Shown here: in pieces, positions 1 to 47,224 of the stretch | How positions within the stretch are numbered: the first letter of the stretch is position 1 | Layout of the letters: each line of letters begins with the position of its first letter | Sequence record: NC_049953.1 | DNA: 47,224 nucleotides | Source: Escherichia phage ev099 | Reading direction: 5' to 3' (one strand) | Made by a program: the position numbers and the translations under genes | The notes under the pieces: model-generated | The model's database searches: none | What the model was told of the DNA's origin: nothing | The model's input: only the letters and a program-made list of their open reading frames with translations

Positions 1-33
1 TCGTCGGCAGCGTCAGATGTGTATAAGAGACAG
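1..33. other. Illumina Nextera read-1 / Tn5 mosaic-end adapter (sequencing artefact)
   Basis: Bases 1-33 are TCGTCGGCAGCGTC followed by AGATGTGTATAAGAGACAG, then lambda left-end sequence begins. Confidence 0.95.
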
Positions 34-175
34 GGTTTAAGGTGTTTCCGTTCTTCTTCGTCGTAACTTAATGTTTTTATTTAAAATACCCCCTGAAAAG
101 AAAGGAAACGACAGGTGCTGAAAGCGAGCTTTTTGGCCTCTGTCGTTTCCTTTCTCTGTTTTTGTCCGTGGAATG
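34..175 (+). promoter_or_regulatory. cosB-like terminase binding region upstream of nu1
   Basis: Sequence matches lambda left end from about 45 nt inside the genome; position immediately upstream of nu1. Confidence 0.45.
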
Positions 176-179
176 AACA

Positions 180-699
180 ATGGAAGTCAACAAAAAGCAG
201 CTGGCTGACATTTTCGGTGCGAGTATCCGTACCATTCAGAACTGGCAGGAACAGGGAATGCCCGTTCTGCGAGGCGGTGGCAAGGGTAATGAGGTGCTTT
301 ATGACTCTGCCGCCGTCATAAAATGGTATGCCGAAAGGGATGCTGAAATTGAGAACGAAAAGCTGCGCCGGGAGGTTGAAGAACTGCGGCAGGCCAGCGA
401 GGCAGATCTCCAGCCAGGGACTATTGAGTACGAACGCCATCGACTTACGCGTGCGCAGGCCGACGCACAGGAACTGAAGAATGCCAGAGACTCCGCTGAA
501 GTGGTGGAAACCGCATTCTGTACTTTCGTGTTGTCGCGGATCGCAGGCGAAATTGCCAGTATTCTCGACGGGATCCCCCTGTCGGTGCAGCGGCGTTTTC
601 CGGAACTGGAAAACCGACATGTTGATTTCCTGAAACGGGATATCATCAAAGCCATGAACAAAGCAGCCGCGCTGGATGAACTGATACCGGGGTTGCTGA

Positions 700-725
<26 letters not shown>
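180..725 (+). CDS. nu1: terminase small subunit
   Basis: 181-aa ORF, first gene after cos, lambda Nu1 sequence and position. Confidence 0.95.
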
Positions 726-4406
<3,681 letters not shown>

Positions 4407-4426
<20 letters not shown>

Positions 4427-5726
4427 TCTCCCGCATATTGCCAGTATGGCTTTTAATGAGCCGCTGATGCTTGAACCCGCCTATGCGCGGGTTTTCTTTT
4501 GTGCGCTTGCAGGCCAGCTTGGGATCAGCCGCCTGACGGATGCGGTGTCCGGCGACAGCCTGACTGCCCAGGAGGCACTCGCGACGCTGGCATTATCCGG
4601 TGATGATGACGGACCACGACAGGCCCGCAGTTATCAGGTCATGAACGGCATCGCCGTGCTGCCGGTGTCCGGCACGCTGGTCAGCCGGACGCGGGCGCTG
4701 CAGCCGTACTCGGGGATGACCGGTTACAACGGCATTATCGCCCGTCTGCAACAGGCTGCCAGCGACCCGATGGTGGACGGCATTCTGCTCGATATGGACA
4801 CGCCAGGCGGAATGGTGGCGGGGGCATTTGACTGCGCTGACATCATCGCCCGTGTGCGTGACATAAAACCGGTATGGGCGCTGGCCAACGACATGAACTG
4901 CAGTGCAGGTCAGCTGCTTGCCAGTGCCGCCTCCCGGCGTCTGGTCACGCAGACCGCCCGGACAGGCTCCATCGGCGTCATGATGGCTCACAGTAATTAC
5001 GGTGCTGCCCTGGAGAAACAGGGTGTGGAAATCACGCTGATTTACAGCGGCAGCCATAAGGTGGATGGCAATCCCTACAGCCATCTTCCGGATGACGTCC
5101 GGGAGACACTGCAGTCCCGGATGGACGCAACCCGCCAGATGTTTGCACAGAAGGTGTCGGCATATACCGGCCTGTCTGTGCAGGCTGTGCTGGATACCGA
5201 GGCTGCAGTGTACAGCGGTCAGGAGGCCATTGATGCCGGACTGGCTGATGAACTTGTTAACAGCACCGATGCGATCACCGTCATGCGTGATGCACTGGAT
5301 GCGCGTAAATCCCGTCTCTCAGGAGGGCGAATGACCAAAGAGACTCAATCAACAACTGTTTCAGCCACTGCTTCGCAGACTGACGTTACTGACGTGGTGC
5401 CAGCGACGGAGGGCGAAAACGCCAGCGCGGCGCAGCCGGACGTGAACGCGCAGATCACCGCTGCGGTTGCGGCAGAAAACAGCCGCATTATGGGGATCCT
5501 CAACTGTGAGGAGGCTCACGGACGCGAAGAACAGGCCCGCGTGCTGGCCGAAACCCCCGGTATGACCGTGGAAACGGCCCGCCGCATTCTGGCAGCTGCA
5601 CCACAGAGTGCACAGGCGCGCAGTGACACTGCGCTGGATCGTCTGATGCAGGGGGCACCGGCACCGCTGGCTGCAGGTAACCCGGCATCTGATGCCGTTA
5701 ACGATTTGCTGAACACACCAGTGTAA
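4407..5726 (+). CDS. C: capsid assembly protease / scaffold C
   Basis: GTG start at 4407 (MTAELRNLPHIASMAF...), 439 aa; the longer ORF-track start at 4260 lies inside B. Confidence 0.9.
5121..5726 (+). CDS. nu3: scaffolding protein Nu3 (in-frame internal start within C)
   Basis: ATG at 5121 in C frame, same stop; lambda arrangement. Confidence 0.75.
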   Translation: MDATRQMFAQKVSAYTGLSVQAVLDTEAAVYSGQEAIDAGLADELVNSTDAITVMRDALDARKSRLSGGRMTKETQSTTVSATASQTDVTDVVPATEGENASAAQPDVNAQITAAVAAENSRIMGILNCEEAHGREEQARVLAETPGMTVETARRILAAAPQSAQARSDTALDRLMQGAPAPLAAGNPASDAVNDLLNTPV

Positions 5727-5735
5727 GGGATGTTT

Positions 5736-6068
5736 ATGACGAGCAAAGAAACCTTTACCCATTACCAGCCGCTGGGCAACAGTGACCCGGCACATACGGC
5801 AACCGCGCCCGGCGGATTGAGTGCGAAAGCGCCTGCAATGACCCCGCTGATGCTGGATACCTCCACCCGTAAGCTGGTTGCGTGGGATGGCACCACCGAC
5901 GGTGCTGCCGTTGGCATTCTGGCGGTTGATGCTGACCAGACCAGCACCACGCTGACGTTCTACAAGTCCGGCACGTTCCGTTATGAGGATGTGCTCTGGC
6001 CGGAGGCTGCCAGCGACGAGACGAAAAAACGGACCGCGTTTGCCGGAACGGCAATCAGCATCGTTTAA
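5736..6068 (+). CDS. D: head decoration protein
   Basis: 110 aa from [15 protein letters not shown]...; lambda gpD. Confidence 0.95.
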
Positions 6069-6088
6069 CTTTACCCTTCATCACTAAA

Positions 6089-6112
6089 GGCCGCCTGTGC
6101 GGCTTTTTTTAC
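6089..6112 (+). terminator. stem-loop plus T-run between D and E (possible partial terminator)
   Basis: ggccgc-ctgt-gcggc followed by ttttttt. Confidence 0.45.
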
Positions 6113-6123
6113 GGGATTTTTTT

Positions 6124-7149
6124 ATGTCGATGTACACAACCGCCCAGCTGCTGGCGGCAAATGAGCAGAAATTTAAGTTTGATCCGCTGTTTCTGCGTCT
6201 CTTTTTCCGTGAGAGCTATCCCTTCACTACGGAGAAAGTCTATCTCTCACAAATTCCGGGACTGGTAAACATGGCGCTGTACGTTTCGCCGATTGTTTCC
6301 GGTGAGGTTATCCGTTCCCGTGGCGGCTCCACCTCTGAATTTACGCCGGGATATGTCAAACCCAAGCATGAAGTGAATCCGCAGATGACCCTGCGTCGCC
6401 TGCCGGATGAAGATCCGCAGAATCTGGCGGACCCGGCTTACCGCCGCCGTCGCATCATCCTGCAGAACATGCGTGACGAAGAGCTGGCCATTGCTCAGGT
6501 CGAAGAGATGCAGGCAGTTTCTGCCGTGCTCAAGGGCAAATACACCATGACCGGTGAAGCCTTCGATCCGGTTGAGGTGGATATGGGCCGCAGTGCGGCG
6601 AACAACATCACGCAGTCCGGCGGCACGGAGTGGAGCAAGCGTGACAAGTCCACGTATGACCCGACCGACGATATCGAAGCCTACGCGCTGAACGCCAGCG
6701 GCGTGGTGAATATCATCGTGTTTGACCCGAAAGGCTGGGCGCTGTTCCGTTCCTTCAAAGCCGTCAGGGAGAAGCTGGATACCCGTCGCGGCTCTCATTC
6801 CGAACTGGAGACAGCGGTAAAAGACCTGGGCAAAGCGGTGTCTTATAAGGGAATGTATGGCGATGTGGCCATCGTCGTGTATTCCGGACAGTACGTGGAA
6901 AACGGCGTCAAAAAGAACTTCCTGCCGGACAACACGATGGTGCTGGGTAACACTCATGCACGCGGTCTGCGCACCTATGGCTGTATTCAGGATGCGGATG
7001 CATTGAGTGAGGGTATTAATGCGTCTCCCCGTTATCCGAAAAACTGGAAGACATCCGGCGATCCGGCGCGAGAGTTCACCATGATTCAGTCAGCACCGCT
7101 GATGCTGCTGGCTGATCCTGATGAGTTCGTGTCCGTTCAACTGGCGTAA
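6124..7149 (+). CDS. E: major capsid protein
   Basis: 341 aa from MSMYTTAQLLAANEQ...; lambda gpE. Confidence 0.97.
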   Translation: MSMYTTAQLLAANEQKFKFDPLFLRLFFRESYPFTTEKVYLSQIPGLVNMALYVSPIVSGEVIRSRGGSTSEFTPGYVKPKHEVNPQMTLRRLPDEDPQNLADPAYRRRRIILQNMRDEELAIAQVEEMQAVSAVLKGKYTMTGEAFDPVEVDMGRSAANNITQSGGTEWSKRDKSTYDPTDDIEAYALNASGVVNIIVFDPKGWALFRSFKAVREKLDTRRGSHSELETAVKDLGKAVSYKGMYGDVAIVVYSGQYVENGVKKNFLPDNTMVLGNTHARGLRTYGCIQDADALSEGINASPRYPKNWKTSGDPAREFTMIQSAPLMLLADPDEFVSVQLA

Positions 7150-7190
7150 TCATGGCCCTTCGGGGCCATTGTCTCTCTGTGGAGGAGTCC

Positions 7191-7586
7191 ATGACGAAAG
7201 ATGAACTGATTGCCCGTCTCCGGTCGCTGGGTGAGCAACTGAACCGTGATGTCAGCCTGACGGGGACGAAAGAAGAACTGGCGCTCCGTGTGGCAGAGCT
7301 GGAAGAGGAGCTTGATGACAAGGATGACGGAGCCGGTCAGGACACGTCTGTCAGCCCGGAAAATGCGCTGACCGGACATGAAAATGAGGTGGTATCAGCA
7401 CAGACGGATACCGTGACTGATACGGCTGTTCTGGTCACGGTTGTGGCACTGGTGACGCTGCATACCGATGCACTTCACGCCACGCGGGATGAACCTGTGG
7501 CATTTGTGCTGCCGGGAACGGCGTTTCGTGTCTCTGCCGGTGTGGCAGCCGAAATGACAGAGCGCGGCCTGGCCAGAATGCAATAA
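7191..7586 (+). CDS. FI: DNA packaging protein FI
   Basis: 131 aa, MTKDELIARLRSLGEQ...; central linker differs from lambda as recalled. Confidence 0.9.
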   Translation: MTKDELIARLRSLGEQLNRDVSLTGTKEELALRVAELEEELDDKDDGAGQDTSVSPENALTGHENEVVSAQTDTVTDTAVLVTVVALVTLHTDALHATRDEPVAFVLPGTAFRVSAGVAAEMTERGLARMQ

Positions 7587-7597
7587 CGGGAGGCGCT

Positions 7598-7951
7598 GTG
7601 GCTGATTTCGATAACCTGTTCGATGCTGCCATTGTCCGCGCCGATGAAACGATACGCGGGTACATGGGAACGTCAGCCACCATGACATCCGGTGAGCAGT
7701 CCGGCGCAGTAATACGTGGTGTTTTTGATGACCCTGAAAATATCAGCTATGCCGGACAGGGCGTGCGCGTTGAAGGCTCCAGCCCGTCCCTGTTTGTCCG
7801 GACTGATGATGTGCGGCAGCTGCGGCGTGGAGACACGCTGACCATCGGTGAGGAAAACTTCTGGATAGACCGGGTTTCGCCGGATGATGGTGGAAGCTGT
7901 CATCTCTGGCTTGGGCGGGGCGTACCGCCTGCCGTTAACCGTCGCCGCTGA
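7598..7951 (+). CDS. FII: head-tail connector FII
   Basis: 117 aa, GTG start, ADFDNLFDAAIVRADE... Confidence 0.9.
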   Translation: MADFDNLFDAAIVRADETIRGYMGTSATMTSGEQSGAVIRGVFDDPENISYAGQGVRVEGSSPSLFVRTDDVRQLRRGDTLTIGEENFWIDRVSPDDGGSCHLWLGRGVPPAVNRRR

Positions 7952-7962
7952 AAGGGGGATGT

Positions 7963-8541
7963 ATGGCCATAAAAGGTCTTGAGCAGGCCGTTGAAAACCT
8001 CAGCCGTATCAGCAAAACGGCGGTGCCTGGTGCCGCCGCAATGGCCATTAACCGCGTTGCTTCATCCGTGATATCGCAGTCTGCGTCACAGGTTGCCCGT
8101 GAGACAAAGGTACGCCGGAAACTGGTAAAGGAAAGGGCCAGGCTGAAAAGGGCCACGGTCAAAAATCCGCAGGCCAGAATCAAAGTTAACCGGGGGGATT
8201 TGCCCGTAATCAAGCTGGGTAATGCGCGGGTTGTCCTGTCCCGCCGCAGGCGTCGTAAAAAGGGGCAGCGTTCATCCCTGAAAGGTGGCGGCAGCGTGCT
8301 TGTGGTGGGTAACCGTCGTATTCCCGGCGCGTTTATTCAGCAACTGAAAAATGGCCGGTGGCATGTCATGCAGCGTGTGGCCGGGAAAAACCGTTACCCC
8401 ATTGATGTGGTGAAAATCCCGATGGCGGTGCCGCTGACCACGGCGTTTAAACAAAATATTGAGCGGATACGGCGTGAACGTCTTCCGAAAGAGCTGGGCT
8501 ATGCGCTGCAGCATCAACTGAGGATGGTAATAAAGCGATGA
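7963..8541 (+). CDS. Z: tail terminator/tail completion protein Z
   Basis: 192 aa, lambda order. Confidence 0.93.
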   Translation: MAIKGLEQAVENLSRISKTAVPGAAAMAINRVASSVISQSASQVARETKVRRKLVKERARLKRATVKNPQARIKVNRGDLPVIKLGNARVVLSRRRRRKKGQRSSLKGGGSVLVVGNRRIPGAFIQQLKNGRWHVMQRVAGKNRYPIDVVKIPMAVPLTTAFKQNIERIRRERLPKELGYALQHQLRMVIKR

Positions 8542-8933
8542 AACATACTGAACTCCGTGCAGCCGTACTGGATGCACTGGAGAAGCATGACACCGGGGCG
8601 ACGCTTTTTGATGGTCGCCCCGCTGTTTTTGATGAGGAAGATTTTCCGGCAATTGCCGTTTATCTCACCGGCGCTGAATACACGGGCGAAGAGCTGGACA
8701 GCGATACCTGGCAGGCGGAGCTGCATATCGAAGTTTTCCTGCCTGCTCAGGTGCCGGATTCAGAGCTGGATGCGTGGATGGAGTCCCGGATTTATCCGGT
8801 GATGAGCGATATCCCGGCACTGTCAGATTTGATCACCAGTATGGTGGCCAGCGGCTATGACTACCGGCGCGACGATGATGCGGGCCTGTGGAGTTCAGCC
8901 GATCTGACTTATGTCATTACCTATGAAATGTGA
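8538..8933 (+). CDS. U: tail tube terminator protein U
   Basis: 131 aa, ATGA overlap with Z. Confidence 0.93.
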
Positions 8934-8940
8934 GGACGCT

Positions 8941-9681
8941 ATGCCTGTACCAAATCCTACAATGCCGGTGAAAGGTGCCGGGACCACCCTGTGGGTTTAT
9001 AAGGGGAGCGGTGACCCTTATGCGAATCCGCTTTCAGACGTTGACTGGTCGCGTCTGGCAAAAGTTAAAGACCTGACGCCCGGCGAACTGACCGCTGAGT
9101 CCTATGACGACAGCTATCTCGATGATGAAGATGCAGACTGGACCGCGACCGGGCAGGGGCAGAAATCTGCCGGAGATACCAGCTTCACGCTGGCGTGGAT
9201 GCCCGGAGAGCAGGGGCAGCAGGCGCTGCTGGCGTGGTTTAATGAAGGCGATACCCGTGCCTATAAAATCCGCTTCCCGAACGGCACGGTCGATGTGTTC
9301 CGTGGCTGGGTCAGCAGTATCGGTAAGGCGGTGACGGCGAAGGAAGTGATCACCCGCACGGTGAAAGTCACCAATGTGGGACGTCCGTCGATGGCAGAAG
9401 ATCGCAACACGGTAACAGCGGCAACCGGTATGACCGTGACGCCAGCCAGCGCTTCCGTAGTGAAAGGGAAGAGCACCACGCTGACCGTGGCATTCCAGCC
9501 GGAAGGCGCAACCGACAAGAGCTTCCGTGCGGTGTCTGCGGATAAAACAAAAGCCACCGTGTCGGTCAGTGGTATGACCATCACCGTGAAAGGTGTTGCT
9601 GCAGGCAAGGTCAACATTCCGGTTGTATCCGGTAATGGTGAACTTGCTGTGGTTGCAGAAATCACCGTCACCGACAGTTAA
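8941..9681 (+). CDS. V: major tail tube protein V
   Basis: 246 aa from [16 protein letters not shown]... Confidence 0.95.
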
Positions 9682-9696
9682 TCCGGAGAGTCAGCG

Positions 9697-10119
9697 ATGT
9701 TCCTGAAAACCGAATCATTTGAATATAACGGTGTGAGCGTCACGCTTTCTGAACTGTCAGCCCTGCAGCGAATTGAGCATCTCGCCCTGCTGAAACGACA
9801 GGCAGAACAGGCGGGATCCAGTCTCAATCGACAGGTGAGCGTGGAAGATCTCGTCAGAACCGGTGCTTTTCTGGTGGCGATGTCCCTGTGGCATAGCCAT
9901 CCGCAGAAGACAAAGATGCCGTCCATGAATGAAGCCGTTAAACAAATTGAGCAGGAAGTGCTTACCACCTGGCCCGCAGAGGCAATTGCTCAGGCTGAAA
10001 ATGTGGTAATGCGTCTGTCCGGTATGTCTGAGTTTGTTGTGAATGATGCACCTGAACAGGCAGATGACGCCGGGCCAGCAGAGCCTGTTTCTGCGGGAAA
10101 GTGTTCGACGGTGAGCTGA
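9697..10119 (+). CDS. G: tail assembly chaperone G
   Basis: 140 aa ending ...PVSAGKCSTVS. Confidence 0.93.
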   Translation: MFLKTESFEYNGVSVTLSELSALQRIEHLALLKRQAEQAGSSLNRQVSVEDLVRTGAFLVAMSLWHSHPQKTKMPSMNEAVKQIEQEVLTTWPAEAIAQAENVVMRLSGMSEFVVNDAPEQADDAGPAEPVSAGKCSTVS

Positions 10120-10535
10120 GTTTTGCCCTGAAACTGGCGCGTGAGATGGGGCGACCCGACTGGCGCGCCATGCTTGCCGGGATGTCATCCACGGAGTATG
10201 CCGACTGGCACCGCTTTTACAGTACCCATTATTTTCATGATGTTCTGCTGGATATGCACTTTTCCGGGCTGACGTACACCGTACTCAGCCTGTTTTTCAG
10301 CGATCCGGATATGCATCCGCTGGATTTCAGTCTGCTGAACCGGCGCGAGGCTGACGAAGAACCTGAAGATGATGTGCTGATGCAGAAAGCGGCAGGGCTT
10401 GCCGGAGGTGTCCGCTTTGGCCCGGACGGGAATGAAGTTATCCCCGCTTCCCCGGATGTGGCGGACATGACGGAGGATGACGTAATGCTGATGACAGTAT
10501 CAGAAGGGATCGCAGGAGGAGTCCGGTATGGCTGA
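9697..10535 (+). CDS. T: tail assembly chaperone G-T fusion made by programmed -1 frameshift
   Basis: Slippery G GGA AAG at 10095-10101 in G frame; the -1 frame continues as VFDGELSFALKLAREMG... to 10535. Confidence 0.85.
10095..10101 (+). promoter_or_regulatory. -1 ribosomal frameshift slippery heptamer GGGAAAG
   Basis: X XXY YYZ pattern positioned in G reading frame near G stop. Confidence 0.85.
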
Positions 10536-13089
10536 ACCGGTAGGCGATCTGGTCGTTGATTTAAGTCTGGATGCGGCCAGATTTGACGAGCAGATGGCCA
10601 GAGTCAGGCGTCATTTTTCCGGTACGGAAAGTGATGCGAAAAAAACAGCGGCAGTCGTTGAACAGTCGCTGAGCCGACAGGCGCTGGCTGCACAGAAAGC
10701 GGGGATTTCCGTCGGGCAGTATAAAGCCGCCATGCGTATGCTGCCTGCACAGTTCACCGACGTGGCCACGCAGCTTGCAGGCGGGCAAAGTCCGTGGCTG
10801 ATCCTGCTGCAACAGGGTGGTCAGGTTAAGGACTCCTTCGGCGGGATGATCCCCATGTTCAGGGGGCTTGCCGGTGCGATCACCCTGCCGATGGTGGGGG
10901 CCACCTCGCTGGCGGTGGCGACCGGTGCGCTGGCGTATGCCTGGTATCAGGGCAACTCAACCCTGTCCGATTTCAACAAAACGCTGGTCCTTTCCGGCAA
11001 TCAGTCGGGACTGACGGCAGATCGTATTCTGGCCCTGTCCAGAGCCGGGCAGGCGGCAGGGCTGACGTTTAACCAGACCAGCGAGTCACTGACGGCGCTG
11101 GTGAATGCCGGTGTGCGTGGTGGTGAGCAGTTTGAGGCGATCAGCCAGAGTGTGGCGCGTTTCTCCTCTGCATCCGGCGTGGAGGTGGACAAGGTCGCTG
11201 AAGCCTTCGGGAAGCTGACCACAGACCCGACGTCGGGACTGACAGCGATGGCACGTCAGTTCCATAACGTGACGGCGGAGCAGATTGCGTATGTTGCTCA
11301 GTTGCAGCGTTCCGGCGATGAAGCCGGGGCATTGCAGGCGGCGAACGAGGCCGCGACGAAAGGGTTTGATGACCAGACCCGCCGCCTGAAAGAGAACATG
11401 GGTACGCTGGAGACCTGGGCAGACAGGACAGCGCGGGCATTCAAATCCATGTGGGATGCGGTGCTGGATATTGGTCGTCCTGATACCGCGCAGGAGATGC
11501 TGATTAAGGCAGAGGCTGCGTTTAAGAAAGCGGACGACATCTGGAGTCTGCGCAAGGATGATTATTTTGTTAACGATGAAGCGCGGGCGCGTTACTGGGA
11601 TGATCGTGAAAAGGCCCGTCTTGCGCTTGAAGCCGCGAGAAAGAAGGCTGAACAGCAGAGTCAACAGGACACAAATGCGCAGCAGCAGAGCGATACTGAA
11701 GCGTCACGGCTGAAATATACCGAAGAGGCGCAGAAGGCTTACGAACGGCTGCAGACGCCGCTGGAGAAATATACCGCCCGTCAGGAAGAACTGAACAAGG
11801 CACTGAAGGACGGGAAAATTCTGCAGGCAGATTACAACACGCTGATGGCGGCGGCGAAAAAGGACTATGAAGCGACGCTGAAAAAGCCGAAACAGTCCGG
11901 CGTGAAGGTGTCTGCGGGCGATCGTCAGGAAGACAGTGCTCATGCTGCCCTGCTGACGCTTCAGGCTGAACTCCGGACGCTGGAGAAGCATGCCGGAGCA
12001 AATGAGAAAATCAGCCAGCAGCGCCGGGATTTGTGGAAGGCGGAGAGTCAGTTCGCGGTACTGGAGGAGGCGGCGCAACGTCGCCAGCTGTCTGCACAGG
12101 AGAAATCCCTGCTGGCGCATAAAGATGAGACGCTGGAGTACAAACGCCAGCTGGCTGCACTTGGCGACAAGGTTACGTATCAGGAGCGCCTGAACGCGCT
12201 GGCGCAGCAGGCGGATAAATTCGCACAGCAGCAACGGGCAAAACGGGCCGCCATTGATGCGAAAAGCCGGGGGCTGACTGACCGGCAGGCAGCGCGGGAA
12301 GCCACAGAACAGCGCCTGAAGGAACAGTATGGCGATAATCCTCTGGCGCTGAATAACGTCATGTCAGAGCAGAAAAAGACCTGGGCGGCTGAAGACCAGC
12401 TTCGCGGGAGCTGGATGGCAGGCCTCAGGTCCGGCTGGAGTGAGTGGGAAGAGAGCGCCACGGACAGTATGTCGCAGGTTAAAAGTGCAGCCGCGCAGAC
12501 CTTTGATGGTATTGCGCAGAATATGGCGGCGATGCTGACCGGCAGTGAGCAGAACTGGCGCAGCTTCACCCGTTCCGTGCTGTCCATGATGACAGAAATT
12601 CTGCTTAAGCAGGCAATGGTGGGGATTGTCGGGAGTATCGGCAGCGCCATTGGCGGTGCTGCCAGTGGTGGAGCATCAGCGTCAGGCGGTACAGCCATTC
12701 AGGCAGCTGCGGCGAAATTCCATTTTGCGACCGGAGGATTTACGGGAACCGGCGGCAAATATGAGCCAGCGGGGATTGTTCACCGTGGTGAATTTGTCTT
12801 CACGAAGGAGGCAACCAGCCGGATTGGCGTGGGGAATCTTTACCGGCTGATGCGCGGCTATGCCACCGGCGGTTATGTCGGTACACCGGGCAGCATGGCA
12901 GACAGCCGGTCGCAGGCGTCCGGGACGTTTGAGCAGAATAACCATGTGGTGATTAACAACGACGGCACGAACGGGCAGATAGGTCCGGCTGCTCTGAAGG
13001 CAGTGTATGACATGGCCCGCAAGGGTGCCCGTGATGAAATCCAGGCACAGATGCGCGATGGTGGTCTGTTCTCCGGAGGTGGACGATGA
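10528..13089 (+). CDS. H: tail tape measure protein
   Basis: 853 aa, lambda gpH. Confidence 0.97.
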   Translation: MAEPVGDLVVDLSLDAARFDEQMARVRRHFSGTESDAKKTAAVVEQSLSRQALAAQKAGISVGQYKAAMRMLPAQFTDVATQLAGGQSPWLILLQQGGQVKDSFGGMIPMFRGLAGAITLPMVGATSLAVATGALAYAWYQGNSTLSDFNKTLVLSGNQSGLTADRILALSRAGQAAGLTFNQTSESLTALVNAGVRGGEQFEAISQSVARFSSASGVEVDKVAEAFGKLTTDPTSGLTAMARQFHNVTAEQIAYVAQLQRSGDEAGALQAANEAATKGFDDQTRRLKENMGTLETWADRTARAFKSMWDAVLDIGRPDTAQEMLIKAEAAFKKADDIWSLRKDDYFVNDEARARYWDDREKARLALEAARKKAEQQSQQDTNAQQQSDTEASRLKYTEEAQKAYERLQTPLEKYTARQEELNKALKDGKILQADYNTLMAAAKKDYEATLKKPKQSGVKVSAGDRQEDSAHAALLTLQAELRTLEKHAGANEKISQQRRDLWKAESQFAVLEEAAQRRQLSAQEKSLLAHKDETLEYKRQLAALGDKVTYQERLNALAQQADKFAQQQRAKRAAIDAKSRGLTDRQAAREATEQRLKEQYGDNPLALNNVMSEQKKTWAAEDQLRGSWMAGLRSGWSEWEESATDSMSQVKSAAAQTFDGIAQNMAAMLTGSEQNWRSFTRSVLSMMTEILLKQAMVGIVGSIGSAIGGAASGGASASGGTAIQAAAAKFHFATGGFTGTGGKYEPAGIVHRGEFVFTKEATSRIGVGNLYRLMRGYATGGYVGTPGSMADSRSQASGTFEQNNHVVINNDGTNGQIGPAALKAVYDMARKGARDEIQAQMRDGGLFSGGGR

Positions 13090-13415
13090 AAACCTTCCGC
13101 TGGAAAGTGAAACCCGGGATGGATGTGACATCGGCTCCTTCCGTCAGGGAGGTGCGCTTTGGTGATGGCTATTCCCAGCGTGCGCCTGCCGGGCTGAACG
13201 CTGACCTGAAAACGTACAGCGTGACGCTGTCTGTCTCCCGTGAGGAGGCCACGGCGCTGGAGTCGTTTCTGGAAGAGCACGGGGGCTGGAAATCCTTTCT
13301 GTGGACGCCGCCTTATGAGTGGCGGCAGATAAAGGTGACCTGCGCAAAATGGTCGTCGCGGGTCAGTATGTTGCGTGTTGAGTTCAGCGCAGAGTTTGAA
13401 CAGGTGGTGAACTGA
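13086..13415 (+). CDS. M: tail tip protein M
   Basis: 109 aa, lambda order. Confidence 0.93.
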   Translation: MKTFRWKVKPGMDVTSAPSVREVRFGDGYSQRAPAGLNADLKTYSVTLSVSREEATALESFLEEHGGWKSFLWTPPYEWRQIKVTCAKWSSRVSMLRVEFSAEFEQVVN

Positions 13416-14113
13416 TGCAGGATATCCGGCAGGAAACACTGAATGAATGCACCCGTGCGGAGCAGTCGGCCAGCGTGGTGCTCTGGGAAATCGACCTGAC
13501 AGAGGTCGGTGGAGAACGTTATTTTTTCTGTAATGAGCAGAACGAAAAAGGTGAGCCGGTCACCTGGCAGGGGCGACAGTATCAGCCGTATCCCATTCAG
13601 GGGAGCGGTTTTGAACTGAATGGCAAAGGCACCAGTACGCGCCCCACGCTGACGGTTTCTAACCTGCACGGCATGGTCACGGGGATGGCGGAAGACCTGC
13701 AGAGTCTGGTCGGCGGAACGGTGGTCAGGCGTAAGGTTTACGCCCGTTTTCTGGATGCGGTGAACTTCGTCAACGGAAACAGCGACGCCGATCCGGAGCA
13801 GGAGGTGATCAGCCGCTGGCGCATAGAGCAGTGCAGCGAACTGAGTGCGGTCAGTGCCTCCTTTGTGTTGTCCACACCGACGGAAACGGATGGTGCCGTT
13901 TTTCCGGGGCGCATCATGCTGGCTAATACCTGCACCTGGACCTATCGCGGTGATGAGTGCGGTTATCACGGTCCGGCGGTCGCGGATGAATATGACCAGC
14001 CGACCTCCGATATCACGAAGGATAAATGCAGCAAATGCCTGAGCGGCTGTAAGTTTCGCAATAACGTCGGCAACTTTGGCGGCTTCCTTTCCATTAACAA
14101 ACTTTCGCAGTAA
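13415..14113 (+). CDS. L: tail tip protein L
   Basis: 232 aa, lambda order. Confidence 0.93.
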   Translation: MQDIRQETLNECTRAEQSASVVLWEIDLTEVGGERYFFCNEQNEKGEPVTWQGRQYQPYPIQGSGFELNGKGTSTRPTLTVSNLHGMVTGMAEDLQSLVGGTVVRRKVYARFLDAVNFVNGNSDADPEQEVISRWRIEQCSELSAVSASFVLSTPTETDGAVFPGRIMLANTCTWTYRGDECGYHGPAVADEYDQPTSDITKDKCSKCLSGCKFRNNVGNFGGFLSINKLSQ

Positions 14114-14118
14114 ATCCC

Positions 14119-14862
14119 ATGACACAGACAGAATCAGCGATTCTGGCGCACGCCCGGCGATGTGCGCCAGCGGAGTCGTGCGGCTTCGTGGTAAGCACGC
14201 CGGAGGGGGAAAGATATTTTCCCTGCGTGAATATCTCCGGTGAGCCGGAGGAGTATTTCCGGATGGCTCCGGAGGACTGGCTGCAGGCAGAGATGCAGGG
14301 TGAGATTGTGGCGCTGGTCCACAGCCACCCCGGTGGTCTGCCCTGGCTGAGTGAGGCCGACCGGCGGCTGCAGGTGCAGAGTGATTTGTCGTGGTGGCTG
14401 GTCTGCCGCGGGGCGATTCATAAGTTCCGCTGTGTGCCGCATCTCACCGGGCGGCGCTTTGAGCACGGGGTGACGGACTGTTACACGCTGTTCCGGGACG
14501 CTTACCATCTGGCGGGAATTGAGATGCCAGATTTTCATCGTGAGGATGACTGGTGGCGTAACGGCCAGAATCTCTATCTGGATAATCTGGAGGCGACGGG
14601 GCTGTATCAGGTGCCGTTGTCAGCGGCACAGCCGGGCGATGTGCTGCTGTGCTGTTTTGGTTCATCAGTGCCGAATCACGCCGCAATTTACTGCGGCGAC
14701 GGCGAGCTGCTGCACCATATTCCTGAACAACTGAGCAAACGAGAGAGGTACACCGACAAATGGCAGCGACGCACACACTCCCTCTGGCGTCACCGGGCAT
14801 GGCGCGCATCTGCCTTTACGGGGATTTACAACGATTTGGTCGCCGCATCGACCTTCGTGTGA
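14119..14862 (+). CDS. K: tail tip assembly protein K (MPN/JAMM plus NlpC/P60-like)
   Basis: 247-aa ORF with HSHPGG...SEAD JAMM-like motif. Confidence 0.88.
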   Translation: MTQTESAILAHARRCAPAESCGFVVSTPEGERYFPCVNISGEPEEYFRMAPEDWLQAEMQGEIVALVHSHPGGLPWLSEADRRLQVQSDLSWWLVCRGAIHKFRCVPHLTGRRFEHGVTDCYTLFRDAYHLAGIEMPDFHREDDWWRNGQNLYLDNLEATGLYQVPLSAAQPGDVLLCCFGSSVPNHAAIYCGDGELLHHIPEQLSKRERYTDKWQRRTHSLWRHRAWRASAFTGIYNDLVAASTFV

Positions 14863-15431
14863 AAACGGGGGCTGAAGCCATCCGGGCACTGGCCACACAG
14901 CTCCCGGCGTTTCGTCAGAAACTGAGCGACGGCTGGTATCAGGTACGGATTGCCGGGCAGGATGTCAGCACGTCCGGATTAACGGCGCAGTTACATGAGA
15001 CTCTGCCTGATGGCGCTGTGATTCATATTGTTCCCAGAGTCGCCGGGGCCAAGTCAGGTGGCGTATTCCAGATTGTCCTGGGGGCTGCCGCCATTGCCGG
15101 ATCATTCTTTACCGCTGGGGCCACCCTTGCAGCATGGGGGGCAGCCATTGGGGCCGGTGGTATGACCGGCATCCTGTTTTCTCTCGGTGCCAGTATGGTG
15201 CTCGGTGGTGTGGCGCAGATGCTGGCACCGAAAGCCAGAACTCCCCGTACACAGACAACGGATAACGGCAAACAGAACACCTATTTCTCCTCACTGGATA
15301 ACATGGTTGCCCAGGGCAATGTTCTGCCGGTTCTGTACGGTGAAATGCGCGTGGGGTCGCGGGTGGTCTCTCAGGAGATCAGCACGGCAGACGAAGGGGA
15401 TGGTGGTCAGGTTGTGGTGATTGGTCGCTGA
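14760..15431 (+). CDS. I: tail tip assembly protein I
   Basis: 223 aa, lambda order. Confidence 0.92.
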   Translation: MAATHTLPLASPGMARICLYGDLQRFGRRIDLRVKTGAEAIRALATQLPAFRQKLSDGWYQVRIAGQDVSTSGLTAQLHETLPDGAVIHIVPRVAGAKSGGVFQIVLGAAAIAGSFFTAGATLAAWGAAIGAGGMTGILFSLGASMVLGGVAQMLAPKARTPRTQTTDNGKQNTYFSSLDNMVAQGNVLPVLYGEMRVGSRVVSQEISTADEGDGGQVVVIGR

Positions 15432-15490
15432 TGAAAAACGTTTATGTGAAACCGCCTCCGGGCGGTTTTGTCGTTTATGGAGCGTGAGGA

Positions 15491-18400
15491 ATGGGTAAAG
15501 GCAGCAGTAAGGGGCATACTCCGCGCGAAGCGAAGGACAACCTGAAGTCCACGCAGTTGCTGAGTGTGATCGATGCCATCAGCGAAGGGCCGGTTGAAGG
15601 TCCGGTGGATGGATTAAAAAGCGTGCTGCTGAACAGTACGCCAGTGCTGGACAGTGAGGGGAATACCAATATCTCCGGCGTCACGGTGGTGTTCCGGGCC
15701 GGTGAGCAGGAGCAGACACCGCCGGAGGGATTTGAATCCTCCGGCTCCGAGACGGTGCTGGGTACGGAAGTGAAATACGACACGCCGATCACCCGGACCA
15801 TCACGTCGGCAAACATTGACCGACTGCGTTTTACCTTCGGCGTGCAGGCACTGGTGGAAACCACCTCAAAGGGGGACAGGAATCCGTCGGAAGTCCGCCT
15901 GCTGGTTCAGATCCAGCGTAATGGTGGCTGGGTGACGGAAAAAGACATCACCATTAAGGGCAAAACCACCTCGCAGTATCTGGCCTCGGTGGTGGTGGGT
16001 AACCTGCCGCCGCGCCCGTTCAATATCCGGATGCGCAGGATGACGCCGGACAGCACCACAGACCAGCTGCAGAACAAAACGCTCTGGTCGTCATACACCG
16101 AAATCATCGATGTGAAACAGTGCTACCCGAACACGGCACTGGTCGGCGTGCAGGTGGATTCGGAGCAGTTCGGCAGCCAGCAGGTGAGCCGTAATTATCA
16201 TCTGCGCGGGCGCATTCTGCAGGTGCCGTCGAACTATAACCCGCAGACGCGGCAATACAGCGGTATCTGGGACGGAACGTTTAAACCGGCATACAGCAAC
16301 AACCCGGCCTGGTGTCTGTGGGATATGCTGACCCACCCGCGCTACGGCATGGGGAAACGTCTTGGTGCGGCGGATGTGGATAAATGGGCGCTGTATGTCA
16401 TCGGCCAGAATTGCGACCAGTCGGTGCCGGACGGCTTTGGCGGCACGGAGCCGCGCATCACCTGTAATGCCTGGCTGACCACACAGCGCAAGGCGTGGGA
16501 TGTGCTCAGTGATTTCTGCTCGGCGATGCGCTGTATGCCGGTATGGAACGGGCAGACGCTGACGTTCGTGCAGGACCGACCATCAGATAAGGTGTGGACC
16601 TATAACCGCAGTAATGTGGTGATGCCGGATGATGGCGCGCCGTTCCGCTACAGCTTCAGCGCCCTGAAGGACCGCCATAATGCCGTTGAGGTGAACTGGA
16701 TTGACCCGAACAACGGCTGGGAGACGGCGACAGAGCTTGTGGAGGACACGCAGGCCATTGCCCGTTACGGTCGTAACGTCACGAAGATGGATGCCTTTGG
16801 CTGTACCAGCCGGGGGCAGGCACATCGCGCCGGGCTGTGGCTGATTAAAACAGAACTGCTGGAAACGCAGACCGTGGACTTCAGCGTGGGCGCAGAAGGG
16901 CTTCGCCATGTGCCGGGCGATGTCATTGAAATCTGTGATGATGACTATGCCGGTATCAGCATCGGCGGGCGCGTGCTGGCGGTAAACAGCCAGACCCGGA
17001 CGCTGACGCTCGACCGTGAAATCACGCTGCCATTCTCCGGTACCACGCTGATAAGCCTGGTTGACGGAAGTGGCAATCCGGTCAGCGTGGAGGTTCAGTC
17101 CGTCACCGACGGCGTGAAGGTGAAAGTGAGCCGTGTTCCTGACGGCGTTGCTGAATACAGCGTGTGGGGGCTGAAGCTGCCGACGCTGCGCCAGCGCCTG
17201 TTCCGCTGCGTGAGTATCCGTGAGAACGACGACGGCACGTATGCCATCACCGCCGTGCAGCATGTACCGGAAAAAGAAGCCATCGTGGATAACGGGGCGC
17301 ACTTTGACGGCGACCAGAGCGGCACGGTGAATGGTGTCACGCCGCCAGCGGTGCAGCACCTGACTGCCGAAGTCACCGCAGACAGCGGGGAATATCAGGT
17401 GCTGGCGCGCTGGGACACGCCGAAGGTGGTGAAGGGCGTGAGCTTCCTGCTCCGTCTGACCGTAACAGCGGATGACGGCAGTGAGCGGCTGGTCAGCACG
17501 GCCCGGACGACGGAAACCACTTACCGCTTCACACAACTGGCGCTGGGGAACTACAGGCTGACAGTCCGGGCAGTAAATGCGTGGGGGCAGCAGGGCGATC
17601 CGGCGTCGGTATCGTTCCGGATTGCCGCACCGGCAGCGCCGTCGCGGATTGAGCTGACGCCGGGCTATTTTCAGATAACCGCCACGCCGCATCTTGCGGT
17701 TTATGATCCGACGGTACAGTTTGAGTTCTGGTTCTCGGAAAAGCGGATTGCGGATATCAGGCAGGTTGAAACCACAGCACGCTATCTTGGCACGGCGCTG
17801 TACTGGATAGCCGCCAGTATCAATATCAAACCGGGCCATGATTATTACTTTTATATCCGCAGTGTGAACACCGTTGGCAAATCGGCATTCGTGGAGGCTG
17901 TTGGTCAGCCGAGTGATGATGCATCCGGTTATCTGGATTTTTTCAAAGGCGAGATAGGGAAAACCCATCTGGCTCAGGAGCTGTGGACGCAGATTGATAA
18001 CGGTCAGCTTGCGCCTGACCTGGCTGAAATCAGGACGTCCATTACGGATGTCAGCAATGAAATCACGCAGACCGTCAATAAGAAACTGGAAGACCAGAGT
18101 GCGGCAATTCAGCAGATACAGAAGGTTCAGGTTGATACAAATAATAACCTGAACAGCATGTGGGCAGTGAAGCTGCAGCAGATGCAGGACGGACGCCTTT
18201 ATATTGCGGGTATCGGTGCCGGTATTGAGAACACCCCTGACGGCATGCAGAGTCAGGTGCTGCTGGCAGCAGACAGGATTGCGATGATTAATCCTGCGAA
18301 TGGCAACACAAAGCCGATGTTTGTTGGTCAGGGCGATCAGATATTCATGAATGAAGTGTTCCTGAAACGCCTGACGGCCCCCACCATTACCAGCGGCGGT

Positions 18401-18988
18401 AATCCTCCGGCATTTTCCCTGACATCAGACGGGAGACTGACGGCGAAAAATGCGGATATCAGTGGCAGTGTGAATGCGAACTCAGGAACGCTCAACAATG
18501 TCACGATTAACCAGAACTGTACGATTAAGGGCATGCTGGAGGCGACCCAGGTCAGAGGTGACTTCGTTAAAGCTGTATCCAAATCATTCCCGAAACAGGC
18601 TGGTACGTGGGGTAACACGGAAACACCAAACGGGACGGTTACAGTCACCATAAGCGATGATCATAACTTTGACCGTCAAATCATTATTCCGCCCATTATC
18701 TTTAACGGAATAGCGTATAGCGATCCGGGAAGTGGTAATAACCCGGGAGGTACAAGATACACGGGTTATGGTTTTGAAGTTCGCAAAAACGGTGTATTAA
18801 TCGCATCCAGAGAAACTAAAGGGGCTATTCCCGGTAGCTACAGTGCGGTTATTGATATGCCGAGTGGCAGGGGAAGCGTCACTCTGGAGTTTAAGGTTTT
18901 CCATAAAGGCAATCAGTGGGCAGGTAATATCACCGACTGTACGGTGATTGTGACCAAAAAAGCCGCTTCCGGCATCAGTATTCGTTGA
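15491..18988 (+). CDS. J: tip attachment / central tail fiber protein J, with divergent extended C-terminal receptor-binding region
   Basis: 1165 aa (lambda J is 1132 aa as I recall); most of the protein is lambda-like, last approx 150 aa diverge. Confidence 0.93.
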
Positions 18989-19008
18989 AATTGTTATAAC
19001 CCATATAA

Positions 19009-19033
19009 GGGCACCAGAAATGGTGCCTTTTTT
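19009..19033 (+). terminator. rho-independent terminator after J
   Basis: gggcacca-gaaa-tggtgcc hairpin followed by tttttt. Confidence 0.7.
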
Positions 19034-19057
19034 ATTGCAGAAAAGCGAGAGGTAATT

Positions 19058-19657
19058 ATGCGTAAACTTTATGCCGCCATTTTGTCCGCAGCCATTTGTC
19101 TGGCCGTATCCGGTGCGCCTGCATGGGCATCTGAACATCAGTCCACGCTGAGCGCGGGGTATCTTCATGCCTTGACGAACGTTCCCGGCAGCGATGATCT
19201 TAACGGGATTAACGTGAAATACCGTTATGAGTTTACGGACACACTGGGGCTGGTGACGTCATTCAGCTATGCAGGAGACAAGAATCGCCAGCTTACCCGT
19301 TACAGCGATACCCGCTGGCATGAAGATTCCGTGCGTAACCGCTGGTTCAGCGTGATGGCGGGGCCGTCTGTGCGCGTGAATGAATGGTTCAGCGCGTATG
19401 CGATGGCGGGTATGGCTTACAGCCGTGTTTCGACTTTCTCCGGAGATTATATCCGCGTAACTGACAACAAGGGGAAAACGCACGATGTGCTGACCGGAAG
19501 TGATGACGGTCGCCACAGCAACACGTCTCTGGCGTGGGGAGCTGGCGTGCAGTTTAACCCGACCGAATCCGTGGCCGTTGACGTCGCTTATGAAGGCTCC
19601 GGCAGCGGTGACTGGCGTACCAACAGTTTCATCGTGGGTGTCGGTTATAAATTCTGA
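19058..19657 (+). CDS. lom: outer membrane protein Lom (Ail/PagC family)
   Basis: 199 aa with signal peptide [24 protein letters not shown] and C-terminal ...GVGYKF. Confidence 0.93.
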
Positions 19658-19682
19658 TTAGCCAGGTAACACAGTGTTATGA

Positions 19683-19710
19683 CAGCCCGCCGGTTCAGGC
19701 GGGCTTTTTT
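19683..19710 (+). terminator. rho-independent terminator after lom
   Basis: agcccgcc-ggttca-ggcgggct hairpin followed by tttttt. Confidence 0.75.
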
Positions 19711-19721
19711 GTGGGGTGAAT

Positions 19722-21890
19722 ATGGCAGTAAAGATTTCAGGTGTACTGAAAGACGGCACAGGAAAACCGGTACAGAACTGCACAATCCAGCTGAAAGCAA
19801 AACGTAACAGCACCACGGTGGTGGTGAACACGCTGGCCTCAGAAAATCCGGATGAAGCCGGGCGTTACAGTATGGACGTTGAGTACGGTCAGTACAGCGT
19901 TATTCTGTTGGTGGAAGGATTCCCGCCGTCACATGCCGGGACCATCACCGTGTATGAAGATTCCCGACCCGGTACGCTGAATGATTTTCTCGGTGCCATG
20001 ACGGAGGATGATGCCCGTCCGGAGGCTCTGCGCCGTTTTGAACTGATGGTGGAAGAGGTGGCGCGTAACGCGTCCGCGGTGGCACAGAACACGGCAGCCG
20101 CGAAGAAGTCAGCCGGCGATGCCGGCACATCTGCCCGTGAGGCGGCAACCCATGCGACTGATGCTGCAGGCTCAGCACGCGCAGCCAGCACGTCAGCCGG
20201 ACAGGCCGCTTCGTCGGCTCAGTCAGCGTCTTCCAGCGCAGGAACGGCATCAACAAAGGCCACTGAAGCGGAAAAAAGTGCTGCCGCTGCAGAGTCCTCA
20301 AAAAGCGCGGCAGCTACCAGTGCCAGTGCCGCGAAAACGTCTGAAACGAATGCTGCAGCGTCACAACAATCAGCAGCCACTTCTGCATCCACCGCGACTA
20401 CGAAAGCGTCAGAAGCTGCCATCTCAGCCCGGGATGCGTCGGCTTCAAAAGAGGCGGCAAAATCATCAGAAACGAACGCATCCTCGAGCGCCAGTAGCGC
20501 AGCTTCCTCGGCAACGGCGGCAGCAAATTCCGCGAAGGCGGCAAAAACGTCCGAGACGAACGCCAGGTCTTCTGAGACGGCAGCGGGACAGAGCGCCTCA
20601 GCTGCGGCAGGCTCAAAAACAGCGGCTGCGTCGTCTGCCAGTGCCGCGTCAACAAGTGCCGGGCAGGCCTCAGCCAGTGCCACCGCCGCCGGAAAATCGG
20701 CAGAAAGCGCCGCATCATCCGCTTCAACAGCCACAACGAAGGCTGGCGAAGCCACTGAACAGGCCACTGCAGCAGCGAGGGCTGCTTCCGCAGCGAAGAC
20801 ATCCGAAACGAACGCGAAAGCGTCGGAAACCAGCGCAGAATCCTCAAAAACGGCTGCCGCATCGTCCGCCAGTTCGGCGGCGTCATCGGCATCATCTGCG
20901 TCTGCTTCAAAAGATGAGGCGACCAGACAGGCGTCAGCAGCGAGGGGCAGCGCCACGACGGCATCCACGAAGGCGACAGAGGCTGCTGGCAGTGCGGCAG
21001 CGGCAGCACAGAGCAAAAGTACGGCAGAATCCGCAGCAACGCGCGCTGAGACAGCGGCAAAACGTGCAGAGGATATTGCATCCGCCGTGGCGCTTGAGGA
21101 TGCGAGCACGACGAAAAAGGGGGTAGTACAGCTCAGCAGTGCGACCAACAGTACGTCTGAAACGCTGGCGGCAACGCCAAAGGCAGTAAAATCAGCCTAT
21201 GACAATGCAGAGAAACGTCTGCAGAAAGACCAGAACGGCGCTGATATACCCGATAAGGGACGCTTCCTGAACAACATTAACGCGGTCAGTAAAACAGACT
21301 TTGCTGATAAGCGTGGTATGCGTTATGTGCGGGTTAACGCTCCTGCAGGTGCAACATCTGGAAAATATTACCCTGTTGTTGTTATGCGTTCTGCTGGCTC
21401 AGTAAGCGAACTGGCATCAAGGGTCATTATCACCACGGCAACGCGAACCGCAGGCGATCCGATGAATAACTGCGAGTTTAACGGATTTGTTATGCCTGGT
21501 GGCTGGACTGACAGGGGGCGTTATGCTTATGGAATGTTCTGGCAATATCAAAACAATGAACGAGCCATCCACTCAATAATGATGAGTAATAAGGGCGATG
21601 ATTTGCGCTCTGTGTTCTATGTTGATGGCGCTGCTTTCCCTGTTTTTGCGTTTATCGAAGATGGCCTGTCAATATCCGCACCTGGTGCTGATCTCGTTGT
21701 TAATGATACGACCTATAAGTTTGGGGCAACAAATCCGGCGACTGAATGTATCGCGGCGGACGTTATCCTTGATTTTAAGAGTGGGCGTGGTTTTTATGAG
21801 TCTCATTCGTTAATCGTTAACGATAACTTGTCGTGCAAAAAACTTTTTGCCACAGACGAAATTGTAGCGCGTGGTGGTAATCAGATTTGA
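19722..21890 (+). CDS. stf: side tail fiber, proximal part: lambda Stf N-terminus plus Ala/Ser/Thr-rich repeats plus non-lambda C-terminal domain, ending at an in-frame TGA
   Basis: MAVKISGVLKDGTGKPVQNCTIQLKAK... matches lambda Stf start; ORF ends NQI-TGA immediately followed by ATG in the same frame. Confidence 0.8.
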   Translation: MAVKISGVLKDGTGKPVQNCTIQLKAKRNSTTVVVNTLASENPDEAGRYSMDVEYGQYSVILLVEGFPPSHAGTITVYEDSRPGTLNDFLGAMTEDDARPEALRRFELMVEEVARNASAVAQNTAAAKKSAGDAGTSAREAATHATDAAGSARAASTSAGQAASSAQSASSSAGTASTKATEAEKSAAAAESSKSAAATSASAAKTSETNAAASQQSAATSASTATTKASEAAISARDASASKEAAKSSETNASSSASSAASSATAAANSAKAAKTSETNARSSETAAGQSASAAAGSKTAAASSASAASTSAGQASASATAAGKSAESAASSASTATTKAGEATEQATAAARAASAAKTSETNAKASETSAESSKTAAASSASSAASSASSASASKDEATRQASAARGSATTASTKATEAAGSAAAAAQSKSTAESAATRAETAAKRAEDIASAVALEDASTTKKGVVQLSSATNSTSETLAATPKAVKSAYDNAEKRLQKDQNGADIPDKGRFLNNINAVSKTDFADKRGMRYVRVNAPAGATSGKYYPVVVMRSAGSVSELASRVIITTATRTAGDPMNNCEFNGFVMPGGWTDRGRYAYGMFWQYQNNERAIHSIMMSNKGDDLRSVFYVDGAAFPVFAFIEDGLSISAPGADLVVNDTTYKFGATNPATECIAADVILDFKSGRGFYESHSLIVNDNLSCKKLFATDEIVARGGNQI
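20100..21110 (+). repeat. degenerate tandem coding repeats (KTSETNA / SAAASSAS motifs) within stf
   Basis: Reiterated gaaaacgtctgaaacgaatgc-like units; GC-rich, which also creates long spurious ORFs in other frames. Confidence 0.7.
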
Positions 21891-23123
21891 ATGATAGGTG
21901 GGGAGTATGGTGCATTATGGCGTAATGATGGCGCTAAAACTTACCTGCTGCTTACCAATCAAGGTGATGTTTATGGTGGCTGGAATACATTAAGACCGTT
22001 TGCTATTGATAACGCAACCGGCGAACTGATTATTGGAACCAAACTGTCCGCAAGTCTGAACGGTAATGCATTAACAGCAACAAAGCTGCAAACGCCAAGA
22101 CTGGTTTCTGGTGTTGAGTTTGATGGTTCCAAAGATATTACTTTAACCGCCGCGCATGTGGCTGCTTTTGCCAGAAGGGCAACGGATACATATGCCGATG
22201 CGGATGGGGGCGTTCCATGGAATGCCGAATCAGGCGCTTACAATGTCACCCGCTCTGGCGACAGCTATATTCTGGTTAACTTCTATACCGGAGTCGGAAG
22301 TTGCCGGACCCTGCAGATGAAGGCACATTACAGAAATGGAGGTCTGTTCTACCGTTCCTCAAGAGATGGCTATGGTTTTGAGGAAGACTGGGCAGAAGTT
22401 TATACCTCGAAAAATCTTCCACCAGAAAGCTACCCAGTCGGCGCACCAATCCCGTGGCCATCAGATACCGTTCCGCCTGGTTATGCCCTGATGCAGGGGC
22501 AGACTTTTGACAAATCTGCATACCCGAAACTTGCAGCCGCTTATCCGTCAGGCGTGATCCCTGATATGCGTGGCTGGACGATTAAGGGCAAACCTGCCAG
22601 TGGTCGCGCCGTATTGTCTCAGGAACAGGACGGCATTAAATCGCACACCCACAGCGCCAGCGCATCCAGTACGGATTTGGGGACGAAAACCACATCGTCG
22701 TTTGATTACGGAACCAAATCCACGAATAACACCGGGGCGCATACCCATAGTATTAGCGGGACCGCAAATAGTGCCGGTGCGCACCAACACAAGAGTTCCG
22801 GTGCATTTGGTGGCACGAACACGAGCATTTTCCCTAATGGTTATACCGCGATTTCAAATCCAAGCGCGGGGATTATGAGCACAACAAGCGGTAGTGGCCA
22901 GACTCGTAATGCAGGAAAGACATCATCAGATGGTGCTCATACCCACTCGCTGTCCGGCACTGCTGCAAGCGCAGGCGCACATGCACATACTGTCGGTATT
23001 GGTGCTCATACGCACTCCGTTGCGATTGGCTCACATGGACACACCATCACCGTTAACGCTGCGGGTAACGCGGAAAACACCGTCAAAAACATCGCATTTA
23101 ACTATATTGTGAGGCTTGCATAA
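21891..23123 (+). CDS. stf: side tail fiber, distal part: collar and His-box region ending with the conserved ...[11 protein letters not shown] tip
   Basis: 410 aa, same frame as upstream stf ORF; contains GAPIPWPSD collar motif and GAHTHS/GAHAHT His boxes. Confidence 0.8.
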
Positions 23124-23704
23124 TGGCATTCAGAATGAGTGAACAACCACGGACCATAAAAATTTATAATCTGCTGGCCGGAACTAATGAATTTATTGGT
23201 GAAGGTGACGCATATATTCCGCCTCATACAGGTCTGCCAGCAAACAGTACCGATATTGCACCGCCAGATATTCCGGCTGGCTTTGTGGCTGTTTTCAACA
23301 GTGATGAGGCATCGTGGCATCTCGTTGAAGACCATCGGGGTAAAACGGTTTATGACGTAGCGTCAGGGGACGCGTTATTTATTTCTGAACTCGGTCCGTT
23401 ACCGGAAAATGTTACCTGGTTATCGCCGGAAGGGGAGTTTCAGAAGTGGAACGGCACAGCCTGGGTGAAGGATACGGAAGCAGAAAAACTGTTCCGGATC
23501 CGGGAGGCGGAAGAAACAAAAAACAGCCTGATGCAGGTAGCCAGTGAGCATATTGCGCCACTTCAGGATGCTGTAGATCTGGAAATCGCAACGGAGGAAG
23601 AAATCTCGTTGCTGGAAGCATGGAAGAAGTATCGGGTGTTGCTGAACCGTGTTAATACAACAACTGCACCGGATATTGAATGGCCAGTAGCACCTATAGG
23701 GTAA
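23123..23704 (+). CDS. tfa: tail fiber assembly protein
   Basis: 193 aa [24 protein letters not shown]...; TAATG overlap with stf stop as in lambda. Confidence 0.93.
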
Positions 23705-24563
23705 ATTCGTAATGATTACCTAAATACGTTATTCTTTTGCTCAAAAAGTGATTTTGCTATAGGTAGAGAGTATGTTCTTGGATTAAGAATAAAAAATCGC
23801 CATGAAAGAGCTTCATGGCGAGTACATAAACGTACAAAATATGATGAAAGTAGAGTGGCGTAAGCCACTATATTAAGATATGACAATAGCGAAGAAAAGT
23901 AAATAACATTTTATGGGCGTTTAATTGTTAATTATAAAAACTAGAGTGCCCGATATTGTTTATCTTGCTTTAAAATAATGTACTCAAACCAAATTTTTGA
24001 GCTAAAAGCTCAAATAATATAAATGCAATGATAATGTTTAATAAGACAATTAGCTTGCTTTGTATTTTCATTTCGGAATACTGTTAAGTAACTTTGATGA
24101 CCCTAACAATAGATCGGAATTTTCTTAGAGTCAATGGACACTGTTTTTGCTTGCAAAGCAAATGTTTTGGTGGTTATAAGTTGTCTTAATATAGTCACGC
24201 ATGCAACTTGTTCCATGCGGAGATTAAAGATTGGAATATAACGCGAAGATGGAATTAAATTACATTTGCAATAATCAATTTATTATTGCTCAATAATTAC
24301 CGATATTATTATTGTAAATTAATCATTAGAGTGCAAAAAGAAATGTAACGGCAAAATAAGAGGACGATAGCTGAGAAAAAAGCGTGCTTTCCCAATCTGG
24401 GGCAAATCACGTCTGAATGACACCTGAAAACAGGTGGTAGCCTCAAGAAGGCTTGGAATATTCTTCTTTAATGTTATGTAATTCATTGATTTTTCGTGTA
24501 CGATTTTAAGACATTTATTCCAAGAAAAATTTTTAACTCTTTGATTTTTCGACTCTGTATCAT

Positions 24564-24625
24564 CGGTCTCGAAAACCGGAGTAGGGGCAACTCTACCGGG
24601 GGTTCAAATCCCCCTCTCTCCGCCA
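24564..24625 (+). tRNA. partial tRNA-Ser (serU-like, anticodon CGA) 3' portion only, about 62 nt, ending CCA
   Basis: GGTCTCGAAAACCGGAGTAGGGGCAACTCTACCGGGGGTTCAAATCCCCCTCTCTCCGCCA matches the 3' two-thirds of E. coli tRNA-Ser(CGA); no acceptor/D-arm upstream. Confidence 0.8.
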
Positions 24626-25200
24626 CTTTATCAATGACTTATCTCCCGACTTCCCGCCTTGCTTTTCCTAAACAGAACAATCGTAGAATATTCTTGAAGG
24701 GTTAGATCGTCACTGTTTTCTGTTCGATACTGTGACATTCAGCACTTGATTCGCTATGGATCTAACAGGAAGGTTTTGAGCGAAAATTTGCAGTTATTCA
24801 GTCGTTTTCTTATCGGTCACCATTATTCTTTTAGACATTGATCCTACAAAGCTGCCGCAAAGTTGGTGGTGGGAACTGAAGTTGCGTAGAGAAGGGGTCA
24901 ATACCCGGAGGCAAACATGGGCTGGCAAAAGTGTAGCGGTATTAGGCGCAGCTATTTAGCCTAGTTATGTTTTATGAAAACTTAATATCATATAAGTGTC
25001 TTACTTATTGGCTGTAAATAAGTTTTTCCTAAGGAATTGTTTCTTGAGTATCATTTGTAACTGTAACGGAATTTATAATCCTTTGCTTTATTGTTACGGT
25101 ATTTTTTATCACACCCTATTTTTTATATGGTTTTTTATACTGAAGTTTGGCAAAGTGAACTTTATATGCATATACTTCATCCTGGTTTCAGTTAAGTTGG

Positions 25201-25953
25201 GTGGATGATATGGCAACTACATGTTCAGTTATATTGATTTTGGAGTCCTTTGATGTTTATTTCGGAAAAGAGAGTGTGTTTCTGGAGAGAGGTTCATCTG
25301 TACTTGTCGACTCTAGCTCTAGAGATTTTTTCCTGACATATCCTGAAAGAGTGATAGTGGCGGATTTTGGCGCTGAGTTTATTAGTCGCTATTTGAAAGC
25401 TAATAACTTAAGGGATATTTATGATTGTAGGGAATATCCATCTTATTTAAAAATAAACTTTGCTGACTTCAGTTTAATTAAAGGATTAATTAGTTGGGCT
25501 AATCACTGTGCTGAATACATAGAAATTTTTGATGAGTCTATTGCTTTTACATGTCTCTCTGCATTTTCTTCTGAAAAACAATTTGGAGTATTTCTGTTTG
25601 AATGTTTGAAAAGCACAGAGGCTAAAGTTAAAACGATTATTCATACGGATTTATCTGCACCATGGCGTCTTAAGGATATATCATCAAGATTATATCTCAG
25701 CGAAAGTTTACTAAAGAGGAAATTGAAAGACGAGGGGGTATCATTCAGTAAGATCATACTTGATGAGAGGATGCAAATGGCTGAATATTTACTCAGCACT
25801 CGTTGTTATCCTATTAGTAAAGTAGCTAAGGTCTGTGGTTATGCCAGTGTCTCATACTTTACTTATGTATTTAGACGTTATTTTGGTGTTTCTCCAAGTC
25901 AATACTCTCAGAGGAGTTCAGAAAGTAAAATTCTTACTCACCAGGGAATCTGA
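25201..25953 (+). CDS. AraC/XylS-family transcriptional regulator (GadX/AppY/EnvY-like), AT-rich
   Basis: 250 aa; C-terminal dual HTH signature ...LKDISSRLYLSESLLKRKLKDEGVSFSKII...VAKVCGYASVSYFTYVFRRYFGVSPSQY; true start may be ATG at 25210. Confidence 0.85.
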   Translation: MDDMATTCSVILILESFDVYFGKESVFLERGSSVLVDSSSRDFFLTYPERVIVADFGAEFISRYLKANNLRDIYDCREYPSYLKINFADFSLIKGLISWANHCAEYIEIFDESIAFTCLSAFSSEKQFGVFLFECLKSTEAKVKTIIHTDLSAPWRLKDISSRLYLSESLLKRKLKDEGVSFSKIILDERMQMAEYLLSTRCYPISKVAKVCGYASVSYFTYVFRRYFGVSPSQYSQRSSESKILTHQGI

Positions 25954-26425
25954 TCATTGTTCTTGCCCCCTTATTTCCAGACAGGGGGTGTATCTTAAGT
26001 TAACGTTACCCGCTGACGTCGATATTCTCGCGGAGAGCGATAACCCAACGCACTGTGCGGATGGTTTTCATTGTAATGTTCGATCGCCACTGCAAGATTA
26101 TGCAATGCCGTTCTTACATTCGGTTTCGGCATGAACGCGATGTAGTCTTCCTTCATCGTTTTCACGAACCTTTCTGCCATTCCATTACTCTGAGGACTGC
26201 TGATTGCCGTTGTGCAGGGCTCCAGATTCAACTCTCTGGCGAACTGCCATGTTTCATGCGCTCTATACGCTGAACCGTTATCTGTCAGCCACTGGATGGA
26301 CTGTTCCGGTACTTTATCGCCAAAGCGTTTTTCTATCGCTCCTAACATGACATCCTGCACTGTCGCTTTATCGTAACCTCCCGTGCTTGCGGCCCAGTCT
26401 ATGGCTTCACGATCGCAACAGTCCA
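25951..26425 (-). mobile_element. IS2-like insertion sequence remnant (3' part of orfB transposase plus terminal inverted repeat)
   Basis: Minus-strand ORF ...[27 protein letters not shown]...[14 protein letters not shown] matches IS2 InsD C-terminus; end sequence ...tctggaaataagggggcaagaacaatgatca resembles IS2 IRR. Confidence 0.8.
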
Positions 26426-26445
26426 GGGCGAACGTAACACGCAGT

Positions 26446-26665
26446 TTTGAATCGCCACGGGTTTAACAGACACCTCAGAGTCATTTAAGATGGCTTAAAG
26501 AGAGGTGCCCATGAGCGGTAAGCGTTATCCCGAAGAGTTTAAAACTGAAGCAGTCAAACAGGTTGTTGATCGCGGTTATTCTGTTGCCAGCGTTGCAACA
26601 CGTCTCGATATCACCACCCACAGCCTTTATGCCTGGATAAAGAAGTACGGTCCGGATTACTCCAC
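26446..26665 (+). mobile_element. IS3-family insertion sequence remnant (left end plus N-terminal orfA fragment)
   Basis: MSGKRYPEEFKTEAVKQVVDRGYSVASVATRLDITTHSLYAWIKKYGP is a typical IS3-family OrfA HTH N-terminus; reading frame degenerates after about 50 codons. Confidence 0.7.
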
Positions 26666-26819
26666 TTTTTCATCAAGCCAATCCGCCCACCACTGCATCA
26701 TTTCTCTGCGCTTATCGAGATACTGAGCGTGGTTGTAAATTCAGCTAACCCAGTGTGTTGACAAAAAATTAGCGCAAGAAGACAAAAATCACCTTGCGCT
26801 AATGCTCTGTCTCAGGTCA

Positions 26820-27036
26820 CTAATACTATCTAAGTAGTTGATTCATAGTGACTGGATATGTTGTGTTTTGTAGCATCATGTAGTCTATTTTTGAGACTAA
26901 AGATATTGTAACACATTGATATTACTGGTTTTTAATGTTTCACGTTCAGCTTTTTTATACTAAGTTGGCATTATAAAAAAGCATTGCTTATCAATTTGTT
27001 GCAACGAACAGGTCACTATCAGTCAAAATAAAATCA
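26820..27036. other. attP: attP phage attachment site (core GCTTTTTTATACTAA at 26949-26963, with P and P' arms)
   Basis: Exact lambda core and conserved P' arm; P arm partly divergent. Confidence 0.9.
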
Positions 27037-28107
27037 TTATTTGATTTCAATTTTGTCCCACTCCCTGCCTCTGTCATCACGATACTGTGATGCCATGGTG
27101 TCCGACTTATGCCCGAGAAGATGTTGAGCAAACTTATCGCTTATCTGCTTCTCATAGAGTCTTGCAGACAAACTGCGCAACTCGTGAAAGGTAGGCGGAT
27201 CCCCTTCGAAGGAAAGACCTGATGCTTTTCGTGCGCGCATAAAATACCTTGATACTGTGCCGGATGAAAGCGGTTCACGACGAGTAGATGCAATTATGGT
27301 TTCTCCGCCAAGAATCTTTTTGCATTTATCAAGTGTTTCCTTCATTGATATCCCGAGAGCATCAACATGCAATGTTGTTGGGATGGCAATTTTTACGCCT
27401 GTTTTGCTTTGCTCGACATAAAGATATCCATCTACGATATCAGACCACTTCATTTCGCATAAATCACCAACTCGCTGCCCGGTAACAACAGCCAGTTCCA
27501 TTGCAAGTCTAAGCCAACATGGTGATGATTCTGCTGCTTGATAAATTTTCAGGTATTCGTCAGCCGTAAGTCTTGATCTCCTTACCTCTGATTTTGCAGC
27601 GCGAGTGGCTGCGACCGGGTTTGTTGTTATATGGCCTTCAGCTATAGCCTCTCGGAATGCATCGCTCAGTGTTGATCTGATTAACTTGGCTGATGCCGCC
27701 TTGCCCTCGTCTATGTATCCATTGAGCATTGCCGCAATTTCTTTTGTGGTGATGTCTTCAAGTGGAGCATCAGGCAGACCCCTCCTTATTGCTTTAATTT
27801 TGCTCATGTAATTTATGAGTGTCTTCTGCTTGATTCCTCTGCTGGCCAGGATTTTTTCGTAGCGATCAAGCCATGAATGTAACGTAACGGAATTATCACT
27901 GTTGATTCTCGCTGTCAGAGGCTTGTGTTTGTGTCCTGAAAATAACTCAATGTTGGCCTGTATAGCTTCAGTGATTGCGATTCGCCTGTCTCGGCCTAAT
28001 CCAAACTCTTTACCCGTCCTTGGGTCCCTGTAGCAGTAATATCCATTGTTTCTTATATAAAGGTTAGGGGGTAAATCCCGGCGCTCATGACTTCGCCTTC
28101 TTCCCAT
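27037..28107 (-). CDS. int: integrase (tyrosine recombinase)
   Basis: 356 aa MGRRRSHERRDLPPNLYIRNNGYYCYRDPRTGKEFGLG...; lambda Int. Confidence 0.97.
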   Translation of the reverse strand: MGRRRSHERRDLPPNLYIRNNGYYCYRDPRTGKEFGLGRDRRIAITEAIQANIELFSGHKHKPLTARINSDNSVTLHSWLDRYEKILASRGIKQKTLINYMSKIKAIRRGLPDAPLEDITTKEIAAMLNGYIDEGKAASAKLIRSTLSDAFREAIAEGHITTNPVAATRAAKSEVRRSRLTADEYLKIYQAAESSPCWLRLAMELAVVTGQRVGDLCEMKWSDIVDGYLYVEQSKTGVKIAIPTTLHVDALGISMKETLDKCKKILGGETIIASTRREPLSSGTVSRYFMRARKASGLSFEGDPPTFHELRSLSARLYEKQISDKFAQHLLGHKSDTMASQYRDDRGREWDKIEIK

Positions 28108-28303
28108 TTCTGATCCTCTTCAAAAGGCTACCTGTTACTGGTCGATTTAAGTCAACCTTTACCGCTGATTCGTGGAACAGATACTCTCTTCCATCCTTAA
28201 CCGGAGGAGGGAATATCCTGCACTCGCGTACCCATCGACGAACTGTTTCAAGGCTTCTTGGGCGTCGCTGGCGTGCGTTCCACTCCTGAAGTGTCAAGTA
28301 CAT
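28085..28303 (-). CDS. xis: excisionase
   Basis: 72 aa MYLTLQEWNARQRRPRSLETVRRWVRECRIFPPPVKDGREYLF... Confidence 0.95.
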   Translation of the reverse strand: MYLTLQEWNARQRRPRSLETVRRWVRECRIFPPPVKDGREYLFHESAVKVDLNRPVTGSLLKRIRNGKKAKS

Positions 28304-28342
28304 CGCAAAGTCTCCGCAATTACACGCAAGAAAAAACCGCCA

Positions 28343-28510
28343 TCAGGCGGCTTGGTGTTCTTTCAGTTCTTCAATTCGAATATTGGTTACGTCTGCATGT
28401 GCTATCTGCGCCCACAGCATCCAGTGGTCATAGCAGTCGCTGATGTTCTCGGCTTCGATAACTCTGTTGAATGGTTCTCCATTCCATTCACCTGTGACTC
28501 GGAAGTGCAT
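28343..28510 (-). CDS. small hypothetical protein (lambda orf55 position)
   Basis: 55-aa ORF MHFRVTGEWNGEPFNRVIEAENISDCYDHWMLWAQIAHADV... below ORF-track size cutoff; followed by a hairpin plus T-run. Confidence 0.45.
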   Translation of the reverse strand: MHFRVTGEWNGEPFNRVIEAENISDCYDHWMLWAQIAHADVTNIRIEELKEHQAA

Positions 28511-28704
28511 TTATCATCTCCATAAAAAAAACTCGCCGTAGCGAGTTCAGATAAAAGAAATCCCCGCGAGTGCGAGGATAGTTATTCATTGTCGATATTT
28601 ACATTTATTTCGAATATCTTTACTGGGTAATCGCCAAAGTCATATATTTTTTATTCTGTTTTATAAGCACTACCAAGTACTGCTTATTACAAATAAGAAA
28701 AGGC

Positions 28705-28736
28705 TGAAAAAAATATTTAAGGCCACAACTGTGGCC
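28705..28736 (-). terminator. rho-independent terminator downstream of the DUF1311 gene
   Basis: Minus strand: ggccacagttgtggcc hairpin followed by ttaaatattttttt. Confidence 0.7.
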
Positions 28737-28746
28737 CTAAATTTAC

Positions 28747-29445
28747 TTACGGCACTGCGTTAATCAGATTACAAATACCTCTTTTGGCAGGGTCTGAATT
28801 CAACTTCTGAAAATTGGCGTTCAACATAGCCGTGTGTAAGTGATTCTCAACCTCAAAGAATAGGTCGATTTTGCCCTCTTTGGCTGCCTGTTTCTTCCAA
28901 ATATTCACTTGGTCATCAGCAATACGACTAGCGCAAGTGAACAAGAACGAACTGCCTCTAGGAATGGATGTCGTGCTGTAATACTCACCATCTACTTCTA
29001 CATATTTAGCTCGGAATGACTCTAAGGTTAGCTTATTGCCGTTCTTGACCGACTTAGCTTCTGCCTTACTTGTATCTTCCTGCTCTTTAGAATGTTTCTG
29101 CGCCGACGTGGGTATGTCATTGGCCGCTGTTACGCTGACTGAACTCCCCAAACCTTTGAGGCCATTAATTTGGATAAGATAAGCCAGCTCCAGAGCCTTA
29201 TTATCAGTGAGTTTTCCACGCATATTTACCCACTGACGTTGAACCATTTTTAGGGTGTCTGCGTTCTCTGGGTTTCCTTTGAGGGCACTAGAATAGGCAG
29301 AGCTAAGCTGTTCGTCTAATTTTGACAGACGTTCGTTATCGCAGATTTTATGTTCGATTGCTGTCGAAGCCTTTTGGCAGTCAAAGCTGGCTGCAAATGC
29401 ACCCGGCGATGCCACTAACAATGATGCCAGTAGGATATTTTTCAT
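28747..29445 (-). CDS. secreted DUF1311 / LprI-like (lysozyme-inhibitor-like) domain protein; moron at the ea8.5 position
   Basis: Signal peptide MKNILLASLLVASPGAFA; then FDCQKASTAIEHKICDNERLSKLDEQLSSAYSSAL... matching the DUF1311 Cys/Leu pattern; GGAG RBS before ATG at 29445. Confidence 0.75.
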   Translation of the reverse strand: MKNILLASLLVASPGAFAASFDCQKASTAIEHKICDNERLSKLDEQLSSAYSSALKGNPENADTLKMVQRQWVNMRGKLTDNKALELAYLIQINGLKGLGSSVSVTAANDIPTSAQKHSKEQEDTSKAEAKSVKNGNKLTLESFRAKYVEVDGEYYSTTSIPRGSSFLFTCASRIADDQVNIWKKQAAKEGKIDLFFEVENHLHTAMLNANFQKLNSDPAKRGICNLINAVP

Positions 29446-29575
29446 ATTCACTCCATAAATACAAAAGCGCATTACTATAGCACTTAACCGATCGCTTATC
29501 TCGCCCGTTCGTCATTCTTATCTAACCAGAACATGCGACTGCCACAGCACATGTCGAGGATTGCTGCATGTCCAG

Positions 29576-30124
29576 TCACTGGTTGCCTCCTTTGCGAAGC
29601 TGGGCGGCTAACTCATCACATATGTGCGTCAAAGAGCAAAGTTTGATTGATGGATGTTCGCGCATCATCTCCACCCCCTGCGCCCGTACTTCAGCCAGGA
29701 AAGCATCGGTGGCTGGCATATTTCCTGTTGCCTTCATGGCCTCCAAAATAACCAGAACACCATCTCTCCCAATCTCCTCGCAGATAACCTCGGTGCTGTC
29801 GCCAACAACATCGCAGAATTCCTGAACTGCTTTACGAGCCAGCTCATTCTCCGCCGCCAGCGCCGAAAACTTCTCGTGTGCCAACTTAACAGCTGCATCA
29901 GCCTGCTTAATTGACTCAGTCGCTTTCTGGTGGTCTTCGGCCAGCCCTGCTAAATCAGCCTCCAGTTCGGCTAGGCGTTCATTTAATGCATCTCGTTCAT
30001 CCAGTAGAGCCAGCACAACCTGAGGTGTGACCTTCATACGAAATGCCAGCAATTTTTGAGGTGTTGCTACTGTTTCAATTGCTACTGCCGCCTCACGCAG
30101 TGCCTGAGAGTTAATTTCGCTCAC
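29576..30124 (-). CDS. ea22: Ea22 early protein
   Basis: 182-aa ORF in the lambda ea22 position. Confidence 0.85.
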   Translation of the reverse strand: MSEINSQALREAAVAIETVATPQKLLAFRMKVTPQVVLALLDERDALNERLAELEADLAGLAEDHQKATESIKQADAAVKLAHEKFSALAAENELARKAVQEFCDVVGDSTEVICEEIGRDGVLVILEAMKATGNMPATDAFLAEVRAQGVEMMREHPSIKLCSLTHICDELAAQLRKGGNQ

Positions 30125-30342
30125 TTCGAACCTCTCTGTTTACTGATAAGTTCCAGATCCTCCTGGCAACTTGCACAAGTCCGACAACCCTGAACGGCCA
30201 AGCGTCTTCGTTCATCTATCGGATCGCCACACTCACAACAATGAGTGGCAGATATAGCCTGGTGGTTCAGGCGGCGCATTTTTATTGCTGTGTTGCGCTG
30301 TAATTCTTCAATTTCTGATGCTGAATCAATGATGTCTGCCAT
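30121..30342 (-). CDS. TraR/DksA-like C4 zinc-finger protein (lambda Orf73)
   Basis: 73 aa with CCECGDPIDERRRLAVQGCRTCASC; ATGA overlap with ea22. Confidence 0.85.
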   Translation of the reverse strand: MADIIDSASEIEELQRNTAIKMRRLNHQAISATHCCECGDPIDERRRLAVQGCRTCASCQEDLELISKQRGSK

Positions 30343-30440
30343 CTTTCATTAATCCCTGAATTGTTGGTTAATACGCTTGAGGGTGAATGCGAATAATAAA
30401 AAAGGAGCCTGTAGCTCCCTGATGATTTTGCTTTTCATGT

Positions 30441-30656
30441 TCACCGTTCCTTAAAGACGCCGTTCAACATGCCGATCGCCAGGCTTAAATGAGTCGGTGT
30501 GAATCCCATCAGCGTTACCGTTTCGCGGTGCTTCTTTAGTACGCTACGGCAAATGTCATCGACGTTTTTATCCGGAAACTGCTGTCTGGCTTTTTTGATT
30601 TCAGAATTAGCCTGACGGGCAATGCTGCGAAGGGCGTTTTCTTGCTGAGGTGTCAT
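30441..30656 (-). CDS. small hypothetical early-left operon protein
   Basis: ORF MTPQQENALRSIARQANSEIKKARQQ...; start choice uncertain. Confidence 0.45.
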   Translation of the reverse strand: MTPQQENALRSIARQANSEIKKARQQFPDKNVDDICRSVLKKHRETVTLMGFTPTHLSLAIGMLNGVFKER

Positions 30657-30732
30657 TGAACAAGCCCCATGTCGGCAAGCATAAGCACACAGAATATGAA
30701 GCCCGCTGCCAGAAAAATGCATTCAGTGGTTG

Positions 30733-30924
30733 TCATACCTGGTCTCTCTCATCTGCTTCTGCTTTCGCCACCATCATTTCCAGCTTTTGTGAAAGGGATG
30801 CGGCTAACGTATGAAATTCTTCGTCTGTTTCTACTGGTATTGGCACAAACCTGACTCCAATTTGAGCGAGGCTATGTGCCATCTCGATACTCGTTCTTAA
30901 CTCAACGGGAGATGCTTTGTGCAT
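30733..30924 (-). CDS. hypothetical protein (lambda orf63-like)
   Basis: 63-aa ORF in lambda order. Confidence 0.6.
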   Translation of the reverse strand: MHKASPVELRTSIEMAHSLAQIGVRFVPIPVETDEEFHTLAASLSQKLEMMVAKAEADERDQV

Positions 30925-31085
30925 ACAGCTCCCCGTTTATTATTTATCTCCTCAGCCAGCCGCTGTGCTTTCAGGGGATTTCTGATAACAGAAAGGCCGG
31001 GAAATACCCAGCCTCGCTTTGTAATGGAGTAGACGAAAGTGATCGCGCCTACCCGGATATTATCGTGAGGATGCGTCATCGCCAT
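30897..31085 (-). CDS. hypothetical protein (lambda orf60a-like)
   Basis: Approx 60-aa ORF immediately upstream of exo. Confidence 0.55.
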
Positions 31086-31756
31086 TGCTCCCCAAATACA
31101 AAACCAATTTCAGCCAGTGCCTCGTCCATTTTTTCGATGAACTCCGGCACCATCTCGTCAAAACTCGCCATGTAATTTTCATCCCGCTCAACCACGACAT
31201 AATGCAGGCCTTCACGCTTCATTCGTGGGTCATAGTTGGCAAAGTACCAGGCATCTTTTCGCGTCACCCACATGCTGTACTGCACCTGGGCCATGTAAGC
31301 CGATTTTATGGCCTCGAAACCACCGAGCCGGAACTTCATGAAATCCCGGGAGGTAAACGGGCATTTCAGTTCAAGGCCGTTGCCGTCACTGCATAAACCA
31401 TCGGGAGAGCAGGCGGTGCGCATACTTTCGTCGCGATAGATGATCGGGGATTCAGTAACATTAACGCCGGAAGTGAACTCAAAGAGGGTTCTGGCGTCGT
31501 TCTCGTACTGTTTTCCCCAGGCCAGCGCCTTAGCGTTAACTTCCGGAGCCACACCGGTGCAAACCTCAGCCAGCAGGGTGTGGAAGTAGGACATTTTCAT
31601 GTCAGGCCACTTCTTTCCTGAGCGGGGCTTTGCTATCACGTTGTGAACTTCTGAAGCGGTGATGACGCCGAGCCGTAATTTGTGCCATGCATCATCCCCC
31701 TGTTCGACAGCTCTCACGTCGATCCCGGTACGCTGCAGGATAATGTCCGGTGTCAT
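31076..31756 (-). CDS. exo: lambda exonuclease (Red alpha)
   Basis: 226 aa [38 protein letters not shown]... Confidence 0.97.
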
Positions 31757-32538
31757 GCAGCCACCTTCTGTTCAGAGGCTTTCTGTTTCAGGAATCCAAG
31801 AGCTTTCATTGCTTCGGCCTGTGTCAGTTCTGACGATGCGCGAATGTCGCGGCGAAATATCTGGGAACAGAGCGGCAATAAGTCGTCATCCCATGTTTTG
31901 TCCAGGGCAATCAGCATAGTGTTAATCTCCTGCATGGTTTCATCGTTAACCGGAGTGATGTCGCGTTCCGGCTGACGTTCTGCAGTGTATGCGGTATTTT
32001 CGACAATGCGCTCGGCTTCATCCTTGTCATAGATACCAGCAAATCCGAAGGCCAGACGGGCACACTGAATCATGGCTTTATGCCGTAACATCCGTTTGGG
32101 ATGCGACTGCCACGGTCCGGTGATTTCTCTGCCTTCGCGGGTTTTGAATGGTTCGCGGCGGCATTCATCCATCCACTCGGTAACGCAGATCGGATGATTA
32201 CGGTCCTTGCGGTAAATCCGGCATGTACATGATTCATTGTCCTGCTCAAAGTCCATGCCATCAAACTGCTGGTTTTCATTGATGATACGGGACCAGCCAT
32301 CAACGCCCACCACCGGAACGATGCCGTTCTGCTTGTCAGGGAAGGCGTAAATTTCTTTCGTCCACGGATTAAGGCCGTACTGGTTGGCGACGATCAACAA
32401 TGCGATGAACTGCGCATCGCTGGCATCGCCTTTAAATGCCGTCTGGCGAAGAGTGGTGATCAGTTCCTGTGGGTCGACAGAATCCATGCCGACACGTTCA
32501 GCCAGCTTCCCTGCCAGCGTTGCGAGTGCTGTACTCAT
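31753..32538 (-). CDS. bet: Bet single-strand annealing protein (Red beta)
   Basis: 261 aa [37 protein letters not shown]... Confidence 0.97.
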
Positions 32539-32543
32539 CCGTT

Positions 32544-32960
32544 TTATACCTCTGAATCAATATCAACCTGATGGTGAGCAATGGTTTCAACCATGTACCG
32601 GATGTGTTCTGCCATGCGCTCCTGAAACTCAACATCGTCATCAAACGCACGGGTAATGGCTTTTTTGCTGGCCCCGTGGCGTTGCAAATGATCGATGCAT
32701 AGCGATTCAAACAGGTGCTGGGGCAGGCCTTTTTCCATGTCGTCTGCCAGTTCTGCCTCTTTCTCTTCACGGGCTATCTGCTGGTAGTGACGCGCCCAGC
32801 TCTGAGCCTCAAGACGATCCTGAATGTAATAAGCGTTCATGGCCGAACTCCTGAAATAGCTGTGAAAATATCGCCCGCGAAATGCCGGGCTGATTAGGAA
32901 AACAGGAAAGGGGGTTAGTGAATGCTTTTGCTTGATCTCAGTTTCAGTATTAATATCCAT
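32544..32960 (-). CDS. gam: Gam RecBCD inhibitor
   Basis: 138 aa [36 protein letters not shown]... Confidence 0.95.
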
Positions 32961-33058
32961 TTTTTATAAGCGTCGACGGCCTCACGAAACATCTTTTCAT
33001 CGCCAATAAAAGTGGCAATAGTGAATTTTGTCTGGATAGCCATAAGTTTTTTATCCAT
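32915..33058 (-). CDS. kil: Kil host-killing protein
   Basis: 47 aa [47 protein letters not shown]. Confidence 0.8.
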
Positions 33059-33191
33059 TTTTGGGTACTCCTGGCTGATTAAGTATGTCGATAAGGCGTT
33101 TCCATCCGTCACGTAATTTACGGGTGATTCGTTCAAGTAAAGATTCGGAAGGGCAGCCAGCAACAGGCCACCCTGCAATGGCATATTGCAT
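33051..33191 (-). CDS. cIII: CIII FtsH/HflB inhibitor (46 codons here)
   Basis: [46 protein letters not shown] then TAA. Confidence 0.85.
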   Translation of the reverse strand: MQYAIAGWPVAGCPSESLLERITRKLRDGWKRLIDILNQPGVPKNG

Positions 33192-33263
33192 GGTGTGCTC
33201 CTTATTTATACATAACGAAAAACGCCTCGAGTGAAGCGTTATTGGTATGCGGTAAAGCCGCAC

Positions 33264-33632
33264 TCAGGCGGCCTTGATAGCCATATCATCTGAATCAAAT
33301 ATTCCTGATGTATCGATATCGGTAATTCTTATTCCTTCGCTACCATCCATTGGAGGCCATCCTTCCTGACCATTTCCATCATTCCAGTCGAACTCACACA
33401 CAACACCATATGCATTTAAGTCGCTTGAAATTGCTATAAGCAGAGCATGTTGCGCCAGCATGATTAATACAGCATTTAATACAGAGCCGTGTTTATTGAG
33501 TCGGTATTCAGAGTCTGACCAGAAATTATTAATCTGGTGAAGTTTTTCCTCTGTCATTACGTCATGGTCGATTTCAATTTCTATTGATGCTTTCCAGTCG
33601 TAATCAATGATGTATTTTTTGATGTTTGACAC
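33264..33632 (-). CDS. ea10: Ea10 (Ssb-like) early protein
   Basis: 122 aa ORF in lambda position. Confidence 0.85.
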   Translation of the reverse strand: MSNIKKYIIDYDWKASIEIEIDHDVMTEEKLHQINNFWSDSEYRLNKHGSVLNAVLIMLAQHALLIAISSDLNAYGVVCEFDWNDGNGQEGWPPMDGSEGIRITDIDTSGIFDSDDMAIKAA

Positions 33633-33801
33633 CTATTCATATCCTCATAGATAAAAAATCGCCCTCACACTGGAGGGCAAAGAAGATTTCCAATAATCAG
33701 AACAAGTCGGCTCCTGTTTAGTTACGAGCGACATTGCTCCGTGTATTCACTCGTTGGAATAAATACACAGTGCAGTGTTTATTAGTATGCCTGTCTTTTA
33801 A

Positions 33802-34699
<898 letters not shown>

Positions 34700-34856
34700 C
34701 TGGATTCTCTTGTCAGTTAGCTTTGGTGGTGTGTGGGAGTCGTAGTCCTGAACGAAAACACCCCACGATTGGCTCATTTGCAGCTAATCCGGATTCGCAC
34801 TTCCGGCCAATGTTTCGTTTCGTATCACACACCCCAAAGCCTTCTGCTTTGAATGC

Positions 34857-34887
34857 TGCCCTTCTTCAGGGCTTAATTTTTAAGAGC
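34857..34887 (-). promoter_or_regulatory. nutL (boxA and boxB hairpin GCCCTGAAGAAGGGC)
   Basis: Minus strand tgctcttaaaaattaagccctgaagaagggc. Confidence 0.85.
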
Positions 34888-34924
34888 ATCACCTTCATGT
34901 GGGTTAGTGCGTCCTGCTGGTGTG

Positions 34925-34990
34925 TTTAGTATCACCGCTAGTGGTATTTGTGTCAACACCGCCAGAGATAATTTATCACCGCAGATGGTT
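34925..34990 (-). promoter_or_regulatory. pL promoter with operators OL1-OL2-OL3
   Basis: TTGACA / 17 bp / GATACT on minus strand; operators TATCACCGCTAGTGGTA, CAACACCGCCAGAGATA, TATCACCGCAGATGGTT. Confidence 0.9.
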
Positions 34991-35144
34991 ATCTGTATGT
35001 TTTTTATATAGATTTATTTTTTGCAGGGTTGTGTGGCTTGGGAGGTGATCGAGAGATCAGAATTGCGTTGTTTAGTGAGTTGCACCTATTAATTTTAAAA
35101 TAAATACAATTGGTTATGTGTTTTTAGGTGGGGCGATCGTGAGG

Positions 35145-35171
35145 CAAAGAAAACCCGGCTCGGTGGCCGGG
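35145..35171 (-). terminator. rho-independent terminator immediately downstream of the NYN-domain gene, before OL
   Basis: Minus strand cccggccaccgagccggg hairpin followed by ttttcttt, 10 nt after the stop. Confidence 0.75.
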
Positions 35172-35180
35172 TTGATGGGA

Positions 35181-36038
35181 TTATCGTTTATTTCTTTGAT
35201 GTTTCTTTGCAGACTCAGCTTGAGTGTTTCCATACCTGCGTTTACCGCTATTGTTTTTTCCTCTAGGCTTGCCTTTTTTTCGATCTTCCCACCAGTCAGG
35301 TGCCGGGTCTGGCTCAACATGTAAAGCATCGGCAAGTCCTGATATCAAGCTGTATGACTGAACTCCATCAATGTGCTCTGACAGTGATGGGGTAACATTC
35401 TGTCTTAGTGGATCAAGAATAAAATCAATACCTTTAATTCTGGCGTGTTTGGCGGCAGGCACAAAGTCTGAGTCCCCAGCAACAAGGACAATTACATCAA
35501 CAAGTTTTTCATAAGCTAAAGTCGTGATATCCATCCCTAGCTTGATATCAACTTGTTTTTGTTTGATGTCATAGTAAAAATCATCATTTGTCAGTTCATC
35601 CCATTTTTTCGTTCCTTTCATCAGAGCATCAAGGGAGAATGTAGTTAGTTGCCATCGCTTATTATCAACAAGATTCCCTAATCTTAAGGCTGTTTTTCGA
35701 GTTTTTCTTAACTCTTCATGCAGCTCCGTTCTCAGAATATATGATTTTTCGAGTTTGAAATTCTTGCGACCAGGCGTCTTATTGCCAGGCTCAGGAAGTG
35801 GAAGGCGTGTTTGAATGTCGAGTGGTGGACAGTCATAGAAGTAAATTCTATAAAGCTCAAGCGGTTCCCTACGTTCTTGTGATTGACGTTTTCCATTAAG
35901 ATGGGAAAGAACCATTGACCATATTACTTTCATTATGCATTGCGCAGTCAGTTCATGCTCGGCGAAGTGTTTACGATGCGTAGCATGAACACGCTGCATG
36001 AAAAAACCCGCATCAATTAAAATTGCTGCTTTCTTCAT
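35181..36038 (-). CDS. NYN-domain (PIN-like) putative nuclease with basic C-terminal tail, occupying the rexA/rexB position
   Basis: 285 aa; KKAAILIDAGFF at N-terminus and DVIVLVAGDSDFVPAAK...GIDF core resemble NYN/LabA motifs; Lys/Arg-rich tail; located between cI and OL. Confidence 0.75.
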   Translation of the reverse strand: MKKAAILIDAGFFMQRVHATHRKHFAEHELTAQCIMKVIWSMVLSHLNGKRQSQERREPLELYRIYFYDCPPLDIQTRLPLPEPGNKTPGRKNFKLEKSYILRTELHEELRKTRKTALRLGNLVDNKRWQLTTFSLDALMKGTKKWDELTNDDFYYDIKQKQVDIKLGMDITTLAYEKLVDVIVLVAGDSDFVPAAKHARIKGIDFILDPLRQNVTPSLSEHIDGVQSYSLISGLADALHVEPDPAPDWWEDRKKGKPRGKNNSGKRRYGNTQAESAKKHQRNKR

Positions 36039-36046
36039 AAGAGTCC

Positions 36047-36107
36047 CAAAAAAATAGCCCAGAGCCGTTATGCAGATATTAACAATTGTCTGCGAACGGG
36101 GCTGGGC
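36047..36107 (-). terminator. long imperfect hairpin plus U-run between cI and the NYN gene start (intrinsic terminator or leader attenuator)
   Basis: Minus strand gcccagccccgtt...aacggctctgggc (13-bp arms, 11/13 paired) followed by tattttttt, about 12 nt upstream of the NYN ATG. Confidence 0.55.
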
Positions 36108-36118
36108 TTGGTTTAATT

Positions 36119-36147
36119 AATCTATGCCAAGTTGACTGTGCCGTCAA
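36119..36147 (-). promoter_or_regulatory. candidate sigma70 promoter for the NYN gene (TTGACG / 17 bp / TAGATT) overlapping a GTTGAC-N6-GTCAAC inverted repeat
   Basis: Motif spacing read directly from sequence on minus strand; unverified. Confidence 0.35.
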
Positions 36148-36165
36148 CATAAAACTTACTTCCTA

Positions 36166-36882
<717 letters not shown>

Positions 36883-36888
36883 TTAAAT

Positions 36889-36954
36889 CTATCACCGCAA
36901 GGGATAAATATCTAACACCGTGCGTGTTGACTATTTTACCTCTGGCGGTGATAA
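36889..36954. promoter_or_regulatory. OR3-OR2-OR1 operators with divergent pRM and pR promoters
   Basis: TATCACCGCAAGGGATA, TAACACCGTGCGTGTTG, TACCTCTGGCGGTGATA; pR TTGACT / GATAAT. Confidence 0.92.
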
Positions 36955-36970
36955 TAGTTGCATGTACTAA

Positions 36971-37180
<210 letters not shown>

Positions 37181-37187
37181 ATAACCC

Positions 37188-37219
37188 CGCTCTTACCCAT
37201 CCCCGCCCTGAAAAAGGGC
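37188..37219 (+). promoter_or_regulatory. nutR (boxA CGCTCTTAC, boxB GCCCTGAAAAAGGGC)
   Basis: Sequence motifs downstream of cro. Confidence 0.88.
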
Positions 37220-37298
37220 ATCCAATTAAACCACACCTATGGTGTATGCATTTATTTGCATACATTCAATCAATTGTTATCTAAGGAAATACTTACAT

Positions 37299-37592
37299 AT
37301 GGTTCGTGCAAACAAACGCAACGAGGCACTACGAATCGAGAGTGCGTTGCTTAACAAAATCGCAATGCTTGGAACTGAGAAGACAGCGGAAGCTGTGGGA
37401 GTTGATAAGTCGCAGATCAGCAGGTGGAAGAGAGACTGGATTCCCAAGTTCTCAATGCTGCTTGCTGTTCTTGAATGGGGGGTCGTTGACGACGACATGG
37501 CTCGATTGGCGCGACAAGTTGCTGCGATTCTCACCAATAAAAAACGCCCGGCGGCAACCGAGCGTTCTGAACAAATCCAGATGGAGTTCTGA
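37299..37592 (+). CDS. cII: CII transcriptional activator
   Basis: 97 aa MVRANKRNEALRIESALLNKIAMLGTEKTAEAVGVDKSQISRWKRDWIPKFSMLLAVLEWGVV... Confidence 0.95.
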   Translation: MVRANKRNEALRIESALLNKIAMLGTEKTAEAVGVDKSQISRWKRDWIPKFSMLLAVLEWGVVDDDMARLARQVAAILTNKKRPAATERSEQIQMEF

Positions 37593-37624
37593 GGTCATTA
37601 CTGGATCTATCAACAGGAGTCATT

Positions 37625-38524
37625 ATGACAAATACAGCAAAAATACTCAACTTCGGCAGAGGTAACTTTGCCGGACAGGAGCGTAATGTGGCAGATCTCG
37701 ATGATGGTTACGCCAGACTATCAAATATGCTGCTTGAGGCTTATTCGGGCGCAGATCTGACCAAGCGACAGTTTAAAGTGCTGCTTGCCATTCTGCGTAA
37801 AACCTATGGGTGGAATAAACCAATGGACAGAATCACCGATTCTCAACTTAGCGAGATTACAAAGTTACCTGTCAAACGGTGCAATGAAGCCAAGTTAGAA
37901 CTCGTCAGAATGAATATTATCAAGCAGCAAGGCGGCATGTTTGGACCAAATAAAAACATCTCAGAATGGTGTATCCCTCAAAACGAGGGACAATCCCCTA
38001 AAACGAGGGATAAAACATCCCTCAAATTGGGGGATTGCTATCCCTCAAAACAGGGGGACACAAAAGACACTATTACAAAAGAAAAAAGAAAAGATTATTC
38101 GTCAGAGAATTCTGGCGAATCCTCTGACCAGCCAGAAAACGATCTTTCTGTGGTTAAACCGGATGCTGCAATTCAGAGCGGCAGCAAGTGGGGGACAGCA
38201 GAAGACCTGACCGCCGCAGAGTGGATGTTTGACATGGTGAAGACTATCGCACCATCAGCCAGAAAACCGAATTTTGCTGGGTGGGCTAACGATATCCGCC
38301 TGATGCGTGAACGTGACGGACGTAACCACCGCGATATGTGTGTGCTTTTCCGCTGGGCCTGCCAGGACAACTTCTGGTCCGGTAACGTGCTGAGTCCGGC
38401 CAAACTCCGCGACAAGTGGACCCAGCTCGAAATCAACCGTAACAAGCAACAGGCAGGCGTGACAGCCAGCAAACCAAAACTCGACCTGACAAACACTGAC
38501 TGGATTTACGGGGTGGATTTATGA
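37625..38524 (+). CDS. O: replication initiator O
   Basis: 299 aa with embedded ori iterons. Confidence 0.95.
   Translation: MTNTAKILNFGRGNFAGQERNVADLDDGYARLSNMLLEAYSGADLTKRQFKVLLAILRKTYGWNKPMDRITDSQLSEITKLPVKRCNEAKLELVRMNIIKQQGGMFGPNKNISEWCIPQNEGQSPKTRDKTSLKLGDCYPSKQGDTKDTITKEKRKDYSSENSGESSDQPENDLSVVKPDAAIQSGSKWGTAEDLTAAEWMFDMVKTIAPSARKPNFAGWANDIRLMRERDGRNHRDMCVLFRWACQDNFWSGNVLSPAKLRDKWTQLEINRNKQQAGVTASKPKLDLTNTDWIYGVDL
37974..38110 (+). repeat. ori-lambda: four approx 18-bp iterons (ATCCCTCAAAACGAGGGA-like) plus AT-rich region inside O
   Basis: tccctcaaaacgaggga / tcccctaaaacgaggga / tccctcaaattggggga / tccctcaaaacaggggga then A-rich stretch. Confidence 0.88.
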
Positions 38525-39222
38525 AAAACATCGCCGCACAGATGGTTAACTTTGACCGTGAGCAGATGCGTCGGATCGCCAACAACATGCCGGAACAGTA
38601 CGACGAAAAGCCGCAGGTACAACAGGTAGCGCAGATCATCAATGGTGTGTTCAGCCAGTTACTGGCAACTTTCCCGGCGAGCCTGGCTAACCGGGACCAG
38701 AACGAACTGAACGAAATCCGCCGCCAGTGGGTGCTGGCTTTCCGGGAAAACGGGATCACCACAATGGAACAGGTTAACGCAGGAATGCGCGTAGCCCGTC
38801 GGCAGAATCGACCATTTCTGCCATCACCCGGGCAGTTTGTTGCATGGTGCCGGGAAGAAGCATCCGTTATCGCCGGACTGCCAAACGTCAGCGAGCTGGT
38901 TGATATGGTTTACGAGTATTGCCGGAAGCGAGGCCTGTATCCGGATGCGGAGTCTTATCCGTGGAAATCAAACGCGCACTACTGGCTGGTTACCAACCTG
39001 TATCAGAACATGCGGGCCAATGCGCTTACTGATGCGGAATTACGCCGTAAGGCCGCAGATGAGCTTGTCCATATGACTGCGAGAATTAACCGTGGTGAGG
39101 CGATCCCTGAACCAGTAAAACAACTTCCTGTCATGGGCGGTAGACCTCTAAATCGTGCACAGGCTCTGGCGAAGATCGCAGAAATCAAAGCTAAGTTCGG
39201 ACTGAAAGGAGCAAGTGTATGA
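38521..39222 (+). CDS. P: replication protein P (DnaB helicase loader)
   Basis: 233 aa, ATGA overlap with O. Confidence 0.95.
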   Translation: MKNIAAQMVNFDREQMRRIANNMPEQYDEKPQVQQVAQIINGVFSQLLATFPASLANRDQNELNEIRRQWVLAFRENGITTMEQVNAGMRVARRQNRPFLPSPGQFVAWCREEASVIAGLPNVSELVDMVYEYCRKRGLYPDAESYPWKSNAHYWLVTNLYQNMRANALTDAELRRKAADELVHMTARINRGEAIPEPVKQLPVMGGRPLNRAQALAKIAEIKAKFGLKGASV

Positions 39223-39509
39223 CGGGCAAAGAGGCAATTATTCATTACCTGGGGACGCATAATAGCTTCTGTGCGCCGGACGTTGCCGCGCTAACAGGCG
39301 CAACAGTAACCAGCATAAATCAGGCCGCGGCTAAAATGGCACGGGCAGGTCTTCTGGTTATCGAAGGTAAGGTCTGGCGAACGGTGTATTACCGGTTTGC
39401 TACCAAGGAAGAACGGGAAGGAAAGATGAGCACGAACCTGATTTTTAAGGAGTGTCGCCAGAGTGCCGCGATGAAACGGGTATTGGCGGTATATGGAGTT
39501 AAAAGATGA
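39219..39509 (+). CDS. ren: Ren exclusion protein
   Basis: 96 aa, overlaps P stop. Confidence 0.88.
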   Translation: MTGKEAIIHYLGTHNSFCAPDVAALTGATVTSINQAAAKMARAGLLVIEGKVWRTVYYRFATKEEREGKMSTNLIFKECRQSAAMKRVLAVYGVKR

Positions 39510-39533
39510 CCATCTACATCACTGAGCTAATAA

Positions 39534-39566
39534 CAGGCCTGCTGGTAATCGCAGGCCTTTTTATTT
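39534..39566 (+). terminator. tR2-like rho-independent terminator between ren and ninB
   Basis: aggcctgc-tggtaatc-gcaggcct hairpin followed by ttttt. Confidence 0.75.
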
Positions 39567-39582
39567 GGGGGAGAGGGAAGTC

Positions 39583-40023
39583 ATGAAAAAACTAACCTTT
39601 GAAATTCGATCTCCAGCACATCAGCAAAACGCTATTCACGCAGTACAGCAAATCCTTCCAGACCCAACCAAACCAATCGTAGTAACCATTCAGGAACGCA
39701 ACCGCAGCTTAGACCAAAACAGGAAGCTATGGGCCTGCTTAGGTGACGTCTCTCGTCAGGTTGAATGGCATGGTCGCTGGCTGGATGCAGAAAGCTGGAA
39801 GTGTGTGTTTACCGCAGCATTAAAGCAGCAGGATGTTGTTCCTAACCTTGCCGGGAATGGCTTTGTGGTAATAGGCCAGTCAACCAGCAGGATGCGTGTA
39901 GGCGAATTTGCGGAGCTATTAGAGCTTATACAGGCATTCGGTACAGAGCGTGGCGTTAAGTGGTCAGACGAAGCGAGACTGGCTCTGGAGTGGAAAGCGA
40001 GATGGGGAGATCGGGCTGCATGA
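39583..40023 (+). CDS. ninB: NinB (Orf recombination mediator)
   Basis: 146 aa MKKLTFEIRSPAHQQNAIHAVQQILPDPTKPIVVTIQERNRSLDQNRKLWA... Confidence 0.93.
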   Translation: MKKLTFEIRSPAHQQNAIHAVQQILPDPTKPIVVTIQERNRSLDQNRKLWACLGDVSRQVEWHGRWLDAESWKCVFTAALKQQDVVPNLAGNGFVVIGQSTSRMRVGEFAELLELIQAFGTERGVKWSDEARLALEWKARWGDRAA

Positions 40024-40547
40024 CTATCAAATCAAATACGCCAGCACACGACAAGGACTGCTGGCAAACGCCGCTTTGGCTTTTTGATGCACTGGATATT
40101 GAGTTTGGATTCTGGCTGGATTCTGCAGCGAGCGACAAAAATGCTCTGTGTGCTCACTGGCTAACTGAGGCCGACGACGCGCTCAATTCTGAGTGGGTAA
40201 GCCACGGTGCAATCTGGAATAACCCACCGTACAGCAATATCAGGCCGTGGGTGGAAAAAGCCGCTGAGCAGTGCATACAACAGCGACAGACGGTAGTTAT
40301 GCTTGTGCCAGAGGATATGTCAGTCGGATGGTTCAGCAAGGCTCTGGAGAGTGTCGACGAAGTTCGCATTATCACTGATGGACGGATTAATTTTATCGAA
40401 CCATCGACAGGGCTGGAGAAGAAGGGAAACAGCAAAGGCTCCATGCTGCTGATTTGGCGACCGTTCATCAGTCCTCGACGGATGTTTACTACCGTATCCA
40501 AAGCGGCATTGATGGCGATCGGGCAGGGCGTCAGGAGGGCGGCATGA
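40020..40547 (+). CDS. phage-type DNA N6-adenine methyltransferase (Dam-like), replacing lambda ninC/ninD
   Basis: 175 aa from ATG 40020 (ATGA overlap with ninB); [11 protein letters not shown] and WNNPPYS (NPPY motif IV). Confidence 0.85.
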
Positions 40548-40720
40548 GGCGACAGCGACGAAGTTTCACCGACATCATCTGCGAAAACTGCAAATACCTT
40601 CCAACGAAACGCTCCAGAAATAAACGCAAGCCAATCCCAAAAGAATCTGACGTAAAAACCTTCAATTACACAGCTCACCTGTGGGATATCCGGTGGCTAA
40701 GATATCGTGCGAGGAAATGA
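40544..40720 (+). CDS. ninE: NinE
   Basis: [52 protein letters not shown]... Confidence 0.8.
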
Positions 40721-41064
40721 CAATGGATTATTCACAGTTAAGTGATTTTGAAATTAACAGAATGGTAGGAGACATAATTTTTAAAGGCCTTTGGGCAAGT
40801 AAACCGGAAACATCAGGGAATAACACCAACAAATGGTATTACGGAAATGCTGATACAACTTTTGAGCCATTAAATCATTTGCCTGACTACTGCAATGATC
40901 CGAGCGCTTCATGGCCGATTATTGAGAAATACAGGATTTCTATCTTAGACCAGTTAACTGAATGGTGTGTGGATGCAAAAGGCGTAAGCCCAATATTTGA
41001 TGCCAGACCTCTCCGCGCCGCCATGATTGTCTTTCTCCTGATGCAGGAGGCCAATAATGCTTAG
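40717..41064 (+). CDS. hypothetical nin-region protein (DLP12/phage 82-like)
   Basis: 115-aa ORF, ATGA overlap with ninE; no lambda counterpart recognised. Confidence 0.55.
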
Positions 41065-41251
41065 CCCATCTCAATCCCTTCAATACCTGAAAGGAAGCAT
41101 AGAGCGGGCTTCAATGTGCACAGAGTGGATTCTATCTAGGTTTAGCGCATACAGAAGATTGCCGGTAAAGGGCATGCCAAGCAAGTCGATGCTGCATATG
41201 CAAAAGAATGCGCGCTGGAAGGTATGGCGAGAACACAGGTTATCTGGCTGA
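41057..41251 (+). CDS. small basic protein whose first 10 codons match lambda NinF ([10 protein letters not shown]) before diverging
   Basis: 64-aa ORF; probable mosaic junction inside ninF. Confidence 0.4.
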
Positions 41252-41270
41252 AAGAGGGGGTTATTAAGGC

Positions 41271-41633
41271 GTGAATACCTACAGCATTACATTACCCTGG
41301 CCTCCGAGCAATAATCGCTATTACCGCCATAATCGCGGGCGCACGCACGTTAGCGCAGAGGGGCAGGCATACTGCGATAACGTCGCCCGAATCATTAAAA
41401 ACGCAATGCTGGATATCGGCCTGGCTATGCCTGTGAAAATCCGCATTGAGTGCCACATGCCGGATCGCCGTCGCCGTGACCTGGATAATCTGCAAAAAGC
41501 CTCTTTTGACGCACTCACCAAAGCAGGTTTCTGGCTGGATGATGCTCAGGTCGTTGATTACCGCGTTGTGAAGATGCCTGTTACCAAAGGTGGGAGGCTG
41601 GAACTGACCATCACCGAAATGGGGAATGAATGA
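41271..41633 (+). CDS. rusA: RusA Holliday junction resolvase
   Basis: 120 aa [34 protein letters not shown]...RRRDLDNL... matches DLP12/phage 82 RusA. Confidence 0.93.
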
Positions 41634-41770
41634 TGTTTGAGTTTAATATGGCAGAACTTCTTCGCCACCGCTGGGGGCGTCTGCGCTTATATCGTTTCCC
41701 CGGTTCTGTTTTGACCGATTACCGAATACTGAAGAATTACGCCAAAACCCTGACAGGAGCAGGAGTATGA
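41630..41770 (+). CDS. ylcG: small protein YlcG-like
   Basis: 46-aa [53 protein letters not shown] overlap with rusA. Confidence 0.5.
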
Positions 41771-41855
41771 AGTCAGAGATAACAATCAACTAATACTGTT
41801 TTGTTGATTTTTGCTTGTAATTGGCGTTCTGGTCTGATTTTTGTGGAGTAAGTTG

Positions 41856-42239
41856 ATGCGTGATATTCAGATGGTTCTTGAGCGTTGGGGAGCGTGGGCG
41901 GCTAATAATCATGAAGATGTGACCTGGTCGTCCATTGCCGCCGGTTTTAAGGGATTAATTACTTCAAAAGTAAAATCTCGCCCGCAATGTTGTGACGATG
42001 ACGCGATGATCATTTGCGGGTGCATGGCCCGTCTGAAAAAGAACAACAGCGATTTGCACGATTTATTAGTAGATTATTATGTAGTCGGTATGACATTCAT
42101 GTCACTGGCAGGTAAGCATTGCTGCTCTGATGGTTATATCGGGAAAAGGTTACAGAAGGCTGAGGGTATAATTGAAGGGATGTTAATGGCATTAGATATC
42201 CGGTTAGAGATGGATATCGTTGTTAATAACTCTAATTAA
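41856..42239 (+). CDS. Q: late gene antiterminator Q, phage 82 / DLP12 QuuD type
   Basis: [33 protein letters not shown]... with Cys-rich zinc-binding region; not lambda-type Q. Confidence 0.88.
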
Positions 42240-42272
42240 TATGCCAATTGTTTACTAAAAATTATTAAAAAT

Positions 42273-42290
42273 GGGGCGTTGAGACGCCCC
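42273..42290 (-). terminator. hairpin plus T-run (minus strand) in the Q-to-porin intergenic region
   Basis: ggggcgtctcaacgcccc followed by atttttaataattttt on minus strand. Confidence 0.5.
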
Positions 42291-42380
42291 CAAAAATAAA
42301 GGGTAATATATAACAGAAGGTTTATATAGTTAGAAGCAAGGTTGTGCTCCTAAAGGAAGTGGCTTGAGGGAGCCACTTAT

Positions 42381-42417
42381 ATGTTGGGGAGGCAAAGCCT
42401 CCCGCAACATATCTTTT
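42381..42417. terminator. palindromic hairpin (GTTGGGGAGGC...GCCTCCCGCAAC) usable as terminator in either direction; tR'-like on plus strand and porin terminator on minus
   Basis: 12-bp stem; plus strand followed by atctttt. Confidence 0.5.
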
Positions 42418-42427
42418 AGTAATCAAA

Positions 42428-43510
42428 TTAGAACTGGTAAACCATACCTACAGCAACGATATCATCGGTAGCAACGCCAGATGCTTTCGTGAAATCGCTC
42501 TTATCAATCAGGTTGATTTTGTAGTCAACAAAAGTGGACATATTTTTGTTGAAGTAATAGGTTGCACCTACATCAACATATTCAACCAGGTCCTGATCAC
42601 CCCAAACACCCAAGTCTTTTCCTTTAGAATGCAGGTAAGCAACGGATGGACGCAGGCCGAAGTCGAACTGATATTGTGCAACAGCTTCGAAGTTTTGTGC
42701 TTTGTTGGCAATATGGTTATTACCAAAAACAGTCATGTTCTGGGTTTCAGAATAGGTGGTGGCCAGATAGATGTTGTTCGCATCATATTTCAGACCAGCT
42801 GCCCATACTTCAGCATTTTGACCAGAAGCATTCAGACCGTTGTTACCGTAGATAACCTGATTATTAGTGCGATCAGATTTAGCATAGGTTGCACCCACGC
42901 CGAATCCTTCATACTCATAAGTAGTTGAGAAACCGAAACCATCGCCATTAGCTTCAGTTACTTCATTTCGGTCATTTTTGCCCTGATACTGAGCTGCAAA
43001 GTTCAGGCCATCAACCAGACCAAAGAAGTCGTTGTTACGATAAGTTGCAACACCTGTGGTGCGACCAGTCATGAATACATCTGTTTGGGTCCAGGTATCG
43101 CCACCGAATTCTGGCAGAACGTCAGTCCACGCACCGATGTCGTATGCTACACCGTAGTTACGGCCGTAATCGATTGAGCCGTAGTCACCGAATTTCAGGC
43201 CTGCAAATGCAAGACGGGTTTTGTCTTTGGAGGAACCTTGAGATTCAGCGCGGTTGCCTTTGAATTCATATTCCCACTGACCGAAACCAGTCAGTTGATC
43301 GTTGATTTGGGTTTCACCTTTGAAGCCAAGACGGGCATAAGTAGTATCACCATCATCTGCATCATTAGAGGAGAAGTAGTGCTTAGCATTAACTTTCCCG
43401 TACAGATCCAGCTTGTTACTGTCTTTATTATAAATTTCAGCTGCCTGAGCAGACATCGCCATCAGTACTGATGCAGCTACAGCAGAAATTGCCACTGTTA
43501 ATTTTTTCAT
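42428..43510 (-). CDS. outer membrane general porin (NmpC/Lc/OmpC family), intact
   Basis: 360 aa; signal peptide [39 protein letters not shown]..., C-terminal ...VAVGMVYQF. Confidence 0.93.
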
Positions 43511-44098
43511 CGTGAGCCCTTTTTTTTGAACTATTATTAAAAAATGATGTCACTGCGCGATAAATATTCATCTAATCAATGTGATTATTTCAAGATGTAA
43601 GTTTTAGTTTCTCATTTAATTTGTGAAGTAGATCTCTATTTTTATCTGAACTTTTTCTATCGAAACCTATTTATGGCTCTTATTTGAACAAAAATAAACC
43701 TATTAGCTAATTTATATTAATGGCTGTTATTTATGGGGGTTCTATAATTCGGCAGTTTAATTTAAATCAACTAAAAATAACCTCTGAAATTATTTATTGG
43801 TTATTTGTTGAGGTTTTCTTATGTATTTGTGGTGGTGTTTTGAACACTCGGTAGCATTCTCATAAATATCATTCAGTGGTTTACGTACGTAAAAAATTGG
43901 TTATGCTGTTAAGAGTGGTTACTTCGTCACACAGCTTAAACCCGCCGTCGAGCTGGTTTTTCCATTTTTTGAGTCTCGATATTAGCTGATAACTCAATAC
44001 CTGAGTTATTCACTGACTCCGAGTCTGTTACGTTTCTGCTTTTTTGCGATACGTTGTATTCCCTCAATTTACACCCGCTTTGTCTGCGAGGTGGGGTT

Positions 44099-44314
44099 AT
44101 GAAATCCATGGATAAGTTAACAACGGGTGTCGCCTATGGCACCTCAGCAGGTAGTGCCGGTTACTGGTTTTTACAGCTGCTCGATAAAGTCACGCCCTCA
44201 CAGTGGGCAGCAATAGGTGTGCTGGGTAGCCTGGTATTTGGCCTGCTGACGTACCTGACAAACCTTTATTTCAAGATTAAAGAAGATAAGCGCAAGGCTG
44301 CGAGAGGTGAATAA
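44099..44314 (+). CDS. S: class II holin / pinholin (S21-type) with dual-start MKSM motif
   Basis: 71 aa [71 protein letters not shown]. Confidence 0.9.
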
Positions 44315-44811
44315 TGCCTCCATCATTACGAAAAGCCGTTGCTGCTGCTATTGGTGGCGGAGCAATTGCTATAGCATCAGTGTTAATTACTGGCCCAAGT
44401 GGTAACGATGGTCTGGAAGGTGTCAGCTACATACCATACAAAGATATTGTTGGTGTATGGACTGTATGTCACGGGCATACAGGAAAAGACATCATGCTCG
44501 GTAAAACGTATACCAAAGCAGAATGCAAAGCCCTCCTGAATAAAGACCTTGCCACGGTCGCCAGACAAATTAACCCGTACATCAAAGTCGATATACCGGA
44601 AACAATGCGCGGCGCTCTTTACTCATTCGTTTACAACGTGGGTGCTGGCAATTTCAGAACATCGACGCTTCTTCGCAAAATAAACCAGGGCGATATCAAA
44701 GGCGCATGTGATCAGCTACGTCGCTGGACATATGCTGGCGGTAAGCAATGGAAAGGTCTCATGACTCGTCGTGAGATTGAGCGTGAAATCTGTTTGTGGG
44801 GTCAGCAATGA
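44314..44811 (+). CDS. R: SAR endolysin (T4-lysozyme-like true lysozyme with N-terminal signal-anchor-release domain)
   Basis: 165 aa [44 protein letters not shown]...; TAATG overlap with holin. Confidence 0.9.
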
Positions 44812-45245
44812 ACAGAGTAACCGCGATTATCTCCGCTCTGGTTATCTGCATCATCGTCTGCCTGTCATGGGCTGTTAATCATTACCGTGATAACGCCATG
44901 ACCTACAAAGAACAGCGCGACAAAGCCACATCCATCATCGCTGACATGCAGAAGCGTCAACGTGACGTAGCAGAACTCGATGCCAGATATACAAAGGAGC
45001 TTGCTGATGCTAACGCGACTATCGAAAGTCTCCGTGATGATGTTTCTGCTGGGCGTAAGCGGCTGCAAGTCGCCGCCTCCTGTGCAAAGTCAAAGACCGG
45101 AGCCAGCAGCATGGGCGATGGAGAAAGCCCAAGACTTACAGCAGATGCTGAACTCAATTATTACCGTCTCCGAAGTGGAATCGACAGGATAACCGCGCAG
45201 GTTAACTACCTGCAGGAGTACATCAGGACGCAATGTCTGAAATAA
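44808..45245 (+). CDS. Rz: Rz inner-membrane spanin
   Basis: [30 protein letters not shown]... N-terminal TM then coiled coil. Confidence 0.88.
45007..45192 (+). CDS. Rz1: Rz1 outer-membrane lipoprotein spanin embedded in +1 frame of Rz
   Basis: [20 protein letters not shown] lipobox followed by Pro-rich sequence; start codon choice uncertain. Confidence 0.7.
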
Positions 45246-45276
45246 TTTTTTTGCAAATCACAAAGTCCATTTAATG

Positions 45277-45334
45277 AGCCTCGCGATGCGGGGCTTTTTT
45301 GCAATAAATGCGTACCGCAACGCATGTTTTTTTT
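45277..45334 (+). terminator. tandem rho-independent terminators after the lysis cassette
   Basis: agcctcgc-gat-gcggggct + tttttt, then atgcg-taccgcaa-cgcat + tttttttt. Confidence 0.8.
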
Positions 45335-45449
45335 ACACCGAACCTGCCCCTTTGGAATGGGCCTTTGAGGATACCAGTTAGTGCTGGCGAGCCTCGGTGG
45401 GCTGGTTTCCTGTGCGGCAAAGGTTCATTTCAAATGGTAGGTAAACGTT

Positions 45450-45971
45450 ATGAATATCGTGCCACTTAATTACAAAGGTGAAATTGTCAGTTTCAACACT
45501 GATGGTTGGATCAACGTCACAGGTGTTGCTGAGAGATTTGGGAAACGCATTGATAACTGGATGCGTTTGGCAGAAACGCTTGAATACGTTCGTGCTTTAG
45601 ACGAAGCGTTGACCGGGAAAGAATCTCAAATTTTACATCCCTCACAATCGAGGTATGTAAAAACCAGCAAGGCACGAAAGGACAGGGGTGGTGGTACGTG
45701 GCTACATCCAAAACTTTCAGTTGCATTTGCCCGTTGGTGTGATGCTCGTTTTGCTGTGTGGTGCGACCTGCACATTGATAGTCTGCTTCGCGGTGAACTG
45801 ACTGAGCAGCAGAAATATGAGCAAGCATGTCGCATTCGCGATGACCGGAAATCAAAAGCCAGCAATGGGGCAAGAGAGATGGCTCGCTGGCGATGGGATA
45901 AGCCGGTTATTGAAGCAAATGTTGAGTACTGGCGCGAGCAACTGCAGTTGACTCTCGATATCGCGTGCTGA
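45450..45971 (+). CDS. KilA-N domain protein (at the position of lambda bor)
   Basis: 173 aa; N-terminal IVSFNTDGWINVTGVAERFGKRIDNWMRL...WLHPKLSVAFARWCDARFAVWCD resembles KilA-N/APSES fold. Confidence 0.7.
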   Translation: MNIVPLNYKGEIVSFNTDGWINVTGVAERFGKRIDNWMRLAETLEYVRALDEALTGKESQILHPSQSRYVKTSKARKDRGGGTWLHPKLSVAFARWCDARFAVWCDLHIDSLLRGELTEQQKYEQACRIRDDRKSKASNGAREMARWRWDKPVIEANVEYWREQLQLTLDIAC

Positions 45972-46110
45972 TGGCAAACGCAAAACTGCGTTATCGAAAA
46001 AATCAAAGCATTACTAGAACTGAGCAACGGCTATCCATTACAAAGCCCATCTACGGGTGGGCTTGATAATGGCTTATACCCTGCACGGGATAACTTAACT
46101 GATATCCCTT

Positions 46111-46275
46111 TTAACGGATAAAGGCATTCAAACCTGACACATCATGCGCTGTATCGTCGCCGTATTCCCGTATTAACAGAGACCGTAGCCCGACGGGGAA
46201 CTCCTTCTGCGCGAGTGTGCGGGAATAATCAAAAACGATGCACACCGGGGTTACCGGGTACACATATTTCATCAT
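46111..46275 (-). CDS. possible small ORF (54 aa)
   Basis: MMKYVYPVTPVCIVFDYSRTLAQKEFPVGLRSLLIREYGDDTAHDVSGLNAFIR; below ORF-track cutoff, no RBS verified. Confidence 0.25.
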   Translation of the reverse strand: MMKYVYPVTPVCIVFDYSRTLAQKEFPVGLRSLLIREYGDDTAHDVSGLNAFIR

Positions 46276-46320
46276 GCCAGCGAGTCCGGTTCTGGCACGG
46301 AAGAAACCGGACGTTATGAT

Positions 46321-46731
46321 TTAGTGCGGAAATATTTGTGTAGTGTTCTGAATGTTCTCAGTAAAGAGTAATGAATTATCAAAGGTATAGTAATACCTTT
46401 TGTTTTCGTGGATATTTGTAATCCATCTGAAAACCCCTGCTGTAGCAAGATTTTTCCTGTATTCGTAAAATGATAACTCTCCTGATTTGAATCCTTTTAA
46501 GGTGGCTTCTATAAGGCATTTATTTTTTGAAAATCTTACATTTACAACCTTACCCTGTCCTTTTATTAAAACCGTATTATCGTTTTCAAGAACAAGATGA
46601 ATATTCTCTGTAGCTAAATAGTAAATGTAATGTGAGACATTGTGACGTTTTAGTTCAGAATAAAACCAGTGATAGTTTAAATTATTTCGCACTTTATCGA
46701 ATATTTGTTTAAAAATGGCAACCTGAGCCAT
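46321..46731 (-). CDS. hypothetical protein (YbcV-like, DLP12/lambda right-arm family)
   Basis: 136 aa from [31 protein letters not shown]... Confidence 0.6.
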
Positions 46732-46787
46732 TGTAGTACCTTCCATGTGATATGAGGGGCGTAGTCTGCACGATTATCTAAATTGCT

Positions 46788-47021
46788 TCAATCTGGTCTG
46801 ATCTGTTTTCTGAGCAATTCAGTAATGTCACTCTTTTCTTTGTTTGCTTCAGGAGAAACTCTTTTTTCTGAGCACAGTCTCCGGCGGCAGGCTTCAATGA
46901 CCCAGGCTGAGAAATTCCCGGACCCTTTTTGATCAAGAGCGATGTTAATTTGTTCAATCATTTGGTTAGGAAAGCGGATGTTGCGGATTGTTGTTCTGCG
47001 GGTTCTGTTCTTCGTTGACAT
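46788..47021 (-). CDS. ribbon-helix-helix (Arc/Mnt/CopG-like) DNA-binding protein
   Basis: 77 aa; NIRFPNQMIEQINIALDQKGSGNFSAWVIEACRRRL fits the RHH beta-strand/helix pattern. Confidence 0.55.
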   Translation of the reverse strand: MSTKNRTRRTTIRNIRFPNQMIEQINIALDQKGSGNFSAWVIEACRRRLCSEKRVSPEANKEKSDITELLRKQIRPD

Positions 47022-47164
47022 GAGGTTGTCCCGTATTTAGTGTCGCTGATTTGTATTGTCTGAAGTTGTTTTTACGTTAAGTTGATGCAGATCAATTAAT
47101 ATGATACCTGCGTCATAATTGATTATTTGACGTGGTTTGATGGCGTAGATGCACGTTGTGACAT

Positions 47165-47224
47165 GCAGATGATAATTATTATCATTTTGCGGGTCCTTTC
47201 CGGCGATCCGACAGGTTACGGGGC
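47165..47224 (+). other. cos: right cos region (cosQ side and right half of cosN; window ends 4 nt into the 12-nt cohesive end)
   Basis: ...gggtcctttccggcgatccgacaggttacg followed by gggc matches lambda right end plus first bases of left cohesive end. Confidence 0.8.

Follow-up and report, generated by a model that had tools for sequence, protein, structure and literature searches.

In the 47,224-nt stretch of Escherichia phage ev099 analysed here (NC_049953.1; hereafter the window), gene J, which encodes the tip attachment or central tail fibre protein, specifies an ordinary lambda-family tail-tip protein that is a mosaic of three pieces. We consider it very likely that this J is a recombinant made up of a lambda-like hub with its FNIII domains, a long helical shaft and, attached via a junction of ~50 residues, phage 434's receptor-binding domain (RBD), and that it docks onto OmpC. 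The phage is predicted to need OmpC, not LamB.

The gene (15491..18988, + strand) is an uninterrupted open reading frame of 1165 aa plus stop. By exact-sequence look-up, its product equals YP_009909918.1/VUF53445.1, an Escherichia phage ev099 entry deposited under the name ‘tail fiber protein’, and the UniRef entry that contains this protein has 39 members. A phmmer comparison with the lambda gpJ structure (8iyk_J) returned E=0 over residues 1-1164; homology is full-length, and the order of domains matches that of lambda gpJ. The Pfam families Phage-tail_3 (aa 330-496), FNIII-A_GpJ, Ig_J, Ig_J_second, Phage_Tail_Tip (aa 872-1000) and Ig_GpJ_C all scored above their curated cut-offs, with two Ig/FNIII domains spanning aa 610-818, and no Pfam model matched aa 819-871. 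Besides, J lies in a tail cluster of lambda-type order (...H-M-L-K-I-J-lom-stf-tfa), with matches to L, K and I upstream and to lom, stf and tfa downstream. The nearest relative of ev099 in the phage collection is mEp332 (~97%), and the left arm likewise gave ~97%. As its hub part is 98% identical to lambda, ev099 J would be expected to form a homotrimer that seals the tail tip and makes up the central fibre.

The boundaries of the segments were drawn from protein and DNA alignments of ev099 J with lambda, 434 and Kati. A conserved N-terminal part, comprising the hub and two FNIII/Ig domains (aa 1-803; 15491..17898, + strand), is 98% identical to lambda and 99% to 434 at the protein level, and its coding sequence has 96-97% nucleotide identity to lambda. 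Mismatches set in at 17899, where the variant shaft module begins (aa 804-949; 17899..~18337, + strand). This module encodes the alpha-helical shaft and the top of the beta-prism fibre; its protein is 42% identical to lambda and 43% to 434, and its DNA ~60% identical to these two phages; identity to Kati is 99%. Next, in the lower fibre, comes a conserved junction (aa 950-~1000; 18338..~18490, + strand; 94% aa identity to lambda, 92% to 434), which is common to all J types and is likely a recombination joint. The last piece is a 434-type receptor-binding module (aa ~999-1165; 18484..18985, + strand), 96% identical to 434 and matched by Ig_GpJ_C. The lambda DNA departs from that of ev099 at nt 18484-18495 (aa ~999-1002), and the 434 DNA is identical to ev099 over 18446-18558. 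Along J, DNA identity to lambda changes in steps, from 96-97% to ~60%, then to 85-93% and finally to 44-67%, and the abruptness of these steps argues that modules were exchanged by recombination and against local drift. The specificity region of J has been reported to circulate as an independently recombining segment (PMC6646904), and functional gpJ chimeras have been made by fusion at lambda residue 964 (PMC11338833), which aligns with aa 992 of ev099 J, inside the conserved junction.

This layout also accounts for the length of the protein. J comprises 1132 aa in lambda (NC_001416 15505..18903), 1137 aa in 434 and 1165 aa in both Kati and ev099, so that the excess of 33 codons over lambda in the original prediction is borne out by the open reading frame list and by the alignment. 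Most of it, however, lies outside the receptor-binding region to which it had been linked: 28 of the 33 extra codons fall in aa 804-949, in the helical shaft and ~500 nt upstream of the interval flagged earlier (18420-18988), and the C-terminal domain contributes a net five residues relative to lambda (+11/-6), the two together making up the 33. Pairwise alignment with lambda J confirmed that the C-terminus is divergent rather than identical, with 40% identity over aa 1001-1165. As to where J stops following lambda, the protein had been said to track it up to the motif AFSLT and to diverge thereafter. The divergence is real, but identity has already dropped to 42% at aa 804-949, well before that motif; and the C-terminal divergence placed at 18420 begins at 18484-18495, since ~22 further lambda-like residues, with two substitutions, follow AFSLT.

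Over its full extent (aa 1001-1165), the RBD of ev099 is identical to that of phage 434 at 158/165 positions, in a gap-free alignment with equal loop lengths and 85-100% nucleotide identity per 60-nt block. It is furthermore identical to the RBD of IdasGreatGrand (165/165) and differs from that of Ayreon at two positions early in the module (I1006V, Q1008E; 163/165). The Pfam model Ig_GpJ_C, described as a ‘C-terminal receptor binding domain’, covers aa 1029-1164 (E=9e-26). We also obtained an AlphaFold2 (AF2) model of aa 790-1165, a monomer built from a 16-sequence alignment and used for secondary structure and a rough match of the RBD fold. Its RBD part reached a pLDDT of 65-84, and the best Foldseek matches were the gpJ fibres 9wca, 8xck, 8xcj and 9wcb, with a target-normalised TM score of 0.64 against 9wcb, the A8 gpJ bound to OmpC.

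According to passages in three papers that cite Hantke 1978 and Fuerst & Bingham 1978, phage 434 uses OmpC as its receptor, and moving the 434 J into lambda (h434) switches the receptor from LamB to OmpC (PMC11101478, PMC3509688, PMC12502783). As the RBD of ev099 is 96% identical to that of 434, and both 434 and lambda h434 use OmpC, this porin is the likeliest receptor of ev099, and its RBD most likely binds the OmpC trimer. The original proposal of a receptor other than LamB is thereby supported and, by homology to the RBD of 434, made specific. The literature searched contained no adsorption or plating reports for ev099 or for any phage with exactly its RBD, nor did it contain receptor typing for PhiR, mEp332 or ev phages, or receptor data for Kati, Ayreon, cdtI or IdasGreatGrand.

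How OmpC binding might be transmitted to the tail can be modelled on lambda. The trimeric 434-type RBD would dock its four bottom loops onto trimeric OmpC instead of LamB; OmpC binding would then spread the bases of the RBD, the beta-prism fibre would twist, the helical shaft would flip or fold back and refold in part, and, finally, the FNIII domains would be released and the tail tip would open. Spreading of the RBD, twisting of the fibre, refolding of the shaft, and FNIII release with opening of the tip were shown for lambda and LamB (PMC11101478). For ev099 J, these signalling steps are extrapolated from that pair, to a shaft that is a different, longer allele.

The extension of the shaft consists of aa 836-856 (nt 17996-18058) and aa 860-866 (nt 18068-18088), opposite gaps between V835 and D840 of lambda. 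It amounts to 28 residues, or four heptads, and is absent from lambda and 434. In lambda gpJ, the shaft helices are formed by residues 809-840 and 841-861 (PMC11101478), which places the insertion within the helical shaft, close to where the two helices meet. The AF2 monomer contains helices at J residues 811-823, 826-836 and 841-891, at low confidence (mean pLDDT 48.8 over the modelled aa 790-1165), and predicts, in sum, ~28 more helical residues than lambda has. Consistent with a heptad pattern, 9/15 of the a/d positions in aa 843-895 are hydrophobic, compared with 26% elsewhere. Indel peaks outside the specificity region of J have been described and left unexplained (PMC6646904), and these may include the shaft insertion of the ev099 type.

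A shaft four heptads longer would add ~4 nm if fully helical, and this could alter the reach of the fibre or the energy of the trigger. Our guess is that it is probably a longer yet functionally equivalent, neutral allele. It seems unlikely to us that the 28-residue extension is a functional tuning element and that, as a second and weaker part of the same reading, OmpC-type J proteins and phage-borne porins travel together as a strategy of entry and replacement. The idea of tuning derives from the position of the extension in a shaft that flips and partly refolds into beta-strands during lambda signalling; if true, the extension could shift the trigger threshold, or the reach to porins under O-antigen or capsule. 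With a chimeric query, no joint match of the long shaft and the lambda LamB-type RBD was found (0/5426 E. coli genomes), although this shaft combines freely with RBDs of both OmpC types; the former is a null result that is uninformative alone because the lambda RBD is almost confined to laboratory lysogens. Whichever its role, the natural polymorphism of long and short shafts offers a possible probe of how receptor binding reaches the tail opening.

The second part of that reading concerns a general porin of the PA-2 lc/nmpC type (360 aa; 42428..43510, - strand; Pfam Porin_1, E=3.5e-152) encoded in the window. OmpC is the receptor of phage PA-2 and, in PA-2 lysogens, is replaced by the Lc porin of the phage; the literature searched yielded no papers on exclusion involving PA-2 Lc and OmpC. 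The ev099 porin gene has 89.5% nucleotide identity to PA-2 lc (J02580), a record that is a 2.8-kb fragment only, and its product has ~62% aa identity to K-12 OmpC. The porin gene is situated a few hundred bases upstream of a 165-aa open reading frame (44314..44811), a candidate for the lysis endolysin R, and an Rfam scan found no IpeX-like sRNA near the porin gene. Porins of the ev099 type are present in 34 phage records. We typed the J of carriers from BLAST coverage (12, of the 434 type) or by local tblastn (14), and all typed carriers have an RBD of the 434 or A8 family, except D2 with its hybrid, split J. The annotation of D2 (OM475427; fetched locus 1409-4802) divides J into two CDS, and the RBD of this J begins as lambda (100% over 76 aa) and then changes. 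The lambda-type RBD accounts for ~8% of J-bearing records and for 0/~33 porin carriers, which corresponds to about p = 0.05 before allowing for relatedness; as this RBD type is rare and the records are related, the association of the porin with OmpC-type J is not significant. The data are consistent with a tie between the two, without demonstrating it. If it were true, an OmpC-type J combined with an lc/nmpC-type porin would amount to a strategy of entering through OmpC and then replacing it.

Returning to the RBD, the preferred reading of OmpC as receptor has to be weighed against finer shifts in specificity. It differs from 434 at seven positions (S1032A, Q1036K, A1037V, N1047D, S1077D, R1127G and W1143R), several of them within or close to the variable loop regions, and these differences could retarget the RBD to particular OmpC alleles, to OmpF or to NmpC/Lc instead of K-12 OmpC. 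Precedents exist: tested on 23 OmpC alleles, the gpJ variants A8 and 1A2 do not use the same ones, 1A2 gpJ accepting the OmpC of EDL933 but not that of K-12 (PMC11338833), and evolved J proteins of lambda and of phage 21 reach OmpF (for phage 21, PMC11336670). We nonetheless regard such retargeting as quite unlikely, since Ayreon, with two RBD residues different from ev099, had a derivative of E. coli K-12 as its isolation host (PMC5764929), PhiR34_1 and mEp332, whose RBDs have 7 differences, list MG1655 as host, and the ev099 RBD allele is widespread across diverse E. coli. Because natural gpJ RBDs discriminate between OmpC alleles, the range of OmpC variants open to ev099 is uncertain.

That the RBD might still recognise LamB through a variant contact surface, leaving the receptor unchanged from lambda, is very improbable. 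Fold and family of the domain are those of lambda, and a related J, that of phage 21, shifts among LamB, OmpC and OmpF by few mutations (PMC11336670). Yet identity to the lambda RBD (residues ~973-1132) is as low as 40%, the alignment has gaps in four loop regions, and the ev099 RBD is not among the 22 phage records that match lambda's RBD. Natural J variants carry indels at four loop regions (lambda 1012, 1048, 1077 and 1107), which have been hypothesised to be surface loops affecting host specificity (PMC6646904), and all four differ in length between ev099 and lambda. Also against a LamB contact is the 96% identity to the RBD of 434, whose transfer into lambda swaps LamB for OmpC. Least credible of all, with a probability close to nil, is that an artefact (a mis-called start, frameshift, read-through or assembly error) accounts for the extra length; we rejected frameshift or misannotation as its source, since the reading frame is unbroken and has the same start as lambda J, a J of exactly 1165 aa is found in Kati, PhiR34_1, mEp332, Ayreon and others, and a protein identical to ev099 J has been deposited from several sources.

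The recombinant, OmpC-directed J that we favour is built from modules that circulate widely. In a survey of 120 homologues from databases and 21 fetched loci of phages, the 434-type RBD was paired with a short shaft of the lambda type in 434 and IdasGreatGrand and also with shafts 99, 84, 72 and 60% identical to that of ev099, and the long shaft of the ev099 type was paired also with A8-type RBDs (ev017, PhiR70_1, Chlobot). Shaft and RBD modules of J assort independently. Among the fetched loci, J of PhiR29_2 (1736-5132) is annotated as two overlapping CDS, and PhiR63_2 has a shorter J with an RBD match in two separate pieces.

The last 1.1 kb of ev099 J, which contains both variant modules, was found at a coverage of at least 80% in 1164/5426 complete E. 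coli genomes, with a 100% identical copy in E. coli O78 strain 3, and both modules belong to the most frequent alleles of J that E. coli prophages carry. Sorted by RBD, 129 phage records are of the 434 type, 98 of the A8 type and 22 of the lambda (LamB) type. These 22 are all at least 99% identical and represent lambda and close derivatives (such as DE3, HK629 and HK630), and the best matches listed for the lambda RBD in complete E. coli genomes are laboratory strains and lysogens. The J of ev099 is therefore of the common kind, and it is the lambda reference that is the outlier; with the LamB-type RBD being so rare, a difference from lambda is a poor criterion of novelty for J. In fact, ev099 J is already known, as a deposited protein with a host-specificity annotation, the classical h434 RBD allele and very common modules.

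Just downstream of J, a consensus scan detected a terminator-like hairpin with a T-run (19007..19036, + strand), and a terminator is annotated at the equivalent position in phage 434. Next come lom (19058..19657, + strand), encoding an Ail/Lom outer-membrane protein (Pfam Ail_Lom, E=2e-119), and the side tail fibre gene stf (19716..23123, + strand), which is interrupted by an in-frame TGA at 21888-21890 and so appears as two open reading frames of 724 and 410 aa in one frame. In Kati, the codon reads CGA (Arg), and stf is a single gene of 1132 aa. The TGA of ev099 is a nonsense mutation (C to T) and recalls the frameshift in stf that laboratory lambda carries. With its stf split, ev099 probably lacks complete side fibres and would rely on J alone, much like laboratory lambda. 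In tfa (23123..23704), the 3' part holds a gathering-level Rfam match to IS009 (RF02111, 229 bits; 23466..23664, + strand). In three other phages, a sitBCD manganese/iron ABC transporter cargo is located downstream of the tail fibre genes (ev017 8050-10001, PhiR57_1 11299-13001 and PhiR63_2 11621-13001 of the fetched loci); these carriers combine a long shaft with an A8-like RBD. Elsewhere in the window, the lambda cIII thermoregulator element of Rfam matched at 33146..33204 (- strand; RF01804, 88.5 bits), which shows that the early left operon has a cIII leader of the lambda type.

Among known systems, the J of phage 434 (UMO75286.1, the h434 allele) resembles that of ev099 in its RBD (96%, 158/165), in its N-terminal 803 aa (99%) and in the J-lom-stf context, and 434 also bears an nmpC-type porin gene. 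It differs in having the short lambda-type shaft (43% identity over aa 804-949) without the 28-aa extension, and in seven RBD substitutions. Lambda gpJ (P03749; PDB 8IYK, 8XCJ, 8XCK) shares family, domain order, genome position and the Ig-like fold of the RBD, whereas its RBD is 40% identical with indels in four loop regions, its shaft is 28 aa shorter and its receptor is LamB. The A8-type RBD (PDB 9WCA, and 9WCB with OmpC) shares the fold and occurs on the same backbones, including the long shaft of the ev099 type. Chlobot, Turner, PhiR30_1 and PhiR70_1 carry it at 100% identity, and 4A7, 1W, 3W, ev017 and others at ~82%; its use of OmpC was established with engineered lambda particles (PMC11338833) and with phage phi330 (PMC12502783), whose RBD DNA is 99.1% identical to that of A8. 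The ev099 RBD does not belong to this type, with 46.7% identity over 167 aa; at ~47%, the A8 RBD represents a separate lineage, so that its OmpC contacts are not transferable residue by residue. IdasGreatGrand has an RBD identical to that of ev099, but on a short shaft in a J of 1137 aa. The closest counterparts are Kati, PhiR34_1, mEp332 and Ayreon, which combine an ev099-like long shaft with a 434-type RBD at 96-97% DNA identity over J; cdtI and ev243 are likewise grouped with the 1165-aa J proteins, and the J proteins of all these phages differ from that of ev099 by few substitutions.

Follow-up and report, generated by a model that had tools for sequence, protein, structure and literature searches.

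Prophages and islands that insert into tRNA genes can bear an orphan 3′ tRNA repeat at their distal end, a pattern reportedly described by Williams in 2002 (Nucleic Acids Res 30:866), including an anticodon-loop sublocation. A segment of this kind is found in Escherichia phage ev099 (sequence record NC_049953.1), whose 47,224 nucleotides, analysed here as a whole, are referred to as the window: an identity block with the tRNA-Ser(CGA) gene serU that runs from the anticodon stem to CCA. In the native lysogens of strains ECL27977 and M11957, and in one further native lysogen, the tRNA is rebuilt at the int-proximal end of the prophage and the orphan lies at the distal end, as in the repeats of that description, whereas the window holds the junction inside a phage that integrates at gal-bio, with no partner repeat. 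On the other hand, the bio-type transducing phages of lambda show the order late genes, P arm, core, B′, host DNA and illegitimate novel joint, lack the integration genes of the original phage, and carry host DNA in the b/att region of a lambdoid genome, all of which can be recognized in the window. In this case, however, the target is serU instead of attB-lambda, the host DNA amounts to only 278 non-coding bp, the genome has been re-fitted with lambda int-attP, the product is fixed and widespread in phages and prophages, and excision is a step that we infer.

Three other systems are close enough to be compared. The record of Escherichia phage SerU-LTIIb (KU052038) has a related P arm (91% over ~185 bp) that ends in an annotated tRNA-Ser piece, which shows that lambdoid phages do use serU; that record is a prophage in place at serU, whereas the window contains the displaced junction only. 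The lambdoid moron or cargo loci that follow the tail-fibre genes resemble the block in the window in its location between tfa and attP and in its content of an AraC-type regulator and insertion sequence (IS) debris, and the O157:H7 copy of the block is likewise found in a degraded prophage at ~313 kb; here, in contrast, the tRNA piece and its host flank are passengers of the cargo block and not a gene. Lastly, phage Sp10 was integrated into K-12 with the attR of the Rac prophage used as attB (PMC2669165), so a P-O-B′ site can be a functional target, although integrase and site differ from those considered here. The kind of event is therefore a textbook one, as known from orphan tRNA repeats and from capture of the specialised-transduction type, and serU is a known lambdoid site, whereas no description of this junction, or of its link to a PatE-like gene, was found in the literature. 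Altogether, the 62-nt piece is very probably the core of a fossil attR (P-O-B′), which would have been captured with 278 bp of host DNA by a specialised-transduction-like event, spread by lambdoid mosaicism and left as a now inert scar.

Table 1. Features of the window around the serU-derived piece, from the tail fibre assembly gene to the integrase.
Feature	Position	Strand	Basis
tfa, tail fibre assembly gene	23123-23704	+	ORF list; annotated tail fiber assembly protein in the loci of three relatives (including 214-4 and ECL27977)
AT-rich non-coding stretch 3′ of tfa, phage right end	23705-24368	+	GC ~0.30
P arm (type 1), phage-side att arm of serU-integrating lambdoid phage	24369-24563	+	adjoins the orphan piece at native serU attR
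Orphan serU piece: att core and rest of displaced host tRNA 3′ part	24564-24625	+	62/62 identity
Host DNA, serU-yodB spacer, B′ side, 278 bp	24626-24903	+	present in 5405/5426 E. coli genomes
Right-end 56 bp of an IS630-family element, including the terminal inverted repeat, forward orientation	24904-24959	+	sequence match
AraC-family regulator, YdeO/GadX type (cargo gene)	25210-25953	+	Pfam HTH_18 and HTH_AraC, each 1.2e-15
IS3-family (IS2-like) transposase, C-terminal remnant	25995-26360	-	rve_3 8.3e-17; IS2 TnpB positions 172-289 of 301
IS3-family orfA transposase, N-terminal remnant	26505-26726	+	HTH_Tnp_1 1.3e-14; annotated partial transposase
Lambda attP core, working attachment site of the phage	26949-26963	+	exact match to GCTTTTTTATACTAA, unique in the window
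Lambda-type integrase	27037-28107	-	Phage_integrase 2.6e-40 and lambda Arm-DNA-bind_1 7.1e-33

The lambda-type integrase and the exact lambda attP core (Table 1), together with a lambda cIII thermoregulator element (33146-33204, minus strand; 88.5 bits) that confirms a lambda-type early left operon, identify the window as the genome of a lambda-family phage. Its integrase is the only one in the window, and the attP core is preceded by ~190 bp of lambda P arm. Among phage records, mEp332 is the nearest, with ~97-98% identity across most of the genome, and a prophage of E. coli strain 214-4 is 99.8% identical over positions 23000-26967 of the window. This prophage adjoins ybhB-bioA, the classical lambda site, and its terminus beside these genes coincides with the position of the lambda attP core. 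An 88-bp stretch (26653-26740), flanked by the IS3 debris and the lambda P arm, is ~95% identical to DNA annotated elsewhere under intS, the CPS-53 integrase, and may be the scar of another integrase module.

The piece itself is identical at all 62 positions, with zero mismatches or gaps, to nt 29-90 of E. coli tRNA-Ser(CGA) serU, the reference being the 90-nt gene of a K-12-like genome. It starts at the second base of the anticodon stem and covers the last 4 bases of its 5′ strand, the anticodon loop CTCGAAA (anticodon CGA), the long variable arm and the T arm, and ends with the 3′ acceptor strand, the discriminator and CCA. The identity stops at position 24563, a T where nt 28 of serU is C, and no sequence resembling serU nt 1-28, GGAGAGA or the D arm was found upstream of the piece. 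A match of this quality lies well outside what chance would give: searches with an 18-mer and a 24-mer taken from it, with up to 3 mismatches tolerated, each gave one occurrence in the window against 0.02 and 0.00 expected, and the same pattern searches found no second copy of the att core in the window. Instead of the complete cloverleaf of a functional tRNA-Ser CGA gene, only nt 29-90 are present. ARAGORN called 0 tRNA or tmRNA genes in the whole window, while as a control it called tRNA-Ser(cga) at native serU loci and none at the equivalent orphan pieces of other genomes, and Rfam at gathering thresholds gave no tRNA match in the window. A search of 24350-24800 by E-value gave only partial matches below threshold, to a plastid 3′UTR family (on the opposite strand), to sX4 and to the T-arm of tmRNA, which reflect tRNA-like segments and were not accepted as membership of any Rfam family. 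Two ORFs that overlap the piece (24496-24705 on the plus strand, 24483-24626 on the minus strand) are short and were treated as spurious, and a Pfam scan of the first of them gave no match. The original prediction had read these ~62 nt as the 3′ two-thirds of serU, from the anticodon stem to CCA and lacking a 5′ half, had expected no complete tRNA and had left room for a match too short or degenerate on proper alignment; the gap-free identity and the behaviour of ARAGORN agree with that reading and dispel its reservation. Its placing of the piece next to foreign cargo and 2.3 kb left of the real lambda attP was equally accurate, since the core begins 2,324 bp to the right and the neighbouring DNA holds the AraC regulator and the IS debris.

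To the left of the piece, collinearity with the right end of a serU-resident lambdoid prophage begins at 23588, inside the 3′ end of tfa, and the stretch 23705-24282 is also common to other lambdoid prophages. The P arm (referred to as type 1) is a discrete conserved block of 195 bp, which, as estimated from the spread of the matches, occurs in well over 1,000 genomes, and strains ECL27977 and M11957 have it at their native serU attR junctions. The serU prophage of ECL27977 is complete (~42 kb), with intact serU at the opposite boundary and int and xis adjoining it. Its order is mtfA, intact serU, a small cargo in a slot between attL and int, the tyrosine integrase (336 aa), a DUF4224 Xis-like gene and the early genes, followed by the late genes, J, tail fibre, tfa, type-1 arm, orphan serU piece and yodB. 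Positions 23588-24903 of the window are collinear at 98.3% with the tfa-to-yodB end of this prophage (locus L003, 5884-7199). In M11957, type-1 arm, piece and native flank match the window at 99.1% over 535 bp (locus L013, 1244-1778), and the flank agrees with the window at all six sites where the latter departs from K-12, which makes M11957 the closest to the donor state among the sequences found. The six differences from K-12 were also considered as shared mutations that arose after capture, an idea that was rejected because this haplotype is also present at the native locus of M11957.

Some other observations concern this flank. In M11957, the interval from the flank to zinT has no annotated yodB, which would point to a local deletion. 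An Rfam match to IS009 (23466-23664, plus strand; 229 bits, above the gathering score) lies wholly inside the tfa ORF and is probably a conserved segment of tfa rather than an independent small RNA. Well over 1,000 genomes, by the same estimate, appear to hold only this 195-bp block. Prophages at the Rac/ttcA site, beside uspF, carry the type-1 arm followed by 12-18 nt from the start of the piece (window 24369-24581; locus L004, 6001-6215), and their identity with the window breaks off within the anticodon loop (..TCGGTCTCGAAA/CCCGTAGCC..), at a point that coincides with the expected crossover region. A relationship between the integrases of both kinds of phage was considered and discarded, as IntR and the Int of the serU phage share 20% identity (E 0.03), and the Rac-site attL examined is without a serU-type core. 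Since IntR is unrelated and that attL lacks the core, the arm at the Rac site is a second, independent fossil of the type-1 arm.

To the right of the piece, the 278 bp match complete E. coli genomes at ~96-98.6%, directly after an annotated tRNA-Ser, and map to a single fixed locus in ~99.6% of the genomes, which argues against a stretch native to a phage and acquired from it by E. coli. Native chromosomes read ...GGGTTCAATA/ATTGAG... at the point where this similarity ends, whereas the window reads ...GGGGTCAATA/CCCGGAGG... across the joint 24903/24904 (against ...CAATA/ATTGAG in the native DNA). The host DNA is fused there to the interior of the IS630-family element and not to an IS terminus, and the joint is read as an illegitimate, non-homologous one and not as the end of a transposition. 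A plain insertion of IS630 at the TA that ends the host DNA was rejected on the orientation of the remnant: it represents the right end of the IS, read forward, so that its interior faces the host DNA. The window thus shows what is expected of specialised transduction, that is, host DNA contiguous with an att junction and ending in a novel non-homologous joint.

A further question to be addressed is which of the att sites is present in the window. The rebuilt serU at the attL of ECL27977 has G48/C59, whereas the orphan at its attR, a K-12-like empty site and the window all have A48/T59, an assignment of phage and host variants that rests on one lysogen. As the attL and attR variants differ, the phage brings its own, slightly different 3′ tRNA part, and the crossover is confined to the interval from nt 29 to nt 47, within the anticodon loop or close beside it; moreover, two unrelated phage arms stop at an identical point of the tRNA. 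Because the piece is followed by 278 bp of chromosome and has A48/T59, it is the displaced copy of the host and not the att copy of an element. This host-type copy, identical to serU and flanked by the distal end of a prophage on one side and by the chromosome on the other, is consequently a P-O-B′ (attR) junction and not attP. It is true that elements targeting tRNA genes carry a 3′ tRNA segment of such extent in their attP, and that vB_EcoM-606R7 and vB_EcoS-689R5 have the 3′ part of serU beside an integrase, so the piece could be thought of as an element-borne copy, either part of an attP or of an island inserted in the phage. Nevertheless, the chromosome on the 3′ side, the host variant of the variable arm and the absence from the window of both the P′ arm and the cognate integrase of the native prophage make that origin very improbable. 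Only 62 nt of the window match the attL locus of ECL27977, the integrase of the window is 21.6% identical to that of the serU-resident prophage, and no other tblastn match to the serU-phage integrase with E below 0.3 was found in the window. The intact attP predicted from the arm of the window with the core and P′ arm of the ECL27977 attL was also sought in 50,697 phage records, from which it is absent as an intact site; partial matches came from two module-bearing phages, one partial serU prophage record and phages with other arms.

In the Nissle-type genomes (e.g. Nissle 1917 derivatives), similarity to the window starts only at 24612, with the last ~14 nt of serU followed by the flank, which indicates a different class of serU-linked islands with a short 3′-end repeat. 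The piece in the window, unlike that class, starts at the anticodon stem, and its source is best taken as a phage with an anticodon-loop-type site and not an island that duplicates the last ~14 nt of serU. The proposal of a footprint left by a serU-targeting island or phage, captured by recombination, is consequently upheld for a phage, whose prophages in serU have the left flank of the piece at their right end, and not for an island. Likewise, the idea that the piece is the kind of tRNA segment present in att sites was right as to the att junction and wrong as to whose copy it is, namely the displaced copy of the host at attR and not that of the element itself. The comparison of both flanks with E. 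coli genomes, which had been put forward as a check, yields a serU prophage end on the left and, on the right, the serU-adjacent chromosome, which is present in 5405/5426 genomes. With regard to activity, the core occurs once in the window, with neither a partner attL nor a cognate integrase to form an active att pair. As partner site, cognate integrase and 5′ tRNA half are all missing, the piece would be an inert scar riding with the regulator gene; it most likely has no current function, its inertness being an assumption made from the sequence.

The gene with which the scar travels encodes an AraC-family protein that matches NCBIfam YdeO at 3.8e-43, below the cut-off of that model, and is identical at 244/247 aa (98.8%) to the copy in the degraded O157:H7 prophage (WP_000246059.1). 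By position and family, it is probably an orthologue of PatE, an acid-resistance activator and repressor of the LEE. PatE (z0321, in OI-8), PsrA and PsrB are prophage-encoded AraC-like regulators of O157:H7 (PMC10877973), and the window implies that a viable lambda-family phage carries a near-identical copy of an EHEC regulator. Downstream, the C-terminal IS3-family remnant is annotated as incomplete in the 214-4 locus. The only strong promoter-like site (25147-25176) follows the IS630 remnant and directly precedes the AraC gene; none was found on the plus strand just upstream of the piece, and no terminator-like site within 24564-24960. These data bear on whether the piece could be a functional RNA or signal, for instance by acting as a decoy or tRNA half or by serving the AraC gene as terminator or regulator. 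It retains an entire T arm and variable arm, which could fold, and in a spread sample of the matches the block was always linked to the AraC gene, a linkage that follows from the single origin of the joint. The piece lacks, however, the 5′ strand of the acceptor, the D arm and any nearby promoter-like or terminator-like site, and one relative in which IS1 has replaced 24454-25003 retains the AraC gene, so a role of this type is hardly credible, even less so than an element-borne copy.

The sequences show the first steps towards the fossil attR, which begin with a lambdoid phage that was integrated in serU and whose tyrosine integrase crosses over in or near the anticodon loop. Integration rebuilds the tRNA at attL from phage-borne sequence, and the original 3′ part of the host gene is orphaned at the opposite prophage end, where it separates the tail-fibre genes from the chromosome. 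In an ancestor of the module, this end came off the chromosome along with 278 bp of adjoining host DNA, which is fused through the illegitimate joint to the interior of the IS630-family element upstream of the AraC-type gene. Aberrant excision of the lambda-bio kind, with breaks 278 bp outside attR and in cargo at the left end of the prophage, is the most likely way for this to occur. Finally, homologous exchange among lambdoid phages would have brought the block into the b region of one that uses lambda int/attP.

The same fossil could also have been formed by another route, in which recombination, either IS-mediated or homologous, between chromosome segments or prophages of one cell relocated attR with its flank. 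The novel joint does involve an IS, the block is littered with IS3-family debris, IS1 and IS4 have acted in relatives (IS1 in the replacement mentioned above, IS4 by interrupting the arm of another relative), and the lambdoid prophages of E. coli commonly rearrange with one another (PMC2669165). But host DNA that joins the interior of an IS does not form a joint of transposition origin, and the order P-O-B′, host DNA and novel joint is the signature of bio-type aberrant excision, which is why excision is favoured. The recombination route would then be a possible alternative of clearly lower probability, and the two would be inseparable by sequence alone.

With respect to its distribution, the joint between host flank, IS630 and the region upstream of the AraC gene (24626-25200) occurs in 536 complete E. 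coli genomes (~10%), and the block is also present in the phage isolates mEp332 and PhiR70_1. The recurrence of the same joint in all of them means that it is not an artefact. In a spread sample of the matches, the AraC-upstream part was never seen without the host flank, and an intact serU followed by the IS630-AraC arrangement was found in 0/5426 genomes, none of which displays an intermediate of the capture. The lambdoid tfa arm of type 1 precedes the block in the window, in 214-4 and in mEp332, and the joint is preceded by this arm in ~101 of the 536 genomes. In O157:H7, and in another prophage that adjoins paoD, a second arm (type 2, with pinE / GIY-YIG) is joined to the block at the same tRNA position, and judging from the matches sampled it would precede the block in most of the remaining joint-bearing genomes. 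Both arms occur at native serU attR junctions as well, the type-2 arm beside yodB.

One right-hand block behind two unrelated arms requires at least one event at or within the site after the capture. Integrase action at the core, RecA-dependent crossing-over in the 340 bp shared with the native locus, or independent captures from an unsampled chromosome could each be that event. The first of them raises the intriguing possibility of a live landing pad, in which the core and B′ arm would be a substrate for the serU-specific integrases of other phages, with docking or arm swapping at the core. A block with a single illegitimate joint that follows two unrelated arms at the same tRNA position, arms that both exist at native serU attR junctions, is what this possibility would predict, and the integration of Sp10 at the Rac attR offers a precedent. 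Yet the same boundary would result, with no integrase involved, from RecA-dependent crossing-over at any point of the 340 bp in common with a native attR, and likewise from independent captures out of an unsampled chromosome already bearing IS630-AraC. In addition, a tandem arrangement accompanied by a matching attL-like copy was not observed, most genomes holding just two copies of the piece, the native one and that of the module. A live landing pad is consequently rather unlikely, although less so than an element-borne copy or a functional RNA. If it were true, the phage would carry a copy of an attB-like bacterial target and spread it to new chromosomal places, which would explain the uniquely joined block behind two arms in >500 E. 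coli genomes, including O157:H7.

In any case, the preferred reading, a fossil attR captured by aberrant excision, leaves the current understanding of phage biology unchanged. What the locus offers is a clean natural record of a specialised-transduction-like capture, in which junction, host DNA and joint are readable at single-base resolution and whose product has spread to ~10% of complete E. coli genomes and to viable phages of the lambda family. On the other hand, an orphan 3′ piece of a tRNA can be a pitfall for programs that rely on tRNA-derived repeats to define the limits of prophages; they would cut the prophage 2.3 kb short and exclude an AraC regulator of the acid-resistance type. 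The unique joint between host DNA and IS630 can be used as a marker for the movement of the PatE-like regulator between phages of different integration specificity, and the 340 bp of near-identity to the chromosome give these phages a RecA-dependent route into the serU region.

A last observation concerns the rebuilt serU at the attL of ECL27977 (locus L006, 14037-14126). Its two substitutions, A48G and T59C, are compensatory in the stem of the variable arm, and ARAGORN still calls tRNA-Ser(cga) there, so that lysogens express a slightly different serU.

What the first reader, a model, noticed from the sequence alone, without database searches (positions are those of the whole stretch)
25201..25953. 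AT-rich AraC/XylS-family regulator carried as phage cargo, with its stop codon supplied by an IS end
A 250-aa regulator with a typical C-terminal double HTH sits in low-GC DNA, in the style of horizontally acquired regulators such as AppY, EnvY, GadX or PatE. Its TGA stop (25951-25953) is the first three bases of the adjacent IS2-like terminal repeat, so the native C-terminus may have been trimmed by the insertion. A prophage-borne AraC-like regulator could rewire host acid-resistance or envelope genes in the lysogen.
Basis: partly seen in the sequence, partly recalled or inferred. Interest (0 to 1): 0.5.

Follow-up and report, generated by a model that had tools for sequence, protein, structure and literature searches.

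The report
patE acid-resistance regulator on lambdoid phage
The gene is an intact copy of patE, a known prophage-borne AraC-type activator of E. coli acid resistance; its stop codon is its own, because the neighbouring insertion-sequence remnant begins four bases after it.

Summary
The ORF is real. It is AT-rich (35% GC against 50% for the window) and has a complete AraC-type double HTH. The true start is ATG 25210, giving 247 aa, not GTG 25201. It is patE: 243/247 residues match ECs_0287 of O157:H7 Sakai prophage Sp1, and EDL933 carries an identical copy in the same small lambdoid remnant (CP-933H, Z0321). PatE is a published activator of gadE/hdeA acid-resistance genes and repressor of LEE genes. 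The window is a complete-looking lambda-like phage genome, and patE lies between the tail-fibre assembly gene and attP.

The IS claim fails. The element is ISEc48 (IS3 family, IS2 group). Its tip is TGTTCTTGCC at 25958, four bases (TCAT) after the TGA. Paralogues 79-82% identical, with no IS nearby, end at the same codon or three codons earlier, so nothing was trimmed. The insertion removed the native 3' region, which in those paralogues holds a terminator hairpin. The patE-ISEc48 junction is present in about 656 of 658 patE-positive complete E. coli genomes and in 23/23 metagenome contigs.

Upstream lie a fossil serU attR, 278 bp of core chromosome and an IS630-family remnant.

The parts
25210..25953 (+). 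patE coding sequence: 247 codons plus a native TGA stop. The alternative GTG at 25201 is not the real start.
   Evidence: ORF. Pfam HTH_18 and HTH_AraC. 243/247 identical to Sakai ECs_0287, with EDL933 carrying the Sakai allele. The exact 247-aa protein is already in public collections, named there for Escherichia phage ev099. Start codon from homologue alignment.
25147..25176 (+). Promoter-like site TTGGCA-18-TATACT, 34 nt upstream of the ATG; probably patE's own promoter.
   Evidence: 10/12 consensus match. The same hexamers at the same distance from the ATG occur in two 79-82% paralogue loci in a different phage position. Function not tested.
24959..25209 (+). AT-rich native upstream region of the patE unit (the unit 24959-25957 has GC 0.33).
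   Evidence: Shared with Sakai Sp1. About the last 110 nt are also shared with the Q-holin paralogues. Composition.
25954..25957 (+). TCAT: four native bases between the stop codon and the IS tip.
25958..26447 (-). ISEc48 remnant (IS3 family, IS2 group), 490 bp: the right inverted-repeat tip plus the C-terminal part of the transposase (ORF 25995-26360, minus strand).
   Evidence: Pfam rve_3, and NCBIfam IS2 TnpB at 181 bits against a cutoff of 597. Full ISEc48 copies match the window from 25958 to 26448. Sakai annotation.
26448..26666 (+). 5' remnant of a second IS3-family element (ISEhe3-like), inserted into ISEc48 and then truncated. It carries an orfA N-terminal fragment.
   Evidence: 92-97% matches to 'ISEhe3 orfA' regions of SfIV and Klebsiella phages at query 1549-1767. 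Pfam HTH_Tnp_1.
24904..24958 (+). 55-bp 3'-terminal remnant of an IS630-family element, ending ...GGCGCAGCTATTTA.
   Evidence: 93% match to the 3' end of an annotated IS630-family transposase gene and its end.
24564..24903 (+). Captured E. coli core chromosome: the 3' 62 nt of tRNA-Ser serU (24564-24625) plus 278 bp of its downstream flank. This is a fossil attR of a serU-integrating prophage.
   Evidence: Matches 5423 of 5426 complete E. coli genomes at about 97%, over tRNA-Ser. Alignment with a K-12-like serU locus, a serU-integrated prophage attR and Sakai Sp1. The fragment begins at tRNA position 29. ARAGORN finds no whole tRNA.
23705..24563 (+). AT-rich, ORF-poor right-end DNA of a serU-type lambdoid prophage, downstream of tfa.
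   Evidence: Contiguous match to the prophage right end in NCTC10444, running up to attR.
26949..26963 (+). Lambda-type attP core GCTTTTTTATACTAA. The functional-looking int (27037-28107, minus) and xis (28085-28303, minus) lie just beyond it.
   Evidence: Exact core match. PHROG integrase and excisionase hits. The same cassette sits at the bio-side end of a lambda-attB prophage in strain OkiPb01701.

Best explanation
The gene is an intact allele of patE, the prophage-borne AraC/XylS-family activator first characterised in EHEC O157:H7 (Z0321/ECs_0287). Here it is cargo in the b region of a lambda-like temperate phage.

Shown here: orthology, a complete double-HTH DNA-binding domain, a native start and stop, and an ISEc48 remnant that begins 4 nt after the stop. 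That remnant replaces the native 3' region, which in related genes holds a terminator hairpin.

Taken from the literature: PatE activates gadE, gadBC and hdeAB (acting through the -132 to -45 part of the hdeA promoter) and lowers LEE gene expression, and its expression depends on RpoS.

Inferred: in a lysogen of this phage, patE is transcribed from its own conserved promoter-like site, independently of the phage lytic programme, mainly in stationary phase. The protein binds AT-rich sites in the acid fitness island through its two HTH motifs and raises acid survival. Transcripts probably read on into the IS remnant, because the original terminator is gone.

The whole cassette (serU fossil, IS630 remnant, patE, ISEc48 remnant) has a single origin and moves between lambdoid prophages by recombination.
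For: Identity. 243/247 aa match ECs_0287. EDL933 has one copy, in the same small lambdoid remnant, and it is identical to Sakai's. Z0321 is described as 'putative regulator (prophage CP-933H), O-island 8', and PatE is Z0321 in OI-8.

Domain. HTH_18 matches across the full profile. The modelled DNA-binding domain superposes on the GadX DNA-binding domain 3mkl at TM 0.91 and 1.6 A.

Native C-terminus..

Fixed junction. The 3' half of patE is found in 658 genomes and the junction in 656 of 5426, and in 23/23 metagenome contigs.

Purifying selection across the family. dN/dS is 0.17-0.33 against the 79-82% paralogues.

Conserved promoter-like site; terminator present only in the paralogues.

Function. 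PMC10877973; RpoS dependence in PMC2907692; overexpression of the Nissle homologue raises survival at pH 2.5 (bioRxiv 10.1101/2025.08.01.668021).

Phage context..
Against: Nothing was measured for this allele or this phage. The window allele differs from the characterised EDL933 protein by S71Y, G131E, G137E and E174D. G131 and G137 are nearly invariant in the family alignment.

Among seven patE alleles I counted 10 nonsynonymous changes to 1 synonymous. That is compatible with relaxed constraint inside the patE clade. Two of 21 metagenome copies with the whole gene carry a frameshift or a deletion.

The promoter call is only a consensus match. The N-terminal domain model is of low confidence. 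The primary PatE papers were not available; I relied on reviews.
Confidence: 0.85

Rival explanations
1. The IS insertion cut off the native C-terminus and the TGA is the first three bases of the IS terminal repeat, so the protein is a truncated or chimeric regulator.
For: The IS end lies very close to the stop. Two independent ISEc48 copies happen to have CTGATA(C/T) just outside their tips, which made some BLAST matches extend to window 25950. Rare frameshift alleles (P0002, P0006; 307-308 aa) do read into the IS remnant.
Against: The flanks of independent copies diverge exactly at TGTTCTTG, which is 25958, and a 5-bp target duplication fixes the tip there. An IS-free paralogue has TGA at the same codon. 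All relatives are 243-247 aa. The HTH_18 profile is matched to its last position. One allele has TAA at the same codon.
Confidence: 0.02
2. The gene is an intact but functionally decaying or silent passenger. It sits in IS debris, is silenced as AT-rich foreign DNA, and this allele is impaired by G131E and G137E, so it contributes nothing to the lysogen.
For: 10:1 nonsynonymous to synonymous changes among patE alleles. Two substitutions at nearly invariant glycines. Loss of the native terminator. IS remnants on both sides. Occasional frameshifted copies.
Against: All seven sampled genomic alleles keep the 247-codon frame, as do 19 of the 21 metagenome copies that include the whole gene. The rows sampled from the 658 genomes are annotated as an AraC-family regulator rather than a pseudogene. 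The EDL933 copy, with the same IS junction, is expressed, RpoS-dependent and has a mutant phenotype. G131E alone, and G131E plus G137E, recur in several strains and in viable phages.
Confidence: 0.12
3. The regulator mainly serves the phage, for example by controlling lysogeny, superinfection exclusion or late genes, rather than host acid-resistance genes.
For: Its closest paralogues sit between the antiterminator Q gene and the holin gene, where they would be co-transcribed with late genes on induction.
Against: patE itself lies outside any phage operon, next to att. It survives in highly degraded prophage remnants such as Sp1/CP-933H and in an IS1-flanked islet that lack most phage genes. 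The published regulon is made of host genes.
Confidence: 0.02

Closest known systems
PatE (Z0321 / ECs_0287) of EHEC O157:H7, prophage CP-933H / Sp1, O-island 8
   Same: 98% amino-acid identity over all 247 residues. The upstream region, the serU fragment, the IS630 remnant and the ISEc48 junction are the same.
   Different: Four substitutions (S71Y, G131E, G137E, E174D). Here it is carried by a complete-looking lambda-attP phage rather than a degraded thrW prophage. The ISEc48 remnant is about 20 bp longer and is followed by an ISEhe3-like fragment.
patE-like genes at the Q-holin site of lambdoid prophages (P0007, P0008 at 79-82%; P0011, P0013-P0019 at 51-55%). The last group probably includes PsrA/PsrB, but I did not verify this.
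   Same: The same family and length, the same promoter-like site and the same stop position, with a low GC content of 31-37%.
   Different: They occupy a different slot in the phage, downstream of Q and upstream of the holin gene. They keep a terminator hairpin after the stop and have no IS next to them.
Chromosomal and cryptic-prophage paralogues of E. coli K-12: YdeO, GadW, GadX, AppY, EnvY
   Same: The same AraC subfamily and size. YdeO is 35% identical, GadW 34%, AppY 30%, and GadX and EnvY 35-39% over the C-terminal part. Several control the same acid-resistance island, and AppY is also prophage-borne.
   Different: They are not orthologues. The NCBIfam YdeO score is 148 bits against a cutoff of 348, and the GadX score is 110 against 500.
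Rns / CsvR / ToxT virulence regulators (solved structures 6xiu, 9gfp, 3gbg)
   Same: They are the nearest full-length solved relatives by sequence (E 1e-14 to 1e-16) and share the two-domain layout.
   Different: Only about 20% identity. Their fatty-acid pocket could not be assessed because the N-terminal domain model is of low confidence (pLDDT 31-72; full-length TM 0.39).

Membership tests
AraC/XylS family of transcription regulators | A conserved C-terminal region of about 100 aa with two helix-turn-helix motifs | tested here: met
   Pfam HTH_18 residues 161-238 against profile 2-80/80, E=1.2e-15; HTH_AraC with two stretches. The model of residues 150-234 has pLDDT 76-93 and superposes on the GadX DNA-binding domain at 1.6 A.
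PatE (orthologue of Z0321/ECs_0287) | Near-identity over the full length to the characterised protein | tested here: met
   243/247 identical with no gaps. The EDL933 copy is identical to Sakai's.
PatE (orthologue of Z0321/ECs_0287) | The same genomic cassette (conserved flanks) | tested here: met
   The window from at least 24700 to about 26430 aligns with Sakai Sp1, including the serU fragment, the IS630 remnant and the ISEc48 junction. The junction is present in 656 of 658 patE-positive genomes.
PatE (orthologue of Z0321/ECs_0287) | Activates gadE and hdeAB and raises acid survival; lowers LEE expression | not testable with these tools
   Known for the EDL933 allele only from the literature. 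This allele carries four substitutions.
YdeO (NCBIfam NF007407 equivalog) | Score at or above the curated cutoff of 348 bits | tested here: not met
   147.9 bits; 35% identity to K-12 YdeO.
GadX (NCBIfam NF007432 equivalog) | Score at or above the curated cutoff of 500 bits | tested here: not met
   110.2 bits, C-terminal half only.
ISEc48 (IS3 family, IS2 group): the neighbouring element | A terminal inverted repeat starting TG and a DDE transposase, with near-identity to full copies | tested here: met
   96-99% identical to full ISEc48 copies from 25958 to 26448. The tip TGTTCTTGCC is defined by unrelated flanks and a 5-bp duplication. Only 490 of about 1335 bp remain.
Phage 'moron' (autonomous cargo gene) | Lies between phage modules, with its own promoter and terminator and a deviant base composition | tested here: inconclusive
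   Position (between tfa and attP) and GC (0.35 against 0.50) fit. A conserved promoter-like site is present but untested. The terminator seen in the paralogues is absent here.

The most novel reading that the evidence does not exclude
Viable lambda-type phages (this genome, mEp332, PhiR70_1, ev099) carry patE as a transmissible conversion gene, so ordinary commensal or K-12 lysogens would gain RpoS-linked acid resistance. The cassette still carries a fossil serU attR plus 278 bp of core chromosome. It may therefore have entered phage genomes through aberrant excision of a serU prophage, in the manner of specialised transduction, and then spread by recombination to prophages at lambda attB, thrW and other sites in about 12% of sequenced E. 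coli.
Probability: 0.4. Interest if true: 0.35.

Novelty: already known. Interest (0 to 1): 0.15.

Why it matters
The gene is already named and characterised, so the main value is negative: there is no IS-made chimeric regulator here.

Some modest points come out of the anatomy. A single ancient patE cassette, bracketed by IS debris and a captured piece of chromosome, is fixed in essentially every patE-positive E. coli. It also sits on phages that still form plaques on K-12. That makes lysogenic conversion to acid resistance by an ordinary lambda-like phage directly testable.

The IS removed the native terminator, and this phage's allele has changes at two conserved glycines. Either could change expression or activity relative to the studied EHEC allele.

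Tried and rejected
1. The primary papers were not held: Bender 2012 (PMC3416394), Yang 2015 (PMC4288888) and Tree 2011 (PMC7099609). Function is therefore cited from reviews and from an RpoS array paper.

2. The original EDL933 record NC_002655 is not in the collection. The link from Z0321 to this gene rests on three things: the O-island 8 / CP-933H description; the single copy in an EDL933 assembly; and my own knowledge that Sakai Sp1 corresponds to CP-933H.

3. I could not verify that the 51-52% paralogues (P0013-P0019) are PsrA/PsrB, because no record with Z locus tags was available. This is left as 'probably'.

4. ARAGORN found no tRNA. The serU piece is only a 62-nt fragment and was found by BLAST instead.

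5. Some BLAST matches of full ISEc48 copies began at window 25950-25957. Direct comparison of flanks showed chance similarity of two flanks (CTGATA) and not IS sequence.

6. A scan of one genome per species for the 3' end of patE gave no hits. The metagenome scan gave 23, all with the IS junction, so no IS-free patE was found.

7. The AlphaFold model is reliable only for the DNA-binding domain (mean pLDDT 65). No conclusion is drawn about a ligand pocket or about the structural effect of G131E and G137E.

8. Rfam found nothing in or next to the gene.

Full report
**1. What is there**

The window is a complete-looking lambda-like temperate phage genome. It has these genes:
- the small and large terminase genes at the left end;
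- the tail fibre gene (21891-23123) and tail fibre assembly gene (23123-23704);
- Int (27037-28107, minus strand) and Xis;
- a CI-type repressor, an O-like replication protein, antiterminator Q and an endolysin.

A lambda cIII thermoregulator RNA element is also present, and an exact lambda attP core lies at 26949-26963. The nearest sequenced phages are mEp332 and PhiR70_1, but no record in the phage collection covers 80% or more of the right half of the window.

The finding lies in the b region, between tfa and attP. The ORF 25201-25953 exists. A stop-free run of 247 codons at this base composition has a chance of about 5e-9. The coding sequence has 35% GC against 50% for the window. Pfam HTH_18 is matched from profile position 2 to 80 of 80 at E=1.2e-15, and HTH_AraC is matched twice. 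The real start is ATG 25210, giving 247 aa. Every homologue starts there, GTG 25201 reads GGG in the Sakai copy, and a GGTGGA run lies 4 nt before the ATG.

**2. What it is**

The protein is 243/247 identical to ECs_0287 of E. coli O157:H7 Sakai prophage Sp1. An EDL933 assembly has one copy, identical to Sakai's, in the same small degraded lambdoid prophage followed by a P4-like element. Z0321 of EDL933 is listed as 'putative regulator (prophage CP-933H), O-island 8' and is RpoS-dependent, with a 6-fold wild-type to rpoS ratio (PMC2907692).

A review states that PatE is encoded by z0321 in OI-8 and reports the following:
- it is an AraC/XylS regulator;
- it activates gadB, gadC, gadE and hdeAB;
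- it acts at hdeA through a cis element between -132 and -45;
- it negatively affects six LEE genes (PMC10877973).

Overexpressing the Nissle 1917 homologue raises survival at pH 2.5 (bioRxiv 10.1101/2025.08.01.668021).

It is not an orthologue of the K-12 paralogues. YdeO is 35% identical (148 bits against a cutoff of 348), GadW 34%, AppY 30%, and GadX 35% over the C-terminal part (110 bits against a cutoff of 500). The exact 247-aa sequence is already in public collections, named there for Escherichia phage ev099. In PHROGs it falls in phrog_1450, 'unknown function'.

**3. The IS claim**

The neighbour is a 490-bp remnant of ISEc48, an IS3-family element of the IS2 group.

I aligned the window junction with four independent ISEc48 copies on plasmids. 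Their flanks are unrelated to the window and to each other right up to TGTTCTTGCC, which is window 25958. In one full copy a 5-bp target duplication (GATAC) brackets an element of 1335 bp that runs TGTTCTTG...GCTCA, which fixes the tip. Most ISEc48-only matches sampled in E. coli genomes begin at window 25958. The Sakai record annotates the partial ISEc48 from the fifth base after the CDS end.

Two copies happen to have CTGATA(C/T) just outside the tip. The TGA (25951-25953) and the next four bases (TCAT) are therefore native DNA.

**4. Is the C-terminus native?**

Yes. Relatives 82% and 79% identical (P0007, P0008) lie in lambdoid prophages between the Q antiterminator gene and the holin gene, with no IS nearby. 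P0008 has TGA at the very same codon (...THEEI*), and P0007 stops three codons earlier. More distant relatives (51-55%) are 243-245 aa, and the K-12 paralogues are 242-253 aa, apart from GadX at 274. In the model, the last helix of the second HTH ends near residue 234 and residues 235-247 have pLDDT below 50.

What the insertion did change is the 3' flank. Both Q-holin paralogues carry a hairpin ((A/G)CCAGCATTATTGCTGGT followed by a T run) 50-65 nt after the stop. In the window no terminator-like site follows the stop until one weak 5-bp-stem site well inside the IS remnant.

A promoter-like site, TTGGCA-18-TATACT, at 25147-25176 is conserved at the same distance from the ATG in all three loci.

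**5. How widespread and how old the junction is**

The 3' half of patE matches 658 of 5426 complete E. coli genomes, and the patE-ISEc48 junction is covered in 656. All 23 metagenome contigs that contain the last 30 bases of patE continue with TCAT followed by TGTTCTTGCCCCC. I found no patE copy of 95% identity or more without the IS.

The hosts sampled are varied. They include O157:H7, bovine, pig and poultry isolates, and human, sewage and seawater isolates. The chromosomal sites also vary:
- next to bioA at lambda attB;
- thrW in O157;
- an IS1-flanked islet near paoD.

**6. The cassette**

Upstream of patE the window is a mosaic.
- 23705-24563 matches the right end of lambdoid prophages integrated at serU.
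- 24564-24625 is the 3' 62 nt of tRNA-Ser serU.
- 24626-24903 is the chromosomal DNA downstream of serU, present in 5423 of 5426 genomes.

Together these three segments form an attR junction, which arises only on integration. The phage genome therefore contains a fossil of an earlier integration site plus captured host DNA.

Then follow:
- a 55-bp 3' end of an IS630-family element (24904-24958);
- the AT-rich patE unit (24959-25957);
- the ISEc48 remnant (25958-26447);
- a 219-bp 5' piece of an ISEhe3-like element (26448-26666);
- lambda/434-like attP DNA.

Sakai Sp1 shares the stretch from the serU fragment to about 26430 but has different DNA on both sides. Most metagenome copies keep the same left junction, and a few have an IS1 there instead. 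The cassette therefore has a single origin and has been moved between prophages.

**7. Constraint**

Against the 79-82% paralogues, dN/dS is 0.17-0.33, which indicates purifying selection on the family. Within patE the picture differs. Seven alleles differ by 10 nonsynonymous changes and 1 synonymous change, plus a TGA to TAA change at the stop. This ratio is not significantly different from neutral expectation (my own binomial estimate, p about 0.26), but it gives no sign of constraint.

The window allele differs from the characterised one by S71Y, G131E, G137E and E174D. G131 and G137 are nearly invariant in a 15-sequence family alignment in which the window is the exception. However, E131 alone, and E131 plus E137, recur in other strains and in phage mEp332. 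Two of 21 metagenome copies with the whole gene carry a frameshift or a deletion.

**8. Mechanism**

Shown here: a complete AraC-type DNA-binding domain that superposes on the GadX DNA-binding domain (TM 0.91, 1.6 A, 42% identity).

From the literature, for the EDL933 allele: activation of gadE and hdeAB, repression of LEE genes, and RpoS dependence.

Inferred for this phage: expression from the conserved promoter-like site in the lysogen, binding to AT-rich sites in the acid fitness island, increased acid survival, and transcripts running into the IS remnant.

The N-terminal domain is modelled with low confidence. Rns, CsvR and ToxT are the nearest full-length solved relatives by sequence, but nothing can be said about a ligand.

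**9. Verdict**

The functional guess was right because the gene is patE. The chimeric-stop idea is wrong. This is an already known gene in an ordinary, if neatly fossil-rich, cargo cassette.

Noticed in passing
window 24564-24903: A phage genome with a working lambda attP also holds a fossil attR of a serU-integrating prophage: the 3' 62 nt of tRNA-Ser plus 278 bp of E. coli core chromosome found in 5423/5426 genomes. This is host DNA captured by an earlier aberrant excision or by recombination.
   Followed up: yes
window 24904-24958: A 55-bp 3'-terminal remnant of an IS630-family element forms the left border of the patE unit. The same junction occurs in Sakai Sp1 and in most metagenome copies.
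   Followed up: partly
window 26448-26666: The 5' end of an ISEhe3-like IS3-family element (tip TGAATCGCC, orfA fragment) is inserted into the ISEc48 remnant and then truncated where lambda/434-like attP DNA begins.
   Followed up: partly
window 25210-25953 (codons 71, 131, 137, 174): This allele differs from the studied EDL933 PatE by S71Y, G131E, G137E and E174D. G131 and G137 are nearly invariant in the family. Among seven patE alleles the changes are 10 nonsynonymous to 1 synonymous.
   Followed up: partly
proteins P0001, P0002, P0004, P0006 (relatives, not in the window): Rare 306-308 aa variants. P0002 and P0006 read through or frameshift near the end, into the ISEc48 remnant, so those alleles do have an IS-encoded tail. 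P0001 and P0004 are fused to the small upstream ORF.
   Followed up: partly
L004 3813-4930, L005 650-1760, L015, L019: The closest paralogues of patE occupy the Q-holin slot of lambdoid prophages, the slot used by stx genes according to general knowledge. They carry the same promoter-like site and their own terminator hairpin. In L004 a strong terminator precedes the gene.
   Followed up: partly
L007 about 1490-2855: A full ISEc48 that interrupts a plasmid carbohydrate-porin gene is flanked by a 15-bp direct repeat (ATTAAACTCCACATC), not the 5-bp duplication seen in L006.
   Followed up: no
window 23466-23664: Rfam IS009 (a candidate small RNA family) matches at 229 bits inside the 3' part of the tail fibre assembly gene.
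   Followed up: no
window 42428-43510 (minus strand): A 360-aa general porin gene (Porin_1, E=4e-152) lies between antiterminator Q (41841-42239) and the lysis genes. It is a second cargo gene of this phage.
   Followed up: no
window 35181-36038 (minus strand): A 285-aa ORF with a NYN (predicted nuclease) domain lies next to the cI repressor gene, in the position where lambda has rex according to general knowledge. It is a possible exclusion or defence gene.
   Followed up: no
window 28747-29472 (minus strand): A 241-aa ORF with a signal-peptide-like N-terminus and no Pfam match lies just beyond xis. Its function is unknown.
   Followed up: no
window 23705-24563: About 860 bp of 31% GC DNA after tfa has no ORF over 60 aa. 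It is conserved as the right end of serU- and Qin-type prophages.
   Followed up: no

Follow-up and report, generated by a model that had tools for sequence, protein, structure and literature searches.

A NYN nuclease gene with a conserved leader RNA hairpin in the rexAB slot of Escherichia phage ev099: a candidate RNA-controlled toxin or anti-phage module

We sought to determine what takes the place of rexA and rexB in the immunity region of Escherichia phage ev099 (NC_049953.1; the whole 47,224-nt stretch analysed is called the window below), and whether the substitute may fill a similar role. In lambda, the rex slot is an accessory site of the prophage with a classical link to the exclusion of T4 rII and other phages, and rexAB is co-transcribed with cI from pRM. 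Comparison of the window with lambda by blastn shows that positions 36159-37339 correspond to lambda 37219-38400 (cI, OR and cro) at 97.6% identity, and positions 34376-35173 to lambda 35037-35826 (N, nutL and OL/pL, up to the last rexB base) at 92.7%. Homology ends sharply on both sides, 8 nt beyond the stop codon of cI and at the final rexB base (window 35173, lambda 35826), and the interval and its borders contain the following features:

36166..36879, minus strand: gene of the lambda-type cI repressor (237 aa), immediately upstream; neighbouring context, outside the cassette
35174..36158, no strand: 985-bp substituted block, replacing lambda 35827-37218 (rexB, rexA and the cI-rexA spacer), delimited by blastn against lambda
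35181..36038, minus strand: NYN-domain nuclease gene, 285 aa with an ATG start; core residues 1-250, variable basic tail 251-285
35152..35173, minus strand: intrinsic-terminator hairpin with a T-rich tail at the end of the unit, in DNA common to lambda, downstream of rexB

The initial annotation had placed a 285-aa ORF in the rexA-rexB slot of a lambda-type immunity region, and the homology boundaries confirm this placement exactly. The ORF shares with RexAB the position between cI and OL, the strand of cI and the downstream terminator region, but there is no kinship in either sequence or fold, and blastn did not align window 35174-36158 with lambda rexB-rexA. The GC content of the block does not clearly differ from that of its flanks, so that foreign origin is not indicated by composition. 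A terminator does follow the gene, as had been noted (an 8-bp stem with 6 GC, 35173-35152, followed by TTCTTT and beginning 7 nt past the stop codon), but it was not imported with the NYN gene, since it lies inside the lambda-homologous flank. With a promoter-like site, flanking terminators, insertion between conserved phage genes and variable presence among relatives, the insert has the attributes of a moron.

The product had been proposed to be a NYN/PIN-like nuclease recognizable by its Pfam profile. Indeed, PF01936 matches residues 158-205 with 36.8 bits (gathering score 24.2) and is carried by all homologues listed with a full-length or C-terminal match, and both motifs on which the proposal was based are present: KKAAILIDAGFF spans residues 2-13 and DVIVLVAGDSDFVPAAK...GIDF residues 181-206. 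A PDB sequence search with the protein gave no significant match, and fold comparison was needed; the AlphaFold2 model (pLDDT 86.9) has a PIN-like alpha/beta fold, with the Marf1 NYN domain, VPA0982 and LabA-type NYN proteins as best structural matches. The acidic metal-site residues are the same as in these proteins: D9, D164, D170, D189 and D191, plus D69, are invariant in 41 homologues (41-86% identity) and would, judging from the alignment, constitute the metal-binding site of a NYN nuclease. Assignment to the Marf1/LabA-like, PIN-fold nucleases with an intact acidic site is thus supported, and metal-dependent nuclease activity is predicted. In contrast to Marf1, VPA0982 and LabA, the phage protein has extra insertions at about residues 72-97 and 130-158, a C-terminal extension with conserved L219, H222, D224 and WW249-250, and an N-terminal motif of the form IDAGFF/IDGGFF, and its context is that of bacterial and phage cargo. 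The Asn that we take to be usual in NYN domains three residues after the first Asp is absent from this motif.

The C-terminus had also attracted attention as a Lys/Arg-rich tail suited to nucleic-acid binding. Its last 35 residues do contain 14 Lys/Arg and 3 Asp/Glu, but the tail is acidic in the Pseudomonas clade, missing from relatives of about 225 aa and modelled as disordered; a conserved nucleic-acid-binding module was therefore rejected as a family feature, the basic tail being clade-specific. Neither is the gene unannotated: PGAP already names it “NYN domain-containing protein”, and it belongs to phrog_5783. The NYN family, with about 7000 clusters in the protein search, is uncharacterised.

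The 127-bp spacer between cI and the ORF (36039-36165) contains a conserved promoter, hairpin and U-tract that were overlooked at first reading. Its elements, in the direction of transcription, are:

36131..36148, minus strand: palindrome GTTGAC-N6-GTCAAC, which overlaps the -35 hexamer and may be an operator or an upstream hairpin
36119..36147, minus strand: sigma-70-type promoter-like site TTGACG-17-TAGATT, found by scanning; its -10 ends 10 nt before the hairpin
36056..36108, minus strand: 53-nt three-part imperfect hairpin of the leader RNA, defined by RNA folding, covariation and a covariance model; outer stem AGCCCAG/CUGGGCU, middle stem CCGUU/AACGG, inner stem GCAGA/UCUGC, and a 12-nt loop with invariant A...UUA
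36048..36054, minus strand: U7 tract, read from the sequence, with one A between it and the hairpin

The leader is a conserved structured RNA, covarying and strand-specific, and forms part of the NYN unit. In the alignment, 93.7% of the cells are paired and 14 of 17 pairs show compensatory change, values reached by none of 500 shuffles; RNAalifold independently arrived at the same structure, with compensatory changes in 15 of 18 pairs. The covariance model matches the window at 36048-36111 on the minus strand with 79.9 bits, and in each of the 36 proteobacterial sources that matched strongly, the window included, there is one strong sense-strand match (51-82 bits) just upstream of the start codon. 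The hairpin precedes the NYN gene in every context examined, phage slots and bare chromosome alike, and is followed by a T-run in all loci inspected. Thus, what had been regarded as a single-gene system includes a structured leader RNA with a terminator-like 3′ end, and we consider a two-part cassette of RNA and NYN protein to be very probable. Searches of Rfam with the window at E<=10 and with 14 related loci at gathering score gave no family for the leader.

Several other identities of the hairpin were considered. It could have been the terminator of the preceding gene, here cI; this was rejected because it is found with the NYN gene also at loci whose upstream neighbour is divergent, as in several cases, or is a host gene. 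A DNA-level element, such as an operator or an attC-like site, is disfavoured by the strand-specificity of the T-run and of the G-U pairs, which are compatible with the sense strand only, and by the model score of 80 bits versus 20 bits on the opposite strand. Kinship with the prophage sRNAs AsxR/AgvB was likewise rejected, the leader covariance model scoring no more than 11 bits at the AsxR locus. The table of sRNAs from Hfq crosslinking (CRAC) in O157 Sakai has no entry near 3018xx, where the Sp1 copy of the leader survives at 301822-301885 of NC_002695.2 on the minus strand; this is weak negative evidence, because sites less than 100 bp from a coding region were filtered out.

The promoter-like match is by itself at chance level in this region (3 found, 4.3 expected in the scan). 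Among the loci measured, the proteobacterial, Moraxella-phage and streptococcal-phage ones nevertheless have an equivalent site (8-12 of 12 matches) about 8-22 nt ahead of the hairpin, with the exception of Burkholderia phiE202, and the order of promoter, hairpin, U-tract and ORF recurs from context to context. Palindromes of the type TTGAC-N4-9-GTCAA are seen in E. albertii, Edwardsiella, Pseudomonas and other loci, with varying spacing, and are not universal. Since the hairpin and U7 tract are interposed between cI and the ORF, rex-like expression from pRM, as implied at first, cannot be assumed, and the cassette has a promoter-like site of its own. In this respect it differs from rexAB: a terminator-like hairpin parts the NYN gene from cI.

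Located 9 nt ahead of the ATG, the hairpin with U7 resembles an intrinsic terminator in its sequence, and the cassette might accordingly be viewed as plain single-protein nuclease cargo, in which the hairpin is a mere attenuator or insulator for a costly gene, with no RNA-protein partnership and no antitoxin role. The GC-rich basal stem followed by U7 is what such an element would look like, insulation would be useful to a cassette moving among transcriptionally very different slots, and the cis effect in the AbiF/RCd22 system is likewise simple termination (PMC12373285). However, preservation of primary sequence is not required of an ordinary terminator, and here the hairpin is identical at 54 of 54 nt, loop and bulges included, in relatives whose identity amounts to 75-77% in the CDS and 61-67% in the promoter region; moreover, the three-part architecture and the loop positions (A...UUA) are kept from E. 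coli to Halomonas. We regard plain cargo as a doubtful explanation, and think that the hairpin probably controls either the expression or the activity of the nuclease. No sequence able to form an antiterminator was found upstream of the hairpin.

The layout can be compared with that of known RNA-toxin units. In the AbiF/RCd22 locus of a C. difficile prophage, a promoter is followed by a non-coding RNA with a conserved motif and a Rho-independent terminator, and then by the toxin gene, with no promoter in between; RCd22 is far more abundant than the read-through mRNA, and it lowers toxin expression in cis by termination, while in trans it binds the toxin directly and neutralises it (PMC12373285). 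The ev099 cassette, also prophage cargo, appears to have the same order of promoter, structured RNA with terminator, and toxin-like gene. The components differ: the AbiF toxin is of the Abi_2/AbiD/F type, HEPN/Cas13-like, while the protein here is NYN/PIN-like and not Abi_2, and two abiF motifs within about 100-130 nt stand against one 53-nt hairpin which is itself terminator-like. The abiF motif (RF03085) has no match in the window region (Rfam, E<=10) or in 14 related loci (gathering score).

Classical type III families combine an endoribonuclease toxin with abortive infection triggered by transcription shut-off. As in type III toxin-antitoxin systems (ToxIN, CptIN, TenpIN) and AvcID, an RNA element and terminator are placed directly upstream of the protein gene under one promoter, the terminator between RNA and gene being here a putative one. 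Two type III hallmarks are lacking: there are no tandem direct repeats upstream of the gene (none at score >=30 within 35000-36400, the RNA being a single hairpin rather than a ToxI-like array), and the fold is NYN/PIN-like rather than that of ToxN/AbiQ. Conservation of the hairpin sequence beyond that of the CDS gives indirect support to the idea that the RNA may bind and neutralise the NYN protein; action as a trans antitoxin nonetheless seems to us rather unlikely. We are similarly hesitant to propose a new RNA-protein toxin-antitoxin/abortive-infection class, which would be type III-like, pair a PIN-fold NYN toxin with one terminator-hairpin RNA as antitoxin, and occur across temperate phages of Proteobacteria, Firmicutes and probably Bacteroidota.

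In temperate phages of several bacterial phyla, the cassette moves from one accessory-gene slot to another. Of 5426 complete E. coli genomes, 74 carry the NYN gene, as do about 50 Stx2a phage records, and in phage 2B8, E212 and about 50 Stx2a phages, copies at least 99% identical follow different alleles of cI; in IMG/VR loci, the neighbouring cI-like repressors are 28-100% identical to ev099 cI. More distant homologues occupy the Q-holin slot in antisense orientation, the integrase/att edge, a P2-like cargo region beside a toxin-antitoxin pair, and the interval between repressor and integrase of a streptococcal phage. In Gram-positive lysogeny modules, the hairpin precedes the NYN gene as well; a longer form of the RNA occurs in Firmicutes, Bacteroidota-like and Burkholderia loci. 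As cargo of several known prophage accessory slots, the gene may plausibly have a lysogen-benefit or exclusion role.

The same distribution bears on the possibility of a selfish addiction or stabilisation module, in which a toxin and a labile RNA would retain the prophage or island with no role against other phages. The layout shared with type III systems would suit such a module, as would the presence of the gene on prophages and beside other toxin-antitoxin pairs and the persistence of N-terminal remnants with an intact leader in about 200 O157:H7 genomes, where the remnant in prophage Sp1 is fixed. On the other hand, tested loci of this design act in phage defence, which is established for ToxIN and AvcID (PMC10511110), and the rex, Q-holin and int-att slots are typical of lysogenic-conversion and exclusion genes, which makes pure addiction an unlikely function.

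In Proteus, a lone chromosomal copy is inserted between glmS and a transporter operon, where it is stable and apparently fixed; such a copy is as compatible with housekeeping or regulation as it is with defence. Regulatory functions of NYN and LabA proteins are known from other settings. A non-toxic nuclease active in RNA processing or regulation, tuning phage or host transcripts, for instance in lysis-lysogeny control or host physiology, as has been suggested for LabA-type proteins, would agree with the Proteus locus and with the proximity of the gene to immunity-region regulators in several phages. It agrees less well with a gene that can be dispensed with and that moves among heteroimmune phages whose regulatory circuits are unrelated, and for which tight attenuation and frequent truncation suggest a cost; we assign this role a slim chance. 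Finally, phages carry nucleases directed against host immunity, and the phage-borne NYN protein could be a counter-defence enzyme, destroying RNAs of host immunity (those of crRNA, retron or toxin-antitoxin type) for the benefit of the phage. Early-lytic expression fits poorly, however, because the gene is outside early lytic operons, has its own promoter, lies in the cI-to-OL interval or in antisense orientation to the late operon, and exists as a lone chromosomal copy in Proteus, so that counter-defence is very improbable.

A search of defence databases had been suggested initially; PADLOC returned matches to HEC-09 (E 2e-4) and NYN (PDLC01154, E 1.4e-3), each limited to about 45 aa around the GDSDF motif; these are weak, domain-level hits, and no full-length profile matched. 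HEC-09 is a NYN-domain candidate embedded in Hma defence systems and proposed from genomic context; the only NYN candidate tested so far, it gave no protection against any phage tried. Both are bacterial NYN-domain proteins, but HEC-09 has an N-terminal helix-turn-helix-like domain, and no leader RNA has been reported for it. Our search of the literature on NYN proteins in phage defence, prophages and RNA motifs found no study of this nuclease family.

Taken together, these observations make the cassette a good candidate for an RNA-controlled toxin or anti-phage module. The reading that we favour, at a probability of about 0.5, is an autonomous moron cassette of one promoter, leader RNA and NYN nuclease, in which an RNA-guarded RNase aborts infections. 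In the lysogen, the sigma-70 promoter of the cassette would be active independently of CI, and the hairpin would stop most of its transcripts, together with most pRM/cI read-through, to yield an RNA of about 65 nt, with a minority of transcripts reaching the nuclease gene. The nuclease would recognise the hairpin sequence-specifically, either as an inhibitory partner, resembling a type III antitoxin, or as a substrate in autoregulation, and the potentially toxic RNase would thereby be kept low or silent in healthy lysogens. An infecting phage that shuts off host transcription or otherwise upsets the RNA:protein balance would free the nuclease, which would then cut RNA and abort the infection. 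The cassette would thus occupy the niche of RexAB by a different mechanism, with one soluble NYN nuclease and a leader RNA instead of a two-protein pair of sensor and membrane channel. That phage exclusion or abortive infection is the function under selection we would put at slightly below an even chance.

The lambda rexAB slot is the textbook prophage exclusion locus, and a natural phage of lambda immunity carrying another cassette permits isogenic comparison in the phage that is understood best. The linked structured RNA is strongly conserved and has no Rfam entry; if it controls the nuclease, the “RNA leader plus toxin” design of ToxIN, AbiF/RCd22 and AvcID would be extended to the PIN/NYN superfamily, and the covariance model would provide a sequence signature for finding such units. 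The cassette is also relevant to pathogens, being present in Stx2a phages of O121:H19 and in prophages of avian pathogenic E. coli, with the remnant in Sp1 of O157:H7. Animals have antiviral NYN-type RNases, namely KHNYN, N4BP1 and Regnase-1, and, if phages are indeed blocked by the cassette, it would provide the first functional NYN defence in bacteria, parallel to these enzymes in vertebrates.

Window positions 36159-37339 align with lambda 37219-38400 (cI, OR, cro and the start of cII) at 97.6%, and positions 34376-35173 align with lambda 35037-35826 (N, nutL and OL/pL, ending at the final base of rexB) at 92.7%. The ends of these two alignments therefore delimit a substituted block with sharp edges, 8 nt past the cI stop and 7 nt past the stop of the NYN gene. 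The ORF noted by the initial annotation in a lambda-type immunity region is real, and its assignment to the rexA-rexB slot is right. The locus is composed as follows:

35174-36158: substituted block, 985 bp, replacing 1392 bp of lambda (rexB, rexA and the cI-rexA spacer)
36147-36119, minus strand: sigma-70-like site TTGACG-17-TAGATT, by consensus match
36108-36056, minus strand: 53-nt three-part hairpin, by RNA folding, 10 nt after the promoter-like site
36054-36048, minus strand: U7 tract, one A after the hairpin; the ATG follows 9 nt further on
35181-36038, minus strand: NYN ORF of 285 aa with an ATG start, by ORF reading
35173-35152, minus strand: stem of the downstream terminator, followed by a T-rich tail, inside the lambda-homologous flank

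The terminator described after the ORF stop is present, but belongs to the flank and, judging by the alignment, is common to lambda and not imported with the NYN gene. Overall, window 24000-47224 is a mosaic lambdoid, with the best partial matches (mEp332, PhiR11_1, ev243 and 434) reaching 96-98% over 52-66% of this interval; none of the four is among the records of the phage collection that match the NYN protein. To the left of N, where sieB lies in lambda, the slot holds a different 167-aa ORF (33880-34383, plus strand) with a C-terminal CxxC...CxxC, and is therefore a second exclusion-gene slot of phage ev099 with non-lambda cargo. This ORF yielded no significant Pfam match (best E 0.028), and its counterpart is annotated as a hypothetical protein in RefSeq genomes (WP_001278766.1, WP_129546988.1).

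The protein adds a new member to a known domain family. Its NYN/PIN-like assignment is solid, given the Pfam score (PF01936, 36.8 bits vs a cut-off of 24.2, as the initial annotation had predicted) and the Asp set (D9, D69, D164, D170, D189 and D191) that is invariant when 41 members of 41-86% identity are aligned. In PHROGs it falls over its full length into phrog_5783, listed as of unknown function; the NCBIfam NYN match was sub-threshold only. Protein searches returned 7035 clusters, typically of ~250-300 aa, spanning Enterobacterales, Pseudomonas, Halomonas, Shewanella, Acinetobacter, Pasteurellaceae and others. The Lys/Arg-rich tail is real in the window allele (14 such residues in the last 35), but is not shared family-wide; it is modelled as disordered, the Pseudomonas clade has an acidic tail in its place, and the ~225-aa relatives have none. 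The search of a defence database, PADLOC, did return HEC-09 (E 2e-4) and an NYN model (E 1.4e-3), though only at the domain level, over ~45 residues. HEC-09 is only distantly related to the window protein; no other NYN defence candidate has been assayed, and it gave no activity against the phages used. A literature search found no functional data on the family of the window protein. That the protein acts as a counter-defence nuclease is highly improbable.

The 127 bp separating cI from the ORF carry these elements on the NYN gene strand, and the same order of promoter-like site, homologous hairpin, T-run, 9-35 nt and start codon is common to upstream regions of homologues from every context described below, including the Firmicutes phages Dorea DO134P1 and Lactococcus Bacchus. 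The promoter at 36147-36119 is putative. A palindrome, GTTGAC-N6-GTCAAC (36131-36148, minus strand), overlaps its -35 hexamer, with an operator, a divergent -35 and an upstream hairpin as its possible roles; related TTGAC-N4-9-GTCAA palindromes, variably spaced, are seen again in the loci of Pseudomonas, E. albertii and Edwardsiella, but some AT-rich versions lack them. The description of the locus as a single gene holds for the ORF count but is incomplete, as a conserved leader RNA with a terminator-like end precedes the gene. Since this hairpin, with its U7 tract, stands between cI and the ORF, rex-like co-transcription from pRM in lysogens cannot be assumed.

Among 13 distinct proteobacterial versions of the hairpin, 93.7% of cells are paired and 14 of 17 pairs show compensatory double changes, values attained by none of 500 shuffles, while slid controls paired at only 28-45%; RNAalifold independently recovered the same structure, with 15/18 pairs compensatory. 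A covariance model built from the proteobacterial sequences gave exactly one strong match (51-82 bits) in each of 36 sources, the window included, always on the sense strand just 5′ of the NYN gene; the reverse strand scored ~20 bits, and the remaining matches were generic terminators. The G-U pairs are compatible with the sense strand only. Within the unit, sequence conservation is highest in the hairpin, which is identical at 54/54 nt in relatives where the CDS is 75-77%, the protein 86-87% and the promoter region 61-67% identical. Such very strong constraint argues for specific recognition and not mere termination, with the NYN protein as a possible partner; a plain attenuated nuclease, for which termination would suffice, is somewhat unlikely.

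In loci where the preceding gene is oriented divergently or belongs to the host, the hairpin cannot serve as the terminator of that gene. No Rfam family matched the leader hairpin in the window region or related loci, and no tandem repeats were found in the cassette region. Relatives at ~40% protein identity (Burkholderia, Moraxella, Firmicutes, and uncultivated contigs whose promoter-like motifs are of Bacteroides type) have a longer hairpin and a T-run that are divergent but can still be aligned, and some covariation is seen. Where phages of Firmicutes, Burkholderia and Moraxella have this longer hairpin (loci L017, L018, L019, L112, L113), its 5′ strand carries AGUA(C/A), usually facing GAA(A/C) on the 3′ strand, which we presume to resemble the bulged-G (sarcin-ricin/loop E) consensus; the pattern is absent from the short proteobacterial hairpin.

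The distribution is that of an autonomous single-ORF cargo unit. An identical protein is encoded by phages 2B8 (beside a different cI allele), E212 and EC.P3, and appears in ~50 records of Stx2a-converting phages. In about 20 IMG/VR contigs with close relatives (at least 74% identity), the gene immediately upstream encodes a cI-like S24 repressor, 28-100% identical to the window cI, and the P22-like Proteus phage Brookers shares this arrangement. More distant relatives are found in further accessory slots of the classic kind: they lie antisense between Q and holin (E. albertii and Edwardsiella prophages), at the integrase/att edge (Pseudomonas and Halomonas prophages), in the portal-integrase interval adjoining a toxin-antitoxin pair (P2-like Burkholderia phage phiE202), in the repressor-integrase interval (Streptococcus phage Javan85), and alone adjoining glmS in Proteus. 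This chromosomal Proteus copy fits a regulatory RNase equally well, a reading to which we give about one chance in ten on the whole.

Full cassettes are present in 74/5426 complete E. coli genomes, and an N-terminal NYN remnant with the upstream region in ~200, mostly O157:H7. In Sakai prophage Sp1 the remnant (ECs_0273; NC_002695.2 301423-301885, locus L110 2459-2921) lies directly downstream of cI ECs_0274, with the leader hairpin fully intact (79.9 bits). Stx1 phage AU5Stx1 (KU977419.1/NC_049920.1, 12372-12484) retains only the last ~38 NYN codons, the basic tail, and is another decay product. In RefSeq E. coli chromosomal loci L003 (4282-5139) and L015 (3282-4139), whose DNA is 99.9-100% identical to the window, the 285-aa ORF is intact, but PGAP cuts it into a partial pseudogene and a 117-aa “NYN domain-containing protein”. 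Since the RefSeq record of 2B8 has the full 858-nt CDS, the split is apparently an artefact of annotation. In Moraxella phage Mcat4 (L018 4283-4470), the NYN homologue is immediately followed by Rfam matches to isrK (61.9 bits) and C4 antisense RNA (71.3 bits); the unit there adjoins a P1/P7-type RNA-based immunity region.

Type III toxin-antitoxin loci have the same layout as the NYN unit: a promoter, a structured RNA with a terminator at its end, and then the toxin or nuclease gene, with no promoter between; so does the validated AbiF/RCd22 module of a Clostridioides difficile prophage. In AbiF/RCd22 the short RNA predominates over the longer transcript, its deletion raises toxin mRNA 17-fold, and it acts in trans by binding the toxin directly and so neutralising it (PMC12373285). 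The shared layout would also suit an addiction module, which we consider improbable, at roughly one chance in eight. By analogy with AbiF/RCd22, we propose a broadly similar mode of action for the NYN unit: its own promoter would transcribe constitutively, the hairpin would end most transcripts, and the small amount of nuclease made would recognise the hairpin as inhibitor or substrate, until infection upset the RNA:nuclease balance, freeing the nuclease and aborting the infection. The initial annotation is partly supported, its NYN assignment and slot being right, and its single gene, rex-like expression and exclusion function unproven or incomplete. The combination of an NYN nuclease with a tightly coupled, uncurated and highly conserved leader RNA is best called a variant of the RNA-plus-toxin design, one that rides in prophage accessory slots across phyla and is directly testable in lambda.

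Follow-up and report, generated by a model that had tools for sequence, protein, structure and literature searches.

The DNA analysed here, called the window throughout, is the whole 47,224-nucleotide stretch of Escherichia phage ev099 (NC_049953.1), which is a lambda-like prophage. On its minus strand, an element made of a candidate promoter, a long hairpin and a U-tract lies between the cI repressor gene and a gene for an NYN-domain nuclease. In the direction of transcription, the region contains the following features:

36166 to 36879, minus strand: lambda-type cI repressor gene, from the list of open reading frames; upstream neighbour of the NYN cassette
36131 to 36148, minus strand: inverted repeat GTTGAC-GGCACA-GTCAAC overlapping the -35 hexamer, read from the sequence; candidate operator
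36142 to 36147, minus strand: -35 hexamer TTGACG, from the promoter scan
36119 to 36124, minus strand: -10 hexamer TAGATT, after a 17-nt spacer, from the promoter scan
36111 to 36113, minus strand: predicted transcription start, from promoter geometry, about 7 nt past the -10 and 3-5 nt ahead of the hairpin
36056 to 36108, minus strand: three-helix hairpin of 53 nt, from folding, a covariance model and RNAalifold
36108-36102/36062-36056, minus strand: helix P1 (7 bp, AGCCCAG/CUGGGCU)
36099-36095/36069-36065, minus strand: helix P2 (5 bp)
36093-36089/36076-36072, minus strand: helix P3 (5 bp)
36088-36077, minus strand: conserved apical loop CAAUUGUUAAUA, 12 nt
36048 to 36054, minus strand: U7 tract, separated from P1 by one A (36055); predicted point of intrinsic termination and 3' end of an RNA of about 65 nt
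36039 to 36047, minus strand: GGGACTCTT, a Shine-Dalgarno-like GGGA with its spacer, read from the sequence
35181 to 36038, minus strand: NYN-domain nuclease gene, 285 aa, from Pfam PF01936 and a structure model
35152 to 35173, minus strand: terminator-like hairpin, from the terminator scan, directly 3' of the NYN stop in the tIMM position
Beyond that hairpin in this order, minus strand of the window: pL and the N gene

The identity of the repressor gene is given by matching records, which annotate LexA-family/cI. Similarity to other lambda-type cI genes and lambda-immunity prophages breaks off a few bases past the cI stop, and similarity to lambda picks up again at about 35180-35184, beside the NYN stop, where the sequence matches lambda 35661-35826. 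What replaces rexA-rexB is therefore the stretch between about 36165 and about 35180. No homology was found between the lambda cI-rexA spacer and the cI-NYN spacer, and the element in the latter forms the 5' portion of an NYN cassette that is complete in itself, rather than a part of cI. Like lambda rexA-rexB and BstA, the NYN gene occupies the slot after a prophage repressor, a position known for exclusion genes expressed in the lysogen (PMC8585504). Since this slot lies directly downstream of cI and before a tIMM-type terminator, the NYN gene could be expressed in a lysogen. In lambda, however, RexA and RexB, which are unrelated proteins, are co-transcribed with cI from pRM across an unrelated spacer of 112 bp, whereas the NYN cassette supplies a promoter, an RNA and a terminator of its own.

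The 285-residue product matches a single Pfam family, PF01936 (E = 6.8e-9; 36.8 bits against a cut-off of 24.2). Its AlphaFold model (pLDDT 86.7) has its best Foldseek matches, at a probability of 1.0, in the LabA-like structure 2qip and the Marf1 NYN domain 5yaa, and a sequence search of the PDB with the protein gave no match. The invariant Asp residues of NYN homologues include D9, D189 and D191 (GDSD motif). Searches of PADLOC-DB v2 with the protein returned weak partial matches (HEC-09, E = 2e-4; an NYN model, E = 1.4e-3).

Ahead of this gene, the sequence-only reading had described a hairpin with 13-bp arms and a 25-nt loop followed by U7, and the structure is borne out with some refinement: a repeat finder placed the arms at 36056-36069 and 36095-36108 (14 nt, 86% complementary, 25 nt apart), and the 25-nt "loop" folds on into a third helix of 5 bp. 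As an isolated 66-nt RNA, the segment reaches -25.0 kcal/mol, compared with -11.0 ± 2.5 kcal/mol for shuffled sequences (z = -5.6; 0 of 200 shuffles as good), and the fold is beyond chance. A G+C-rich P1, an A and then U7 follow one another as in an intrinsic terminator; with 53 nt, two internal loops and an apical loop of 12 nt, the hairpin does not have the compact form with a 3-8-nt loop, and the terminator scan missed it because only loops of 3-8 nt were allowed. The NYN ATG at 36038 stands 9 nt past U7, and GGA comes after the U-tract in most enteric homologues. A repeat search of 35000-36400 found no tandem or direct repeats.

The candidate sigma-70 promoter and its palindrome, both reported from the letters of ev099 alone, are present. 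With the arrangement TTGACG/17/TAGATT, the promoter scores 9 of 12, compared with 10 of 12 for the known lambda promoters pL and pR of the window; its hexamers are near consensus and its spacing lies within the 16-18 nt sigma-70 range. A promoter scan of the 3.4-kb region gave 4 sites, against 5.3 ± 1.8 in shuffles, and the match by itself is not beyond chance. Conservation of position among homologues served as a proxy for promoter function: TTGAC stands at the equivalent -35 position in 32 of 34 distinct loci, with a spacer of 16-18 nt (anchored on P1), and the mean best promoter score in homologous loci is 9.3, compared with 7.1 in shuffles, with scores of at least 10 in 41% against 1.3%. 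The promoter alone is conserved among homologues upstream of the hairpin, and the end of the -10 lies 7-12 nt from P1 in most loci and 17-19 nt from it in Pasteurellaceae-type loci. By these comparative data, the promoter and the hairpin are both settled as real.

Since the distance between promoter and hairpin is fixed, transcription should begin at the foot of the hairpin. A start 1-4 nt ahead of P1, as predicted from the aligned loci, would make the hairpin the extreme 5' end of all transcripts from the NYN promoter and would leave no room for an antiterminator. The leader is therefore not an attenuator of the classical kind, which would need an antiterminator structure or a separate aptamer 5' of the terminator. 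The idea of gated nuclease expression is a fair description, since a terminator placed between promoter and gene implies that expression depends on read-through. A 23-codon open reading frame from an ATG at 36150 was also considered and rejected, as its start codon lies upstream of the predicted transcription start. As for the palindrome, its halves, GTTGAC (36148-36143) and GTCAAC (36136-36131), flank the spacer GGCACA. An exact TTGAC-N4-10-GTCAA repeat overlapping the -35 occurs in 8 of 34 distinct loci, Pseudomonas-type loci included, where chance would give about 0.7% per locus, and near-exact TTGAC/GTCAA repeats are found in further loci; this recurrence suggests the operator of some protein.

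Loci encoding relatives of the NYN protein were fetched (80 genomic and 79 viral), and all closer homologues share one order of elements, namely a TTGAC-type -35, a -10, a long hairpin, a U-tract and the ATG. The first clue had come from a BLAST search with the spacer, in which Proteus phage Brookers matches at the DNA level in the hairpin only (93.5%), its NYN protein being 74% identical. A covariance model (R1) built on 11 sequences matches the ev099 hairpin with 90.6 bits. Among loci with at least 46% protein identity, R1 places the hairpin on the sense strand directly 5' of NYN in 71 of 71 viral loci, and directly 5' of NYN in 13 of 14 genomic loci (L005-L014 and L016-L018); the remaining genomic locus, L015, has a matching layout visible by eye. 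The location of a terminator-like hairpin in the nuclease gene's own 5' leader, as first proposed, is thus real and evolutionarily conserved, and the closer NYN homologues that bear the hairpin range over Enterobacterales, Pseudomonas, Pasteurellaceae and Acinetobacter.

Across 32 distinct sequences, pair cells are standard in 96.3%, and compensatory changes are seen in 13 of the 17 base pairs. Covariation reaches a score of 0.424, compared with 0.211 ± 0.013 in shuffled alignments (0 of 500 reach this value) and at most 0.14 with the partners slid. Because the 32-sequence alignment had been fitted to the model, the test was repeated with MAFFT and RNAalifold on 23 sequences, which recovered the three helices, with compensatory changes in 14 of 16 pairs. 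R1 scores 90 bits on the sense strand and 31 on the reverse, and G-U pairs occur in the sense orientation only; the structure is therefore that of an RNA, or of a single strand of sense polarity. Where the NYN proteins are 69-78% identical, the hairpins are 89-95% identical, so that in these comparisons the leader RNA is more conserved than the protein it precedes. P1 is followed by a T-rich stretch or U-tract in all aligned homologues, the sequence of P2, P3 and the loop is almost invariant in Tatumella, Yersinia, Photorhabdus, Xenorhabdus and Proteus, and the motif retained in the apical loop can be written AAU-N-GUUA. This constraint on P2, P3 and the loop exceeds the needs of a terminator, which suggests recognition by a specific partner. 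Three ideas about the loop region were tried and dropped: mimicry of an anticodon loop (Asn GUU), since a loop of 7 nt does not result from the closing pairs and the motif is variable; a kissing interaction between loops by way of the ACAAUUGU palindrome, which is not conserved in Proteus or Photorhabdus; and a likeness to NYN codons 5-11, which is not conserved.

The cassette recurs well beyond ev099. The whole 127-nt spacer and the NYN gene are found at an identity of at least 99% in phage 2B8, E212 and EC.P3 and in 48 Stx2a-converting phages, and among 5426 complete E. coli genomes about 275 have the leader region. Within the Stx2a phages, the promoter-hairpin-NYN unit comes after a 933W-type repressor and a DUF3024 open reading frame, and it still bears, as a scar, the final 18 nt of lambda cI; a lambda cI scar behind another repressor shows that leader and NYN gene move as one unit. 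NYN homologues with a matching upstream layout also lie behind cI-like repressors in Tatumella and Proteus phage Brookers, while other units are set beside integrases, near lysis-type genes or in ordinary chromosomal surroundings, and some adjoin PIN/HTH and BrnT/BrnA toxin-antitoxin pairs. A pattern scan of IMG/VR gave 41 contigs, essentially all of them NYN loci that had already been fetched, one with a partly deleted NYN gene, and in a pattern scan of metagenomes NYN lies downstream of the RNA in 12 of 13 contigs.

These observations bear on the simplest account of the element, in which the hairpin is a plain terminator of the cI transcript and the promoter hexamers are a chance match. The promoter match does lie within the regional chance expectation, and the hairpin would halt cI transcripts. 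However, the unit travels with NYN and not with cI, the promoter position is kept in 32 of 34 distinct loci, and the lambda cI-rexA spacer is unrelated; the account is contradicted by the comparative data, and we give it almost no credence. The same distinction applies to the proposal that the hairpin stops pRM/pRE read-through from cI. It would indeed halt cI transcripts, but as a side effect of the insertion site, for the unit also occurs away from cI. Release of the nuclease by lambda N, proposed alongside, is unlikely, since P22-like, Pseudomonas and Pasteurellaceae contexts, and non-phage ones as well, harbour the cassette.

In Rfam 15, the leader had no match at E ≤ 1 when 6 kb were searched and gave noise alone at E ≤ 10 when 161 nt were searched, and the 20 homologous loci searched had no match at gathering score. 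Within the literature on NYN/DUF88 proteins in connection with prophages, defence, RNA motifs or type III toxin-antitoxin systems, we found no description of the RNA. Esr41 was considered as the leader RNA and rejected, as it maps to SpLE1 and is a separate family in Rfam. The leader RNA seems to represent a class not yet catalogued, whose specific partner is a mobile family of NYN nucleases. One conceivable role for the RNA of about 65 nt is to act through Hfq or ProQ by base pairing with host or phage mRNAs, its position before NYN being secondary. A promoter followed by a hairpin and U7 is the layout of many Hfq-dependent sRNAs, and EHEC prophages encode many sRNAs of the Hfq-dependent type (PMC4104026). 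Such a role is nevertheless very improbable. The 5' single-stranded region would be a few nucleotides long, and conservation tracks NYN across Acinetobacter, Pseudomonas and Pasteurella, among which shared mRNA targets are implausible. The RNA is also absent from the Hfq-CRAC list for O157 Sakai (Tree et al.), which holds no sRNA in prophage Sp1; as the filter of that list dropped sites at most 100 bp from a CDS, this absence is uninformative.

In Acidobacteria, Xanthomonadales, Burkholderiales, Halomonas, Elusimicrobia and Bacteroidales there are more distant NYN genes (about 41-47% identity) whose start codons are likewise immediately preceded by a promoter, a long hairpin and a U-tract. In these leaders, which we call type B, P1 has the form GCCCCUGG/CCUGGGGC, often with a U-U mismatch, and the internal loop has an invariant AGUA on its 5' side and GCCGA on its 3' side. 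We take this AGUA/GCCGA loop to resemble the sarcin-ricin/loop-E module, and its AGUA/GA part has the look of a motif bound by proteins. A crude type B pattern matched 21 of 74 distant loci, and a MAFFT alignment of type B leaders was out of register in P1. The Rhodanobacter/Dyella chromosomal clade, which is large and whose NYN proteins are distant, appears to be without such a leader.

The terminator could also house a sensor, that is, a riboswitch-like aptamer within the terminator stem, so that a small molecule or an infection signal would block termination and turn the nuclease on. The conserved nucleotides do lie within the terminator hairpin, and a separate expression platform would have no room. 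A precedent for an aptamer embedded in a terminator, with conserved nucleotides inside an intrinsic terminator directly before the gene, is the HMP-PP (thiS) riboswitch (PMC6478431). Unlike that riboswitch, the leader has no metabolic gene context, and its covarying structure is the full terminator fold. Covariation backs the complete terminator hairpin, and no conserved alternative pairing was found. In the distant NYN subfamilies the leader is differently organised, with the internal loop of protein-binding appearance, and copies of the hairpin without a nuclease are hard to explain for a sensor acting in cis. We therefore regard a sensor as improbable.

Among the fetched loci, we found no NYN gene of the closer subfamily without the RNA. 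The RNA is kept with a truncated or missing NYN gene in EDL933 prophage CP-933H, where the leader is intact and NYN is truncated to 129 codons, and also in phage AU5Stx1 and in loci L151-L154. There are in addition three independent orphan cases: (i) The virulent Chaseviridae BSBP01 and vB_Shi_2KOFFS carry a hairpin copy of 98.4% identity and no nuclease. The similarity starts at the predicted +1, ACCAAGCCC, and runs into the U-tract. The same slot in the relatives phiEcoM-GJ1, SA91KD and TH24 holds a tRNA-like gene of 92-95 nt, which indicates that an RNA gene was exchanged for the hairpin. (ii) In a P22/ES18-like prophage on one metagenomic contig, the copy is 89% identical, its differences include compensatory changes, and the surrounding 14 kb hold no NYN gene. 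This copy lies about 250 nt downstream of a Q-like gene, at a position where Salmonella phage SI8 has its own late-leader terminator. (iii) A Pseudomonas-type copy (96.9%) on a phage scaffold from human faeces retains part of its native promoter region and is followed by an open reading frame other than NYN. Each orphan may have been borrowed as a terminator or left behind when a cassette was deleted. In searches for further orphans, the L118-type RNA gave no phage match and the Pasteurellaceae type gave noise alone.

The leader may also act in cis only. In that case, a constitutive leaky terminator and a 5' stem-loop would limit the dose of the nuclease, NYN would bind or cleave its own mRNA for feedback, and the short RNA would have no function. 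The architecture and the conservation data fit this equally, simple linkage predicts the perfect co-occurrence, and an orphan at the P22-like late terminator position suits the role of a plain terminator. Autoregulation of RNases through structured leaders or UTRs has precedents in the rne 5' UTR, the rnc and pnp leaders and the Regnase-1 3' UTR, where, as here, a conserved structure in the nuclease's own transcript may be recognised by the nuclease. To our knowledge, these elements are not terminators, release no separate short RNA and have no orphan copies. Against this, all homologues retain a U-tract, which a site for binding or cleavage would not need; virulent phages swapped an RNA gene for exactly the segment from +1 to the U-tract; and one orphan copy retains its own promoter-proximal sequence. 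Action in cis only is nearly as likely as the reading that we prefer, in which the RNA is an antidote to the nuclease.

That preferred reading, which we put forward as a tentative choice and at somewhat less than an even chance, is that a leaky terminator yields an excess of a small RNA that restrains its cognate NYN nuclease, following a logic similar to that of type III toxin-antitoxin systems. In the proposed mechanism, the sigma-70 promoter would start transcription a few bases ahead of the 53-nt three-helix hairpin and U7, and the majority of polymerases would stop at U7, releasing the RNA of about 65 nt. A minority would continue into the nuclease open reading frame, whose ribosome-binding site comes directly after the U-tract, and because only this minority reads through, the RNA would always be in excess over the nuclease mRNA. 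The conserved apical part (P2, P3 and the loop) would form the recognition surface for the NYN protein, and the RNA would bind the nuclease and keep it in check. When the supply of RNA falls, for example when an infecting phage shuts transcription off, or when the RNA is outcompeted, the nuclease would be freed. Termination, the excess of the short RNA, its binding to and inhibition of the protein, the toxicity of the nuclease and a role in defence are all steps that we infer. Restraint of the nuclease by the RNA would give one explanation for the U-tract in all homologues, the constraint on the sequence, the decay that affects the nuclease side alone and the orphan copies.

Several points stand against an RNA antidote. 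If the RNA is simply leader plus promoter, mere linkage explains the co-occurrence. The orphans are few, and the P22-like one lies exactly where a plain terminator is expected. Tandem repeats of the kind found in ToxI, CptI and TenpI are absent, the NYN fold is outside the established type III toxin families, and the Rhodanobacter/Dyella clade is apparently leaderless. Prophage Sp1 is without an sRNA in the Hfq-CRAC list, from which sites at most 100 bp from a CDS had been filtered out.

The comparison with type III systems is instructive on both sides. As in ToxIN, CptIN and TenpIN, the sequence features here place an RNA gene directly upstream of a nuclease gene, on the same strand and under one promoter, and the NYN module likewise resides on mobile elements. 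That a terminator sets the excess of RNA in type III systems was reportedly described by Fineran in 2009, and phages are said to escape ToxIN by carrying antitoxin-like RNA, a finding attributed to Blower in 2012, to which the hairpin copies in Chaseviridae would be a parallel. In these systems, and by analogy here, a Rho-independent terminator between the RNA and the toxin gene would set the excess of RNA (PMC10511110). However, the NYN leader is a single 53-nt hairpin, whereas the type III RNAs are tandem repeats processed into pseudoknots, and the NYN/PIN-like fold of the protein differs from the ToxN/Kid-like one and does not belong to the ToxN/CptN/TenpN, AbiF or AvcD family. Given the lack of repeats and the different toxin fold, the NYN cassette should not be filed as a member of type III; it is at most a new variant that works similarly.

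Two other systems come close in different respects. RCd22 of a Clostridioides difficile prophage contains two abiF motifs, lies upstream of the prophage-borne abiF, and both lowers expression in cis and neutralises the toxin in trans (PMC12373285). There, too, a conserved structured RNA precedes a prophage-borne gene, in that case a toxic defence gene, and the abiF motif was likewise first known as a bioinformatic motif alone. The differences are that the protein is Abi_2/HEPN-like rather than NYN, that two abiF motifs are present, and that the RNAs have no sequence or Rfam relationship. AvcI, the sRNA antitoxin 5' of the toxin AvcD, is lost upon transcription shut-off, which activates the toxin, and in such systems antitoxin and toxin are typically separated by a Rho-independent terminator (PMC10511110). 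AvcI resembles the NYN leader in being a single non-repeat sRNA encoded 5' of its partner gene. AvcD, however, is a dCTP/dCMP deaminase, and avcI and avcD have no predicted terminator between them (PMC10511110), in contrast to the NYN cassette, whose terminator is its most conspicuous feature.

A wider proposal, which we consider possible but rather doubtful, is that NYN and the hairpin form an unrecognised, widespread RNA-protein module for phage defence, resembling a toxin-antitoxin system with an RNA antidote, and that phages have repeatedly captured the RNA as counter-defence. Under this proposal, the carriers of the module would be prophages and islands in several phyla, and the captures would be those in the Chaseviridae tRNA slot, the constitutive late leader of the P22-like prophage and the Pseudomonas-type phage scaffold. 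With a short RNA, a structure defined by covariation and natural controls, the hypothesis is directly testable; such controls are phages with and without a captured hairpin and prophages with a truncated NYN gene.

If the RNA does restrain the nuclease, the few toxin or defence modules that are controlled by RNA would gain a nuclease family and an RNA class that is not in Rfam 15, both of them new. The gene that takes the place of rexAB in many lambda-immunity prophages, Stx2a phages and CP-933H of E. coli O157:H7 among them, would then have a function assigned to it. Should the element be merely a leaky-terminator leader, it would still offer a clean natural case of a promoter-proximal terminator that sets the dose of a potentially dangerous enzyme.

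In 8 of the 34 distinct loci (NYN upstream regions compared after anchoring on P1, the basal helix of the leader hairpin), an exact TTGAC-N4-10-GTCAA inverted repeat lies over the -35 element of the NYN promoter; it is found in the window and in the homologous loci L005, L006, L118, L119, L128, L148 and L150. Near-exact forms occur at several further loci, and the repeat ranges across Enterobacterales and Pseudomonas-type loci; it looks like a candidate operator. Many enteric NYN loci also carry a second TTGACA or TTGACT approximately 30 nt 5' of the main -35, possibly representing a tandem promoter, and in the window this position is filled by the end of cI.

Window 36131-36148, minus strand: TTGAC-N4-10-GTCAA repeat, NYN promoter
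L093, L100, L102, L103, L104, L006, L107: second TTGACA/TTGACT

The window also contains the standard lambda landmarks:

36927-36955, plus strand: pR
34956-34928, minus strand: pL
37568-37541, minus strand: oop-type terminator
35173-35152, minus strand: tIMM-type terminator
33146-33204, minus strand: cIII thermoregulator (RF01804, 88.5 bits)

In Pseudomonas yamanorum (L011 5509-5708, minus strand), the NYN locus has a P1/P7-type C4 antisense RNA, together with the a1/b1 targets of that RNA (RF01695, RF03163), at a distance of approximately 2.5 kb, which indicates a prophage immunity region nearby.

Distant NYN genes (approximately 41-47% identity) from several phyla are preceded by a different promoter-proximal hairpin and U-tract, for which no Rfam family was found. 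Its internal loop has AGUA on one side and GCCGA on the other, both invariant, an arrangement that we take to be sarcin-ricin/loop-E-like, and its P1 often includes a U-U mismatch. NYN genes of the Rhodanobacter/Dyella clade apparently lack this hairpin.

Distant-type hairpin, approximately 20-110 nt 5' of the NYN start:
L032, L040, L048, L052, L062, L064, L067, L073, L074, L079, L081, L082
Bacteroidales: L038, L051, L155-L160

The NYN cassette (promoter, hairpin, U7 and nuclease gene) of Stx2a-converting phages follows a 933W-type repressor, a DUF3024 ORF and then an 18-nt scar left from the end of lambda cI (gaagagacgtttgggtga; L209 2181-2200), which marks the recombination that brought the cassette in. 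The hairpin also occurs as orphan copies without the NYN gene. Locus comparison shows that in virulent Chaseviridae it replaces a 92-95-nt tRNA-like gene, annotated as a tRNA-Arg that 'may contain an intron' but called Leu(cag) or Ser(gct) by ARAGORN. The copy in a P22/ES18-like prophage is 89% identical, with compensatory changes, and lies approximately 250 nt 3' of a Q-like antiterminator gene, a position that in Salmonella phage SI8 is occupied by that phage's own late-leader terminator. A Pseudomonas-type copy retains part of its native promoter region; the ORF that comes after it (MNPGLNPAGPSYGIIPQV...) is not an NYN gene, and the contig ends 80 nt further on.

L002 2501-2562; L003 3-63: hairpin, virulent Chaseviridae
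L164 845-939; L165 664-755; L166: tRNA-like gene, Chaseviridae comparison loci
L213 5970-6031, minus strand: orphan hairpin, P22/ES18-like prophage
L225 81-144, minus strand: Pseudomonas-type copy

In prophage CP-933H of E. coli O157:H7 EDL933 (L208 2663-3052), the leader is 100% identical while NYN is shortened to 129 codons and adjoins a truncated integrase and tRNA-Thr/proA. Since O157:H7 genomes yield many 100%-identical leader matches, the sequences suggest, with EDL933 as the one genome inspected, that the RNA without a full nuclease is common in O157:H7 genomes.

Follow-up and report, generated by a model that had tools for sequence, protein, structure and literature searches.

A predicted N6-adenine methyltransferase of the small phage "Dam" family, most likely directed at GATC, in place of ninC and ninD in the lambda-like Escherichia phage ev099

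Background

The closest described counterpart of the gene analysed here comes from the VT2-Sa prophage. Its product has been named M.EcoVT2Dam and "is known to target 5'-GATC-3'" (PMC6602927); PMC7556043 credits the cloning to Radlinska and Bujnicki (2001). Two more distant relatives belong to the same Pfam family, PF05869. These are orf13 of phage HP1 (HP1 Dam) and the dam gene of the T1-like phage TLS, whose products are 35% and 34% identical, respectively, to the ev099 protein described below. HP1 Dam is of similar length (~173 aa) whereas the T1-type enzymes have, by comparison with the ev099 protein, a 55-aa N-terminal extension and a 14-aa insertion. The genomic neighbourhoods of the HP1 and T1-type genes also differ from the ninB-dam-ninE arrangement treated here.

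The better known Dam enzymes of E. coli and phage T4 (alpha class, PF02086) have the same reported GATC target, the same N6-adenine/AdoMet chemistry and a Rossmann-type core. They differ, however, in having DPPY rather than NPPY, an inserted target-recognition domain and about 100 more residues, and there is no sequence-family match between the two groups. A further type of phage enzyme is M.EcoPA8orf6770P of the Stx phage phiPA8, an MT-A70 rRNA methyltransferase with a DPPW motif and an upstream winged-helix partner gene (PMC10810198).

The DNA analysed (the window) is the whole of sequence record NC_049953.1, 47,224 nucleotides, from Escherichia phage ev099. It is a complete lambda-like phage genome, close to those of mEp332 and ev243. 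Phage lambda itself has the gene order NinB-NinC-NinD-NinE, and its nin-region genes are delayed-early, N-dependent and silent under CI repression, N being needed for readthrough of the terminators tR1 and tR2.

Results and discussion

Gene boundaries and overlaps

The first-pass annotation of this genome singled out a 175-aa open reading frame with WQTP and WNNPPYS motifs, directly after ninB. Both motifs are indeed in the translation, at residues 15-18 and 66-72, and ninB lies directly upstream. According to the ORF listing of the window the frame is open on the plus strand from 39960 to 40547, and within it we place the phage N6-adenine DNA methyltransferase gene (dam) at 40020..40547, from an ATG at 40020-40022 to a TGA at 40545-40547 (175 aa plus stop). 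We did not adopt an upstream GTG at 39960, which would give 195 aa, since both family profiles and 41 homologues have their start at the ATG at 40020: the TIGR01712 alignment begins at residue 2 and the Pfam alignment at residue 4, and the N-terminus MT(I/L)KSNT is common to all 41 aligned homologues. An antisense 174-aa ORF at 40154-40678 is without a Pfam match, and we regard it as a shadow ORF opposite dam and ninE.

Upstream lies ninB (the orf recombination mediator; 39583..40023, plus strand; PF05772, 2e-54), which is 98.9% identical to lambda through its stop codon. That stop, a TGA at 40021-40023, overlaps the dam ATG by four bases (gcATGAct). Downstream the arrangement is repeated: the dam TGA overlaps by four bases (gcATGAgg) the ATG of ninE (40544..40720, plus strand; PF05322, 3.4e-42). 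Since ATGA overlaps are a usual sign of translational coupling, dam is predicted to be coupled to both ninB and ninE. A Shine-Dalgarno-like GGGGAG (40004..40009, plus strand) lies 10 nt 5' of the dam ATG, within the 3' end of ninB. A GATC at 40009-40012 shares the last base of this element, and a second GATC is at 40517-40520, near the 3' end of dam. The database entries P0002, P0011, P0013 and P0022 join the methylase to NinE, RusA or NinB domains, most likely not through real fusion but through frameshifts or miscalled genes at the ATGA overlaps.

Family membership and conserved motifs

A domain search, which the first-pass annotation had proposed as a check, placed the protein firmly in a methyltransferase family. 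It matched PF05869 ("Dam") at 218.4 bits against a cut-off of 28.1 (E = 6.4e-65, profile positions 1-167 of 169) and the NCBIfam equivalog TIGR01712 ("phage N-6-adenine-methyltransferase") at 265.9 bits against 97.05 (E = 9.7e-80, positions 1-165 of 165). Both matches are far beyond chance. There was also a match to phrog_111 (PHROG 111, "DNA methyltransferase"; 8.6e-88). PF05869 was the sole Pfam match at E <= 0.01, and PF02086, the family of host Dam and T4 Dam, gave none.

Conservation was scored on an alignment of 42 homologues with 59-94% identity, in which 43 columns are invariant: the four of N68-P-P-Y71 and 39 others. The invariant residues include, in the N-terminal part, T17, P18, E28, F29, F31, L33, D34 and A36; in the middle, N68-P69-P70-Y71-S72, D99, S101 and W104; and further on, D113, E114, R116, G121, R122, F125, K139, G140 and I145 to P148. 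Three blocks stand out. The first, W15-Q16-T17-P18 (40062..40073, plus strand), is part of an N-terminal D-x-W-x-T-P block in which W15 and Q16 are at least 90% conserved among the 42 homologues, and D13, W15, T17 and P18 are common to HP1 Dam and TLS Dam. The second, F31-W-L-D34-S-A-A-S38 (40110..40133, plus strand), is a motif-I-like block that includes four of the invariant residues listed above (F31, L33, D34 and A36) and coincides with predicted strand beta-1; L33, D34 and A37 are common to HP1 Dam and TLS Dam, and the block is presumably the AdoMet-binding region. The third, N68-P69-P70-Y71 (40221..40232, plus strand), is the catalytic motif IV of amino-methyltransferases. It is invariant in the 42 homologues and in HP1 Dam and TLS Dam, and in the AlphaFold2 model it comes after a predicted strand at 64-67. 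The DxWxTP and LDxAA blocks come ahead of motif IV, and no target-recognition domain is inserted between them and it: some 30 residues separate motif I from NPPY. HP1 Dam and TLS Dam share DxWxTP, LDxAA, WxNPPYSN and a C-terminal R..FI...TG....N.K block with the ev099 protein.

Every testable feature thus supports membership of PF05869/TIGR01712, from which an enzymatic activity is predicted. The enzyme is an orphan: its neighbours are ninB, ninE, ninX and rusA, and there is no adjoining endonuclease gene. It does not fall into either of two better known groups. From the classical Dam enzymes it is set apart by the lack of PF02086, of DPPY and of an inserted target-recognition domain, and from the MT-A70 type by having NPPY and not DPPW, no MT-A70 Pfam match and NinB as the upstream gene. 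The description "Dam-like" in the first-pass annotation therefore needs qualifying. It holds for the specificity, the VT2-Sa enzyme being reported to act on GATC, but not for the family, given the missing PF02086 match and a weak fold match (TM ~0.35). "Dam-like" is right as a statement of reported target and function, not of ancestry, and the protein is not of the classical Dam family.

Other phage adenine methyltransferases were considered as possible members of the same family and rejected. The Hia5 methylases are relatives of classical Dam (PMC3299994), and the PhiOS31_p25/phiP27 L24 type is represented by L24, a 352-aa protein of PF01555. Nor is the ev099 gene the Stx-phage "16S rRNA methyltransferase" of PMC10810198, which is an MT-A70 (DPPW) protein encoded near int.

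Predicted structure and mechanism

Searching the PDB by sequence gave only matches at E > 0.2 to unrelated proteins and thus no homologue, and no member of PF05869/TIGR01712 has a solved structure there. An AlphaFold2 model built on the homologue alignment has a mean pLDDT of 87.7 and a pTM of 0.85 and forms a single compact domain of 175 aa. Its elements are, in order, helix 19-29, strand 31-34, strand 64-67 with the NPPY loop, helix 75-88, strand 92-97, helix 103-109, strand 114-119, loop 120-140, and strands 141-146 and 155-160; loop 120-140 is conserved and is modelled with less confidence. The predicted fold is that of a cut-down, Rossmann-like class I methyltransferase core without a separate target-recognition domain.

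Foldseek comparison of the model with the PDB gave as best match the methyltransferase domain of PCIF1/CAPAM, a cap-specific adenosine N6-methyltransferase (TMq 0.59, probability 1.0). CamA, TrmM, E. coli Dam (TMq ~0.35, 10-14% identity), M.BseCI and proteins of the KsgA/DIMT1 type followed. The top matches are all AdoMet-dependent methyltransferases, nearly all of them adenine-N6 enzymes, with probabilities of 0.9-1.0. The TMq of 0.59 to PCIF1 indicates a shared core only.

By the standard mechanism of the superfamily, the NPPY loop (motif IV), which follows the central strand, would hold a flipped-out adenine, AdoMet would be bound at the end of strand 1, and the N-terminal DxWxTP and LDxAA blocks would presumably form the cofactor site. 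The conserved loops 38-62 and 120-140 are candidates for reading G-A-T-C. A protein of only 175 residues would thereby recognise a 4-bp site.

A cassette exchange for lambda ninC and ninD

The gene was said at first pass to replace ninC and ninD, and comparison with lambda by blastn makes the replacement exact. Window 36939-40023 matches lambda 38000-41084 at 98.9% without gaps and ends exactly at the ninB stop; homology resumes seven bases into ninE, where window 40551-40717 matches lambda 42097-42263 at 95.2% up to the end of ninE. Between these points there are 527 bp with dam here against 1012 bp with ninC and ninD in lambda. The breaks at the ninB stop and seven bases into ninE therefore mark a clean cassette swap for ninC/ninD. 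The lambda genes occupy the same ninB-ninE slot but are unrelated in sequence to dam; NinC is annotated as a PAPS-reductase-like protein. With its exchange points exactly at gene borders, this is textbook-clean lambdoid mosaicism.

Pfam identifies the neighbours as NinB (PF05772), NinE (PF05322), NinX (PF10765) and RusA (PF05866). Beyond ninE, too, the nin region differs from that of lambda: a NinX/DUF2591 gene (40723-41064) follows ninE, rusA (41271-41633) stands for the NinG/Rap of lambda, a YlcG-like small ORF (41630-41770) lies to the right of rusA, and Q (41841-42239) is of a non-lambda type. Several modules of the operon have thus been exchanged, the dam cassette being just one of them. 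Between Q and the lysis genes there is a complete OmpC/NmpC-type porin gene (42428-43510, minus strand; PF00267, E = 3.5e-152). It is of the lc/nmpC type, a lysogenic-conversion porin that phages 434, ev243 and PhiR11_1 are annotated as carrying too.

Other parts of the genome were inspected as well. The b-region from the tail-fibre genes to int (23700-27000) is a low-GC island (32-41% versus 50% overall) with an ORF for an AraC-family regulator (25201-25953, plus strand; PF12833/PF00165) and two remnants of IS3-family transposases, at 25995-26360 (minus strand; rve_3) and 26505-26726 (plus strand; HTH_Tnp_1). The top phage relatives leave 24001 to ~26650 uncovered, and the island looks like a captured moron with IS debris. 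Within it, 24571-24622 resembles the 3' end of a tRNA or tmRNA, with Rfam matches that do not reach the gathering score, and a small ORF at this place reads ...GGFEPP...; ARAGORN found no complete tRNA anywhere in the window. This fragment may be a leftover attachment-site piece from the element that brought the island. Rfam RF02111 ("IS009" RNA) matches 23500-23664 on the plus strand at 185.9 bits against a gathering score of 117, its 5' end being cut by the searched range, and overlaps the 3' end of a tail-fibre-assembly-like ORF (23123-23704).

Transcription

When would dam be expressed? A promoter scan found pR (TTGACT, 17 nt, GATAAT) at 36927..36955 on the plus strand, the lambda-identical block starting at 36939, and no promoter-like site between pR and dam. 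We presume that pR is the source of the transcript that reaches dam. Two further elements of the lambda control circuit lie on the way. The boxB hairpin of nutR, GCCCTGAAAAAGGGC, at 37205..37219 (plus strand) corresponds by an offset of 1061 to the Nutr feature of lambda at 38265-38281, the loading site for N antitermination. Upstream of ninB, at 39535..39566 (plus strand), there is a strong tR2-type intrinsic terminator with an 8-bp G+C-rich stem, its part at 39535-39558 being followed by TTTTTATTT. It maps to lambda 40596-40627 by the same constant offset, within the 98.9% block, and on that ground is assigned as tR2. The gene for the antiterminator N itself is at 34382..34699 (minus strand), as found by tblastn with the N protein of ev243 (96% identity, 106 aa).

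Because dam sits in the pR delayed-early operon behind tR2, its expression should need N antitermination and should be silent in lysogens. Transcripts would then reach it once N lets polymerase pass tR2, in the lytic cycle but not in the repressed prophage. Prophage methyltransferases are often transcriptionally silent (PMC4659465), which lytic-only expression of dam would fit. The earlier suggestion that the enzyme might change the expression of host genes in lysogens fits this arrangement poorly, as dam lacks a promoter-like site of its own and belongs, downstream of tR2, to the pR operon that CI represses.

Identity with the VT2-Sakai enzyme and target specificity

The ev099 protein is identical over all 175 residues to the product of VT2-Sakai orf32 (NP_050531), which also has the same length, motifs and ninB-ninE position. 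The two genes differ at six nucleotides, every one of them a synonymous change at a third codon position. The carriers are different, ev099 being a lambda-like siphovirus whose immunity and replication genes are those of lambda, and VT2-Sakai an Stx podovirus. As orf32 is the only methyltransferase annotated in the entire VT2-Sakai record, we infer that it encodes M.EcoVT2Dam. VT2-Sakai orf4 was considered as another methyltransferase candidate and rejected: it is a DUF551 gene, in the place near int where the related Stx phage phiPA8 has its MT-A70 enzyme.

GATC in DNA is accordingly the most likely target, since the protein is identical to the VT2-Sakai enzyme with that reported specificity, the specificity being taken from the literature. 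Taking all this together, the ORF very probably encodes an orphan AdoMet-dependent N6-adenine methyltransferase of the small phage "Dam" family that would be expressed in lytic growth and would methylate GATC in progeny DNA.

Distribution

The gene is neither new nor rare. At nucleotide identities of at least 95% the 528-bp gene occurs in 242 phage records, including Stx1 and Stx2 phages, Sf6, Sf101, HK544 and many "Lambda_ev" phages. Among complete E. coli genomes, 1566 of 5426 (~29%) carry it at this identity, with up to five copies per genome. The 933W-type Stx phages, Sf6, Sf101, HK544 and the Lambda_ev phages carry the same gene as VT2-Sakai orf32. Gene order is nearly always ninB-dam-ninE, and in E. 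coli the annotation reads "phage N-6-adenine-methyltransferase" between "recombination protein NinB" and "NinE family protein". Relatives at the protein level are found in 1906 phage records, among them T1-like Drexlerviridae and viruses of Klebsiella, Vibrio, Lactococcus, Staphylococcus, Gordonia and even Haloferax. Full-text searching of the literature for ninB in combination with "Dam methyltransferase" gave no result, and a paper on comparative Stx-phage genomics does not mention the gene. The gene is already known, routinely annotated by the NCBI pipeline and very widespread, so that the observation is correct but ordinary; with a protein identical to an enzyme cloned in 2001, it carries little weight as a discovery.

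Alternative readings

The selective role of the enzyme may be something other than anti-restriction, a possibility that we consider slim. Because dam sits between the recombination genes ninB (orf) and rusA, full methylation might shield replicating or recombining DNA from MutH and mismatch repair. Alternatively there may be a second, non-DNA substrate, which is hinted at because the closest solved fold is that of an RNA cap enzyme and because the phiPA8 rRNA methylase offers a precedent.

Slim too is the chance that the protein is an active adenine methyltransferase of relaxed or non-GATC specificity, serving as a broad anti-restriction device. A one-domain enzyme of 175 aa, modelled without a separate target-recognition domain, would be in keeping with this, and non-specific prophage adenine methyltransferases do exist, for instance the Hia5 family (PMC3299994) and PhiOS31_p25 and phiP27 L24 (PMC7556043). 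Hia5 and phiP27 L24, however, belong to families other than PF05869, and the identical VT2 enzyme is reported to be GATC-specific (PMC6602927). Moreover, in the GATC methylomes of strains carrying the gene no unexplained extra motif has been attributed to the enzyme (PMC6602927).

It is very improbable that the substrate is RNA or that a phage partner is needed for specificity, as with the MT-A70 enzyme of phiPA8. Such a reading would draw on the best structural match of the model, which is to an mRNA cap adenosine methyltransferase and not to a DNA enzyme; on the tight coupling of dam to ninB and ninE; and on the precedent of a prophage enzyme that prefers 16S rRNA and works with a partner, although its annotation was that of a DNA methylase for GATC (PMC10810198). 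Yet the phiPA8 enzyme is from a different family (DPPW MT-A70) and its gene is next to int (PMC10810198), and the resemblance to PCIF1 extends, at TMq 0.59, to the common core alone. The HP1 and T1-type members have unrelated neighbours, and therefore no conserved partner, and GATC activity on DNA is reported for the cloned VT2 gene alone in the accounts given by PMC6602927 and PMC7556043.

That dam is a decaying, non-functional passenger we regard as almost certainly wrong: host Dam makes it apparently redundant and the databases contain copies that are truncated, fused or flagged as pseudogenes (e.g. H71; P0002, P0011, P0041), but the frame is intact, the motif residues are invariant, divergence from VT2-Sakai is synonymous only, and identity of at least 95% has been kept in 29% of complete E. 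coli genomes and 242 phages.

Biological role

The window has 118 GATC sites, which are under-represented (0.55 of Markov expectation). On the best-supported view, the phage enzyme supplements host Dam or takes its place, so that replicating phage DNA would be fully methylated at GATC. The enzyme would methylate the 118 sites of a fast-replicating genome more completely than limiting host Dam, and in a dam-deficient host it would replace the host enzyme altogether. This would leave progeny phage with DNA that resists nucleases acting on unmethylated GATC and that is not hemimethylated.

Follow-up and report, generated by a model that had tools for sequence, protein, structure and literature searches.

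The reverse-strand gene at 42428-43510 of Escherichia phage ev099 (NC_049953.1) very probably encodes a functional general porin of the NmpC/Lc type, carried in a self-contained cargo cassette (about 42240-43880) that appears to be inserted in reverse orientation between the antiterminator gene Q and the late promoter pR'. The window, that is, the whole stretch of DNA that was analysed, comprised 47,224 nucleotides. The gene is an intact phage porin gene of a kind already known; modules of an NmpC/Lc porin and the small RNA IpeX have been known since 1975-2006. On one side of the porin gene, Q was located at 41856-42239 on the plus strand and belongs to the QuuD/Q933W type (PF06530, E = 3.5e-53). 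In a tblastn search, it shared 78-81% identity with the Q proteins of 933W and other Stx phages, and it is distantly related to the Q21 structures 6P18 and 6JNX. On the other side, the plus-strand lysis cassette at 44099-45245 consists of S (44099-44314), R (44314-44811), and Rz (44808-45245), which were assigned by Pfam matches to P21 holin, Phage_lysozyme, and Rz and by the PGAP annotation of an identical stretch. The porin gene thus lies between Q and the lysis genes and is antisense to both, as the sequence-only reading had described.

In the open reading frame listing of ev099, positions 42428-43510 of the minus strand form a single uninterrupted frame of 360 codons, which starts with ATG and ends with VGMVYQF. 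The Pfam Porin_1 model (PF00267) matched residues 29-360 over its whole length (profile positions 1-337 of 337) with an E value of 3.6e-152 and a score of 507 bits, compared with a curated cut-off of 23.7, and the NCBIfam OmpC subfamily model matched with 515 bits against a cut-off of 484. The whole mature protein aligned to the porins OmpK37, OmpC, OmpK36, PhoE, and OmpF in the PDB, with E values from 1e-115 to 2e-135, the latter being the best; the solved porins aligned end to end with it were 6V78, 2XE2, 1OSM, and 1PHO. The predicted signal peptide of 23 residues (43442-43510, minus strand), with cleavage between AQA and AE, was called by reading the sequence and from the J02580 annotation, and its length is that of the sig_peptide feature of PA-2 lc. 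The sequence LPEFGGD was found at residues 132-138, including the loop-3 motif PEFGG at residues 133-137, and the C-terminal residue is Phe (YQF). The C-terminal Phe and the loop-3 PEFGG are marks of trimeric, 16-stranded general porins, and the end-to-end alignment to solved porins suggests that the ev099 protein would form a trimeric 16-stranded beta-barrel. These matches bear out the earlier description of an intact minus-strand porin of 360 residues in the NmpC/Lc family, with a signal peptide and a C-terminal Phe.

Among the general porins, the protein was assigned to the NmpC/Lc/OmpD clade. It was 90.4% identical to both PA-2 Lc and K-12 NmpC (after removal of IS5), 81.7% identical to P7 NmpC, and about 80% identical to OmpD of Salmonella and Citrobacter, all of which are above the 60.5% identity to K-12 OmpC. 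The dN/dS ratios of the ev099 gene against lc, nmpC, P7 nmpC, and ompD were 0.06-0.12, indicating purifying selection on the porin. The differences from Lc and NmpC were concentrated at residues 178-232 and 260-268. In these residues, dS was about 1.5, compared with 0.3-0.4 over the remaining gene, which argues for a recombined divergent loop allele and against point-wise positive selection; the divergent loop block thus points to recombination.

A close known relative is the lc gene of phage PA-2 (Lc, "protein 2", J02580), which encodes an identical signal peptide and occupies the same place beside the lysis genes. With 96% identity, the regions upstream of the two genes agree in the hairpin allele and in the two annotated CRP sites, and the 3'UTRs are nearly identical. 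On the other hand, the ev099 porin is five residues shorter than Lc and differs from it in the surface-loop-like block at residues 178-232 and 260-268.

The 188-bp spacer between Q and the porin gene shares about 99% identity with PA-2 and with the spacer between quuD and nmpC in K-12; together with the fold, this identity marks 42257-42427 (minus strand) as the porin 3'UTR and the IpeX small RNA locus. No match was found at the porin flanks with Rfam at gathering thresholds, so the IpeX assignment rests on the identity to DLP12 and PA-2 and on the literature. The porin-strand 3'UTR folded at -63.9 kcal/mol (z = -8.8 relative to shuffled sequences) into five hairpins, located at 42412-42379, 42378-42357, 42353-42330, 42328-42307, and 42290-42273. 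Only the last of these, which is followed by AUUUUUAAUAAUUUUU with the U tract at 42272-42257, fits an intrinsic terminator; the terminator of the porin/IpeX transcript (GGGGCGUCUCAACGCCCC plus AUUUUUAAUAAUUUUU) was accordingly placed at 42257-42290 by the terminator scan and the fold. Of the "palindromic terminators" that had been proposed at 42273-42417, the palindromes are present, but they form one structured IpeX 3'UTR in which the last hairpin alone is a terminator. The distance from the stop codon (42428-42430) to the U tract is about 160-175 nt and agrees with the published length of IpeX, a 167-nt RNA processed from the phage porin transcript (PMC12197685). IpeX has been reported to repress OmpC and OmpF (PMC12197685, PMC5069750), and the ev099 locus, which is the same locus by identity, is predicted from this literature to lower both porins in the same manner. 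Another small RNA, svsR (PMC12247714), is unrelated and sits at cI.

The multi-hairpin 3'UTR is also kept by P7 nmpC, where 10 of the 56 base pairs are changed on both sides in a compensatory manner. The chromosomal ompD genes of Salmonella and Citrobacter, in contrast, are followed just by a short simple terminator, without an IpeX-like 3'UTR. The hairpins are thus kept with P7 nmpC, which has no Q nearby, and are absent after ompD, indicating that the long 3'UTR is part of the mobile porin module. The P7 context suggests that the porin gene and its 3'UTR move as a unit.

Upstream of the porin gene, the sequence-only reading had assigned the whole of 43511-44050 to an AT-rich promoter region of the porin. 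The gene does appear to have its own upstream control, but the AT-rich stretch (25-29% GC) is limited to about 43500-43900, and the region cannot be attributed to the porin alone because the late promoter and the first hairpin behind it (43880-43970) also lie inside it. At default stringency, the consensus scan yielded no convincing candidate for pR' or for the porin promoter; both were seen by a relaxed scan and by cross-species alignment. The putative porin sigma-70 promoter (43564-43593, minus strand) consists of a -35 element, TTGAAA (43593-43588), an 18-bp spacer, and a -10 element, GAATAT (43569-43564), and would start transcription at about 43557. The TTGAA of the -35 element is invariant upstream of the porin genes of ev099, PA-2, P7, Salmonella, and Citrobacter. 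A predicted CRP-type site, AGAGA-N6-TCACA (43619-43639, minus strand), was transferred from the J02580 annotation by alignment; its centre is at about -72.5 from the putative transcription start site (TSS), and the corresponding position of P7 holds a perfect TGTGA-N6-TCACA.

The uninterrupted block of Q, porin, and S was present in 2,393 of 5,426 complete E. coli genomes (about 44%) and in 34 phage records, while the porin itself was encoded in 40 phage records, including PA-2 lc (J02580) and P7 nmpC. The protein cluster of this porin at 98% identity contained 2,741 members. A Salmonella "phage" porin match, SPF_0923, was set aside because its neighbours are chromosomal. In IMG/VR, we examined 159 loci in which the conserved box that follows pR' is preceded by 2.2 kb of sequence or more; they were retrieved by the hairpin sequence and therefore represent the DLP12-type spacer only. 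Among them, 157 carried the porin gene on the minus strand about 400 bp upstream of the box, and 155 of these 157 porins were intact. Q was found on the plus strand beyond the porin gene in 156 of the 159 loci, giving the order Q(+), porin(-), pR' box, and S(+), with the box 172-189 bp before S.

An alternative is that the porin gene is intact but silent cargo, a "quiescent porin" that confers no ordinary conversion phenotype and is kept by linkage or by expression in a special niche. The nmpC gene of E. coli B was called "quiescent" in the title of Prilipov 1998, as cited in PMC3333887. The GC content of 25-29% upstream of the ev099 gene is typical of xenogeneically silenced DNA, the hexamers of the putative porin promoter are weak, and the CRP site suggests conditional expression. 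However, the strong purifying selection indicated by the dN/dS ratios against Lc, NmpC, P7 NmpC, and OmpD, the intactness of nearly all porin copies in viral contigs, and the conservation of the structured 3'UTR with compensatory changes argue against silent cargo, which we consider unlikely, though deserving of some weight. Given the "quiescent" nmpC of E. coli B, expression of the porin in lysogens may nevertheless be conditional.

As for the preferred reading, a functional porin in a self-contained cassette, the cassette would be transcribed leftwards in the lysogen from the CRP-assisted sigma-70 promoter, with the TSS near 43557. The porin pre-protein would be exported by means of its 23-residue Sec signal peptide, a pathway assumed from knowledge of the family. 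Beyond the stop codon, the mRNA would pass four hairpins in about 170 nt before reaching the intrinsic terminator, and IpeX, represented by this 3'UTR, would be released from the porin transcript and lower host OmpC and OmpF, as its activity in the literature implies. The lysogen would thereby exchange host porins for the phage porin, with changed permeability and loss of the receptors of OmpC- and OmpF-dependent phages. The role in lysogenic conversion that had been proposed for the gene is supported by the literature on PA-2 Lc and on the effect of IpeX on OmpC and OmpF (PMC8065619, PMC5069750, PMC12197685).

The late promoter was located by homology. In a blastn search with the porin-S spacer, 43879-43961 was homologous to the sequence that immediately follows Q in about 290 records of Stx phages, and this sequence is annotated as pR' and tR' in Y10775 and OP797663. 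The pR' homologue on the plus strand (43880-43907), which was also seen in the promoter scan, has a -35 element, TTTACG (43880-43885), a 16-bp spacer, and a -10 element, TATGCT (43902-43907). It is followed by a conserved, initially transcribed box, GTTAAGAGTGGTTACTTCGTCAC (43908-43930), a candidate region for Q loading and pausing, and by a first hairpin (43940-43970; ACCCGC cgtcga GCTGGT plus a T-rich tail), which was defined by alignment to the "tR'" of 933W and to K-12. The -35 element, the -10 element, the box, and the hairpin are all conserved in the alignment with 933W, although the -10 element of ev099 is weaker than the TATCAT of 933W. The invariant core of the box, AAGAGTGGTTAC (43911-43922), occurs once in ev099; it is present after pR' in 933W, K-12, and mEp332 and, with one mismatch, in mEp390. 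The box overlaps the "CRP site" of 1986 in J02580.

In Sakai, Sy et al. used dRNA-seq to locate the PR' TSS of the short-Q class, which they described as "closely associated with Q"; tR' lies 258 nt further downstream (PMC7547250). The Sakai coordinates given there disagree with the numbering of NC_002695.2, and the 258-nt distance from PR' to tR' was used together with the annotated second terminator. For the annotated second terminator to lie at this distance, the TSS must be in the AAGAG box, which would place the ev099 TSS at about 43913. On the basis of homology and motifs, we infer that late transcription starts at about this position and that Q acts at 43880-43913.

The pR' homologue is located about 400 bp past the porin start codon and points away from the porin; it is parted from Q by the 1.64-kb porin/IpeX cassette and does not directly follow the Q stop codon. 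The same order is found in mEp390, whose Q is 53% identical to that of ev099 and in which a reverse cargo gene is followed by TTAACG-17-TTTACT, the box, a terminator, and the holin gene. Furthermore, the Q-nmpC::IS5-S block of DLP12 supports a viable hybrid phage, 434B. The energies of the first hairpin were -9.5, -15.1, and -21.9 kcal/mol in ev099, K-12, and 933W, respectively. The ev099 hairpin (43940-43957) contains a mismatched stem position, 43954, and the z score of the segment was 0.5. At this position, 96 viral contigs have T, as in ev099, and at least 120 have G, as in K-12. A simple terminator scan detected no canonical terminator between pR' and S, and the main tR' of Stx phages, that is, the second terminator at 258 nt from the TSS, has no homologue in ev099.

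It had been proposed that Q-dependent late transcription must read through the porin gene in antisense, which would be the case if pR' abutted Q as in lambda and the Q-modified polymerase crossed about 1.8 kb including the antisense porin gene to reach S. In lambda, 933W, and ev245, the late promoter indeed comes immediately after Q, and a plus-strand hairpin at 42376-42412, followed by CTTTTAG, could resemble tR'. However, the scan found no promoter-like site on the plus strand of 42240-42427, and the Q-porin spacer is the 3'UTR of the porin gene itself, which comes as close as about 17 bp to the Q stop codon and travels with nmpC in P7 without Q nearby. The sole homologue of the 933W-type pR' and box in ev099 is that at 43880-43930, downstream of the porin in the direction of late transcription, and the order Q, porin, pR', and S recurs in 156 of 159 related contigs and in mEp390. 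The proposed necessity is not supported, and a late promoter abutting Q is very improbable. Most likely, Q-dependent late transcription starts beyond the porin gene and runs away from it. During lytic growth, Q would act at pR' (43880-43907), and the polymerase starting at about 43913 would read past the hairpin (43940-43970) and go on to transcribe S, R, and Rz, leaving the porin gene outside the late operon. Antisense transcription over the porin gene, if any, might come from N-antiterminated early pR transcripts that run past Q. Not every phage with a Q of this family shows this layout: ev245, which has a Q 87.5% identical to that of ev099 with a different C-terminus, lacks the box, and its Q is directly followed by a separate promoter and terminator and then by a lipocalin gene in reverse orientation.

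The possibility that the gene is simply host ompC, or a chromosomal fragment mis-assembled into the phage, is suggested by the RefSeq (PGAP) name "porin OmpC" and by the NCBIfam OmpC subfamily score above the cut-off, but it has practically no probability, since the identity to K-12 OmpC is just 60.5% compared with 90.4% for Lc and NmpC, Q and S flank the porin gene in dozens of isolated phages, and both flanks match PA-2 and not the ompC-micF locus. Orthology with ompC was ruled out by this identity and by the presence of phage Q and S in place of micF and ftp, and the RefSeq name is a subfamily label.

The cassette was further compared with other known systems. The DLP12 (qsr') prophage of K-12 has the same Q (quuD), an ipeX spacer about 99% identical, a porin-S spacer 96% identical, and the same order of S, R, and Rz. 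As the sequence-only reading had pointed out, its nmpC gene is interrupted by an insertion sequence: IS5B splits the gene 58 bp before the stop codon, whereas the ev099 copy is intact. DLP12 also differs in having a stronger hairpin allele after pR' (GCGGGT) and a leader without 16 bp that are present in ev099, and it is a defective prophage, whereas ev099 is a full-length phage genome. OmpD of Salmonella and Citrobacter shares about 80% identity and the TTGAA of the -35 element, but its signal peptide differs, and the gene is chromosomal, with EamA and GFA neighbours. P7 nmpC shares the CRP site, the 5' leader motifs, and the multi-hairpin 3'UTR with ev099, but its neighbours are odaA and ssb in a plasmid prophage of the P1 type, without the Q/S context. 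Stx phages of the 933W type have the same Q family, a homologous pR' and box, and cargo (stx) in the Q-S interval. In these phages, stx is a sense, Q-dependent late gene downstream of pR'. The porin gene, in contrast, is reversed, lies upstream of pR', and is served by a promoter and a terminator of its own, a layout under which it does not count as a late gene.

The ev099 locus is a further intact example of a classic lysogenic-conversion module, composed of a porin and a small RNA that is reported to lower host porins. In about 44% of complete E. coli genomes, such porin/IpeX modules bear on the permeability to antibiotics and the availability of phage receptors. The apparent position of the cassette between Q and pR' corrects the architecture, in that expression of the porin and of the late genes would be transcriptionally separate, which is not the case for stx in Stx phages. 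The locus opens no new question, and its description guards against mis-annotation as "porin OmpC" or "terminators" and against a model of antisense late transcription.

The porin leader also contains a sigmaE-like motif, GAACTA-N16-TCACT (43528-43554, plus strand), which was read from the sequence, is directed toward S, and would have its TSS at about 43559. It overlaps the putative porin sigma-70 promoter (-10, 43564-43569; -35, 43588-43593) in the opposite direction. Primer Pdlp12Fw, the "-121" end of the DLP12 lysis-operon fragment in PMC7918800, maps to 43438-43457, and the motif sits where that study puts the +1 of the RpoE-controlled DLP12 lysis operon; the reverse primer, Pdlp12Rv, had no match in ev099 at up to 2 mismatches. 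The hexamers and their 16-bp spacing are kept in P7 nmpC though the spacer sequence has diverged, and conservation in chromosomal ompD is not clear. That the porin cassette carries a sigmaE-type promoter in its own leader, overlapping the porin promoter and firing oppositely, is a speculative proposal to which we give a low probability. If it were true, envelope stress would occlude and shut off the porin promoter, transcripts independent of Q would run toward pR' and the lysis genes in lambdoid phages, and the weak-hairpin allele at 43954 would set the leak into S, R, and Rz. Alternatively, conservation of the motif could reflect a RybB-type target at the mRNA 5' end (GCAGUGAC); PMC3333887 cites nmpC as a target of RybB.

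The ev099 sequence represents a full-length lambdoid phage genome, and the end of the sequence is cos. The first 24 kb contain lambda-like head and tail genes. Upstream of Q, the genes N, cI, cro, O, P, and nin were identified by projecting the annotation of NZ_CP084096, which matches at 100%; a block-identity check showed that this projection is valid from position 30000 onwards only. The first 33 bases of the ev099 record are a sequencing adapter. Elsewhere in ev099, Rfam matches were obtained for IS009 at 23466-23664 and for the lambda cIII thermoregulator at 33146-33204.

The porin gene (42428-43510, minus strand) was compared with those of PA-2 Lc and DLP12 NmpC, and a divergent block was found at 42815-42976 and 42707-42733, corresponding to residues 178-232 and 260-268, respectively. 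In this block, dS was approximately 1.5 and the non-synonymous sites had also diverged, whereas dS in the remaining gene was 0.3-0.4. The concentration of both synonymous and non-synonymous divergence in these residues suggests that they constitute a recombined, mosaic surface-loop allele.

The slot between Q and the holin gene S carried different cargo in related phages. In phage Lambda_ev245 (L006, 3378-4260), a reverse-oriented lipocalin gene (blc) occupied the slot after Q, and in mEp390 (L007, 3366-4490), the slot contained a reverse-oriented gene for a 272-aa protein. In Lambda_ev245, the promoter and terminator are located directly 3′ of Q, indicating that the lipocalin cargo lies antisense within the late transcript in that phage. 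Among 159 IMG/VR loci with enough flank upstream of the pR′ box, two were exceptions: in one (L176), the porin start and the pR′ box were separated by an approximately 780-bp insertion, and the other (L117) had a Q with 45% identity and did not carry the porin, with the same pR′ box and S. The ylcG-Q-nmpC::IS5-S region of the laboratory phage 434B (OL657227, L009) was that of DLP12. According to the OL657227 annotation, this region is not homologous to 434 and a crossover lies in ylcG, indicating that 434B acquired the region from its K-12 host.

A sigmaE-like promoter, GAACTA-N16-TCACT, was located within the porin leader DNA at 43528-43554 on the plus strand, directed towards S and overlapping the inferred porin promoter on the minus strand (43564-43593). 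Both hexamers and their spacing were kept upstream of P7 nmpC, and the promoter matches the +1 implied by a DLP12 lysis-operon fragment (PMC7918800). Further towards S, a box directly 3′ of the -10 element of the late promoter pR′ was common to the window, the Stx phage 933W, and mEp390. The distal "CRP binding site" that was assigned in the PA-2 record J02580 (1067-1087) in 1986 corresponds to 43914-43934 of the window and overlaps this box; it more likely belongs to the Q-loading/pause region than serves as a site for CRP. The stem of the first hairpin 3′ of pR′ (43940-43970) was broken by a G-to-T change at 43954, and the energy of the hairpin segment was -9.5 kcal/mol for the T allele of the window versus -15.1 kcal/mol for the K-12 allele. 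The T allele was also present in PA-2, and the T and G alleles were found in 96 and at least 120 IMG/VR contigs, respectively. The allele at this position may determine how much basal read-through reaches the lysis genes.

The spacer, with a GC content of 25-29%, contained a plus-strand 44-aa ORF (43720-43854), at the position of which a "hypothetical protein" is annotated in some phage records. The spacer is most variable there, and the ORF probably does not represent a gene.

The window comprises the entire genome of a lambdoid phage, arranged as on the lambda map. Its first 24 kb (34-24000) consisted of terminase, head, and tail genes resembling those of lambda, and a lambda-type cos closed the window at 47190-47224 (...CCGACAGGTTACG|GGGC). 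Identity to phages mEp332, Kati, and PhiR34_1 was approximately 97%. Bases 1-33 were the read-1 transposase adapter of the Illumina Nextera system (TCGTCGGCAGCGTCAGATGTGTATAAGAGACAG), and homology to phages began at base 34; the first 33 bases are adapter contamination left untrimmed at the assembly end. Rfam models detected, at the gathering threshold, IS009 in the tail-fibre region (23466-23664, plus strand, 229 bits) and the lambda cIII thermoregulator element (33146-33204, minus strand, 88.5 bits).

Follow-up and report, generated by a model that had tools for sequence, protein, structure and literature searches.

Right-Arm Genes of Lambdoid Phages and Prophages

The right arm of phage lambda carries bor, p78 (a DUF1398 gene), p79 (YbcW) and, at 48109-48303, a 64-aa homologue of YlcI that is unannotated in RefSeq, and DLP12 shows an identical layout (borD-ybcV-ybcW-ylcI). 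In both, an insertion of approximately 620 bp with ybcW on the other strand lies between the YlcI-type gene and the DUF1398 gene; in lambda this insertion replaces the 3' end of the YlcI-type gene, which leaves a product of 64 aa with a different tail. In Escherichia coli K-12, Qin harbors the same two families as ynfO-ydfO, located on the same strand with a spacing of about 57 nt, divergent from a Nu1-like gene and with gnsB following ydfO. Genes of this kind recall the lambdoid morons such as bor and lom, a concept of Hendrix and Juhala. Morons of the bor and lom type reside between functional modules, are AT-rich with respect to their flanks, are variably present, non-essential and oriented opposite to the late operon.

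In K-12 the homologues belong to cryptic prophages and are either silent or under regulation. A PdhR site was reported by SELEX-chip inside ynfO and upstream of ybcV, the latter corresponding to the conserved ATCTGGTCTGACC motif located just upstream, and ybcV mRNA was 10-fold lower in a pdhR mutant (PMC7660256). Induction of ydfO by more than 100-fold was observed with ionic liquid (PMC4077768), and both ybcV and ybcW increased more than 1000-fold as T4 MotB perturbed H-NS silencing (PMC7827196). In lambda, p78 is non-essential, and its knock-down leaves plating unchanged (PMC10695390). The main text of the cryptic-prophage paper of Wang 2010 does not mention the cluster genes.

Organization of the Right-End Cluster in ev099

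The window analyzed here is the whole 47,224-nt stretch of Escherichia phage ev099 (NC_049953.1), a genome of the lambda-like type whose last 1.2 kb recur with 99.9% identity in a prophage of E. coli 55989, O104:H4 and E24377A. A preliminary description placed three minus-strand ORFs at 46788-47021, 46321-46731 and 46111-46275, next to cos. All three are present, and two of them (46788-47021 and 46321-46731) are real genes: a YlcI/YnfO-family gene of ribbon-helix-helix (RHH) type and a DUF1398 gene. The gene arrangement of the cluster is a known one and quite ordinary for the lambdoid right arm. It shares with Qin the two families, their order, strand and spacing as well as the divergence from the Nu1-like gene, the RHH-type proteins being 95% and the DUF1398 proteins 76% identical; unlike Qin, it is not followed by gnsB, the middle third of its DUF1398 protein is divergent, and the segment that holds the third ORF has no counterpart there. 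With lambda and DLP12 it shares homologous genes, the cos-proximal non-coding region and a segment of about 120 bp downstream of DUF1398, whereas it lacks the insertion with ybcW and carries a KilA-N gene in the position where lambda retains bor and its promoter. The lambda p78/p79 and DLP12 ybcV/ybcW genes had been proposed as comparators, and this choice was right. The proposal had also held that a toxin-antitoxin (TA)-like or regulatory cassette would fall if these were ordinary lambda right-arm genes lacking toxicity and autoregulation; the comparison with lambda, DLP12 and Qin largely bears this out, in that the two genes are the ordinary right-arm genes of these elements.

The GC content of the DUF1398 gene island is 30–34%, compared to 45–53% in the flanks. 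Both genes are oriented opposite to the late operon and are therefore not part of the Q-dependent late transcript.

The location next to cos is correct: the window runs up to the right end of lambda (...CCGACAGGTTACG) and continues for four nucleotides into the cohesive end. Between positions 47022 and 47220 nearly every base aligns with the final ~200 bp of lambda, up to the terminal GGTTACG, so that the whole cos-proximal non-coding region (47022-47224) is nearly identical to the last 200 bp of that phage. Within it are found the motif GGGTCCT (47193-47199), which in lambda is cosQ, and two inverted repeats, ATCAATTA-N17-TAATTGAT (47091-47123) and ATGATAAT-T-ATTATCAT (47169-47185). The promoter of the RHH-type gene must sit within 47022-47224; no minus-strand promoter in the cluster passed the threshold of the consensus scan, and an Rfam search over 45900-47224 gave no match even at E ≤ 1.

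The YlcI/YnfO-Family Gene

The gene at 46788-47021 (minus strand) encodes a 77-aa protein that matches Pfam DUF3950 with 74.7 bits (cut-off 25, E 5e-21), the NCBIfam YlcI/YnfO profile (YlcI_YnfO_N, NF041551) with 35.7 bits (cut-off 30) and phrog_949 with E 9e-33. Its core evolves with a dN/dS of 0.06–0.10 with respect to the Stx-phage homologues, that is, under strong purifying selection, so the ORF is a real, constrained gene. Throughout the family residues 1–49 hardly vary, whereas many unrelated forms of the C-terminal tail occur; the predicted RHH core spans residues ~12–53 and the variable tail follows it.

The AF2 model of the protein comprises two helices at residues 19–32 and 37–53 (pLDDT ~86–88) preceded by an extended N-terminal segment. 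It resembles P22 Arc and Mnt in its small size, in the N-terminal strand motif N-x-R-(F/W/M)-P and in the two predicted helices, and hhalign places it in register with both, with NIRFP over NLRWP of Arc (RNIRFP/FNLRWP, P 0.011) and RNIRFP over FNFRMP of Mnt (P 0.19), although this similarity is not statistically significant; unlike arc and mnt, the gene does not stand in an immI-like divergent promoter arrangement. The two best Foldseek matches of the model are the RHH proteins HP0222 and AtaR2, both non-significant at E ~5. No match was obtained in the Pfam RHH families, nor by sequence and profile searches of the PDB. Thus, of the earlier naming as a ribbon-helix-helix protein, what stands is a plausible small RHH-type protein, based on the helices and the Arc register; a firm assignment to the fold is weakly shown, with Foldseek at E ~5 and the Pfam RHH families unmatched. 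On the model and the alignments it is plausible that the N-terminal ~50 residues form an Arc/Mnt-like ribbon-helix-helix, and the predicted protein is most likely a dimeric, sequence-specific DNA-binding repressor.

The counterpart of the K-12 PdhR site falls inside the 3' part of this gene (46791-46807) and is degenerate here (GGT to GAT); the PdhR consensus finds no match at this place within three mismatches and is not significant in the window.

The DUF1398 Gene and the Intergenic Spacer

The identification of the second ORF as YbcV-like was well founded. The 136-aa protein encoded at 46321-46731 (minus strand) covers the whole Pfam DUF1398 profile (PF07166, positions 1–119 of 119) with 147 bits (cut-off 22, E 3e-43) and matches the NMR structure of K-12 YdfO (PDB 2HH8) with E 1.4e-69 over residues 1–140; its identity to YdfO, lambda p78 and DLP12 YbcV is about 76%. 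The gene is under purifying selection (dN/dS 0.2–0.35). Starting from another ATG further upstream (46746) would extend the product to 141 aa, but the start at 46731 is right because a Shine-Dalgarno sequence (GGAAGG, 46739-46744) lies 7 nt before it and the PGAP annotation of E. coli 55989 likewise has a product of 136 aa.

DUF1398 is a small family: clustering at 50% identity leaves 189 clusters in a set of 1.84 billion representatives. In an alignment that reaches down to 22% identity, the only invariant residues are L27, T41 and G99, followed by the near-invariant Y35, N43, W103 and Y114. No acidic, basic or histidine residue is conserved in that alignment, which favors a binding protein and disfavors an enzyme; it is most likely that DUF1398 would act by binding a host partner. 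The AF2 model of the protein is poor (pLDDT 47), and Foldseek with this model found only 2HH8 and gave no fold-based hint of function. Searches of Pfam, NCBIfam, PHROGs and PADLOC returned no toxin or defense family. Database proteins in which DUF3950 and DUF1398 seem to be fused (P0014 and P0010) were discarded as read-through artifacts, with a TGA stop translated as W.

The spacer between the two genes (46732-46787, 56 nt, minus strand) contains, in addition to the Shine-Dalgarno sequence, a -10-like GATAAT at 46773-46778 that in the alignment is kept in lambda upstream of p78. This hexamer would be compatible with a promoter for DUF1398 embedded in the 3' end of the RHH-type gene.

Hairpins, the 54-aa ORF and a Conserved Non-Coding Segment

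Directly 3' of the DUF1398 stop codon lies a hairpin (GTCCGGTT...AACCGGAC, 46284-46313, minus strand) without a U-tract, with a folding energy of -15.2 kcal/mol (z -1.9), whose stem is conserved and whose loop is variable among relatives. Further downstream, at the convergence with the KilA-N gene, a terminator-like hairpin (AAGCCCA...TGGGCTT followed by TGTAAT, 46043-46064, minus strand) is more stable (-22.7 kcal/mol, z -2.8), although it is under the U-tract threshold of the terminator scan; in the E. albertii relative (L087) a different hairpin followed by TTTTGT, a better U-tract, occupies this place. Leftward transcription in ev099 probably stops at the 46043-46064 hairpin.

The possible 54-aa ORF (46111-46275, minus strand) of the preliminary description did not hold up as a gene. 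It has no family match in Pfam, NCBIfam, PHROGs or PADLOC and is not called by PGAP, and neither YmgL nor YmgK, small proteins encoded downstream of ycgX, resembles it. The frame is intact in E. albertii (L087), is cut to 32 codons in a second related locus (L088), and has lost its start in a third (L089); in DLP12 and lambda it carries a frameshift, and Qin lacks it altogether. Where it can be aligned, pN/pS is 0.5–1.4 and the differences are distributed 4/3/4 over the codon positions, without bias. A length of 54 aa is not unusual either, because 37 ORFs of at least 30 aa overlap the 2.7 kb around the cluster. It is a chance ORF rather than a conserved gene and, on this comparative evidence, very probably non-coding.

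Most of this ORF falls within a conserved non-coding segment of about 120 bp (46145-46264) that is homologous to the p78-bor intergenic region of lambda, the lambda homology beginning at 46145. In HK630 the bor promoter is annotated within the homologous segment; its counterpart here (~46159-46185) is degenerate, bor is absent and the KilA-N gene stands in its stead. The segment behaves as a conserved non-coding boundary element, because it is 89% identical in another prophage (L133) whose neighboring DNA up to cos is otherwise unrelated. Within it lies a long, imperfect inverted repeat in which one pair is compensatory; the folding energy of the segment is no better than that of shuffled sequences (z -0.8 and -1.5), and it has no match in Rfam.

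Distribution of the Two Genes

Of 5,426 complete E. coli genomes, 2,092 have the RHH-type and DUF1398 genes in the contiguous layout at a coverage of at least 80%. The two genes are nevertheless unequal in number: with 313 phage records matching the cluster region, 152 records carry the RHH-type gene vs. 41 with DUF1398, and the complete E. coli genomes hold 9,549 places with the former vs. 4,310 with the latter. Each is also found alone. In Stx phages the RHH-type gene occurs without DUF1398 between the lysis genes and an HNH-terminase module, from which it is divergent, and in ev243 it is followed by bor, again without DUF1398. Lone DUF1398 genes include K-12 ycgX, copies beside polyketide/aryl-polyene-type genes in Pseudocitrobacter and in a JGI contig, and a copy that occupies the corresponding Nu1-lysis junction of a further E. 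coli prophage. The C-terminal tail of the RHH-type protein is swapped or hypervariable while DUF1398 stays at least 70% identical. As far as their distribution tells, the two genes are independently mobile modules that are often neighbors, since each is also found alone and their counts are uncoupled. On the other hand, an RHH-type gene lies directly upstream and on the same strand in about half of the DUF1398 loci, a frequency that could reflect a regulatory link instead of a mosaic neighborhood. A scan of a contig collection mostly gave lambda DNA in unrelated "genomes" and added little diversity.

Two Accessory Genes or One Functional Unit?

We consider it fairly probable that the cluster consists of two separate moron-type accessory genes of the lambdoid right arm, in a Qin-like layout, which do not form a functional pair. 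The two marks of a moron, deviant base composition and variable presence among related phages, are both found here, and the genes also resemble bor and lom in their position between functional modules, their AT-richness, their dispensability and their orientation opposite to the late operon. Regarding the moron's own promoter and terminator, terminator-like hairpins are present, no promoter reaches the consensus threshold and expression is known from the K-12 homologues. The first gene (YlcI/YnfO) would encode an Arc/Mnt-like small repressor that binds specific DNA sequences as a dimer. The second (DUF1398) would encode a small, soluble, stress-responsive protein from AT-rich DNA that binds a host partner and is not an enzyme; the gene is preceded by a separate ribosome-binding site, and a promoter of its own probably lies within the 3' end of the first gene. 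Expression would take place from the prophage or under stress, outside late lytic transcription, because both genes point against the late operon, and the leftward transcript would probably end at the 46043-46064 hairpin. The p78-bor intergenic segment lost bor as the KilA-N gene took over its place.

An alternative, which we regard as unlikely, is a dedicated regulator-effector operon in which the RHH-type protein represses its own promoter and hence the co-transcribed DUF1398 gene, without any toxicity. The contiguous same-strand layout in the 2,092 E. coli genomes and in Qin and the strong selection on the RHH-type core are what this arrangement would predict; however, the DUF1398 partner is missing for more than half of the RHH-type copies, the DUF1398 genes of lambda and DLP12 are expressed and regulated without an upstream RHH-type gene on the same transcript, and the regions upstream of the two genes have no repeat in common. 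A search for an operator-like repeat common to the upstream regions of the RHH-type, DUF1398 and KilA-N genes gave only matches at chance level.

The same search bears on another explanation, rather improbable in our view, in which antirepressor-type genes (Ant, Rha, KilA-N) in or near the lysis cassette are kept in check by the RHH-type protein, acting as a maintenance repressor like Mnt or Arc, and DUF1398 is unrelated cargo. The alignments in register with Arc and Mnt point in this direction, and so do the neighbors of the gene: within 1–2 kb of it lie an antirepressor-like KilA-N-ORF11CD3 gene in the window, Ant in YYZ-2008, Rha and an antirepressor in Lys8385Vzw, and AntA/B in cf-PICIs (PMC13612085). 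In contrast, lambda, DLP12, Qin and ev243 possess the RHH-type gene without a nearby homologue of the window's KilA-N gene, as do at least 50 of 80 window-type IMG/VR loci (the search covered homologues of this KilA-N gene), and the upstream regions of the RHH-type and KilA-N genes have no operator-like repeat in common. A related and similarly speculative idea, to which we give little credence, is that the YlcI/YnfO protein is an unrecognized, widely conserved prophage-state repressor at the lysis-packaging junction of lambdoid phages with differing packaging modules. Its targets could be the antirepressor-type genes (KilA-N, Ant, Rha) or transcription into the terminase genes, in the manner of P22 Mnt and Arc; the 120-bp segment could be a further cis element, and DUF1398 would be independent cargo.

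The preliminary description had put forward a TA-like or regulatory cassette, on the argument that an upstream RHH gene followed by a larger partner is the usual layout of TA operons. As a type II TA system, the RHH-type protein would be antitoxin and autorepressor and DUF1398 the toxin, which we hold to be very improbable. The likeness to the operons with RHH antitoxins of the CcdA, ParD, AtaR and FitA type lies in the small RHH-type gene upstream of a larger same-strand gene across a 56-nt gap; in addition, HicB-like antitoxins are matched weakly in PHROGs (E 0.029), and the antitoxin AtaR2 is among the best, non-significant Foldseek matches. Unlike those operons, however, the pair is not co-inherited, as the phage and E. 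coli counts given above show, and lone copies of both genes occur; in lambda and DLP12 the two genes are split by ybcW on the opposite strand. The tail of the RHH-type protein, which in RHH antitoxins is the toxin-binding part, is exchanged while DUF1398 keeps its identity, and DUF1398 has neither a match to a toxin or defense family nor conserved catalytic residues. The 56-nt spacer and the separate Shine-Dalgarno sequence of DUF1398 depart from the tight coupling of such operons. Moreover, no toxicity has been reported: YdfO was produced for NMR (2HH8), ybcV, one of twelve candidates expressed in BL21(DE3), was expressed by itself from pACYCDuet, and no toxic effect was noted (PMC7181518), and overexpression of YdfO is cited as protective, increasing oxidative-stress resistance (PMC4077768). 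These expression reports are not decisive on toxicity, because the hosts carry chromosomal ylcI/ynfO copies. Taken on the genomic comparison, the TA reading is not supported, since it fails on co-inheritance, on coupling, on a toxin family or catalytic residues and on a tail that co-varies with its partner.

Finally, a DUF1398 virion protein, as the phrog_413 label ("head protein") and the RefSeq labels of lambda p78 ("head protein" or "putative envelope protein") would have it, can be practically dismissed, since the gene is antisense to the late operon, non-essential in lambda, retained in cryptic prophages and non-phage chromosomal loci and missing from most lambdoid phages with the same head genes, and the protein is soluble according to its NMR structure.

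Concluding Remarks

For lambda specialists the cluster holds no surprise. Its practical value lies in annotation: lists of TA candidates should leave the pair out, gene calling should skip the 54-aa ORF, and the labels "head protein" and "envelope protein" for DUF1398 lack support. Members of both of these uncharacterized families are present in most E. coli genomes as well as in lambda, and the conserved core of the RHH-type protein, together with its fixed place beside the packaging genes, makes it a reasonable small target for wet-lab work.

Artefacts in the record and in the databases

The left end of the record does not start with phage DNA. Positions 1-33 are TCGTCGGCAGCGTCAGATGTGTATAAGAGACAG, which we take to be the Illumina Nextera read-1 transposase adapter, and the phage DNA that follows matches lambda from about 40 nt inside cos, as compared with PhiR49_1; NC_049953.1 is therefore contaminated with adapter sequence, and the first ~40 nt past cos are missing from it.

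Database searches with the right end are affected by a different problem. Lambda right-end DNA was recovered at 100% protein identity from dozens of unrelated bacterial "genomes" (loci L094-L122, genome contig matches) with hosts that include Pseudomonas, Flavobacterium, Cohnella, Kitasatospora and an Arcanobacterium "plasmid", and it frequently made up contigs of ~3.5 kb. The nanopore control strand is a lambda amplicon of ~3.6 kb. Control or spike-in lambda DNA is the most likely source of these matches and would also account for the frameshifted p78/YlcI variants in many ENA contigs of ~3.5 kb. Two protein entries (P0014 and P0010) that combine DUF3950 and DUF1398 domains were rejected as true fusions because the TGA stop of the ribbon-helix-helix (RHH) gene is read there as tryptophan (...RPDWSNLD...); they are artefacts that arise when genes are called under a code in which TGA is a sense codon.

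Annotation of the lambda right end and DUF1398 outside phages

A 64-aa YlcI/YnfO homologue adjoins cos on the minus strand of lambda (NC_001416, 48109-48303, corresponding to 2742-2936 of the lambda locus L001) and is unannotated in the RefSeq lambda record. The DUF1398 protein p78 is named "head protein" or "envelope protein" in RefSeq and PHROG, labels that have no visible support. Distant DUF1398 homologues (27-31% identity) were found in Pseudocitrobacter and in a JGI contig (loci L131, L132 and L135), where DUF1398 is a single gene immediately 3' of a ketoacyl-synthase/ApeP-like/ACPS gene cluster and no phage genes surround it.

Regulatory and non-coding elements

A PdhR site was reported in K-12 by SELEX-chip in ynfO and upstream of ybcV (PMC7660256). 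Its counterpart by homology lies at 46791-46807, in the 3' end of the RHH gene, with the left half-site altered from GGT to GAT and a consensus match that is not above chance. The non-coding segment at 46145-46264 (120 bp) contains a long imperfect inverted repeat and is 87-89% conserved in lambda, in DLP12 and at an otherwise unrelated prophage junction (L133); its counterpart in lambda overlaps the bor promoter. Elsewhere in the window, Rfam gives matches to an IS009 RNA (23466-23664, plus strand, 229 bits) and to the lambda cIII thermoregulator (33146-33204, minus strand, 88.5 bits).

A KilA-N gene in the place of bor

The position held by bor in lambda is taken in the window by a plus-strand gene (45450-45971) encoding a protein with KilA-N and ORF11CD3 domains (Pfam KilA-N, E 8e-22; phrog_129 and phrog_518). 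Terminator-like hairpins with T-runs lie upstream of it, directly 3' of Rz (45267-45335), one detected by a scan at 45308-45325 and another, GAGCCTCGCGATGCGGGGCTTTTTTT, recognized by eye at about 45267-45300. Its product is antirepressor- or Rha-like. Among 80 IMG/VR loci that are otherwise identical, only about 24 carry the gene.
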